Shown in pieces: positions 1 to 64,000 of a stretch of 64,000 nt of DNA. The notes under the pieces are model-generated. The model was not told where the DNA came from. It worked only from the letters and a program-made list of their open reading frames with translations, and did no database searches. The stretch is from Macrostomum lignano (lineage: Eukaryota), in assembly GCA_002269645.1 (NCBI GenBank), contig NIVC01003342.1, forward strand, positions 1 to 64,000, in the 5' to 3' direction. The position numbers were made by a program, and so were the translations under genes. Position 1 is the stretch's first letter. Every line of letters starts with the position of its first letter.

Positions 1-12467: not shown

Positions 12468-13995
12468 CTGGCCGTGATTTATAGTGCAAAGGCATGCACC
12501 AATGGCAGACGTTCGCTAATTGAATTTTACTCGTTGCTTTTTTCAGAGAAAAACAGAACGCAGTTAGAAAGCACATACGGAGGGGGTCAGGGAATGCGGC
12601 CCCACTCCCGAAAATAATGACAGAAGCTAAACTTATGCCACATTGGATGCGTTATACTAGGAATTGGGTGCGTCAACCGGTCTAGGAGATGGGGTTGGGG
12701 AGCCCACCAAGTGACAGGGACGCCCAACTAGTAGAAAGGGGCAGCAACGAGGACACCGAATATTGACGCCCCTCCAATTAAAACTTGTGCGTACACCACT
12801 TGCCCAAGCAGTATAGCAGATGGACACGAGTGCCTACGCCACGCTAAAGCTTCAAGAATCTTACCGCTCCTTACATTAAAATTACTTACGAAATGCATTC
12901 CTGCAATTCTGATGGGTGTTATCTATCCCTATCCACCAGCGTAGTGCTGTGCTACATACCGCGGGTACTTATACTCACAGGAGTTGGTCCTGCTAATAGC
13001 TATAGTCTAAAGGTAGGTACAGAATATTACTAGTATAATAAAATTTGATCTTACACACTACTTTACTTCTGCTACACAAGTTTTTATGTCGCGTTCTGTC
13101 TCGTTTAGGATGGACGTAAATCCGACACTGAGCACTTGGAGTTGACAAGGCACAATCTGCATCAGATGCAAAATTTACTGTTTTGTTTTTCGTTCAAATA
13201 GCGCATTGTTTACTCGCTAATTTTACCGAGTCGCAAGAAACAGATGCTATGCGAGACACCTTCAAACAGTTTATTATAAGTTTAATTGCCTTCGGAGGGT
13301 GATGCGTTGATGAGTACAAGATGACTCCAATTAGAATTCAAACTCTTCACAGGAGCAAGCAAATACCTTGTGTATAATAATATTAGGTTTATATTTCCCA
13401 CACGAATGTCTACCATGGAAATGTTTAGCATGCAAAGTTAATTAACAAAAGTGCACGAAAGTGTTATGAATTTTTCGTTACTTGCATATCGGCACATTTT
13501 TTAACAATATCTTGTTCACTTTCCTAACTTGTAGTGGTAAGGTAGTTGTAGATCCCACAACCGCAAATAAACGTGAAACAATGGTTAATAATTAGAAAGT
13601 TTCACTAAAAAATCCAATATTGAACTTGGACTTTGTCAGATAATCAGGACTTGCAGAAGGCGCAATGAACGCTCAACTAAAATTTAGCATTCGATTGGTT
13701 AGGATGAAGACGAGTTTCGGCACACACGGATATTGATTGGCTTGCCAGAACAATATTGAAGTGAGTTCGAATAGATATAATAACCAACCGACTTGGCCAA
13801 AACCTGATTCTTATTAATCTCAAGAAGGACAACAACCGTATTACAGTCATATTTAGCGGTTACAAAATTGCCTTCTACAGGTGCCAGCAACAGGTTAGTT
13901 ACTATATTCGCGTATTTAATACGTAAACAGTGCCAACAAAAGATTCGAGAAGCAGTGTGCAGCATCAAATTTGTTTCAGATAATTGTCGACACCT

Positions 13996-15126
13996 ATGAC
14001 AAACGGGTCTTCAGTAGTGAAGGATTCTTATCCCACTCCATGGTTCTTTGATGAGTCGTGGAACTGGGTGACGTGGCACATCTTCGTGTGGCTGTTTCCG
14101 CTGCTATGTGGGCTCGGCGCGATCGTCAATGCTGGCGCCTTCTTCGTCATTGCGACCAACCGCAAAGTGTTTCCGTACGTCACACGACAGTACATGCTCG
14201 TCATCACGATGAACGACTTTCTTATTCTCACATTTAAAGCTGCTACTCACTACCTCCTTTACATGTCGTACTTTGTAAGAGAGAACGCTTGGACGTGGTA
14301 CAGGACTCCTAGAAACGTCAGCTTTCCTCTGTGCATTGTCTACGACTTCCTGACGTACTATGCGCTGTCTGGGACGCAGTTTTATCAGCTCGGCCTCACA
14401 ATCGACCGTTTGGTTGCCGTAGCGGCGCCTCTGAAAGCGAAGCAAATTTTGACGCGCAAGAGAAGTTGGTTCCTTTTAGCCCTCATCACCGCCATGGCTT
14501 TGCTTTTACCAATTTTGTACGTCAGCAACCGAGACTGGAATGCGGAGTTTAATGTCTGCGATATTAAATCTTTAAATTACGTGCTGAACATTTACAACCC
14601 ATTCGATCTCTACTTTGGTCGAGTGTTTCTTCTGAGCGCCCTCATCATAGGCACAGCGGCCATCTGCCTGCTGCTGGTGTGGAACAACCGCTCGGCCAAG
14701 AGAATGCAACTTGAGGCTGGGACTGACACCGGTAAGGGTCGGCACCGATCGCTGATTCGCATCACCCTGATCCTCGTGTTCCTCAACGTCACCTTCTTGG
14801 TGACGGCCCTCCCGTGGAGCATAGTGTCCCAGCTGCATGTTCACCTAGAAAAGTCAATGGGCCGGGATCCGTACATGATCTTGCTGCGCCACCTGAACAC
14901 TGTGGTGTACGCCAATAACGCATTGAATTGGCCAATATACTTTATGGGCCGCAACTTTAGAGCTGCATTTGCCAGCAGCTTCCTGCCCAAGTGGCTAGGC
15001 AAGGCCGGGATTACGGCACGCTGCAGATTGTGCTGCGACAAGAACAAGAGCGATTCTATGGAGAAGCCTTCTCAAAGCAGCGCCAACAATGGCAATGGGA
15101 ACGGTAAAGCGTCGAATACCAGCTAA
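13996..15126 (+). CDS. Intronless class A GPCR, tandem paralog 2 (376 aa)
   Basis: ATG at 13996 (MTNGSSVV). Same 7TM motifs as paralog 1, with long near-identical blocks. Confidence 0.9.
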   Translation: MTNGSSVVKDSYPTPWFFDESWNWVTWHIFVWLFPLLCGLGAIVNAGAFFVIATNRKVFPYVTRQYMLVITMNDFLILTFKAATHYLLYMSYFVRENAWTWYRTPRNVSFPLCIVYDFLTYYALSGTQFYQLGLTIDRLVAVAAPLKAKQILTRKRSWFLLALITAMALLLPILYVSNRDWNAEFNVCDIKSLNYVLNIYNPFDLYFGRVFLLSALIIGTAAICLLLVWNNRSAKRMQLEAGTDTGKGRHRSLIRITLILVFLNVTFLVTALPWSIVSQLHVHLEKSMGRDPYMILLRHLNTVVYANNALNWPIYFMGRNFRAAFASSFLPKWLGKAGITARCRLCCDKNKSDSMEKPSQSSANNGNGNGKASNTS

Positions 15127-15406
15127 ACAAACGGCAACCATTGATGAAGACAATGCCTGACTGATTTTTTAAAATTCCTTTGCTGACATGGATGAATAGG
15201 AATTATTTGTCTGACATTGTTACGCCACTGTTCATTGTTGACAATGCAAAAATTACAATGCAAAAGCAGAGCGGTTCGGCAGACACACCCAGATGGCAAA
15301 CATCGGACGGAGAATTCTATTTGATTCTTAAGCCTCTCGAAAGCTTTGGCAGCCATTCACATTCCACGGTCTTTCAAACGTCTTTTTTATACACCTAGAC
15401 AGGCAG

Positions 15407-15616
15407 CTACACTCTTCCGTTCGGTTTCAACAAAACTCGCATTCTATTTCCGACATTCATATTGGTCATTCGGTATCTGGCTACTTCAACCGTCATTCAG
15501 CAATTCAGCATTGGCCCATTCAATTTCGGCAATTGATATCTAATTTATCCAACATTGAATATCCAATTGCCGAAATTGAATGCGAGTTCTGTTGAAATCG
15601 AACGGGAAAAGTGCAG
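15407..15616. mobile_element. Small MITE-like inverted-repeat element
   Basis: About 50-bp imperfect TIRs: ctacactcttccgttcggtttcaacaaaactcgcattc versus the reverse complement of gaatgcgagttctgttgaaatcgaacgggaaaagtgcag. Confidence 0.6.
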
Positions 15617-15992
15617 TGAAATCAACACTATTTGTCCACTGCAAATGAAAAACTAGAAGCAGTAGATAAAATTTCAAAACACAAACTAGTTTGACAGGCT
15701 ATATTTTAAATTGCAATAATTTGATCGGATTAAGGTGAAAAAGCTTTAATTAAGCCACAAGCAAGAGAACTATTGATTTTAAATAGCCAAAAGTTGATTG
15801 TACTTTTAGCTACAAGTTTATTGTTTAAGCAAAAAAGAACACAAGCACCATATGAGAATTGGAACTAACAAGATTATTTATAGTTTGAATATTGAATATT
15901 CTAGATAAATGAAAAAGAAGCTCGTTAGTGACCTATAATGTCCCGCGTATAAAAATCCAATTAGATCTTTTAATAACAAAACAATACGATAG

Positions 15993-18900
15993 TCACACAC
16001 TACTGACGCTGCTTCCATTAGCGCCATTCTCGGCCGGTGCCATCGCGTGATCCTCTTCGCGGGTCCATCTGGCCAGCAGTTCCGGCATCTTCTCGGCCGA
16101 GTAGCGGCAGGCTTCAGACCGGCAACGGCAGGCCATCTGGCGGCCTTTCACTCGCCAGTAGCCTTCGCCGTAGTCGAAGCAGAGCTCCTCGCCAGGCGCC
16201 ACGGGGGCGCAGGTGAAGAAGCACAAGCTGGGATAGCGCAGGTCCTGATGACTGCCTGGGAAGACGCGCACAGGCCGCATGTTCGGCTCGCAGGCGTGGT
16301 TAATAAACCTGGCTCCCGTGCCGATTCTCAGCGCGTCGATGCAGGCGCCTGGCGCGGGCGCTCCGCCAACAAGGACGACCACCCGATCGCCGGCTTCGCT
16401 GGTGGTAGTCTGCAGGTGAGATTCGACGTCGAACAGGTAAGAATCGTCGGCCCGAGAGTCGGCCTCGGTGTCGGTGATCAACTCGCCCGAGTAGGTGCAC
16501 ACGTAGCCGCCGGTGGGGATGAACTCCCGGGCCCGGAGGCCCCAGCCGCGGCCGTTGTCGGTGAGGAACACGGAGCAGTTGAAGCGGACTCCGCGCTGCA
16601 CAACCTGGAGAGCGGAGAGGTTGGTGGTTCGATTTAGAATTCAGTTAGAATTACTCAGAATCGGATTGCGAATTTAAGATACAAGCTTTGCACTTGGAGT
16701 TTCAGCTTCATGTTCACGATTCGTAGTTCAGTATCCCAAAACTTCAGGATTCATAGTTCAGTATCCCAAAACTTCAGGATTCATAGTTCAGTATCCCAAA
16801 ACTTCAGGATTCATAGTTCAGTATCCCAAAACTTCAGGATTCATAGTTCAGTATCCCAAAACTTCAGGATTCATAGTTCAGTATCCCAAAACTTCAGGAT
16901 TCATAGTTTAGGATCCACTACTTCAGGATTCATAGTTCAGGATCCAAAACTTCAGGATTCATAGTTTAGAATCCAGAACTTAAGGGTTCATAGTTCAGGA
17001 TCCAGAACTTAAGGGTTCATAGCTCAGGATCCAGAACTTCAGGATTCATAGCTCAGGATCCAGAACTTCAGGATTCATAGTTCAGGATCTAGAACTTCAG
17101 GATTCATAGTTCAGGATCCAGAACTTTGGGATTTATAGTTCAGGATCCAGAACTTAAGGGCCCGACCGGAAATAATTGTTCTTTAAATGCGTCAAATAGC
17201 ACAAAAAAAGGAATTGGGGGGAATCCCAAAATAACTGTCGAAATGACACGAAATTGGGGAGAATCGACAATTGGTGGCACAGCTTGGCACAAATATAACT
17301 GTGCCAAGCTGTGCCAATTGGCACGTGACACAATTAAGAATCAAATTTTTAATTGTGCACTACTATGCCACAACTGTGCCACAACTGTGCCAGTTGTTGA
17401 AGCTATTTTTGAATGCTTATAATTGTGCACAACTGTGCCATAAATGTACCATTTGGCACCATACGAGTAAATGGGCAGTTTGAAGCAGTTAAACTAGCGC
17501 GTACTGTGCCATTTGGCGTAAATTCACCAGACGAGTAATTTTGCAGTTTAAAGCAGTTGAACTAAGCACATGTGCTATCTGATGCTGTTATAGTTGACCC
17601 GTTAGTCCACTACGAGTTATGAAGTGTATGTATGAAGTAGCTAACATTTTGCGAGAAGTCAATCTCATGTTTAAATGAGAGAAGACAAATTGAAAATAGT
17701 TGTCAATTAAACTTTAAAATAATGTTGAGCGCGAACATAAACAGATTAAAACAGTTGGAAAAAGGGATGTTGCATAAATACGTATATATTTAATGGGAAG
17801 TAGCAAATAGGACAAAAAACATGTATAAAACAGGAAAAAGGGGAGGCTGCGGAATTAAAAAATGCATACTAGAAGTTAACGGAAAGAAACATAACAGACA
17901 ACGGACATTGGACAGAAAACAAAAAACGTAATTAAAAAGCGCGGTGCATGAAAATTGTGGTGCCAGCCAAAGAGTTTACACTTCTATTACATTTGAAACC
18001 AAAACATGCAATGTAACAAATTAACTACTGAGTCGACTACACGTGGCACAGGAGTTTAATGTAACAACATGTATACATCTAATGTATACACTAATTTAAA
18101 AAGCACAAACAACTAGACGAAAAACAAGCAATTAGTGAAACCAGCTCCAATACCCCTGTACCCCTATACTTTTTTAGTTAGACAACAAGCCTGATTCCTG
18201 GTGCTATTGTAATTTACGAGTCTGGAACTAACTATAGTAATATAGTTGGTTACTTTATGTGGGAAAGAGCAAATTTCCAGGGAAAACAAAACCAGAAACA
18301 TGAGGGAGACAGGCCAAGCTAGATGGGTCCCGCATCTGCCAAACAAGTTTAGTTTGGCTAGATGCAACAGTAGACATTCCGCGCTCAGTCCTCGCGAGGT
18401 GCATTAGCCGCCTCCGACTGCACAGTGTCAGTGACATTGGCAGCCGCACCTTGACGAAGTTTCTTTACAGGCAAACGTCCGGATTGCTTTTCACGCCGAC
18501 TGACGGTGATGGAGCATCGGACGTAGGCCTTTTTAATCGCTTTCATATTGGTTGGGCCGACCAGGCTCAGTAGCGCGACCGCTCAACGATGTTACCAAAA
18601 GCTCGTCGTCGCTGAAGCACCCCCGCACCATCTCGCGGAGAAGTGCATTGAGGTTGGCCGGAGTCGTTGGTTCTTTATATATCTTTACTGGCCGTGACCC
18701 TGGTCCGAGCGACGTTGGACGTAAAGGCGAAACCGATTGGCTGCAGAGGTGTTTTTAAGGATTGGAGAGCGTTTGAGAGTAACAATAGGATATTTGCGCG
18801 ATCATAAATGAAGCACTATTAATTTCTTACCGTAGTATAATTTCTTTCCATTGTCGTCGACCAGCATGTTGTCAACTGACGGCTGGGTCCACGAGCTGAT

Positions 18901-21900
18901 CTAGATGGACGGTGGGATGCTGCGTGATCTGCTGCTTTAGTTCTTTTGTAATGGCGTCAATCAAACGCGGTTGCGCCATTTTCGAGCGTCTGAGCAGATC
19001 ATGCCGCAAGTTGTGAGTGAAAACCTGCCGGTCATCTGCCGAAATCGAAGCTACTGACGTCGCAGCCTCAGTGCAAGTTGCACCGGGTGTGTGTCAAACA
19101 GTTTTGTTAGGTAATTAGCAATAAAAAAGGTTATTTGAGCCAAGTGTGCCAAATAGGACAAAGACATCTACTGTGCCAAATGTCATAGCTGTGGCACAAC
19201 TGGTACAATTGTAGCAAGTGTGCCAAGTGTGCCAGTCTGTTTTAATAACCAATTAGCTATAAAAAGGATATTCGTGCCAAGTGTGCCAAGAAGGACAGTC
19301 CAAGACAGTTATATAACTGTGTCAAATAGTATAGCAGTGGCACAAATGGTACACTTGCAGTAAGTGTGCCAAGTGTGCCAAATGGTTTCAAAGGGCAATT
19401 AGCTATAAAAAGATTATTTGTGCCAGGTGTGCCAAATAGGACATACAAAGACATTTATAACTGTGCTAAATGGTATAGCTGTGGCACAACTGGCACAATT
19501 GTAGCAAGTGTGCCAATTGGTTTCGTTGGCCAATTAGCAGTAAAAATACTATTTGTGTCAAGTGTGCCAAATAGGACATACATAGACATTTACAAACTGT
19601 GCCAAATGGCATAGCTACGGTACAATTGGTACAATTGTATCAAGTGTGCCAAATATGACATACAAAGACATTTATAACTCTGTCAAAGGGCATATTTGTG
19701 GCACAACTGGCACAATTACTGTTTTTGAAAGGACAAATATTTTCGGTCGGGGGTTCATAGTTCAGGATCCAGAACTTCGGGATTCATAGTTCAGGATCCA
19801 GAACTTCAGGATTCATAGTTGAGGATCCAGAACTTCGGGATTCATAGTTCAGGATCCAGAACTTCAGGATTCATAGTTGAGGATCCAGAACTTCAGGATT
19901 CATAGTTCAGGATCCAGAACTTCAGGATTCAGAACTTCAGGATTCATAGTTCATGATCCAGAACTTCAGGAAGTTCAGCATTTTAAAATTTGCGATCAGC
20001 CAAGGTAAAAACCCATCCAACTCGTACCCGATTCTTGCAGTTAGCCCAGCAGGAGCACAGCGGGCTGCACTCGAAGATGCAGGCCTCACTTGAGTGGCAG
20101 TCAAGAAAGTCTTCGGTCAGGCAGCCGGCGCTATCATAGGCGGCGCATTTGGACATTCGAACGCAGTGACATCCGTCGGCGCTGTCGCATCGGCCATCGC
20201 GACAGTCGCAGGTGACAATGGTGGCCGATCGGTCCACGGGCAGGTGAGGCGATTCTCGAAGCTCTTTACAATAGAAAAACTCAGGCGGCTCAACATCCGG
20301 ATTGTGCGAGTAGAGCGGCAGCGGCAGGGCCTCGGTGCCGCGGGACAGGTCGCGGTGGAGCAGAGTCTCCGGCGTAGGCAGGTTGTCCGCTTCAGCTGCT
20401 CCGTTGGCTGGCGAACCTGAGGCGCCGGCGACCGCGGCAGCGGCGGCTGCGGCGGCGGCCGCCTCCATGCGTTGACGAAGCTGAAGGTCGCGGCAAAGTT
20501 CTACGGGCGTTTCGCGCTTCTTATTTACGGCGGTGGGATCGGCGCCGGCCAGGCAGAGGGCGAACGCGGCCCGATGGTGGCCGTGGGCGCAGGCCAGATG
20601 GAGGGCCGTGTCGCCAGACAGGTCGGGCTGGTTCGGGTTGCAGCTGCAATGGTTCGGCATCAGCATCGGGTATTATTGGCTCAAGGCTATGGATTTATGG
20701 CTAAAGGATGCTTGCTAATTTATTCAAACGGGAGGACTGCGAGCTCCTTGACGCAGCGAAATCATCCCAAAACCAGCGACGCAACAGTCGTAACTTATGA
20801 CGCAACAGTAGCTTTTTCGTTGCATTAGACGCGTTTAAGTCGTTAAACAGCTGAAGCTGCTCTACCAAATAGCTACAGATCGCGGTCCAGCCTCACCCTT
20901 TCGCTAGCAGAGCGGTGACCAGCCCGGGCTTGTCAAACCGCAGCGCCGCCAGGTGCAACAGCGACCGGCCGTCCCGGTCAACCCGGTGCGGACTGGCGCC
21001 CCAGTCCAGCAGGCGGACCAGGCAGTCGGCCTGGCCGCTCTCCGCCGCGCACATTGCCGGAGTCCAGCCACCGAGATCCGGCCGGTCCAGTAGGCCCGGC
21101 CAGGCGTCGAACAGGCTGCGCAGGAAGCTGCACCAGCCGTGCACTGCGGCCATGTGCGCCGGCGTGTGTCCGCCCAAATCGGCAGCGTTGGCGTCGGCGC
21201 CGGCCGACAGCAGCAGCCGGGCAACAGACTGGCTGCCCTTCCTTGTGGCCAGCAGCAGCGGAGAGCGCCGGCTGTAGTCGAGACAGTCGGCATCGACCCT
21301 GGCGGCCAGGAGCAGCTGGGCCAGGGGCACGCAGTCTGACAGTGCGCAGGCGTGCAGCAGACAGCGGCCTTTGCGCTTCGGATAGCGCTGGTGCGGGCTG
21401 GCTCCGCTGTGCAGCAGCAGGCGGGTCGCTTTGCGGAAATTACCGGCGCTGGCGGCCCGCCAAAGGCGCTCGGCAGCGTCAGGCGGCGGCCGACGGGCTG
21501 GCATGGCGGAGGCCAGCAGGCCGGCGTGGGAGCCGTCCAAGACTTGGTCTGCCAGCTGCTGCTCGCCGTCAGAGGATTGATCGTCGTTGTCGTCGGCGCT
21601 GACGCGGCTGCTGTTGTTGAGCTCTGTGGATCTCACTGCTTCCGACTGCTCGCTGCCACTGGCTTTGAACTGCGCCACCTGGCACGGGGTGGGGCCCTCC
21701 TGGCCGCAGTGGGGGCAGAACACCTGAAAATGATATGAAGCTATAATAAACACCGCACCGAAATTCCCATACTTAAATCTGATTAGTTACAGTCTCATGA
21801 CTCCATCACCTGTTGAGTAGACTCGCACCTGGGCGCGCACTCTAAATGGCACAGGTGGCTAACTCCATTAGAACCGGCCTGGCACAGGTAGAACCGGCCA

Positions 21901-22139
21901 GTATGGCAGAACTGTCCGCAAGCCGGACAGACCAGGTGCTGGCGCCAGGCGGCCAGGTGCTCTCGGCACAGCAGAGCGGGCGCTGCGGCCGCCTCCTGGC
22001 AGGTGAGCAGCTGGTCCAGCTGGCAGACTGCAGCCAGACAGATGGCGGGCTCGGCGCCAGCCGCCACACTCGACTTGCCGGGCAGCAGCTGCGGATGCCA
22101 GCACAGGCAGGTGCAGAGCGGAAAGTCAGCCGTGTCCAT
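15993..22139 (-). CDS. G9a: G9a/GLP (EHMT1/2)-like H3K9 methyltransferase: Cys-rich region, ankyrin repeats, pre-SET, SET, post-SET (about 794 aa)
   Basis: Exons 21810-22139, 20897-21723, 20028-20643 and 15993-16604 join in phase. Motifs: CPACGQFCHTGRFYLC..H.CH..C/VFCPHCG; ankyrin repeats; NR|VVQRG; GWGLRA; RFINHACEPN; HQDLRYP; ELCFDYG; CRCRSEAC. Confidence 0.9.
16712..19975. repeat. 29-30 bp intronic minisatellite (ggattcatagttcaggatccagaacttca), split by a DNA transposon
   Basis: Arrays at 16712-17160 and 19752-19975 flank the TIR element. Confidence 0.9.
17161..19751. mobile_element. Non-autonomous TIR DNA transposon, CMC/EnSpm(CACTA)-like
   Basis: Left end CCCGACCGGAAATAATTGTTCTTT matches the reverse complement of the right end, CCCGACCGAAAATATTTGTCCTTT. 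Apparent 2-bp TSD GG (17159-60 and 19752-53). Dense subterminal TGTGCCA/TGGCACA repeats at both ends. No transposase recognised. Confidence 0.7.
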
Positions 22140-22336
22140 TGTAATTCAGCTGCTTATAATAGATAGATTGTCTGTGCCACAATCTACCTGCTGTTTCAGC
22201 TGCAAAACAGGCTAAAAGCCAGGTCTGTTTTAGGAATAACACTGAGCAGCAAGGATAGCAACAACGATTTAGTTTTTTTAGGATTGAAATTTGAAGGCGA
22301 ATTTCAAGTAAGAAATACGCGTAAAACTGAGAGGAT

Positions 22337-22902
22337 TGTAGCGATTCCCGATCTCACTCGTGGACACGCGTGGTACCTCGCGGTTAGGGCTACTGGTTTT
22401 GCTAAGGATTTACTAGTGGATTTATTAGTTTACTACTTGGTAGAATCGCTGCCACCAGGTTCCTGCTTTCTCTAATTCTGGTATTTAGATTTAAAGAATT
22501 GAGTCAGGACACCAAAGATTATAGTTAACAGTAAAAAAAGATTTAATAATAAGAGAACTGCGTACAAAAGGTTATTTTACATTACGTTAATTCCTAACTT
22601 TATTCCCCGTTATTGTGCTTTGGGCAAGACTCCCAGTTAATTTAGAGGCAAGACTCCTCTTGTGCAATCCCTATTAAGTTTTCCCCTTTCTTTTCCTTTT
22701 CTTACCGAATTCCTTGTTATTCGCAAGACGCGCAAGCAGGAGATGCTTTTCCAAGAGCCCAACTGCTCTGTAGTTCTAAAGGATCCCGAAAACTAGCGAT
22801 CTACCACCGCACCAATTATTTCCCCGGGTTAAAACTACTGATAGTAGGCAAAAAGCATATTTCCCAGCAACTAATTCCGTTCTAAAATAATGCCCTACTA
22901 CA
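22337..22902. mobile_element. Possible solo LTR
   Basis: A 566-bp non-coding segment bounded by TGTAG...CTACA. No TSD found; the right end abuts a SINE. Confidence 0.25.
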
Positions 22903-23112
22903 TTCGGAACAATTTGTGTCCTTGAGCAAGACACTTAACTCTGCATTGCTTCAGTTCACCCAGCTGTAAAATGGGTGCCAGCATTAGCTGGGGTAATTGA
23001 GGGTGTGTGCGGCGGCCCCCCAGTCCTTGGACTGAACAGCCGTACGCAGCCTTCAGATGCGCCGCGCAAAAGCTGCGGCTGAGCTGTCGGTTGCACATCT
23101 GGCCCAATCGAT
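22903..23112 (+). mobile_element. tRNA-derived SINE, 5'-truncated copy
   Basis: Shares gtgtccttgagcaagacacttaac...cagctgtaaaatgg...ggactgaacagccgtacgcag with copies at 56361-56612 and 58981-59150. Confidence 0.75.
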
Positions 23113-23839
23113 TTAAATTAATTGGCCGGGGGTAGCCGTGCGATGCACACCTATGAGGGCCAACCCATAAAGGCACAGAGAGAGTGTACATGCCTGGCGA
23201 TTAAAAAGTCAAAGTACACCCGGTGTGAGCGTGTGTATGAGTGCGTGACTGTGTACAGCATTAGCGCGCTTGCACGTCAGGCTCAGGAGTCAGCGGAATG
23301 GGCAGACGTTGTCGCCGAAGGCGTTGCGCCAGAGTTCCCGCAGCCCTCCTGCATTGATTAGGTACCCAGCAAACCTATGATGACTGATAACAGGCTACTG
23401 ATAAATGAAAAGATTAGCACAGAAGAGACAGTTACTGCAACAAGGCGAAAAATTCGCATGGCTATTCATACATCAATATTTAATAACTACACTCTAGTAG
23501 ACGAAATGCGGCATGATATGAAGGCATACACAGACGGATTTTTTATAAAGGTTTTATTAACAACAACATTTACATAAGAGTTAATCACAAAAAATGACAG
23601 ATGAATATTATTTTTATTCGTAAACTGAACTAATTTTTGTACAATTAGATGATCTACTAGTAATTTTTTGCTCAAAAATGCTACTGAAAATAAACAATAT
23701 TCCATTATCGCAGCAGAATAAAATGGAAGTTTAAGCTGCGTACTAACCGCGGCCAGCCATGCTTAACTTATGTGAACTTTCATGTTAGAAGTTTAAGGGT
23801 TGGAGAGCATGAGAACCACAATGGAGAGAGCAATCAATT

Positions 23840-25345
23840 CTAATCCTGCGGTTGCCGCAGTCTCCGTAGCGCCTCGGCCACCACTGCTCGACACTCCTCG
23901 GAGCCGCTGCTCAGCCTGGCGTAGTCCTCGGCCGAGCGGCCCCTGGCGTCCAGCTGGCTCGGATCGGCGCCTCCGCCGCCCTCCGACCGCGGCAGGAGCA
24001 GCAGCCGCACTAGCTCTGACTGGCCCTCGCGACAGGCCAGCTGCAGCGGCGTCACCCGATCGCGGGTGCCGCCAGTCGAGTCCGCAGCGCCGGCGTCAGG
24101 AAGCAGCTTCAGCAGGTAGCGGCACAGCTCGGTTTGGCCACAAACGGCCGCGTGATGCAGGCAGGTGTAACCGGCCGAATCCCAGCGATCGGCGCCAACT
24201 CCGCCGACAATGTCAAGAATGACGAGCAGACAGGCCAGGCTGCCGGCTTTGCAGGCCTCCATAGCCGGGGTGCAGCCGCACGAGTCGGCTGCGTTGGCCA
24301 GCTCCGGCCGGCCGGACAGCAGCTCGGACAGTAGGCCGGCGTGTCCGTGCAGAGCCAGAGTGTGTGCCGGGGTCCGACCGTTGCGAGCCGGCCGATCAGC
24401 CTGTCCGGGATCGGCGGCCAGCAGGAGCCGAACGCAGGCGGGCTGGCCGACACGGCAGGCCAGGTGCAGCGGTGTCCAGCCGTCCTTATTGACCAGGCCG
24501 GGCCGGGCCCCGTGCGACAGCAGCAGGCGCAGCATCGGCTCAAACGGCTTGGCGCTGGCCAGCATCAGCGGAGTCCAGTCGGCCCGTTTTAACGGGTCAA
24601 CTGGCACCCTGCGGCACGCGGGTAGGTGGGATGTGTCTGGTTAGTAAGATTCTCTAACATTTGTGTCCGAAAGTGAGATTCGAACTCAATTAACATGGCT
24701 TCAATCGCTGAGTGGCACTGATCGATGACAGGAGTGATCCATAGGGAGTCCTCAGTGACTGACCGGCGAATAAGGTTCACTGACCCCCGAGCACGCACAC
24801 GCGCTCACACAGGTGCACATCGTCAAGCACGTAATGTACACACTGTGTGAATCACAGGCAACCCCAGGCCGATTTACGTGCGCAAGCCCCAAATGAATGC
24901 GGCCTGAGAAAGGAATCGAACAACTGGTACATGTACTTTTGTCCCGCTCTAATTTAGAGTCAATTTTCACCCTTAATTCAACAATGCTCAACAAGCAGCA
25001 CCTGGCAACCCGTAGCAGCCAATCAGCGGCGGCCAGGGCGTCGGCCTGCGCCGCTTCGTGTAGCGCCCGTTTGCCGTCAAAATTCGACTGTCCGGCAAAG
25101 TCGGCGCCCCTGGCCAGCAGGTAGTCAAGCAACCGGACACTGTCCGACCGGCCAGACAGGGTAACGACGGTGTCGCCGGATCCGGGATGGTGCTCCGACA
25201 GCCACCAGGCGGACTGGCAGCTGTCAGCTTCGGTGGATTCGCCGGCAACTCGATCCTCAACGACGAAGGCGTCGAAATCGCCCTGCTGAGCCAGACGGAG
25301 CAGCCGCTCCAGCTGACGGCCGCGACTGTCGCGTTGCTTGCGCGG
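23840..25345 (-). CDS. ANKRD16: Ankyrin repeat domain-containing protein 16-like; no genomic ATG found for the first coding exon
   Basis: Exons 25002-25345 and 23840-24608 join in phase. RLLRLAQQG..GDT..NFDGKRALHEAA..VDPLKRADWTPLMLA..NKDGWTPLHLACRVG..RTPAHT.A.HGH..DSCGCTPAM matches ANKRD16 as recalled. Confidence 0.8.
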
Positions 25346-25369
25346 CTGGAATAGGGCGGGATTGGGACT

Positions 25370-26322
25370 GATGGGATCGATGAGGGACTGGTGATGGGAT
25401 TGATGAGAGGCTGGTGATGGGATTGATGAGAGGCTGGTGATGGGATTGATGAGGGGCTGGTGATGGGATCGATGAGGGACTGGTGATGGGATTGATGAGA
25501 GGCTGGTGATGGGATTGATGAGAGGCTGGTGATGGGATCGATGAGGGACTGATGGGATCGATGAGGGACTGGTGATTGGATTGATGAGAGGCTGGTGATG
25601 GGATTGATGAGGGGCTGTTGGTGGGATTGATGAGGGGCTCGTGGTGGGATTGATGTAGGGCTGATGGTGGGATTGATGAGGGGCTGATGGTGGGATTGAT
25701 GAGGGGCTGGTGATGGATTGATGAGGGGCTGGTGATGGGATTGATGAGGGGCTGGTGATGGGATTGATGAGGGGCTGGTGATGGGATTGATGAGGGGCTG
25801 GTGATGGGATTGATGAGGGGCTGGTGATGGGATTGATGAGGGGCTGATGGTGGGATTGATGAGTGGCTGGTGGTGGGATTGATGAGGGGCTCGTGGTGGG
25901 ATTGATGAGGGGCTGATGGTGGGATTGATGAGGGGCTGGTGATGGGATTGATGAGGGGCTGGTGATGGGATTGATGAGGGGCTGGTGATGGGATTGATGA
26001 GGGGCTGGTGATGGGATTGATGAGGGGCTGATGGTGGGATTGATGAGGGGCTGATGGTGGGATTGATGAGGGGCTGGTGATGGGATTGATGAGGGGCTGG
26101 TGATGGGATTGATGAGGGGCTGGTGATGGGATTGATGAGGGGCTGGTGATGGGATTGATGAGGGGCTGATGGTGGGATTGATGAGGGGCTGATGGTGGGA
26201 TTGATGAGGGGCTGGTGATGGGATTGATGAGGGGCTGGTGATGGGATTGATGAGGGGCTGATGGTGGGATTGATGAGGGGCTGGTGATGGGATTGATGAG
26301 GGGCTGGTGATGGGATTGATGA
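25370..26322. repeat. 23-bp minisatellite (gggattgatgaggggctggtgat)n
   Basis: About 41 copies. Source of the PHQSHHQPLINP pseudo-ORFs. Confidence 0.95.
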
Positions 26323-27121
26323 GTAAATGCATAATCCAGACAAAAAGATGGAAATTGAAATTAATAAATGTACAATTTAAGCTGCTCCTGCTAGTTAAAT
26401 TGACATTTCATATTGGTTAGTAAAAGCTGTAATTTTTTATGGTGATGCAAATGCTAGCATCTTTACACCCTATTCACATAAAAAATAATATATTTAACGT
26501 ATTCAAGCAAAAATGAATAGCAATGAACAGTGCAGATAAATCCATTTTCAGAACGATCAGCAAACAAACAGAAAAGACAGTTAGCGTTCGGTGCAATTGG
26601 AATTTAAAAGCCAAAAAATGAACACTATATCATATAGTTATCGCACAGTTCCTTATCTGATAATGAGAATGCAATAAGTTTAACTTGCGATTCACAGAGC
26701 CTACTATGAGTAGGCTATAGTTGTCTACAAAAGAAATAGGCTGTACACGATTTAGCGAGCCTGAACCCGGCCTAGCAACACATGTTTACCATAGAAACAA
26801 CACTTACATGATGTTATTTAGCAGCGGTTCCGTGAAACTGTAGAATATTATTGTTACCATCTAGCTCGTAAAAACGCTTCACAATACAGTTTTGAAGGCA
26901 TAATACCGGCAAATTCTCCAGACTTTAATCCCATTGTATCATGCGAAAATTTAAAAAGTTTAATTGAAACTTTATCTAAAACTTTTTTACTAAAATGGAC
27001 TATTAATTTGCAGTATTGCTGATCAATCAACTCTGCACATTAAGACTGTTGCTTTCTGGTCTACGTGGTCATACGAGTATATGGGCTTTATTAATATTTA
27101 GAATGCCTTGTGCTATCAACA

Positions 27122-27553
27122 GATACTAGAAAAACTAGACGGGCCACTCAGCACATTTGCGTGTAAGCTACTTTCAGTTCAGTAGTAGGTTAGACAGAAG
27201 CATTTTAATGTATTTTTAAATCTAAGGCTCATTTATTGGCTCTTACCCCCTCCCGCTAAGCCCCCCAACCGCGCCTTTCCACACTTCCTCAATTTTTATT
27301 GCCTTTCTCTCGGAATTCTAGCCTAAAGCTGCCATGTACATTTCAGTGGACTGGCTAATGTACATTATTGCTGAACCAATTAGCAAGCTGTTTACGCCTG
27401 CAAGCTTTGGGCTTCTAAACTTATCAAAGTCATTTCAGCTGCCTTTATTTTTATGAAATAGCTTATGTATTCTTCTTTGCTACTGAACTGAAAGTAGAAA
27501 GCTGTTTTACTTAGTATATGTGCCTGAGTGGCCCATCAAGTTATTTTAGTATC
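27122..27553. mobile_element. MITE with long imperfect TIRs; second, truncated copy at about 57058-57420
   Basis: The left end gatactagaaaaactagacgggccactcag... is an inverted match to the right end ...ctgagtggcccatcaagttattttagtatc. The same body recurs at 57.06 kb. Confidence 0.7.
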
Positions 27554-27738
27554 CAATTATTCACTTTAAATTTCAGTACAGTAGATAAAAATGTAGACCG
27601 ATCAGGTAGACGGCGAGAGTAACTATGATTTATATAGTAATAAAACAACCTCGTCATCTAATTAGTAATAAAAGATTCCAAACATTAGAAGATTAATTAA
27701 TGAGTTTAAATACAGAGAGGAGAGGCATATCTCGGACA

Positions 27739-30700
27739 CTATTTGGGCCAGCCGCCGGCATCTCCGGACATCATGGCCATAGAGTTGGCTGTCTCCAACG
27801 CGTACTGCGTCCCGTACAGCCCGCGGCATCGCAAGCCAAAATTGAGAATCTCCTGCTTGACCATTTTCTTACTGCCGCGATGCCGAATGATGCCGTTAAG
27901 GAAGGCGGACTTCTCGGCCTCGGTGACGCGAGGAGTCGGATAGTCCGGCCCGGCCAGCAGCTCGGACAGGCAGCGGCGCGCCTCGGCCGGGAAGCTGCGC
28001 ACCAGGCAGAGCAGGACGGTGGCCAGGTGGTCGACAGCGAATCTGGGCGAGTCGCCGCCGATTGCTCGAACTATTCGATGGCAAAGGGCGCGCATATGGT
28101 CCATTAGTACGGATTGGCCATTGTACCTGTCGCAGTGGGTGATGAACTCAACCAGGAGTAGGCAGGCCGTTTTTAGCGTGCTCAGCTCGGGCAGGCTGAG
28201 GCCGCATAGAGCCACCTAATTTTGGCGGCAGCGGGGAGGAGAGATGAAGCCGGATCTTTCGTGAATTGCTAAATAAGGAAACAGGGCCAGCAGTGAAACT
28301 TCTAGTAGATAATAGTACTATAATGTGGTGCCGAGATATATCCGAGAATCAGGATGTAGGAGTGCAATCTGGATGTGCAGATCGGGATACTTTGCAGTGG
28401 GAGCAGAATGAGTGACCTATAGGAGTATAAAAGAGGAGGGCCCAGATTTTGAGCAGTATGTAAGTCAGGAATCGGGCAAACTCAAGCCTGCAGGCCCTCG
28501 GGCCCTTTGAAATTTCACAAAAGCAATCCATCCGGCCCGATCAAGGTTTGGGTCTCTTCTCTGGCGCGCAGTCATGCACTAGGTTCTCTATTTGGCCCCT
28601 AGAGATAAAAGTTTGCCAACCCACCTTGAAGACGGAGTTCATATCCACCAGCTGGTGCAGCTGCATTGAACCGGAGGCCCGCCTAATCGCGTGGTACATC
28701 AAGCTGAGAAAGCTTTCAATAATGTCGGTACTCTGCCCGATACAGTTCTGCGCCTCGGCCTCGCGCAGATGCTGCAGAGTCCGGCTAGCCATCGCGGTCA
28801 GCAGGCCGCTGACTGTGTCGCTGTGCGGAGCGCTGGAGTGAAAGCAGATAAGAATCTGTTTGGCCAAGTCCAGCAGCACACTCTGCGGCATCTCAGCGTA
28901 AGCCTGTACAACAAAGCTAGTCAGGGTGCCGATGAGCGGCTCGAACTCCAGCTGGGTGGCTCGCAGCGCCCATTTGAACAGGTCGAACACGGCCTCCATG
29001 AGCTCGCGGTCGCCAACGTAGACTCTAGTGACCCGTTCAATAGGCCTGAGCAGCTTGTCCAGCAGCCACAGCACGCCAACATGTGGAGCGGCCAGCTGCG
29101 GCAGGTCGGCATCTGAGGAGCTCTCGTTAACGTCGTCATCGTCGTCGATGAGATGCGGCACGTCGCTGTTGCGTCGGGCGGCGCTGCCGGGAGAGACAGG
29201 CGGCGGCGCCGGGTTGCTCTTCTGCATGGCGGTAAACAGCCAGCCGAACAGCTTCAGCTTGGTGAGAATCAGCGCCTTCAGGGCTGGCTGGCTGGCCGAG
29301 TTCCGCTGCTGCTGCTGCAGGTCGGCAGATTCGGCTCCGCTAGAGTCCAGGCCGCAGGCTTCGCACAGCTGCAACAGCTGGGGAGTGCAGATCTTGTCCA
29401 GGTAGGCAATCATGGTGTCCCTGGGCAGCATGGACACCGTGTAGCCAACGCAGCACATAAGCCTGTTGGCGTCCGCTGGCGGCAACTGCTGTGTGGACAG
29501 TACGCCGGACAGGCAGTCAAGAATGGCCGAGCCGTGCGGCAGCATCTGGGCGTTGGAGAGTTCGGAGAGGGCGGCAGTGAGTATCAAAATTTAGCAATAA
29601 TTATAGTTTGCATGGCGGCATTGGGGGGGGGGGGCACTGTCGCAGATCCTGACGATTTCTTGTCGTCAGGCCAATGTACATACCCTGTGCCTTGGGCATT
29701 GGCCCGTATGGTTGTGAATAGCACGACAAGGCCCAGGCTAGTTTTTGTGAAGGCCCTTTTAACACGACCTTTGCGCGTGCTAAAATTTTAATAAGAGTTG
29801 TTTGTGGTGTTGGAGTGAGCCCGATCGAAATACAGTGGCCAAAGGAAAAAACTAACTTCATTTGTTCAAAAAAATACAATTTCAAGCTACGATCCAATCC
29901 TGCGATGGTAACATGACTTGATAAAATGACTGTCAGTATAACATCTCTGTGATTGTGACCGTCAAATACAGCAGACTGTCAGTATAACATCTCTGTGATT
30001 GTGACCGTCAAATACAGCAGACTGTCAGTATAACATCTGTGATTGTGACCGTCAAATACAGCAGACTGTCAGTATAACATCTGTGATTGTGACCGTCAAA
30101 TACAGCAGACTGTCAGTATAACATCTGTGATTGTGACCGTCAAATACAGCAGACTGTCAGTATAACATCTCTGTGATTGTGACCGTCAAATACAGCAGAC
30201 TGTCAGTATAACATCTCTGTGATTGTGACCGTCAAATACAGCAGACTGTCAGTATAACATCTCTGTGATTGTGACCGTCAAATACAGCAGACTGTCAGTA
30301 TAACATCTCTGTGATTGTGACCGTCAAATACAGCAGACTGTCAGTATAACATCTCTGTGATTGTGACCGTCAAATACAGCAGACTGTCAGTATAACATCT
30401 GTGATTGTGACCGTCAAATACAGCAGACTGTCAGTATAACATCTGTGATTGTGACCATCAAATACAGCAGACTGTCAGTATAACATCTCTGTGATTGTGA
30501 CCGTCAAATACAGCAGACTGTCAGTATAACATCTCTGTGATTGTGACCGTCAAATACAGCAGACTGTCAGTATAACATCTGTGATTGTGACCGTCAAATA
30601 CAGCAGACTGTCAGTATAACATCTGTGATTGTGACCGTCAAATACAGCAGACTGTCAGTATAACATCTGTGATTGTGACCGTTAAATACAGCAGACTGTC

Positions 30701-33700
30701 AGTATAACATCTGTGATTGTGACCGTCAAATACAGCAGACTGTCAGTATAACATCTGTGATTGTGACCGTCAAATACAGCAGACTGTCAGTATAACATCT
30801 CTGTGATTGTGACCGTCAAATACAGCAGACTGTCAGTATAACATCTCTGTGATTGTGACCGTCAAATACAGCAGACTGTCAGTATAACATCTGTGATTGT
30901 GACCGTCAAATACAGCAGACTGTCAGTATAACATCTGTGATTGTGACCGTCAAATACAGCAGACTGTCAGTATAACATCTCTGTGATTGTGACCATCAAA
31001 TACAGCAGACTGTCAGTATAACATCTCTGTGATTGTGACCGTCAAATACAGCAGACTGTCAGTATAACATCTGTGATTGTGACCGTCAAATACAGCAGAC
31101 TGTCAGTATAACATCTCTGTGATTGTGACCGTCAAATACAGCAGACTGTCAGTATAACATCTCTGTGATTGTGACCGTCAAATACAGCAGACTGTCAGTA
31201 TAACATCTCTGTGATTGTGACCGTCAAATACAGCAGACTGTCAGTATAACATCTGTGATTGTGACCGTCAAATACAGCAGACTGTCAGTATAACATCTCT
31301 GTGATTGTGACCGTCAAATACAGCAGACTGTCAGTATAACATCTCTGTGATTGTGACCGTCAAATACAGCAGACTGTCAGTATAACATCTCTGTGATTGT
31401 GACCGTCAAATACAGCAGACTGTCAGTATAACATCTGTGATTGTGACCGTCAAATACAGCAGACTGTCAGTATAACATCTGTGATTGTGACCGTCAAATA
31501 CAGCAGACTGTCAGTATAACATCTGTGATTGTGACCGTTAAATACAGCAGACTGTCAGTATAACATCTGTGATTGTGACCGTCAAATACAGCAGACTGTC
31601 AGTATAACATCTGTGATTGTGACCGTCAAATACAGCAGACTGTCAGTATAACATCTCTGTGATTGTGACCGTCAAATACAGCAGACTGTCAGTATAACAT
31701 CTCTGTGATTGTGACCGTCAAATACAGCAGACTGTCAGTATAACATCTGTGATTGTGACCGTCAAATACAGCAGACTGTCAGTATAACATCTGTGATTGT
31801 GACCGTCAAATACAGCAGACTGTCAGTATAACATCTCTGTGATTGTGACCATCAAATACAGCAGACTGTCAGTATAACATCTCTGTGATTGTGACCGTCA
31901 AATACAGCAGACTGTCAGTATAACATCTGTGATTGTGACCGTCAAATACAGCAGACTGTCAGTATAACATCTCTGTGATTGTGACCGTCAAATACAGCAG
32001 ACTGTCAGTATAACATCTCTGTGATTGTGACCGTCAAATACAGCAGACTGTCAGTATAACATCTGTGATTGTGACCGTCAAATACAGCAGACTGTCAGTA
32101 TAACATCTGTGATTGTGACCGTCAAATACAGCAGACTGTCAGTATAACATCTGTGATTGTGACCGTCAAATACAGCAGACTGTCAGTATAACATCTCTGT
32201 GATTGTGACCGTCAAATACAGCAGACTGTCAGTATAACATCTCTGTGATTGTGACCGTCAAATACAGCAGACTGTCAGTATAACATCTCTGTGATTGTGA
32301 CCGTCAAATACAGCAGACTGTCAGTATAACATCTCTGTGATTGTGACCGTCAAATACAGCAGACTGTCAGTATAACATCTGTGATTGTGACCGTCAAATA
32401 CAGCAGACTGTCAGTATAACATCTCTGTGATTGTGACCGTCAATTACAGCAGACTGTCAGTATAACATCTGTGATTGTGACCGTCAAATACAGCAGACTG
32501 TCAGTATAACATCTGTGATTGTGACCGTTAAATACAGCAGACTGTCAGTATAACATCTCTGTGATTGTGACCGTCAAATACAGCAGACTGTCAGTATAAC
32601 ATCTCTGTGATTGTGACCGTCAAATACAGCAGACTGTCAGTATAACATCTCTGTGATTGTGACCGTCAAATACAGCAGACTGTCAGTATAACATCTGTGA
32701 TTGTGACCGTCAAATACAGCAGACTGTCAGTATAACATCTGTGATTGTGACCATCAAATACAGCAGACTGTCAGTATAACATCTCTGTGATTGTGACCGT
32801 CAAATACAGCAGACTGTCAGTATAACATCTCTGTGATTGTGACCGTCAAATACAGCAGACTGTCAGTATAACATCTGTGATTGTGACCGTCAAATACAGC
32901 AGACTGTCAGTATAACATCTGTGATTGTGACCGTCAAATACAGCAGACTGTCAGTATAACATCTGTGATTGTGACCGTCAAATACAGCAGACTGTCAGTA
33001 TAACATCTGTGATTGTGACCGTCAAATACAGCAGACTGTCAGTATAACATCTGTGATTGTGACCGTCAAATACAGCAGACTGTCAGTATAACATCTCTGT
33101 GATTGTGACCGTCAAATACAGCAGACTGTCAGTATAACATCTCTGTGATTGTGACCGTCAAATACAGCAGACTGTCAGTATAACATCTCTGTGATTGTGA
33201 CCGTCAAATACAGCAGACTGTCAGTATAACATCTCTGTGATTGTGACCGTCAAATACAGCAGACTGTCAGTATAACATCTGTGATTGTGACCGTCAAATA
33301 CAGCAGACTGTCAGTATAACATCTCTGTGATTGTGACCGTCAATTACAGCAGACTGTCAGTATAACATCTGTGATTGTGACCGTCAAATACAGCAGACTG
33401 TCAGTATAACATCTGTGATTGTGACCGTTAAATACAGCAGACTGTCAGTATAACATCTCTGTGATTGTGACCGTCAAATACAGCAGACTGTCAGTATAAC
33501 ATCTCTGTGATTGTGACCGTCAAATACAGCAGACTGTCAGTATAACATTTCTGTGATTGTGACCGTCAAATACAGCAGACTGTCAGTATAACATCTGTGA
33601 TTGTGACCGTCAAATACAGCAGACTGTCAGTATAACATCTGTGATTGTGACCATCAAATACAGCAGACTGTCAGTATAACATCTCTGTGATTGTGACCGT

Positions 33701-36700
33701 CAAATACAGCAGACTGTCAGTATAACATCTCTGTGATTGTGACCGTCAAATACAGCAGACTGTCAGTATAACATCTGTGATTGTGAGCGTCAAACACAGC
33801 ATAAGAATGAAAACATTCACATCTTGAAAATGGCATATGTTTTCAACTAAAAAATCGAGACTGGCACGGCAACCTCACCTGAAGCTGGTTAATCTGGCAG
33901 ATATTGCGCAACGCTTTGCCAGCGCTGGCCCCGAGCTCGCCGCCCAACTGCAGACAGCGCAGCACAGTTGGCAGCACATTATTCAACACGTAGGGATTGT
34001 CGCTCATCCACTCCTGATAGGCGCTGATCATGTCTAGAGCGGCCTGGATGCAGCGAACATTGGAGCTGAGCGGTAGCCTTGGCAACAATGAGAAAATATC
34101 GCGCAGCTCGGCATCGTGAGTGTCATTGTCAACAACATTCTCTGCGATGGCCTGCACTAGGAACAACACAGACTCAACGTGCTGCCAAGGCGGGGTGTAG
34201 TCAGCGGTGCAGAAGCTGTACAGCAGGCTGTACACCCACTGGAACAGGTTGGCCTTCAGTATGTTATAGGCGTACATGAATGTGTCGCCAATGTCTTCGC
34301 GGTAGCAGCGAAATTTTTCGCGATCGTCTTCGCCGAGTTCGGCTTCGGCTGCTTCGTCTGGCAGCTGGCATTTGCGCAGCAGCACCACCACAAGGCGCAT
34401 GTACGCGTCCTGGCACCGGCGGGAAGGGGGCGGAAAGATTTAACCAACATCTCCATGGCAACAGAAACAATAACAATATGCCTAAAGTTATTAGCGGTGA
34501 AGGACTACCAGGGGAGGAGGCGAACAATACCCACTGACAATTTCTGTCGCGCATCGAACGAGAGGAGAGCCGCAGGCACGTAAAAGACAATTTACTAAAA
34601 TTTATTTATTAAAACCGCGTATTAGGCTAAAAAGTTGAAGCCGATTTTCGAGCCAACAACCCACTTTATCCTCTTACCGAGTTTTGTTTTTTATTTCTAT
34701 TTAGCAGGGGCCAGAAATCTCCGGCCCGCGAAGCCTCGGGTCTTTTGAAATTCACGTCCGGCCCTCTCTCCCCTCATCTCTTCTCTCCCCTCATCTCTTC
34801 TCCCTTCTCTCCTATGTACCCTCTCTTTTCTCTTCTCTTATCTCCTCTCTCGACTGTCCCCTCATTTCTCATTTTTTATTTCTTTTTCCTCACTCATCTG
34901 GCCCGCAGCCAGGGGCTGGATGATTTATCTGGCTTTTGAGATAAAAAAGTTTTTGTACATAAACTTAGTCTGAAGTTAGTCATTGATAGATACTTAACTT
35001 TATGATTTTATTTTGGAAGTACTTTGTGTACTAGCGTGAGCCTGCACTGCTCTCTCCAATTCGGGGGCCACTAAGAAAATTGCCAGAGTGTAAAATTCTC
35101 CTCCATATTTAGCACAAATAAAGTGCCTATTTACCGAACCATACACTATAGAGCAACTACAGCTGACTAAAAGCAAAATAATACAGCTTTGAAAGTGTCG
35201 CAGGCCCCCTTGTCTGGCTGGCTCGCACGCGCCATGGAACGTTGCTACCGGCGTTGCTGCCGAATACGCAAGGCGAGATGGTGACGATGATGATTCGAAA
35301 TCGATGGAGCGACTACCGGATATTGCGCGCGGTGCACCGCCATTCATGCACCTGAAAGTGCATCCTTTATTCATTGCATTTTTGGCTGTACACACACAAT
35401 TTACAGCAAAACGCTATTCACTTAACCTTATAAACGTTAGCGCATGGTTCTGGAAGCTAAACAGATAATAGTCTATGGCCCAAAATCGGCACCGATTCAA
35501 ATTATAGAAAACGAATAAAAACTTTCTGATTTAAACCCTAAAATAGCAACTTTTTTAAGCAATAAATTTTGCACCTTCACCCAAGCGCCTTACCTGGAAC
35601 AGGCCAACCAGATGGCTCCATTTGGTCTCGTCGCACGAGGTCAGCTCGTCCTGCAGCAGATACCAAAAGTACAAAGCGGAATCGGAGACCTGCTCGTCAG
35701 TTGGAAATCGGCCGGGCGCATCTGTGCAGCGCAGCACCATGGCTAACAGCTTGTGGGTGAGCTCCGTGTCGCCATGGTAACAAGTATCCAGCAACAGTCG
35801 GCACTGACTCTCGCACACAGTAGTTACTAAGCGGCAGAGACCCTGGGCGGTGTCCGAGCCGTCAGTGAGGGCTTTATCAAGACACTCGTCAAGGCTCACA
35901 ATATAGGGCAGTAGGGAGCTGACTGTGCCGGGAAACTTGTGCACACTTGGATGGGAGAAGATGTTGCACAGGCATTCTACAGCCTCCTCGAATAGGTCGG
36001 CATCGTGCAGGGCCTGCAGTTTAGCGAAGGATTTTACACCGTCTTAGCATTAATCCCGATTAAAAGGGTACCTCAGGCCAAGAAGCGACCCAAAGTCAGT
36101 TGCGTCGCGCCCAGAGTCTGTGCAGGTGGCACAGGTAAAATAGGAAGAATTAAAGGAAAGACTCAAACGACGAGACCACGACGGTACAAGTCGCAAAAAA
36201 GTTGCCAGGAGTCGCCGGAGTCAATCTGAGACGTTTTATTGTTGTCTATTTTACCTGGGGGCTGGGACTGTAAAACGACTCCAGAGTCGTGTCTGAGGCG
36301 TGCTAGAGAGTAACTAAGTTGCGCATAAAGCGTATCTGCGGCACTTTATGAATTAGAATAGCATTTCACATTTATTACAACTCTACTTGAGTCTACCGGA
36401 GATAATACCAAGTTACCAAAACTACCCTTAGACGACTTTTTCGCGATTTAATAGTCGCCTCTCCGTTGAACAACAGTCGTATGAGTCTTTAAAAAGACAT
36501 GAGAGTCACTAGAGTCACTAGTGATTTGTTTGCAATGACTCTAAAGAGTTTTAGTGTCTCGGTAGCGTTTTCAACAGTATCATTAACACAATATAACACT
36601 GCTAAGGAAAATTGCCCAGGAAAAAATAGTGTTAATCGAAAAATATAGCCTATTGTCCGACTTATCGAGCAAACAATTAAGAACTCTCCAGTTTAAACAG

Positions 36701-38547
36701 TGTTCGTTACCAAATAACTTCTGGCCGTAGCGCGCTCGCTGATTCGCTGACTTCAGGGTCGTCAATAACCCTCTAACCCCTGGGGCCTGGGCGCTCACTG
36801 ATTCGCTGACTTCAGGGTCATCAATAACCCTCTAACCCCTGGGGCCTGGCCGCTCACTGATTCGCTGACTTCAGGGTCATTAATAACCCTCTAATCCCTG
36901 GAGCCTGGGCGCTCGCTGATTCGCTGACTTCAGGGTCATTAATAACCCTCTAACCCCTGGGCCTGGGCGCTCGCTCATTCGCTGACTTCAGGGTCATTAA
37001 TAACCCTCTAACCCCTGGGGCCTGGGCGCTCGCTGATTCGCTGACTTCAGGGTCATCAATAACCCTTTAACCCCTGGGGCCTGGGCGCTCGCTGATTCGC
37101 TGACTTCAGGGTCATCAATAACCCTTTAACCCCTGGGGCCTGGGCGCTCACTGATTCGCTGACTTCAGGGTCATCAATAACCCTCTAACCCCTGGGGCCT
37201 GGGCGCTCACTGATTCGCTGACTTCAGGGTCATTAATAACCCTCTAACGCCTGGGGCCTGGGCGCTCACTGATTCGCTGACTTCAGGGTCATCAATAACC
37301 CTCTAACCCCTGGGCCTGGGCGCTCGCTCATTCGCTGACTTCAGGGTCATCAATAACCCTCTAACCCCTGGGGCCTGGGCGCTCGCTGATTCGCTGACTT
37401 CAGGGTCATCAATAACCCTCTAACCCCTGGGCCTGGGCGCTCGCTCATTCGCTGACTTCAGGGTCATTAATAACCCTCTAACCCCTGGGGCCTGGACGCT
37501 CGCTGATTCGCTGACTTCAGGGTCATCAATAACCCTCTAACCCCTGGAGCCTGGGCGCTCGCTGATTCGCTGACTTCGGGGTCATTAATAACCCTCTAAC
37601 CCCTGGGGCCTGGCCGCTCGCTGATTTGCTGACTTCAGGGTCATCATCAAGCATCTATACTTATATACCTGTAACCACTGATTCGTTAAACTATCAATTT
37701 CAGATAGAATTTAGTAATTAAAATTTAGTACGTTATCTAGATATACCTTTGTAAATTTATATTCGCTAATGAAATAGATTGATAATTTGATACTACTCTC
37801 CGATGGCAAAACGTGACAGATCATCTATAGACAAAGTAAATGTGTAAGGTTCACCTGAAACACAATCAGCACCAGATCTACGCTATTATCAATAGGCACT
37901 GAGAACTGCAGCCAAGCCGACAGGGCATTGATGCCGCTGCAGTACACCTGTTTCGGACAATGACCAGTGCTGAGAATCTCTCGGAAATATGCCATAATCC
38001 GCGGTACGCCTGCCTCGAGGTCCTCCTTGACGGCTGCCCGTTTCTGCGCCGGCAGCAGAACGGCGCAGAACTCCTCCGGTATGATGCGCAACAGTTCCGT
38101 CAGGGCGCAAATTGCTTTCACGTTAGCCTCTTGCGATTTACCACGACTGCCGGCTTGGATATAATCCACTATGGACTCGACAACTCCGGGCCAATGGTCC
38201 GGGCTCATGTAGAAGGCCAGATGGGCAACGGCTATGCACAGTTTCGACACTACAGCATGATTAGCGTACTCGCTACATTCCAACAGCTTGCCTAGCAGGG
38301 AAGTTCGCAATTCCACAGCTTTATCTAATGGCAAGGCCCGGCCACTGTGTATGATTTTAGTGCACAAAGTGCATGCTCCAAAGAACTGCACATAATCTGG
38401 CTTGTCATGCTGCAAAAATTTCCATGAAAATTCCCAGCCACTGTCAGAGATCTGAGCCGACATTAGCCATTGGTTGGCGTCTACAGTGTAGCCGGAGTTG
38501 TAGAAGCTGTGCAGCACAGACTCAACTTGTTCCTCACTGTACTCCAT
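27739..38547 (-). CDS. IPO13: Importin-13 (about 1013 aa)
   Basis: Five exons, all introns phase 0: 37855-38547, 35594-36013, 33879-34409, 28625-29545, 27739-28215. Motifs: ANQWLMSAQ.S..GWEFSWKFL..QFFGA; LFEEAVE; FWYLLQDEL; FRCYREDIGDT; PWQHVESVLF. In-frame stops precede the ATG. Confidence 0.93.
29927..33800. repeat. 44/46-bp satellite (actgtcagtataacatct[ct]gtgattgtgaccgtcaaatacagcag), about 85 copies, IPO13 intron 3
   Basis: Direct. Contains higher-order 856-bp and 900-bp duplications. Confidence 0.97.
36727..37645. repeat. 59-bp minisatellite, about 15 copies, IPO13 intron 1
   Basis: ctgattcgctgacttcagggtcatcaataaccctctaacccctggggcctgggcgctc repeated in tandem. Confidence 0.95.
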
Positions 38548-39132
38548 TCTTCATTAAGGCATAATAGTTTTCTATTGTTGTTTTTGTCTGCAAGCAGCAA
38601 TGTATAAGGATATCTATTGTTTGATACTACAAAAATACTTTTTAAACAGGCCTATTCAATATAAGCAGAAGTATGTGAGTAATTAATATAATAATAAGGC
38701 ATGGAATAACTAATCTATTTCTAATGGCAACACACAAGTGGCTAAAGGCAGTATAAACTGTTTTACCTAATAGTTATGTACATGTTTTATGATATGCCAA
38801 ATAGGTACTATTATATAGTAGTTAGATGATGCTTTAGAATAATGTGAGTATAAGACATTAGAAAATATATGTAGCAGAAAAGGGAAACCTTAGAAATGGG
38901 TTGCCTACTACTGGGTTGGCATGCTTGAAATTTGCTTTTTACATTTACAAATATACTCTAGCCTATAGCTATTTTGCATCTAATATATTTAATCCTTAAC
39001 TTGATTTTTAAAGCTATCTATAATTAAAATTGATGAAATACTTACCTTTAGCTTTAGGTACCTTTAGCTTTACCTTTAGGTATACTACCTTTAGGTAATA
39101 TATTAAGGCCAGATAAATTAAAATTTATCTTT

Positions 39133-40205
39133 TGATGTTTTCCTTATTACCAGTCCTCAACTGTAATCAAGGAACAATCACTTCTAGCTCTGTAGCTAGG
39201 CAACCCAGTAATCAAATGAAGGTATTCAATTACCTTTGAGTCCTTAAATGAGAGCTCTCGTAATAATCCTCGTCCGTAGTATCGCGATCAGTAACTTTCC
39301 TGTCCTTCAGGAAGTTTAGGCGCCTGGTAACAGTTGATCTGGTCCGTTATCTCCTTTGTCCTCTTGACTTCTTGCCGGCCGGTATCTGTAGTTCGGACCA
39401 ATCGGAAGCTTCCAAATTAACAATGGGGATCCCTGCGCCGAACTGCGGTTTAATATAAGCCTACTCCTTCAGTAGTGCCTCTCTGCACTCTAGGTATAGC
39501 TCCGGAAACCACTGATAGTCTTCTAAGACCTATCAGGGGCAGTCCTTCTGGAGACTGCAACCAGTGGAGTCTAAACAGACTCAAGAGTCTCAGCAGACTC
39601 AAATAAACTCAAGTCTCAATAGACTTGAGCGAGACGTCTCAACCAACGGGCGCAAATGAGTAAGGCTTACCGCAAGAACTCGTCCACGATGCGAGTTTCT
39701 TCAGGAAGGCTTCACTAGAGCTTCCTCTTCGGAGCTTCTCTCCTTGGAGATTTTGTGGCTCCGGGTCCGTTCCGGACCACTTGTATTTATAGGCGTTCAG
39801 ACCTCTCTCGAGGTCGTACATCACTGTCTTCGCAAATGTCAAAGGGTCACGATTCGGTGGCTGTCAAGCATGACAGGGTAGAAAGTTGCGCAACTAGTCT
39901 ACTGTAAAAGCGCATGATTGGTTACCGTAGCTGGTAGACTTTGATTGGTTCATCCGGGTGCAACCCGAGTGCAAACAAAATGATGACTTGAAGGTGGGGT
40001 TTGAATTGACAGTTGTTGGTCGCACGTGATTGGGTGATTTCTAAAATTAGCATGCTCGAGGTCTCTCTCTTCCTATTGGTTAGTCCGAATATACTTATAG
40101 TTCAAAGCATACCTTCATTCATGCTCTTCAATTTACTACTAAATAAATGTGTGAGTAGTACATTAACACTTTTATGTCTTCTTACGGGAGGTAGAACACT
40201 CTACA
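39133..40205 (-). repeat. 3' LTR (1073 bp)
   Basis: On the minus strand it begins TGTAGAG and ends CATCA. By eye it differs from the 5' LTR only by two 1-nt C-run indels. Confidence 0.95.
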
Positions 40206-40426
40206 AAATCTCCCATGTTTACAAAAAACTCGTCCCGAGTTTTAAATTATAGAGGATTGAAACGCATAAAAATTACGAGCATGTCTTTATAAAAATCTTT
40301 TGTCACAAGTGTTACAGGTATTTAGTAATGGGTAGTTAAGAGCGTTGGTTATAAAAGTTATTTAAAGGTAAGTATACGCATGCAAATAAAATGTTTTTGG
40401 TTACAGTATTGACATGTGCGCCAAGA

Positions 40427-40639
40427 CTAACAATAGGCGCACTGCCGCAAACTACTTCTACCTATCGGGCAATTCTGCCAGAGCTGAATATAATGTGAGT
40501 CGCTTAAATATTGTCCGCATATGCGATGTCTGTTTTCACAAATAATTGGTGGCTTGACAGCCAAGTCATCAGTTAAACATATTGGGCATTCGTAGAGTTG
40601 CTGTAGTTGGGGCGCCTGTTTGGACAGTGCGTTGCCCAT
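40427..40639 (-). CDS. Element-encoded 70-aa N-myristoylation-motif RING-HC-like protein, two ligands degenerate
   Basis: acaATGG Kozak context. MGNALSK; CPIC-x11-C-x3-H-x2-C-x2-Y...CPIGR. The Y (TAT) and G (GGT) codons are each one base from Cys TGT. Confidence 0.6.
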   Translation of the reverse strand: MGNALSKQAPQLQQLYECPICLTDDLAVKPPIICENRHRICGQYLSDSHYIQLWQNCPIGRSSLRQCAYC

Positions 40640-40728
40640 TGTCGTCGTCGCTTGAAGTTTGAAGTCGCTCAGATTAGTCGCCTCTTACGACAAGCTTGCG
40701 AAGCTGTAGAGCTATTCTGACCCGGTCT

Positions 40729-42096
40729 CTACACGGGTTGTTTTCGCAACTTAACGAGGTCGCAGATTGTAGCCATGTTGCTGGTTCTCGGTTGATGTTT
40801 GTGTCTCCTCGTGTTTTGTTGCGATGTGGCGGTTCGCCGAACGCGTGCGATCAGCGTTGTTAGTGACGGTAAAAACGTTGTCGTGTCAGTGTTGATCTTC
40901 TTTAGTCGATGAATGTGCACGTAGAATTGGTGCTGATGAGGATCTTGCACATTGGCCAGGCGTGCCGTTGTCGGTGACGTTAGTTGGACCACTCGATATG
41001 GTCCTTTGTACTTCTGTGCGTGTTTGTGCGTCTGTTGCGGCGGATAGTGCAGGTAGACGATGTCGCCGGCTGTCAGAGTTGTCGATCTCGTGTCGGTGCC
41101 GGTGGTTAGAGCCACCTGATTGTCGATGTTGTGCTTGGCTACTTTCCATGCGAGGTGTAGTTGCGTGACGAACTTTTGAATGGACGTCGGGACTTCCACA
41201 TATTGCGATGGTAGTAGTTGCTGTGCCAATAGGTTTGGCGGCTGGAAGTCTCGCCCAAACATTAGAAAGAATGGCGTATTGTCCGTTGATCGATGAATAG
41301 CGCTGTTGTAGGCCATTGTTACTGCTTGCAGATAGATGATCCAGTCGTCCGGTTGTTGATGCGCGAAGTGTGTAATCATCTCGTGTAGGTTGCGGTGAAA
41401 CCTTTCAACCATGTTCGCCTTCGGATTGTAGGTCGATGTGTAGATCTGCGTGATGTTGAGGATCTTCACCACTTGCTGAAAGAGTTGAGACGTAAACTGC
41501 GATCCATTGTCCGATGTGAGGTTCTTTGGCGTACCGTACTTGCAGATGATGTCGTTGAAGAAACCCATTGCCACTGTCTGAGCTGTGATGTCCGGTATTG
41601 GTATGGCAATAGCAAACTTTGAGAAAATGTCCAAGGCTGTTAGGATGTAGGTGTAGGCTATGCCATGGAGACAGCTCGGTGGCAGCGGTCCGGTGATGTC
41701 GATGCTGAGACAGTCCATAGTTGTTGACTTTGGTATCGATTGTAGCTGTGGTTTTTGTCGTCGTCCTGTCTTTGATGCTGCGCATGAGTGGCAGTTGTTG
41801 CAATACTGCTTGATGTCGCCATGCATGCTTGGCCAAAAGTAGTATTGCTCCACTCTTGCAATGGTTTTGGCTGCCGACAGGTGTCCAGCGAGTGGGTTGT
41901 CGTGCAGCTCGTTGAGAATTGCCTGCCTAAACGAATATGGCATGTAGATTTTAGGTTTGTTGTCACTCATCCAGTAGAGTCGTGACTTGTTGATTGTTAA
42001 ATGCTGTCGCTGCTTGCGCAGGAATTTTCGTTCCACGGGGCTGAGCTTGATGTCCTTGTCGTTGTTTTTAACTGCTTGGTAGAAGTAGTCGTTCAC
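40729..42096 (-). CDS. pol: Integrase part of pol: HHCC zinc finger, DDE core, GPY/F
   Basis: LHDNPLAGH...CNNCHSC; SIDITG; TSDNGSQF; MVERFHR; YKGPYRV. In frame with the upstream RT/RNase H but separated from it by a TGA at 42100-42102. Confidence 0.95.
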   Translation of the reverse strand: MNDYFYQAVKNNDKDIKLSPVERKFLRKQRQHLTINKSRLYWMSDNKPKIYMPYSFRQAILNELHDNPLAGHLSAAKTIARVEQYYFWPSMHGDIKQYCNNCHSCAASKTGRRQKPQLQSIPKSTTMDCLSIDITGPLPPSCLHGIAYTYILTALDIFSKFAIAIPIPDITAQTVAMGFFNDIICKYGTPKNLTSDNGSQFTSQLFQQVVKILNITQIYTSTYNPKANMVERFHRNLHEMITHFAHQQPDDWIIYLQAVTMAYNSAIHRSTDNTPFFLMFGRDFQPPNLLAQQLLPSQYVEVPTSIQKFVTQLHLAWKVAKHNIDNQVALTTGTDTRSTTLTAGDIVYLHYPPQQTHKHAQKYKGPYRVVQLTSPTTARLANVQDPHQHQFYVHIHRLKKINTDTTTFLPSLTTLIARVRRTATSQQNTRRHKHQPRTSNMATICDLVKLRKQPV

Positions 42097-42099
42097 GTT

Positions 42100-44286
42100 T
42101 CATCCATCAATCCTTGATGTTAGGATTGGATGAATGGCGTTGACTTCGTAGGCTCTTGACAGGGCGTCCGCGGCCTTGTTAGTAATTCCTGGTTTGTAGA
42201 CGAGCTTGTAGTTGTAGTCCTGGATCTTGAGTGTCATCCTGATGAGTCGGTTGTTTGTTTGTCCTTTTGTAGTTACGACGTAGGTCAGCGGTGCATGATC
42301 TGTGCGTACTATCGTCTGTAATGGAGATCCATAGATGTAGTAGTGAAACTGTCGTAGGGCGAACAGAACTCCTAGTAGTTCTCGTTCCGTAGCTGACCAT
42401 TTTGTCTCATTCGGTTTAAGTGCTCGACTGACGTAGGCTATAGGTCGTTCCTTTTTGTCTTCAGTTTCCTGTAGTAGGACTGCTCCGAGTCCCGTTCCTG
42501 AGGCGTCTGTCTCGATGATGAAGGGTTTGTCGAAGTCCGGATGCTGTAGCAGTGCGTCTGATGTCAGCTGTCGTTTGATTTCGTCAAAACTTTCTTGTTG
42601 CTTTTGTGTCCAATTCTCCTGCTTCCATTTGTCGAACTTGAGCAGGTCGTACAGCGGCTTTGCTGTCTTCGCGAAGTTGGGTAAGAACTTTCGGAAGTAT
42701 TGCGCAAGTCCAAGAAATGATTGGACCTTCGTTATGCTAGTTGGCGTAGGAAACTTTTTCACTTTATCCACGTTGTCTGGGTCCGGTGAAATTCCTTTGG
42801 CTGTCACCTGATGTCCCAGGTAACGCACGTTGTCTCGGAAGAATTTGCATTTAGTTGGTTGTAGCTTCAGACCTTGACGTTGTATAAGCGCGAGGGCCTT
42901 CTCCGTCGCTTCATAGAGTCGTTCGAAGTCTTCTCCGTAGGCCAAGATGTCGTCAACATAGTGCAACAGGTTCGTGCATCCTGCAAGCATGTATGCTGTT
43001 AGTCGGCTCATCGTTGCTGGGCTGTTGCTGAGTCCCATCGGCGATCGATTGTACTCGTATACTTGTCCATTGTAGGTTTTGAAAGCCGTGTACTGTCGTG
43101 ACTCTTTCTCGATTTCAATTTGCCAAAATCCATGACGTAGGTCGAACACTGTGAACAATTTTGCCGTGTTGAGCTTTGCTAGTAGTTCGGAGATCTTCGG
43201 TAGGCTTTGCTGATCCGTCGGTATGTACTTGTTCAGCAGTCTGAAGTCACATACGAGTCGTCTTTCGTTAGTCTCCTTCTTTTGCACCAAGAGACATGGT
43301 GATGAGTATGCTGAAATGGCTTTGCTGATGATGCCGTGTTTCAGCATTTTGTCGATAATCTCATCGAAGTGCTGTTGCAGATGCTTGGCGATCGGGTACG
43401 GTTTGCACTGAATTGGTTCCGTGTGCGGCAGAAGTTTGATTTCCTGTTTGATGTCCTTGGCTCGTCCGATGTCGTAGTCATGGTGGCAGAAAGCGTCGTT
43501 GTACTTCCACAACAGCTGTCGAACTTTCCTCTTTTGCTGTTCCGTAATCGGGCTGTCATCCAAATTGATCTTCTTTTGAAATTCTTCCTCTGTTAGTCGT
43601 GGAGTCGCTTGCTCAATCAGCATAACCGATGCTTGGGTGTTGAGATGACCGATGCACATTCCTTGTCGTAGATGAACCGTTTCTGTGTTCGGGTTGAATA
43701 TTTGTACTGGCAGCTGTTTATCTTTTGCAACCAGTACTAGTGCCGTAGGCATCATAATTTGGTGTTTAGCCGTGACTCTTCTGTTTGGGTCGAATATCAT
43801 TGCTTCCTCCGTTGCGTTAGTTGCCTTTGCCTTTATCCAGCAGGCGCTCTCCGGTTGGATGATGACATCTTGTTGCAATGTTACTTTTGGTAGTACTCGG
43901 ATCTGGTTGATCAATGGTTGTTCTACCGAGTCGATCTTAAACGTTTGCTTATTGAAGTCGAAGGTCAATGGTAGTCTAAGCTGCTTGAACGTGTCGATGC
44001 CAACAATAACGTCCTGGTTTGGGAGTCTGTCGATGACGTACGATGGAACTGTCAAATGTTTATTAGCGATTCTTAAATCAATGTCGGCTTTTCCCAGAAT
44101 GTTTAGCGAATGTCCTCCTGCTCCTGCAACTGCGATTGTTGCTGGCCGTAGAGCAAGTCGTAGCTTGTTGCACAGTTGTTTTGATATAACTGTGATGGAG
44201 CTGCCGGAATCGAGTAGCGCTCGACATGGTAGATTGTTGATTACCACTTGAGCCATGCTTTGCCAATTTCGGCGTGTAGAGTACAT
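42100..44286 (-). CDS. pol: Pol: aspartic protease, reverse transcriptase, RNase H
   Basis: ALLDSGSS; RLVCDFRLLN; DLRHGFWQI; PMGLSNSP; YVDD; ETDASGTGLGAVL; ERELLG; TDHAPL; NKAADALSR. Confidence 0.96.
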   Translation of the reverse strand: MYSTRRNWQSMAQVVINNLPCRALLDSGSSITVISKQLCNKLRLALRPATIAVAGAGGHSLNILGKADIDLRIANKHLTVPSYVIDRLPNQDVIVGIDTFKQLRLPLTFDFNKQTFKIDSVEQPLINQIRVLPKVTLQQDVIIQPESACWIKAKATNATEEAMIFDPNRRVTAKHQIMMPTALVLVAKDKQLPVQIFNPNTETVHLRQGMCIGHLNTQASVMLIEQATPRLTEEEFQKKINLDDSPITEQQKRKVRQLLWKYNDAFCHHDYDIGRAKDIKQEIKLLPHTEPIQCKPYPIAKHLQQHFDEIIDKMLKHGIISKAISAYSSPCLLVQKKETNERRLVCDFRLLNKYIPTDQQSLPKISELLAKLNTAKLFTVFDLRHGFWQIEIEKESRQYTAFKTYNGQVYEYNRSPMGLSNSPATMSRLTAYMLAGCTNLLHYVDDILAYGEDFERLYEATEKALALIQRQGLKLQPTKCKFFRDNVRYLGHQVTAKGISPDPDNVDKVKKFPTPTSITKVQSFLGLAQYFRKFLPNFAKTAKPLYDLLKFDKWKQENWTQKQQESFDEIKRQLTSDALLQHPDFDKPFIIETDASGTGLGAVLLQETEDKKERPIAYVSRALKPNETKWSATERELLGVLFALRQFHYYIYGSPLQTIVRTDHAPLTYVVTTKGQTNNRLIRMTLKIQDYNYKLVYKPGITNKAADALSRAYEVNAIHPILTSRIDG

Positions 44287-46507
44287 ACGTAGTTTCTGGC
44301 CATTTTGGGTCTTGCTGTTCTGCTTGATAGTTAGGTGGTTGTATTCTTGGTGCCGTTGGTGTTGTCGGAATCGATGGATATAGCCGCGTTGCTAGTGTCG
44401 GTTGCCCTTGAACCTCACGATGTGCAGTTTCTGTTAGTTCTAAACTGTTGTCGCCTTCCGTTGTCGTTCTTTGCATTATGGCATTCACTGTCTTCTTAGC
44501 TCTTGGACAAGTTTGACTGAAGCACCGTACGATTGACGAAATGATGAAGATTGCCGTGACAATCCACACAATGCAAGCACCGTAGAAGATGAATCCTTGA
44601 TAGAGACTGCCTCTTCCATTGAGCAGCTCCCAGAAGCTGTTTGTCCAAAATGATTTGATGGCGCTGTCCATTGAAACAAGGACGGGAAATCTTCCTGTCC
44701 CGGTTCCTTTGTCCTTTCTTGTGAACAGCTGGTGAATCATCTTGCGTTGGGTGATGAACGCTTGCAAGAAGTCGTTGATCGTCCATCCTGGTGTTATCTC
44801 GTCAAGTTGGATATCGGCGAATGGCGTATACTTCGTTCTGTTGAATCGGATTTTCAAATCCTCCATGTCGTAGTTTTCGTCGACGATTACTTCCGGTTCT
44901 GTGATGTTTGCTGTCGTTCCAGTTGTTTTGATGACGTGTAGTGCATTGTCCAGTTGATAGTAGTTTGCTGCCGTGGTGCAGGGTCTCGGTATTGCGGTGC
45001 CAACTATGATGTTGTGTACCGTGTCCAAGAATCCCTGAATTCGTTTTCCTTCGTAGAACGCTTCAATCCTTGGCTTGTCGTAGCAGGTTGTTGACGTGTT
45101 CGACGGCAAGATGTTAAAGTGCTGTATCGGCGTGCACTTGTATATCAACAGATGCTCGTATATTGGAACTGCCAAAACGTTCGTCATTCCGGTGATTTTA
45201 CGAAAAGTCATCGTAGGGTTGACATAGTAGTTTTGTCTGGCATAATTTAAGTTGATTGCGTGCATTTTGCAAGTTAGCTGGACCAGTGTTCGATGCAAGT
45301 GGTTTAACTGGTTGTGTAGATTGTGATCCAAAGCCGTTATCTTTGCTGACAGTAGTCGGTTTGACACCAGTTTGGGACGTTCGATGTCACGTCGTCGTCT
45401 GTTCTGTTGTTCCTGCTGTTGATAAGTTCCGTTGATGATCGCCAGAAAGGTTTGTTTGTCGTCATCTTTTACGTAGACTGGTATCTCTTGTTCCGAGATG
45501 AATAGTGTCTTGTCTGTATCCTTGCATTTCAGTTTTTGCTCGACTGGTTTCTTTTGAAACGTCAGTGCCAAGTCTCCTGACTTTGCCAAAAACGTGTTTG
45601 ACAGTAGGCCTCCTTCCACTGTGTGGTACTTTTGTAGTTGACAGTCGATTTCCGTCTCAACCTTCCAAGCGAAGAAATATTGTCGTGACTTTGATGGTTC
45701 TTCGTAGTGTGGATCGGCTCTGTGCACTATCTGCCATCGATAGTCTGGATGATACGTTGGACTCAGCGGTAGGCTGTAGAGTTCTGCATTTCGCAATATC
45801 GGCGTTGGGCACCATCCTTCGCTGTATCGGCATTCACTTAGTTGCAGTTGCAGTGATTCCATTTTCTCGTACGGATTGTAGTAGAACGGAACATTCCTGA
45901 TTAGGTAGCTGTTGCGTGCCGTGTAGTCAGGCCATCTTTCATTATAGTGGACATATCGACCGTTTGCCACATTCTTTGTTCGGAAGAGTTGTGCGTTGCC
46001 GACCTTTTCATCAGGTTCTAGTACACCATCTTTGGAGAACAATGTCTGGTTCCATCGTAGGCAGTCAGCGTGCGACACATGTAGCTCATGCTGTCGGAAT
46101 CGGATTCTGTTCCATTGTCCTCGCCATATTTTTTCGACTAGGTGCTTGTCTCTGAAGCACACTATTCCGAGTTGTCGATGCTTCTTGATGTTAGCTTTGT
46201 AGAGATCAATTGTGATCTTCTTTGGCTTCGTCTGGTTTGTCTTGAAGTAGCTGCATTTGATGTCGGTTGGTATCTTGTAGATCATCGGTTGGATATGCGC
46301 ATCCGTTGGACATATCATTGGTTTTTCCATTGCTGTTGCTTTGGTGACTACTGCCGTCAGTAGTATTATGATGATCCAGAATATCCAGAATCGCCATTTC
46401 CTGAACGTTGCCGTTGTCTTTGCTGGCATTGGCTGCGGCTGCCATTCGTTATCTTCTGCGTCCGCATCGTATTCTTCCTCTTGTTCCATTGGCGTTTCCG
46501 AGCGCAA
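44078..46507 (-). CDS. env: Envelope glycoprotein, herpesvirus gB/chuvirus G-like class III fusogen
   Basis: Signal or signal-anchor RKWRFWIFWIIIILLTAVVTKATA; ICP...KC N-terminus; N-glycosylation sequons (NQT x2, NGT, NTS, NIT, NRT); furin site NRRRR/D (45389-45400); gB-like NPT...G...LLIYKC.PI and CYDKP....Y..K.I.GFL....N......PRPC; TM FIFYGACIVWIVTAIFIISSIV; cytoplasmic tail. Confidence 0.82.
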   Translation of the reverse strand: MRSETPMEQEEEYDADAEDNEWQPQPMPAKTTATFRKWRFWIFWIIIILLTAVVTKATAMEKPMICPTDAHIQPMIYKIPTDIKCSYFKTNQTKPKKITIDLYKANIKKHRQLGIVCFRDKHLVEKIWRGQWNRIRFRQHELHVSHADCLRWNQTLFSKDGVLEPDEKVGNAQLFRTKNVANGRYVHYNERWPDYTARNSYLIRNVPFYYNPYEKMESLQLQLSECRYSEGWCPTPILRNAELYSLPLSPTYHPDYRWQIVHRADPHYEEPSKSRQYFFAWKVETEIDCQLQKYHTVEGGLLSNTFLAKSGDLALTFQKKPVEQKLKCKDTDKTLFISEQEIPVYVKDDDKQTFLAIINGTYQQQEQQNRRRRDIERPKLVSNRLLSAKITALDHNLHNQLNHLHRTLVQLTCKMHAINLNYARQNYYVNPTMTFRKITGMTNVLAVPIYEHLLIYKCTPIQHFNILPSNTSTTCYDKPRIEAFYEGKRIQGFLDTVHNIIVGTAIPRPCTTAANYYQLDNALHVIKTTGTTANITEPEVIVDENYDMEDLKIRFNRTKYTPFADIQLDEITPGWTINDFLQAFITQRKMIHQLFTRKDKGTGTGRFPVLVSMDSAIKSFWTNSFWELLNGRGSLYQGFIFYGACIVWIVTAIFIISSIVRCFSQTCPRAKKTVNAIMQRTTTEGDNSLELTETAHREVQGQPTLATRLYPSIPTTPTAPRIQPPNYQAEQQDPKWPETTYVLYTPKLAKHGSSGNQQSTMSSATRFRQLHHSYIKTTVQQATTCSTASNNRSCRSRRTFAKHSGKSRH

Positions 46508-48063
46508 GGCATCCGATTCGTTCCGCTGCTTGTCGTCTTCATCATTTTCTCCTTGCTTTCTTCCGATGTTGTAGTTGTGTCACTCCATTGTCTGCGGTAC
46601 CCTACTTCGGCCTTGTAGTCGACTGTTTGAATGTAGGCTTCACCATTTCGTTTATATCGGATCTCGTAGCATTGATCGCTGTCGGAGCTTAGATTTCTTT
46701 CTTCCATTCCTTTGTGCCTTCCGTCTTCATGTTCTTTGTCGGCGGCTTGGTTGTCATCAGCGTCATTCTGCATCTCATAATCGTGATCGCTGCTTTCTTC
46801 TTGCTGTTCTTCTTCCATTTCTGCATTTCCGTCGTTGCTTCTTTCGTTGTCATCCTTCGTTGCCAGTTCTTTGTCGTTGCCTTTGTTTGTTTCTTCTTTT
46901 CTTTCATTGATGTCGCTTGGCAATGTTTTTTCTGTGCTCACTTCTGCCTTTTCTTCTTCGCTGTCAATGTTAGTTTCTTTCATTTCGACCATGCTGATGT
47001 TTTTTGTCTTTTCGCTGCTCTCCGCATCGAGCCAGTCGATTTCATTGATAGTGAAGTCCATTTCCAAGTCGTCTATCGTGAAGACTTGCTGCTCTTGCTG
47101 TTCGCTTTCCGGTGTGTACGTGATGGCGTTTGCATATCGTTGCATCGCTTGCGTTGGTTGCTTGGGCATGTATCTGGCGTTTCGCGGTCTGTAGCCAATG
47201 TTTCCTAAGCGTTTCGTGTTTTGCTGCTGCCAATTTTGATGCTGTTGCCATGGTTTTTGCGGCTTCCTTCTGTTGAATGGCTGTCGCTGCATGTCATTTC
47301 TTGTTGACCGATGAGGACAATGTATTTGGTAGTGTCCTTCTCGTCCACAGTAATAGCATCTGGCTTGGGCTCGTTCATTTCGTCTTTTTTGTTCGGCGAT
47401 AACGGCTGTTTGATGTTGCATCAGTTTGTTTAGTTGCTGTGTCAGTTTCTGCACTTCTGTGTTGCCGGTTGTCATTAGTGGAGCGCTTGCTTCCCACTGC
47501 ATTCCGCACCGTAAAAGGTCTTCCTCGGTTTCAATGTTTTCGCGTAGAAGTCTATCTCGGAGTGACGGCTGTGCATTGTTTATTACGTGCAGAATCAGAT
47601 TTTGTTCGCGATCCATCAATCGCTGTCGCTCTCTAGCGGCTAATTCTGCCGCACCCAGAGGTGGTTGGTCTGCAGCTGGCAGTGTTGGCTGATGCAGTGC
47701 CTTAATTATCTGACGGATGTCGTCCACAAAGGTCAGGAAGGATTCGGTTGGCTGCATCCTTCTGTTATGCAACTTGTGCAGTAGCACTGATCTGTTTGTG
47801 CCACAGCGGTTGAAATGCGCGCGCAGTTGAATGATTAATGCTGGGTAGTTTTGCTGTGTTGCCGCATCTAGTTTACCATAAATCTCTCGTGCAGTGCCTT
47901 GGAGGAGTGCTGGCAACAGTTGCGCTTTTTCTGGATTTTGTAGGTTGTATTCCCTACATACCAGGTCAAAATGATCAACAAAGGTGTTAAAGTCTTTTTC
48001 CATAGAAAAGGTGCCAACTGTCTCTTTGATATCTCTGTGCACCGTTGGATTGCGCCGCGCCAT
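46366..48063 (-). CDS. gag: Gag: capsid-like domain, CCHC zinc knuckle, long acidic C-terminal tract
   Basis: FSMEKDFNTFVDHFDLVC...LLPALLQGTAREIY (retrotransposon gag pattern); CYYCGREGHYQIHC. Confidence 0.9.
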   Translation of the reverse strand: MARRNPTVHRDIKETVGTFSMEKDFNTFVDHFDLVCREYNLQNPEKAQLLPALLQGTAREIYGKLDAATQQNYPALIIQLRAHFNRCGTNRSVLLHKLHNRRMQPTESFLTFVDDIRQIIKALHQPTLPAADQPPLGAAELAARERQRLMDREQNLILHVINNAQPSLRDRLLRENIETEEDLLRCGMQWEASAPLMTTGNTEVQKLTQQLNKLMQHQTAVIAEQKRRNERAQARCYYCGREGHYQIHCPHRSTRNDMQRQPFNRRKPQKPWQQHQNWQQQNTKRLGNIGYRPRNARYMPKQPTQAMQRYANAITYTPESEQQEQQVFTIDDLEMDFTINEIDWLDAESSEKTKNISMVEMKETNIDSEEEKAEVSTEKTLPSDINERKEETNKGNDKELATKDDNERSNDGNAEMEEEQQEESSDHDYEMQNDADDNQAADKEHEDGRHKGMEERNLSSDSDQCYEIRYKRNGEAYIQTVDYKAEVGYRRQWSDTTTTSEESKEKMMKTTSSGTNRMPCARKRQWNKRKNTMRTQKITNGSRSQCQQRQRQRSGNGDSGYSGSS

Positions 48064-48730
48064 GTTGTTGATGGGATAGAACGGTAGCTCTAGGTCTGGG
48101 TCGATTTGTAATGGATCTTCCAGTGTGGTGTTTCTTTCGAAATAAACTTCGGTTGTAACTGATTGTCTCGCGGCGCTTTTGACACCTCAATTTGTTATGT
48201 CTGACCTTGAGCGGAATTCGGCTTTTGGCTGCTTTTTCTGACCTCTTATTCGCTGGCTGATTTTCGCACTTATGCGGCGTCCCGCAAAGTGTATCTTTAA
48301 AGTGCTTGAAGTGCAGCTGCTTCTTGCTTTTTTCAAAGGCCTTTCTTGTCTTCGTGACGTGCCTTGTCACGTTTTATCAAATTTCGGTTTGTTTTAGCTT
48401 TCGTCAAGTGTTTTTGATTTCGGTTTTGTTTTAGTGTGTATTGATTATTTTTCGGTTTGTTTTCAGTGTACCGGACGTTGTTTTCGGTTTTGTTTAAGGT
48501 TTACTCTTGCTCGAGCTCGTTAAAAACAAAAATTTAACACGCGTGCTCAAACGTTACTCAAAATTGACAGGTACTCAAACCTGTACACAAAAATTTTTTT
48601 ACTCGAGTTTCAAAACGTACGGACTTCAAAAGTGTTAACTCTAACACGTGCGCGCAAAATAAATGAAGTCGCTCTTTCGTCACGTTACAATAGCTTGATC
48701 AGGGCTATTGCTCAAAGTTTGAGTAGTGCC

Positions 48731-48748
48731 GAGAGGGCGAGATCACCA
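48731..48748 (-). other. Primer binding site
   Basis: TGGTGATCTCGCCCTCTC, 2 nt after the 5' LTR. The TGG is complementary to the tRNA CCA end. The priming tRNA is uncertain; it is loosely Trp-like. Confidence 0.7.
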
Positions 48749-48750
48749 AT

Positions 48751-49825
48751 TGATGTTTTCCTTATTACCAGTCCTCAACTGTAATCAAGGAACAATCACT
48801 TCTAGCTCTGTAGCTAGGCAACCCAGTAATCAAATGAAGGTATTCAATTACCTTTGAGTCCTTAAATGAGAGCTCTCGTAATAATCCTCGTCCGTAGTAT
48901 CGCGATCAGTAACTTTCCTGTCCTTCAGGAAGTTTAGGCGCCTGGTAACAGTTGATCTGGTCCGTTATCTCCTTTGTCCTCTTGACTTCTTGCCGGCCGG
49001 TATCTGTAGTTCGGACCAATCGGAAGCTTCCAAATTAACAATGGGGATCCCTGCGCCGAACTGCGGTTTAATATAAGCCTACTCCTTCCAGTAGTGCCTC
49101 TCTGCACTCTAGGTATAGCTCCGGAAACCACTGATAGTCTTCTAAGACCTATCAGGGGCAGTCCTTCTGGAGACTGCAACCAGTGGAGTCTAAACAGACT
49201 CAAGAGTCTCAGCAGACTCAAATAAACTCAAGTCTCAATAGACTTGAGCGAGACGTCTCAACCAACGGGCGCAAATGAGTAAGGCTTACCGCAAGAACTC
49301 GTCCACGATGCGAGTTTCTTCAGGAAGGCTTCACTAGAGCTTCCTCTTCGGAGCTTCTCTCCCTTGGAGATTTTGTGGCTCCGGGTCCGTTCCGGACCAC
49401 TTGTATTTATAGGCGTTCAGACCTCTCTCGAGGTCGTACATCACTGTCTTCGCAAATGTCAAAGGGTCACGATTCGGTGGCTGTCAAGCATGACAGGGTA
49501 GAAAGTTGCGCAACTAGTCTACTGTAAAAGCGCATGATTGGTTACCGTAGCTGGTAGACTTTGATTGGTTCATCCGGGTGCAACCCGAGTGCAAACAAAA
49601 TGATGACTTGAAGGTGGGGTTTGAATTGACAGTTGTTGGTCGCACGTGATTGGGTGATTTCTAAAATTAGCATGCTCGAGGTCTCTCTCTTCCTATTGGT
49701 TAGTCCGAATATACTTATAGTTCAAAGCATACCTTCATTCATGCTCTTCAATTTACTACTAAATAAATGTGTGAGTAGTACATTAACACTTTTATGTCTT
49801 CTTACGGGAGGTAGAACACTCTACA
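48751..49825 (-). repeat. 5' LTR (1075 bp)
   Basis: Direct repeat of 39133-40205, followed by the PBS on the minus strand. Confidence 0.95.
49404..49411 (-). promoter_or_regulatory. Probable LTR TATA box (TATAAATA) with upstream CCAAT boxes
   Basis: Plus-strand tatttata. Several gattgg (CCAATC on minus) lie 5' of it in U3. The same motif is at 39784-39791. Confidence 0.5.
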
Positions 49826-50594
49826 CTTTTTAGAAAAAATAGAAAATTGAATAATTGAAAAAAATTAAAAAAACAAATATTTTTTTAAAAGTTCAAGATT
49901 TGAAGTTCACCTTACCTTAAAAAAACTTTTTACTCAACCTTTTATAGAATAGGAGATAGGACTTCATAGGTAAAGTAGGCTAATAAGAACATCTTGAAAA
50001 ATAATATATATACTAATTTTGCGCTGTATTTGTGTGTGCATGCGTGTAATTGATTTTTTTGAGAATGGCTCAACTGATTCTCTTCAAACTTGCACCATTT
50101 GATCAGAAATTTTCCTGGGACGGTACATGCATCTTGGCTAAGAAATTGCTCAATGTTAAAGGGATTAAATATTCAAAAAACATGATTTTCTGCAAAGGTC
50201 AAGCAGCTCTTTCAACCTGAAATGCATTGTAAGAATGCTAGAGAAAAACCTGACTGGCTGAATTTCAATTCTGATAAAGATTGCATCACAACAAGTTGAA
50301 AACAGTGCCAAAGAAATGCACACATGACTTGATTTAAATTGCGTAACCATATTGCTAACTTAAATTGAGACTGATACTGGCTGACTGAGAAATCAATTAT
50401 GTCATAACTTTTTATCCTAACCAACTTGCTATAAGTATTGAATTATAAGGGCCCCAATTCATGTTCTCCAATTGAAAAGAGATAGCCTAGATGCAAACAG
50501 ACTGGACTGCTAATGTAGCGACCAGGGTTTGAATCTAAGTAGTGCATGATAACTTTTTTATTAAAACACCTTAAAAACACAAAATGCTAAACAT

Positions 50595-50800
50595 AAAAGA
50601 AGCGCAATGTCAAACATAGAAGAGCCACCATGTTGAACATTAAAGAGCCACCATGTCAAATGTAAAAGAGCCACTATGTCTAATATAAAAGAGCCATGTC
50701 TAACATAAAAGAGCCACTATGTCTAACATAAAAGAGCCACCATGTCAAACATAGAAGAGCCACCATGTCAAACATAAGAGAGCCACCATGTCAAACATAA
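50595..50800. repeat. About 24-bp degenerate minisatellite (aaagagccaccatgtcaaacat)
   Basis: About 8 copies visible. Confidence 0.8.
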
Positions 50801-53800
50801 AGATATACAATTTCAAATGTAAAGGTATAAAGCGCCATGCCAATTTAAAGGAGCCACCATTAAGCTAAGGAAATTGTTGCACTAGCTACTTATTGTCTGG
50901 TGGATGCTTGCTATTTGGGGATGCTTGCTATCTGGGGGATGCTTGCGGTCTTGGGATGATTTCTTTTTGCAATGCACTTCATTTGAGCAATTTGTCTGTT
51001 GTCTTTGTGAAGGATTCTTTGGCTGTCTTTTTGTTACTTGTAGAGAACAGAGATTCTATCTAGATGTCCCCCATTGGGGACGAAGATTACTAGTAGCTAC
51101 TAACTATTGTCTAGACCTATAAGTACCATAATTTGAATCATATTGAGTGCATATCAGAATTTACACAGTAACTAAATTTTGGTATGAATGATATATTCTA
51201 AACTAATAATAACTAACACAATTTTTTTTCCTTATATTAGGCCCCGCCTAGGCTTTTTTGTTCTACTTATAGGTCTAAAATTTAGATAGAAAATGTATAT
51301 AACTATGGCTAATTGGTTCTTACCAATGTTCAACAGATATTAAAATATACATAACAGGAGTGGGGCGGCTAACCAAGGGTAAGGCGTGGGTGAATCATCA
51401 TGCGAAATCATGCTATTTGCTTATTTTGATATGTAGATTGGCTATGCACATTTTAACATATTTCTATCGTATTCTAATGCATTTCTATCAGGCCAAAGTT
51501 ATTTGTATGATAGAAACTAATATAGATGGTCTACAATTAATTTGTTAAATAATAATAATATAGAATTTTGTAAAACCAAATATTTTTTTGCTTGTAATTT
51601 AAATAATAAATGAGTAGGCCTAATGTGTCGTAGTTTGAAAGAAGCTATTGGCAGAGTTTATTCAAGCATAGGAAATTATAACATAAGTGAGAGGCTGAGA
51701 ACGAAAGCTTAAGAATATATAGCTGGTTGCTACCATAGACATAAAAAGGATATGATTGGGTAAAGTTCAACAATGTTAGCTCTAGCTAGCAGCCACTACC
51801 ACATAATGCTTTAGCCTATAGATAGCCCATTATTGTTAGGCCTATCTCTTAATTAAGTTAAAGCTAGGCCCCCCTATAAAAGTTATAAAATTTCATAGAT
51901 AGGGCCTAGACTAAATATTATTCTAATTTGACTATAAATAGTAATAGAATATAATATGATATGTAGGTAGGCCCTAATCACTTTACAGGCAAACTAAATA
52001 AATATTAAACATCAACCTACTTAATTCAAAAGTATAGGCCCTAGACTAAAATATCCTATATTTTTTGTCACAATCTCTAAATTTCTATCCACTTTGACTA
52101 TGAAATTAGAAATTAAAACCAGAAATCATGAAGAAACACTATTTGCTATTAGGCCTACTAAAGAAGTACCCTGTCCCTGGCCTGGCTGCCTAGCATGAGA
52201 ATTTCAATATGGTCTTATGGATTTTGTGTATAATAAAAGGTTAGATTAAATAAATTATAGTTAACTTGTATTACAAGGTTAGGTTAGGCCTAGCCTAGTA
52301 ATGAGGATAAATAAATTATAAACAACTAATAAGGATTGTTAATTTAGGCCTAATGTGTTTTCTTTGCAGTTGCTATACAAATCATGGCTTTTAAAGATGA
52401 CCTTGCTAAAGTGGCCTTAAGAGTTAGAAGTCGAAGGCTATAAGTTTGTTTTTTAGGTCAAAAACTTTTGATTTTTTGACTTTAGGCAAATTTTTGAGCT
52501 TTAAACAAAAGTGCTTCTGGAAAAGTTTATAGTACATGCTCCTTGCTCCGTGAGCCCTGGAGCCTGGAGTCAGGTCGTCGTCGAGAATGATCCGAGGGAT
52601 TCGGTGAATTCTTCTCTTTAAATTTTTATAGACCATCACGAGCCTAAAACCCGGAACTTTGACAGCTTTCTTTTTTATTAGGGTTTATGGTCGGTTGATT
52701 ACTGTATTGCAGCATTTTAATTGGCTAACCATATCATGATATAATATATCTGTATGATGATATATGAGTTTTTGCTGCATTTATTTGTGAGATATTCCAG
52801 CAAAACTGTATATACTGCTGTCGGTGTAAAGGATTAAGTCGAAAAGCTGAATAACTTTGACAATTCGTTGTATTTTTCAGCAATATTCAAATAATAATTA
52901 GTGTCAACTCAGTTTGCAGGTCTAACATGGCGTTTTAGGTGGGAAAACGAATCCTGGCTCAATTAGAGTCTGCCCATACAGCCCATTTCAATCAGCCCAT
53001 ATATGTAATTTTGAAGGTCTACACCTTTTAAAGTTTGAGTTCTGACTACATGGATCTAAAGTCAGTGGAGCAGTCAATGAATGACTATAAGATGCTGTAG
53101 TCAAAGTGGTTCCGGCTCAGACTCAGCTTGATATGGTAAAATTTCCGCAAAATTAGGGGCACATAGTTGTGTGTGCGGCTTGCACGCCGCCTAGAGTTCT
53201 TGCGGTCTGATTGGCTGATTGTCCGTTTGTCTGTCTGCCCAGACCGGCCTAGGCCGGCTGTGGGGTCTGATGTTTGCTGAATCATGCTAGTTAGTTTAAC
53301 TTTAACATATACTCAACAACATTAAAAGGCGCCACTCAATGCACCAGTGAGCAACTACTCTTGGACTATTGTGAAATAAAAGATACGAGAAAACTGATCG
53401 TGGTAGTTTTAATCCGTCCAACCCTCGCACGCCGCTCCCCCCACTTCATTCCTCAACTCAAGTCTGCGCGGTGTATAGCTAAGTTGCGTCACTCGCAAAG
53501 ATTGAGAGACTTTACCTGCTCTCTCAAAACTGGCGACCACAGACGGAATCTTCTGTGATGGCGAATTTTCGATGTTGCTGAGTGTAAGTGCGCACCGGCC
53601 TTTCAAGCCTTTGTGACTTTTTCTACCCTGCAATCACTTCTCGCATCGAGTTCATTTGGCCACGTTGCCTCAAAGTACAACAATCGTCAAATGAAGTGCA
53701 CTCAGCTGTCATTGATTCTGCTATGTACTCGGACATGTACATATACCAGCGTAGTGTATTAGCAATTTGGATCCCAAAACTTTAAAAACGTCAAGAAAGA

Positions 53801-54444
53801 ACTTTAAGAAGGCCATGGGATGTTACACTACAAAAGTAGACACATTTTCGTCTTAAAAAGTGCATATAAAAGTTGTTTTCTTGCAACGAAGTGCATCTTA
53901 AACAGTTTTATTAATTTGGTAATTTCCTAAAGGAATAATATAGTTAATATTATAAAGTTATTGCACGCTAATCAGTATCATAGCTCTTTACGTTGTAAAT
54001 CTAGCTGATTAACACTGTGGAATTGAAATAAAGCTTACGCACATGAATAATAATATGTTTTGTACAAGTATATACTCCGGTGCATCTCGTAATATAGAAT
54101 ATAACAATAATAGAATAAAACCAAATGCAGACTGTCGATATAAATTCTATAAAGACCAAATGCACACACACTTTATTTGGATAAAAGACTGACAAAAGTT
54201 TCAGCTAAAAATTGACCTGGAACACTACCGCAAAATGCACTTTTATATTTATAACTATGAATACCTGAACTCCTAAATAGTTGATGAAAAATTTGAAGCT
54301 TAACATTGAATAGAAAATATACGAGCGTAGTAACTTTTAATATTTTAATAATAGTGATAACAATAATAATAATAAACACCGGGACAATGAACGAAACAGT
54401 TAAACAATCATCCACAACAAGCTAACAAATCAAACTCAACGACG

Positions 54445-54930
54445 ATCAATCTCAGCTACCTCAGGTTTCAATCCTAGCTGTCAATCTCAGCTATCAATCT
54501 CAGATGTTAATCTCAGCTGTCAATTTCAGCTATCATCTCAGCTGTCAATTTCAGCTATCATCTCAGCTGTCAATCTCAACTATCGATCTTAGCTGTCAAT
54601 TCCAGTTATCAATCTCAACCATCAATCTCAGCTGTCAATTCCAGTTATCAATCTCAGCTGTCAATTCCAGTTATCAATCTCAGCTATCAATCTCAGCTGT
54701 AAATTTCAGCTGTCAATTCCAGTTATCAATTGCAGCTGTCCATTCCAGCTGTCAATTCCAGTTATCAATCTCAGATGTTAATCTCAGCTGTCAATTTCAG
54801 CTATCATCTCAGCTGTCAATCTCAACTATCGATCTTAGCTGTCAAGCGTCAATTCCAGTTATCAATCTCAGCTATCTTAGCTACCAATTCCAGTTATCAA
54901 TTTATCAATCTCAGCTATCAATCTCAGCTG
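54445..54930. repeat. 13-bp-based minisatellite (tcaatctcagctg/tcaattccagtta)
   Basis: Direct. Begins immediately 3' of the FIRRM stop codon. Confidence 0.85.
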
Positions 54931-54932
54931 TA

Positions 54933-57900
54933 TCAGTTAGCTAGCTGGCAAAGCCGGTCAACCAGGCCCGCCAGTCGTTGCTTTTCAAGCAGTCCAGTCA
55001 GCTGGCCGTCGGCTCGCAGCGACTCCAGCTGATCGGTCAGCGAGTCCAGATCGTCTAGCACAGACGAAACGGCCGCGGTCCCGCCGACTAGCCGGGGCTT
55101 CTTAGCGGCCGGAGCCGGCGCGATGCCGCTGACAGAGGCCACACTGCTGCATGTACCACTAGCTGGGACGATCGCGCAAGCTCGGACAGACAGGCGAGTG
55201 TGACTGGGAGCGAATCGTAAATAACAGTTTGTCAGGGCATGGTCGGACATGAGCTGCTGCTGCTGCTGCTGCTGCGGTTGGTTGACCAGCTGGGCAGCCA
55301 GGTCTGCTACCGCTGGATCGCCGACTGAGGCCAGCAGAGCGACCAGACGACCGTGCCAGTCGCTGGGTTCGGCATGACTAAGCAGAGCCGACCAGGCGTT
55401 AATCTCAATCAGCTGTAAGAGCTGCAGATACTGCTGCTGCTGCTGCTGCTGCTGATTGTGATAGAAGAAGCCTGAGAAATTTAGCAACAGGAAAATATGG
55501 CTTTAAACTCGGATAATCTTGCGGTAGTTTCCTTTGCTTCCGATACTCTGAGCAGGAACGGGGTTGCTCACACTTGAGAAAATTCTCCCAGTCTGAGGAC
55601 ATGCCATCGGGTATATAATAAAGAAAAAGCTTGAACTTTAAGAAAAATTTCCGTAGTCAGTTATTAGTTGACTAACCAACCCATCAACTAGCTAACTGAC
55701 TAACTGACTAACAAACAAACAAACAAACAAACAAACAAACAAACAAACAAATTCACTAACTCACTAACTAACTAACTAACTGCACCAGCAGATGCACAAA
55801 GCTTCGCACCCTGTTGCTGCTGCGGCTGCTGCTGCTGAGACTGCCGCCGGTAGCCAGCCACAGCCAGCAGGCAATTGGCCAGAGCAAATCCGATCTGCGA
55901 CCCTAGCGTAGAACAGCCGGACGCCGCCGCAGGCTGAGGAGCAGGACACGACAGGCGGTGCAGCAGCTGCTCAATACCAACAGCGGCCGCCTCAGCCAGC
56001 GGGCGGGCATGCGTGGCCAGAGCGAGGCCGATGCCCGAGGCTAACGCGCCGCATAGAGCGTCAACTAGGTCGCCGGCACATTGCAGTTGGCTGTTTCTGG
56101 CGTCCGAGGAGGCTGGCGCGATGCTCGGCAGGCAGCGGGCGGCGTGGGTCAGCGAGCGGGCCAAGGAGGCGGCCAGACGGTCCGGGAGAAGGCCGCCACC
56201 AGCTGGCAGGTTGGGCACAATGCGCAGCAGTGCGGACTGAGCATGAGGGGAAGTTTGGGCAATTTCGATTCAAATACGACAAACTATTTTTATAAGGTAA
56301 TACATGTATGTGTAAGTCGAGTTTTAACAATTCCTAATAAATAATAATAATAACTGATTACACCTGCCCCGATTGGGCCAGATGTGCAACCGACAGCTCA
56401 GCCGCAGCTATTGCGCGGCGCATCTGAAGGCTGCTTACGGCTGTTCAGTCCAAGGACTGGGGGTCGCCACACACCCTCAATGCTGGCACCCATTTTACTG
56501 AACTGAAGGAATGCAGAGTTAAGTGTCTTGCTCAAGGATACAAAATTTTCCGAGTGTGTCGAGAAACGAACCCCCGACCTTTCAGTCGTGAGTCACTACG
56601 CTCTAACCACTGCTGCAACCCTCTAGAAACTCCTAAAGAACTATACAGAGAGAAGTAAATGATCTGCCTAATGCGCAAAAATCATCTTAAATGCTGTTAA
56701 CCTGTCTCAAAAAAACTTATTAGCTTCTTAGTACATTTTAATTCGTATTAAGCCGATGCAGAGCCAGATGTGTGCAAGTATTCTCCATCTCTTACCAGCC
56801 TGACGCACTCTGCAGACCCGATAACGGCTCCAGCTGAGTAGTTTTCCAATCCGGCGCCAACTAAATTGTCAACAATGCTGGCTAAAATCGATTGAATCTG
56901 CGGCTGCTGCACAGCTGAGGGCGACAAGTTGTTGAAGTTGAGCCACAGATAGAGGCAGTAATGCCGCTCGGCGAACGGGTACTGCTCAACTATGGAGAGC
57001 TGAGGGCAGAGAGAGCAGTTAATTCGTTACTAAATAATTAATTGCTAGGCCAAACTACAGATACTAGAATAACTATAGACGGTCCACTCAGCACATTTGC
57101 ATGTAAGCTACTATTCAGCTCAGTAGTAAGTAAAAACAGAAGCATTTTAATGTATTTCAAGACAAGACTAGTTTACAGGTTCTAACCCCCCACATCTCTG
57201 CCTTGCCTCACCGCCCAATTTTTATTGCCTTCCTTTGTGTGCCAAGCTTAAAGCTGCTGCCATGTACATTTCAGTGGCACTGGCTAATGTACATTATGGA
57301 TGAACCTTGTAGCTTGGCTTATTCTAAACTTATCAAGTCATTTCAACTGCCTTTCTTTTCATAAAATAGCGTCTGTATTCTTCGCTACTACTGAAATCAA
57401 AGTAGGCTGAACACAATTTACTACTTACACTCAGCAGCATGTTCTGCACGCTATGTAAGCTTTTTCGCGACACACTCTATACTTTCTACTTATCAGTAGA
57501 CGAACTCTGACTAAAAGAGTATAAATGCTAGTCAAAAAATATTTTGCAACAATATCGGCTTACAACATCGACATCGCTAGCGAATTTAACAATCCGAGCA
57601 AACAGTCGGCCGGCCAGTTGGTAGCGCTGCTCGGTGGCGCAGCGCCTGTAGTCGAGGCTAGCCAGGCTATTGGCCAAAAGGCCGACCCATTGTGCGCAGA
57701 ATGAGGCAGACGAGTATCTAATTAAGGTAGTTTTTTGGGGGGCGATTTAACTGATATTTACTGTGTTTTCAACATTTGTAGCTGTGCTTTATAAAACAAA
57801 CACAAGCATATCTACCCTCAGGCAATATATCCTTTACACTGCCTGAGGGGGCACCTCTGAAATGTCATATTTCATCTCCAAAAAGCAGCTTCTTTCACGA

Positions 57901-60900
57901 TTCCGACACTGCATCCGTGACACTTCATATCTCAGACACTTTTTATCTTCGACACTTTATATATCCCGACGCTTCATACCTCCGACACTATATCTTCGAC
58001 ACTTTATATATCCCCGACGCTTCATACCTCCGACACTATATCTTCGACACTTTATATATCCCCGACGCTTCACACCTCCGACACTACATCTCCGACACTT
58101 CATATCTCCAACGCTTCATACCTCCGACACTTTATCTTCGACACTTAATATATCCCCGACGCTTCATACCTCCGACACTACATCTCCGACACTTAATATC
58201 TCCGACGCTTCATACCTCCGACACTACATCTCCGACACTTAATATCTCCGACGCTTCATACCTCCGACACTACATCTCCGACACTTAATATCTCCGACGC
58301 TTCATACCTCCGACACTACATCTCCGACACTTAATATCTCCGACGCTTCATACCTCCGACACTACATCTCCGACACTTAATATCTCCGACGCTTCATACC
58401 TCCGACACTATATCTTCGACACTTTATATATCCCCGACGCTTCATACCTCCGACACTACATCTCCGACACTTCATATCTCCGACGCTTCATACCTCCGAC
58501 ACTTTATCTTCGACACTTTATATATCCCCGACGCTTCATACCTCCGACACTACATCTCCGACACTTAATATCTCCGACGCTTCATACCTCCGACACTACA
58601 TCTCCGACACTTAATATCTCCGACGCTTCATACCTCCGACACTACATCTCCGACACTTAATATCTCCGACGCTTCATACATCCGACACTACATCTCCGAC
58701 ACTTAATATCTCCGACGCTTCATACCTCCGACACTACATCTCCGACACTTAATATCTCCGACGCTTCATACATCCGACACTATATCTCCGACGCTTCATA
58801 CCTCCGACACTACATCTCCGACACTTAATATCTCCGACGCTTCATACATCCGACACTATATCTCCGACGCTTCATACGTCCGACACTTTATGTCTGAACT
58901 TCATATCTTCGACAAGCTTAAGGTTAGGGCTAGGGTCAGACTGCTAAACTGATTTGTCGGAGATATGAACTGTCAATCATACTCGAAACAATTTTGTGTA
59001 CCTTAAGCAAGACACTTAACTTTGCATTGCTTCAGTTCACCCAGCTGTAAAATGAGTTACCAGCAATAGCCGAGGTAATTGAGGGCATATGGCGACCCCC
59101 CCCCTCAGGACTGAACAGCCGTACGCAGCTTTCAGATGTGCCGCGCCATTAACCTATTTTTTACCGTTTTCAGATTTATGTTAAAACCTACCTGAGCAGA
59201 AAGCAGAGCACATCAGAAGCAATTAGGTACAGCACAGCGGACGAATCTGGATTGAATAAGATCTTAATCACGACCTTCTCCTGCAATAAAAAAGACCTAT
59301 AATTAGTATTCTGATTACTTTCACGCAATAGGCCGGACTATATTCTTACCAGGTAGGACACTAGACTATTAGGCAGATGACAGGCGCTGGTAATGACGGC
59401 CAGCACAATGCAATGGTAATAATCTAGGCCTGAATGAGCATGGCCAATGTCTAAGGCGCAGTCAAGCAGAGAAAGCTTCGGCGCTGCAATCATTGTCGAT
59501 AGGGTGGCAGTTTAGTTTTCATAAACCGACGGCACAAACATCTGAATATATTAGTACCCTAATTACCTTGCTCAAGAGTCCTGATCAACGAGTCGTAAAG
59601 GTTCGATTCTACAAGTAGGTCGCTTTTGTCCAACCAGAGGCGGCTGTCGTCCAATTCTGAGTAGTATAAAGGTAAACATATCACTTGATTGCCATTTGAA
59701 CTCTGTTAACGAGCCTGGGACTATTTGCACTAATGAGACTGGGACTACTTGCACTAATGAGACTGGGACTATTTGCACTAATGAGACTGGGACTATTTGC
59801 ACTAATGAGACTGGGACTATTTGCACTAATGAGACTGGGACTATTTGCACTAATGAGACTGGGACTATTTGCACTAATGAGACTGGGACTATTTGCACTA
59901 ATGAGACTGGGACTATTTACACTAATGAGACTGGGACTATTTGCACTAATGAGACTGGGACTACTTGCACTAATGAGACTGGGACTATTTGCACTAATGA
60001 GACTGGGACTATTTGCACTAATGAGACTGGGACTACTTGCACTAATGAGACTGGGACTATTTGCACTAATGAGACTGGGACTATTTACACTAATGAGACT
60101 GGGACTATTTACACTAATGAGACTGGGACTATTTGCACTAATGAGACTGGGACTATTTGCACTAATGAGACTGGGACTATTTGCACTAATGAGACTGGGA
60201 CCATTTACACTAATGAGACTGGGACTATTTACACTAATGAGACTGGGACCATTTACACTAATGAGACTGGGACTATTTACACTAATGAGACTGGGACTAA
60301 CTACACTAATGAGACTGGGACTATTTACACTAATGAGACTGGGACTATTTACACTAATGAGACTGGGACTATTTGCACTAATGAGACTGGGACTATTTAC
60401 ACTAATGAGACTGGGACTATTTGCACTAATGAGACTGGGACTATTTACACTAATAAGACTGGGACTATTTGCACTAATGAGACTGGGACTATTTACACTA
60501 ATGAGACTGGGACTAACTACACTAATGAGACTGGGACTATTTACACTAATGAGACTGGGACTATTTGCACTAATGAGACTGGGACTATTTACACTAATGA
60601 GACTGGGACTATTTGCACTAATGAGACTGGGACTATTTACACTAATGAGACTGGGACTAACTACACTAATGAGACTGGGACTAACTACACTAATGAGACT
60701 GGGACTATTTACACTAATGAGACTGGGACTATTTACACTAATGAGACTGGGACTATTTACACTAATGAGACTGGGACTAACTACACTAATGAGACTGGGA
60801 CTAACTACACTAATGAGACTGGGACTATTTACACTAATGAGACTGGGACTATTTGCACTAATGAGACTGGGACTATTTACACTATTGAGACTGGGACTAT

Positions 60901-63470
60901 TTACACTAATGAGACTGGGACTCTGCTCCGAGACTGAGTCGGCAACTGCATATATACCAAAACAGCTCACCCGGCCGTTTAGGCAGCAGCGCGAGTACAT
61001 AGCACTTGAGCTCAATAAGCGCCAGGCTCAGGGCATCGGCAGGCCAGTCGTCAGCTTGGCCAGCCTGAAAGGCCAGCCGCTGCAGTTCCGGCAGGCCGGC
61101 TGCGATAACCGCCTGAGCAAACGCGGCGCTGCCTAGCAACCGTTCGACAGCAACTAGAGGCGAACTGCGCAGCTTAGCGGACAGCAGCTCGGGATTAACA
61201 GCCTCGTCGCTAGTAGACCGATCGGCTAAGCGGCGGAACAGAACTCGAAGCATAGCTAGCGTGTAAAATAGCTGTGACAGACAGGCGGATAGCTGGCTGT
61301 GGTATTCGGTTAGCAGAGTTACCAGGCATTTCACAAAGAAGCCGAATATCTTGGCGTCCTGAGGGCTGCCCCCGGTCTACAGTTTGTAACAGACAGAATT
61401 CAATTAGGTCATCCTAATTTTTACAACTATTAAAATTTTCAATACAAGGCAAACTTAATGAGAAATTACCTGAATAATCTGTCCCATCATTTGCCTAGTG
61501 ATTGACAATAGTTTAGCAACGATGTCGTCAATGTTAACGGAGTCGTGCAACAGGCAGATGTGCGATTCTGAAAGTGTGCTGCGAAAGAAACAACAAGTTT
61601 CTTTTGTTAAATACAGCTAGGCATTTACACCTGGGCAATTAGCATTTGGGATCAAGCTATCAACATTTTAAGGTGGATAAATATCGCTTTATGGATGGTC
61701 ATAGCTACATGACTCATTGATGGTCATAGCTACATGACTCATTGATGGTCATAGCTACATGACTCATTGATGGTCATAGCTACATGACTCATAAATGGTC
61801 ATAGCTACATGGCTCATGAATGGTCATAGCTACATGACTCATGGATGGTCATGGCTACATGACTCATGGATGGTCATAGCTACATGACTCATGGATGGTC
61901 ATAGCTACATGACTCATGAATGGTCATAGCTACATGATCCATTGATGGTCATATCTACATGGCTCATGGATGGTCATATCTACATGGCTCATGGATGGTC
62001 ATAGCAACATGACTTATGAATGGTTATAGCTACATGGCTCATGGATGGTCATGTCTACATGGCTCATGGATGGTCATAGCAACATGACTTATGAATGGTC
62101 ATAGCTACATGACTCATTGATGTTCATAGCTACATGGCTCATGGATGGTCATAGCAACATGACTTATGAATGGTTATAGCTACATGGCTCATGGATGGTC
62201 ATGTCTACATGGCTCATGGATGGTCATAGCAACATGACTTATGAATGGTCATAGCTACATGACTCATTGATGTTCATAGCTACATGGCTCATGGATGGTC
62301 ATAGCAACATGACTTATGAATGGTCATAGCTACATTACTCATGGATGGTCCTAGCTACATGACTCATGGATGGTCATAGCAACATGACTTATGAATGGTT
62401 ATAGCTACATGGCTCATGGATGGTCATGTCTACATGGCTCATGGATGGTCATAGCAACATGACTTATGAATGGTCATAGCTACATGACTCATTGATGTTC
62501 ATAGCTACATGGCTCATGGATGGTCATAGCAACATGACTTATGAATGGTCATAGCTACATTACTCATGGATGGTCCTAGCTACATGACTCATGGATGGTC
62601 ATAGCAACATGACTTATGAATGGTTATAGCTACATGGCTCATGGATGGTCATGTCTACATGGCTCATGGATGGTCATAGCAACATGACTTATGAATGGTC
62701 ATAGCTACATGACTCATTGATGTTCATAGCTACATGGCTCATGGATGGTCATAGCAACATGACTTATGAATGGTCATAGCTACATTACTCATGGATGGTC
62801 CTAGCTACATGACTCATGGTTGATCATAGCTAGACTAATGGATGGTTATAGCTTATATAGCTCATGAATGATCATAGCTTATATAGCTAATTGATGGTCA
62901 TAGCTACATGACTCATGGGTGATCATAGCTACATGACTCATTGATGGTCATAGCTACATGGCTCATGGATGGTCATAGCTAAATGACTCATGGATGTTCA
63001 TAGCTATATTTTCAGAGTTTCTCTCACCGAATAAGCGACTTCCAAGCAGTCACAGTAATACGCGGTTCCAACTCGAAGACAGAAGAAGCCAGAGCTGTCA
63101 GGGCGTAGGTCACTGCAAGTAGATTAAAGTGAAAGTTGACTTAAATAATTTATGTAAGGTTAAGCGGTAATAGGAAACCGAAGAACATGAGACCTCCCCA
63201 GGCTACGCACCGGCAGAAAGGTCATCTGCTGAAAAGTAGTCACGCATCTGCTGCGAATCAATGCTGTCTAGGCACTGAATACAGGCCTGCAATACAAAGT
63301 AGAACTTGGCGTAGTTTTCTAGATATAGAATTAGCTACGATGAGGTGCCAGATGACAGGTGGAAGACAAAACTAATAACTTACCGTGAGTGCCGTATAAG
63401 TGGCCTTGAAAAGGGAGCCGAGTATTGCGGACACCTGCTGCATTTGGGAGCCGTAGATCTTCGTACTTCT
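54933..63470 (-). CDS. FIRRM: FIRRM/C1orf112 (FIGNL1-interacting, DUF4487)-like; 5' end beyond the window
   Basis: Twelve phase-consistent exons: 63384-63470, 63211-63286, 63028-63112, 61470-61578, 60971-61376, 59567-59656, 59350-59483, 59192-59280, 57564-57717, 56796-56999, about 55810-56236, 54933-55471. Segments such as TAWKSLIR..IDDIVAKL, KIFGFFVKCL, YYHCIVLAV and ASDVLCFLLRYSSASFCA parallel human C1orf112 as recalled. Confidence 0.72.
56361..56612 (-). mobile_element. tRNA-derived SINE, near full-length copy
   Basis: On the minus strand, cagtggttagagcg (A box) ... ggggttcgtttc (B box) is followed by the shared SINE body. Confidence 0.8.
57915..58910. repeat. Intronic minisatellite, about 46-bp unit of 15-16 bp tccgac subunits
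   Basis: tccgacactacatc/tccgacacttaatatc/tccgacgcttcatacc repeated. Confidence 0.92.
58981..59150 (+). mobile_element. SINE, truncated copy
   Basis: Same body as the copies at 22903 and 56361. Confidence 0.7.
59709..60921. repeat. 24-bp intronic minisatellite (ttgcactaatgagactgggactat), about 50 copies
   Basis: Lies wholly inside the FIRRM intron 59657-60970. Confidence 0.95.
61695..63000. repeat. 21-bp intronic minisatellite (atggtcatagctacatgactc) with higher-order repeats
   Basis: Direct, about 60 copies. Confidence 0.93.
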
Positions 63471-63556
63471 CTGTAATTTCGGGGTATTCTAATGTGTATT
63501 CATTGTCAGAACGTGATGGAATAACCAACGAAACTTAACATTCCAAATGGAATTTG

Positions 63557-64000
63557 GAAGATTCTAAATGGGACCTGCAAGATTCCGAATGGGACCTACA
63601 AGATTCCGAATGGGACCTGCAAGATTCCGAATGGGACCTACAAGATTCCGAATGGGACCTACAAGATTCCGAATGGGACCTACAAGATTCCGAATGGGAC
63701 CTGCAAGATTCCGAATGGGACCTGCAAGATTCCGAATGGGACCTGCAAGATTCCGAATGGGACCTGCAAGATTCCGAATGGGACCTGCAAGATTCCGAAT
63801 GGGACCTGCAAGATTCCGAATGGGACCTGCAAGATTCCGAATGGGACCTGCAAGATTCCGAATGGGACCTGCAAGATTCCGAATGGGACCAACAAGATTC
63901 CGAATGGGATCTATAAGATTCCGGATGGGATCTGCAAGATTCCGAATGGGATCTACAAAATTCTAAATGGGACCTGCAGAATTCCGAATGGGATCTACAA
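63557..64000. repeat. 21-bp minisatellite (gggacctgcaagattccgaat)
   Basis: Direct. Runs to the window edge. Confidence 0.93.

Follow-up and report, generated by a model that had tools for sequence, protein, structure and literature searches.

A young Ty3/gypsy family of Macrostomum lignano with a predicted gB-like envelope domain inside a Gag-Env-Pol polyprotein

The element and its genes

The window, a 64,000-nt stretch of Macrostomum lignano DNA analysed as a whole, carries on its minus strand an LTR element of the Ty3/gypsy type (39133-49825), in which gag with a CCHC knuckle is followed by env, PR-RT-RH, IN and a small RING ORF (Table 1). The features by which Metaviridae are recognized, namely two LTRs, a target duplication, a primer-binding site and a gypsy-type pol order, are present, whereas the purines ahead of the 3' LTR form a run of only 6 nt, 3 nt away, against about ten in the family criterion. 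No tRNA gene was found in the window. The LTRs, ~1.07 kb each, differ by no substitution and by 2 one-base gaps over 1076 aligned columns, which together with the 4-bp target duplication bears out the preliminary description of a young Ty3/gypsy insertion. In run X15, one contig links both flanks of the window element with a single copy of the target duplication. All of the 40 scored candidates match the window element at 91-100%, and paired LTRs are found on several contigs. The window element belongs to a young, recently inserted, multicopy Ty3/gypsy family, the dating being that of the window copy.

The Pfam matches in pol follow the order PF13650/PF13975, PF00078, PF17917/PF17919, PF17921 and PF00665, that is, gypsy-type PR-RT-RH-IN, and the closest RT relatives are also gypsy-type. 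The RT tree joins the window family with a second flatworm family (0.99), the deep nodes being unresolved. Gag has a single CCHC knuckle (47358-47317), and its capsid-like region, without a Pfam match, is the most conserved part of the element (dN/dS 0.01-0.02).

Table 1. Features of the element, with positions in the window
Feature	Position	Strand	Basis and remarks
Target-site duplication, 4 bp	49826..49829 and 39129..39132	.	flank comparison
5' LTR	48751..49825	-	TG..CA ends; TATAAA at 49411
Primer-binding site	48737..48748	-	TGG-start; 2 nt past LTR; 12 nt same as listed for a published flatworm element
Leader, 687 nt, ATG-free	48064..48750	-	sequence reading
Gag part of polyprotein	46391..48063	-	ATG 48063; capsid-like region, CCHC, basic region, long acidic spacer
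TM1, internal signal segment	46331..46390	-	basic n-region, then a hydrophobic core and an A-x-A-type end; putative cleavage
Class III (gB-like) ectodomain, predicted	44597..46330	-	12 Cys, 6 sequons; furin-type RRRR 45400-45389
TM2, stop-transfer anchor	44540..44596	-	hydrophobicity
Cytosolic tail motifs LYPSI, PTAP, PPNY (late-domain-like)	44327..44383	-	breaks near 44.29 and 44.26 kb come next
Protease, RT, RNase H	42100..44240	-	LLDSG 44217, YVDD 42960, ETDAS 42513
Integrase	40729..42099	-	HHCC 41904, DDE core, GPY 41004; in window copy, disturbance of the tail near 40.86 kb
ORF2, MG-start RING-type zinc-finger protein	40427..40639	-	70 aa, two Zn ligands altered in window copy
3' LTR	39133..40205	-	LTR pairing; TG..CA ends

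One polyprotein and the frame breaks of the window copy

Env was initially described as a separate 809-codon ORF overlapping both gag and the protease. The frame is present and spans 833 aa from stop to stop, but its 809-codon version begins at TTG, not ATG, and the overlaps exist because the window copy carries frame breaks, near 46.55, 44.29 and 44.26 kb. A stop at 42100-42102, between RH and IN, is absent from the other copies read, and three of the window's breaks are absent from contigs of runs from 4 studies, the RNA status of these contigs being a guess. Sister copies encode a single protein of ~2,500 aa, arranged as Gag-acidic spacer-TM1-Env-TM2-tail-PR-RT-RH-IN. Gag and env lie in one ORF in 29/37 copies, env and PR in 27/38, and RH and IN in 16/16; the frame is open through gag-env-PR-RT in 5/30 loci and over the full 2538 codons in 4/16. 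Eleven of the 82 env matches fall within frames of at least 2400 aa, and for two of these the identity is as low as 63-66%. The deposited flatworm protein P0058, for which no publication was found, is unbroken from env through IN (99.5% over 1488 aa), and env is followed by PR-RT on one chain in 8/20 scanned relatives, 6 of which have a CCHC ahead of env. Env is therefore one of the domains of a polyprotein and no overlapping gene of its own, and what the window copy shows is the family's single ORF in broken form.

The layout that the window copy presents would also arise if three overlapping genes were linked through programmed frameshifts and read-through of stops, and breaks do occur between env and PR in 11/38 copies and between gag and env in 8/37. 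However, they are scattered across several positions, 84 of the 102 being unique to a single copy, and most copies are unbroken, with RH and IN continuous in all 16 scored. Breaks are shared by 5 copies at one position between TM2 and PR and by 4 at one position ahead of TM2, and the window's gag/env break recurs in one other copy; neither this gag/env break nor the TM2-PR interval of those 5 copies contains a slippery heptamer. Programmed frameshifting is rejected on account of the scattered breaks and the missing heptamer, which makes an arrangement of overlapping genes very improbable.

The family copies in this assembly contain many small indels, which might hint at an assembly chimera or at an env-bearing insertion nested in a gag-pol element. 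Homopolymer runs adjoin 75/108 of the indels against a background of 58%, a mild excess that fits assembly error or mutation. On the other hand, the 30 loci that were read agree in their order, bar one ended by a contig end, and this order is kept in families at 63-66% and ~30% identity and in other animals, and env is in frame with its neighbours and under purifying selection. A chimeric or nested origin has next to no probability, and the position of env is a trait of the family, as had been supposed.

Because there is one ORF, Gag, Env and Pol would be made in equimolar amounts, which is unusual among enveloped retroviruses. The product ratio might instead be set by splicing of the single ORF, a minor env-skipping RNA giving cytosolic Gag-Pol. 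Since Gag and Pol share one frame in undamaged copies, an in-frame skip of env is possible, and retrotransposition would in turn be independent of membrane insertion; spliced RNAs are described as common in retroelements, as in Cer1 (PMC10309623). Against this, no GT-AG joint over env is present among the 15 of 22 joints listed from four runs, which weighs weakly, as rare forms are lost from contigs and these ones are only guessed to be RNA. Such a spliced supply of Gag-Pol is regarded as improbable beside translation of the whole chain.

The predicted envelope and the downstream RING gene

The signal segment, Cys pattern, sequons, RRRR site and C-terminal TM noted at the outset were all located (Table 1), and two hydrophobic peaks lie one on each side of Env. 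A signal-like segment is also seen by eye in the relatives P0001 and P0003; TM1 was missed by a fixed threshold in several long relatives. A profile from 22 relatives matches EBV gB (E=1.1e-14) over the same stretch that had been aligned with gB by eye. The PDB search with the single env sequence gave 0 matches, and the Pfam match of env, PF24664 (E=2.3e-5), is under the cut-off. With the env model (pLDDT 81.8), the fold search that had been proposed as a check finds KSHV gB at E=7.4e-21, although this monomer model reaches only a TM-score of 0.43 and an rmsd of ~13; there are 123 PDB matches at E<=0.001, and among the matches listed every chain is a herpesvirus gB. In the BFVD fold search, nyamivirus and rhabdo-like glycoproteins rank on top, so 'gB-like' denotes a fold class and not a herpesvirus origin; the earlier claim stands for the former and not for the latter. 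The modelling indicates that the envelope is of class III with a gB-like fold. Class III fusogens carry two hydrophobic fusion loops at the tip of domain I; by inspection of the model, aromatic residues are placed at a hairpin turn (70-73) and in a loop (118-135). Herpesvirus gB and the glycoproteins of nyamivirus, chuvirus and rhabdo-like viruses are similar to the window env in domain order and fold at 10-15% identity, whereas the window env resides inside a Gag-Pol polyprotein, with no gH/gL partner encoded.

Env is under strong purifying selection, its dN/dS of 0.07-0.08 being similar to that of pol. All three tail motifs appeared jointly in 0/20,000 shuffles, in a test chosen after the motifs were seen; they are present in the tails of 4/17 relatives, against 0.63 expected, and missing in 13/17. 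The conserved and folded Env might act within the animal only, through budding either into the ER or where cells touch, for cell-to-cell passage with no free infectious virus. No sign of horizontal spread was found, the word-indexed env query in a 90% protein collection yielding one protein that passed; the other families closest to it come from the same genome or species, and the entry mechanism of the gB type is called unknown (PMC13524379). However, Golgi transit and surface budding would agree with the furin site and sequons, with the aromatic tips of the hairpins and with the motifs of the tail, and an Env confined to the animal is judged unlikely.

The fourth ORF of the preliminary description corresponds to the RING-type ORF2 downstream of IN. 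In most copies of the sister subfamily it has 124 to >180 aa with two RING-like units, and its C3HC4-type pattern is complete in sister copies; the full length of ORF2 and the paralogues in the long subfamily are taken from match coordinates alone. ORF2 comes after 59/64 env matches with a dN/dS of 0.14-0.27 and is shortened in 21 copies among the matches listed; it is most likely dispensable in the window's subfamily. The Pfam RING matches (E=1e-4 to 5e-3) are under the cut-offs, and the TRIM31 RING is matched at E=5e-4. Atlas recognition gives arenavirus Z at 0.87 (rank 17), which is below the reliable level and a lead only, and the single-sequence model (pLDDT 34.6) is of no use. None of 25 candidates passed as an ORF2 homologue outside this genome. 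ORF2 starts with MG..S, and such a start is read as an N-myristoylation motif. The most likely reading of ORF2 is a RING E3 ligase targeted to the membrane, with host defence or budding as what it acts on. A tandem-RING ORF downstream of gag-env-pol was not found in print; the rotifer extra-ORF paper mentions neither RING nor zinc, and Cer1 CERV was rejected as a parallel, being described as a different protein. An RNA structure between IN and ORF2 was also rejected (z=-0.81 and -0.45). A CAG between IN and ORF2 is common to both subfamilies.

Published relatives and a possible route of assembly

GAG-ENV-POL elements whose env is of the HSV/gB type have been reported in nematodes, bryozoans and flatworms (Chary & Hayashi, eLife 2026; PMC13524379). 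Gene order and envelope class are already published there, and the initial view of the order as atypical is overtaken. The window family is apparently catalogued as Platyhelminthes_Rhabditophora_Mlig_errantivirus_2 (PMC13524379): a Ty3/gypsy pol, a gB-type env between gag and pol, multiple copies and a flatworm host are common to both, and so is the 12-nt PBS, which the published table pairs with a tRNA end at 1 mismatch. LTR spacing is 9727 in the published listing and 9729 in two tandem sister copies, the identification being by listing and not by sequence. The gB-type ectodomains are bounded by two TM segments (PMC13524379), and the pol type, env position, TM-flanked ectodomain and near-identical LTR copies that operationally define a GAG-ENV-POL gB-type errantivirus are all found here. 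The catalogue speaks of ORFs 'arranged' GAG-ENV-POL, whereas the window family has one chain; its main text contains no mention of polyprotein, single ORF, frameshift, fused or RING, and neither a processing model nor a downstream ORF is offered in the parts available (PMC13524379). In the genus Errantivirus, env lies downstream of integrase (ICTV, PMC7879559). Drosophila gypsy, for which infectious particles are known (PMC7879559), shares LTR-PBS-gag-pol(PR-RT-RH-IN) and an env with the window element, whose env is upstream of PR instead and of predicted class III, while that of gypsy is F-type (PMC13524379).

In the RT tree, the window family groups outside the nematode-named proteins P0051 and P0021, which form a separate group (no formal clade test). 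Non-canonical nematode endogenous retroviruses reportedly have a continuous gag-env-pro-pol ORF, a nyamivirus-like env and extra 3' ORFs. The ORF is continuous here as well, and the nyamivirus ranking in BFVD is consistent with this picture, as is the Globodera protein P0051 (2517 aa) with its gag-env-pol layout. An env ahead of pol in a nematode metavirus goes back to Sacco et al. (2022, J Gen Virol, doi 10.1099/jgv.0.001739), as cited in PMC13524379.

We consider it probable that the window family is a recently active, env-carrying Ty3/gypsy element of the GAG-ENV-POL gB-type, with one ORF plus a RING ORF, whose two-pass polyprotein assembles in the following way. From the observed ORF of ~2,500 aa and the separate RING ORF, we infer all steps of translation, processing, budding and fusion. 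The genomic RNA would be translated once, at the ER, with Gag remaining cytosolic. TM1 would serve as an internal signal threading Env into the lumen, where signal peptidase would cut, and Gag would thereby be anchored to the membrane without a matrix domain. Furin would cleave Env, and TM2 would bring the chain back to the cytosol, so that the Env tail would take Pol along into the particle, and the element's own protease would free it. The LYPx, PTAP and PPxY motifs of the tail may bring in ESCRT for budding. Fusion of particles with new cells would be the task of the class III trimer, the passage probably running from soma to stem or germ cells, and ORF2 would act as the putative E3 ligase on host defence or budding. 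In flavi- and alphavirus structural polyproteins, one chain holds capsid and, after it, an internal signal with the glycoprotein; the Env leader peptide of foamy virus is a signal peptide that is kept and touches capsid, and arenavirus Z is a small myristoylated RING protein. These are likenesses of working rather than demonstrated homology.

It is a tentative suggestion, doubtful as a whole, that this assembly is unlike that of any described reverse-transcribing virus, combining a two-pass polyprotein, a retained Env signal in place of matrix, and Pol packaging and late domains on the Env tail with an expanding cassette of 1-3 tandem-RING genes, the first of which has the MG-start (arenavirus-Z-like or an anti-defence E3).

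As a discovery, the element is of limited weight, as its order, envelope class and apparently the family itself are already in the 2026 catalogue, which leaves entry and assembly of gB-type elements unexplained (PMC13524379). A single Gag-Env-Pol chain must handle membrane targeting, Pol packaging and stoichiometry otherwise than retroviruses do. The young multicopy family of a laboratory flatworm offers concrete targets in the cleavage sites predicted for it, its tail motifs and its RING genes, and the novel assembly, if true, would be accessible to study in a flatworm that is a tractable model.

Reading frames of the family and the window insertion

Env is, in this family, a domain of one polyprotein. 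The preliminary description had proposed a separate env ORF overlapping its neighbours, and the stop-to-stop frames of the window copy do overlap (see table), but gag and env lie in a common ORF in 29/37 copies and env and PR in 27/38 (38 distinct copies examined). RH and IN share one in 16/16 copies. In the search of the flatworm's own genome with the env region (90 candidates in all), the 40 candidates scored all match at 91–100%. Read unedited, 5 of 30 loci keep an open frame that runs through gag, env and PR into RT, and a single 2538-codon frame from gag to the IN end is present in 4 of 16 longer loci, two further loci being broken in the IN tail only. When the genome was searched at the protein level, frames of at least 2400 aa hold 11 of the 82 env matches, two of which belong to a family only 63–66% identical. 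Among deposited proteins, one from M. lignano shares 99.5% identity with the family across 1488 aa (mid-env to the IN end), so the host belongs to this species or to one very close to it.

Compared with a sister copy (99.1% identical), the window copy is broken near 46.55, 44.29 and 44.26 kb; further interruptions are the RH/IN stop and a break near 40.86 kb. Most break places (84 of 102) are seen in one copy only. Three of the breaks of the window copy are absent from contigs of four studies, but such contigs drop rare variants and therefore do not tell an error from a private mutation. Five copies share a break at one place between TM2 (the anchor after the Env ectodomain) and PR, where no slippery heptamer was found in this group, and four share one before TM2; such shared breaks could mark defective sublineages or duplicated segments, or could be errors that recur.

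Features of the element and its surroundings in the window
Feature	Position	Strand	Basis
LTR element	39133-49825	minus	LTR comparison, end and target-site reading
gag frame, stop-to-stop	48186-46366	minus	ORF reading
env frame, stop-to-stop	46579-44078	minus	ORF reading
PR-RT-RH frame, stop-to-stop	44391-42100	minus	ORF reading
IN frame, stop-to-stop	42099-40729	minus	ORF reading
Small Cys-rich frame	40684-40427	minus	ORF reading
Leader	48064-48750		
Importin-13/transportin-3-like exons	38547-37825, 36043-35555	minus	PF08389, PF24138
Minisatellite arrays, many (units 8-59 nt)	5.7-7.3, 25.2-26.4, 29.9-33.5, 36.7-37.7, 54.4-54.9, 57.9-58.9, 59.6-63.9 kb		
Dispersed ~60-90 nt repeat	22.9-23.1, 56.4-56.5, 59.0-59.1 kb		

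The pol domains follow the Ty3/gypsy order PR-RT-RH-IN (Pfam), and the element ends in TG..CA and is flanked by a 4-bp target duplication, with a primer-binding site (PBS) 2 nt past the 5' LTR. The LTR pair shows no substitutions and two one-base gaps over 1076 columns, and one contig of the sequencing run X15 connects both flanks with one duplication copy (short side, 30 letters), so that an empty allele or homeolog exists; the window insertion is thus young. Its leader, 687 nt long and A-rich, contains no ATG at all, which suggests selection for scanning up to the polyprotein start. The importin-13/transportin-3-like host gene has the same orientation, and its apparent start codon lies ~580 nt downstream of the element, whose 3' LTR could for this reason influence that gene. 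Elsewhere in the genome, contigs C2121, C1130, C87 and C272 hold many copies and pieces of the family packed together; they may represent hot spots of insertion or graveyards resembling piRNA clusters. Tandem copy pairs occur on C669 (spacing 10,787 nt) and C2447 (9,729 nt), the latter spacing fitting a shared LTR.

Envelope fold, relatives and selection

Env is a class III protein. The signal segment, Cys pattern, glycosylation sequons, RRRR furin site and C-terminal TM named in the preliminary description are all present, although its 809-codon span begins at TTG. As a single query against PDB the window protein gave no match, and its Pfam match (PF24664) is sub-threshold. An unindexed protein search found 52 relatives at E≤0.001, and a profile of the window protein with 21 of these matches EBV gB (E=1.1e-14) over the same stretch that had been aligned with gB by eye; herpesvirus gB makes up 37 of the 38 PDB sequences among the profile matches listed. 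An AlphaFold model (49-sequence alignment, mean pLDDT 81.8) has 123 Foldseek matches at E≤0.001, KSHV gB among them (E=7.4e-21), with TM-scores of only about 0.43. In the BFVD ranking a nyamivirus and a rhabdo-like glycoprotein take the top two places and herpesvirus gB appears from rank 6, so 'gB-like' denotes a fold class, and the env donor cannot be named.

The Gag-Env-Pol layout is old and under selection. Pairwise Nei-Gojobori dN/dS between subfamilies (natural copies) is 0.01–0.02 in the capsid region, 0.07–0.08 in both halves of env, 0.05–0.06 in PR, at most 0.01 in RT, 0.04 in IN and 0.37–0.40 in the acidic spacer. Among 20 relatives picked mostly by length, 8 carry env and then PR and RT in one chain, where gene models could hide introns and contig-called relatives cannot; CCHC precedes env in 6 of the 8, and one of the 20, a BEL/Pao protein, has env behind IN. 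Named relatives come from Macrostomum lignano, Globodera and Panagrolaimus. An RT tree was built with FastTree from 76 sequences (every env-bearing one and the 60 best others of 120, with no named references) and rooted at midpoint; in it, the family joins a second flatworm family (0.99), apart from a group with nematode-named proteins, and deep nodes are not resolved.

Synonymous divergence between copy L039 and copies L002/L017 is mosaic (dS 0.04–0.06 in post-furin env versus 0.6–0.9 in capsid, pre-furin env and PR), a pattern that points to recent recombination between subfamilies. A second Macrostomum family, P0003 (2852 aa, 25–31% identity), has the same Gag-Env-Pol chain, its only annotation being 'hypothetical protein' or 'RNA-directed DNA polymerase'. 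P0132 of Caenorhabditis remanei has an env-profile match before RT, and its place in the RT tree is outside the other env-first groups. The env relative P0016 lies on a 9-kb contig labelled Kangiellaceae bacterium MAG, which is probably animal DNA that ended up in a bacterial bin.

The RING-like ORF2

ORF2 starts with MGNALS and has two RING-like units in sister copies; its RING matches in Pfam are sub-threshold, and it matches the TRIM31 RING at E=5e-4. A search for relatives outside the own genome found none, and 151 matches lie within it. Of 64 env matches (18 partial ones excluded, 82 of 150 listed ORF2 matches entered), 59 have an ORF2 match 3.5–5.2 kb downstream, and two of the misses are at contig ends. 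Its dN/dS is 0.14–0.27. ORF2 ends at 70 aa in the window's subfamily (21 copies among the matches listed), and two zinc ligands are altered in the window copy. Judged from match coordinates, a second paralogue (~30% identity) follows closely downstream at at least 14 places, and a third at three of those. In a related family (42–45% in ORF2), three RING paralogues follow one another (contigs C1063, C1064, C1405 and others).

Proposed polyprotein processing and published elements

Two strong hydrophobic peaks stand out in the natural 2498-aa chain, at 620–638 and 1216–1234. The first has basic residues in front and an A-x-A-type end, and by eye a similar signal-like segment is present in P0003 and another relative, P0001. 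By the rules of ER translocation, Gag and Pol would stay cytosolic in this topology, with Env in the ER lumen. Most likely, as judged from sequence, the single chain would be cut twice by signal peptidase and furin and otherwise by the element's own protease, with Gag membrane-bound via the retained signal and Pol packaged via the Env tail. This tail contains, within 19 residues, LYPSI, PTAP and PPNY, motifs of the three classical late-domain types; the three occur together in 0/20,000 shuffles (post hoc test). The second family (roughly 30% identical) has PSAP and LYPTL in the same tail, and a late-domain-like motif occurs in the tails of 4/17 relatives versus 0.63 expected, again post hoc, most relatives being without one.

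A continuous gag-env-pro-pol ORF was reportedly described by Sacco and colleagues in 2022. The ICTV profile places env after integrase (PMC7879559). According to a recent survey, errantiviruses of Nematoda, Bryozoa and Platyhelminthes have only gB-type ENV, in the order GAG-ENV-POL, whose first report is credited there to Sacco et al. 2022 (Chary & Hayashi, PMC13524379). The gB-like env between gag and pol, an order that the preliminary description called atypical, is real and well supported but already known. One Macrostomum element in the survey's table shares the 12-nt PBS, and its listed LTR spacing is 9727, compared with 9729 between two tandem copies here; matched by PBS and spacing, not by sequence, this element appears to be the present family. 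The eLife main text does not mention polyprotein, single ORF, frameshift, fused or RING, nor do its supplements mention fused or readthrough. Neither the single-chain processing model nor the RING ORF was found in the literature searched, which covered open-access articles and preprint texts. Beyond what is published, the present analysis corrects the reading to one polyprotein, offers an assembly model that can be tested and describes the RING cassette.
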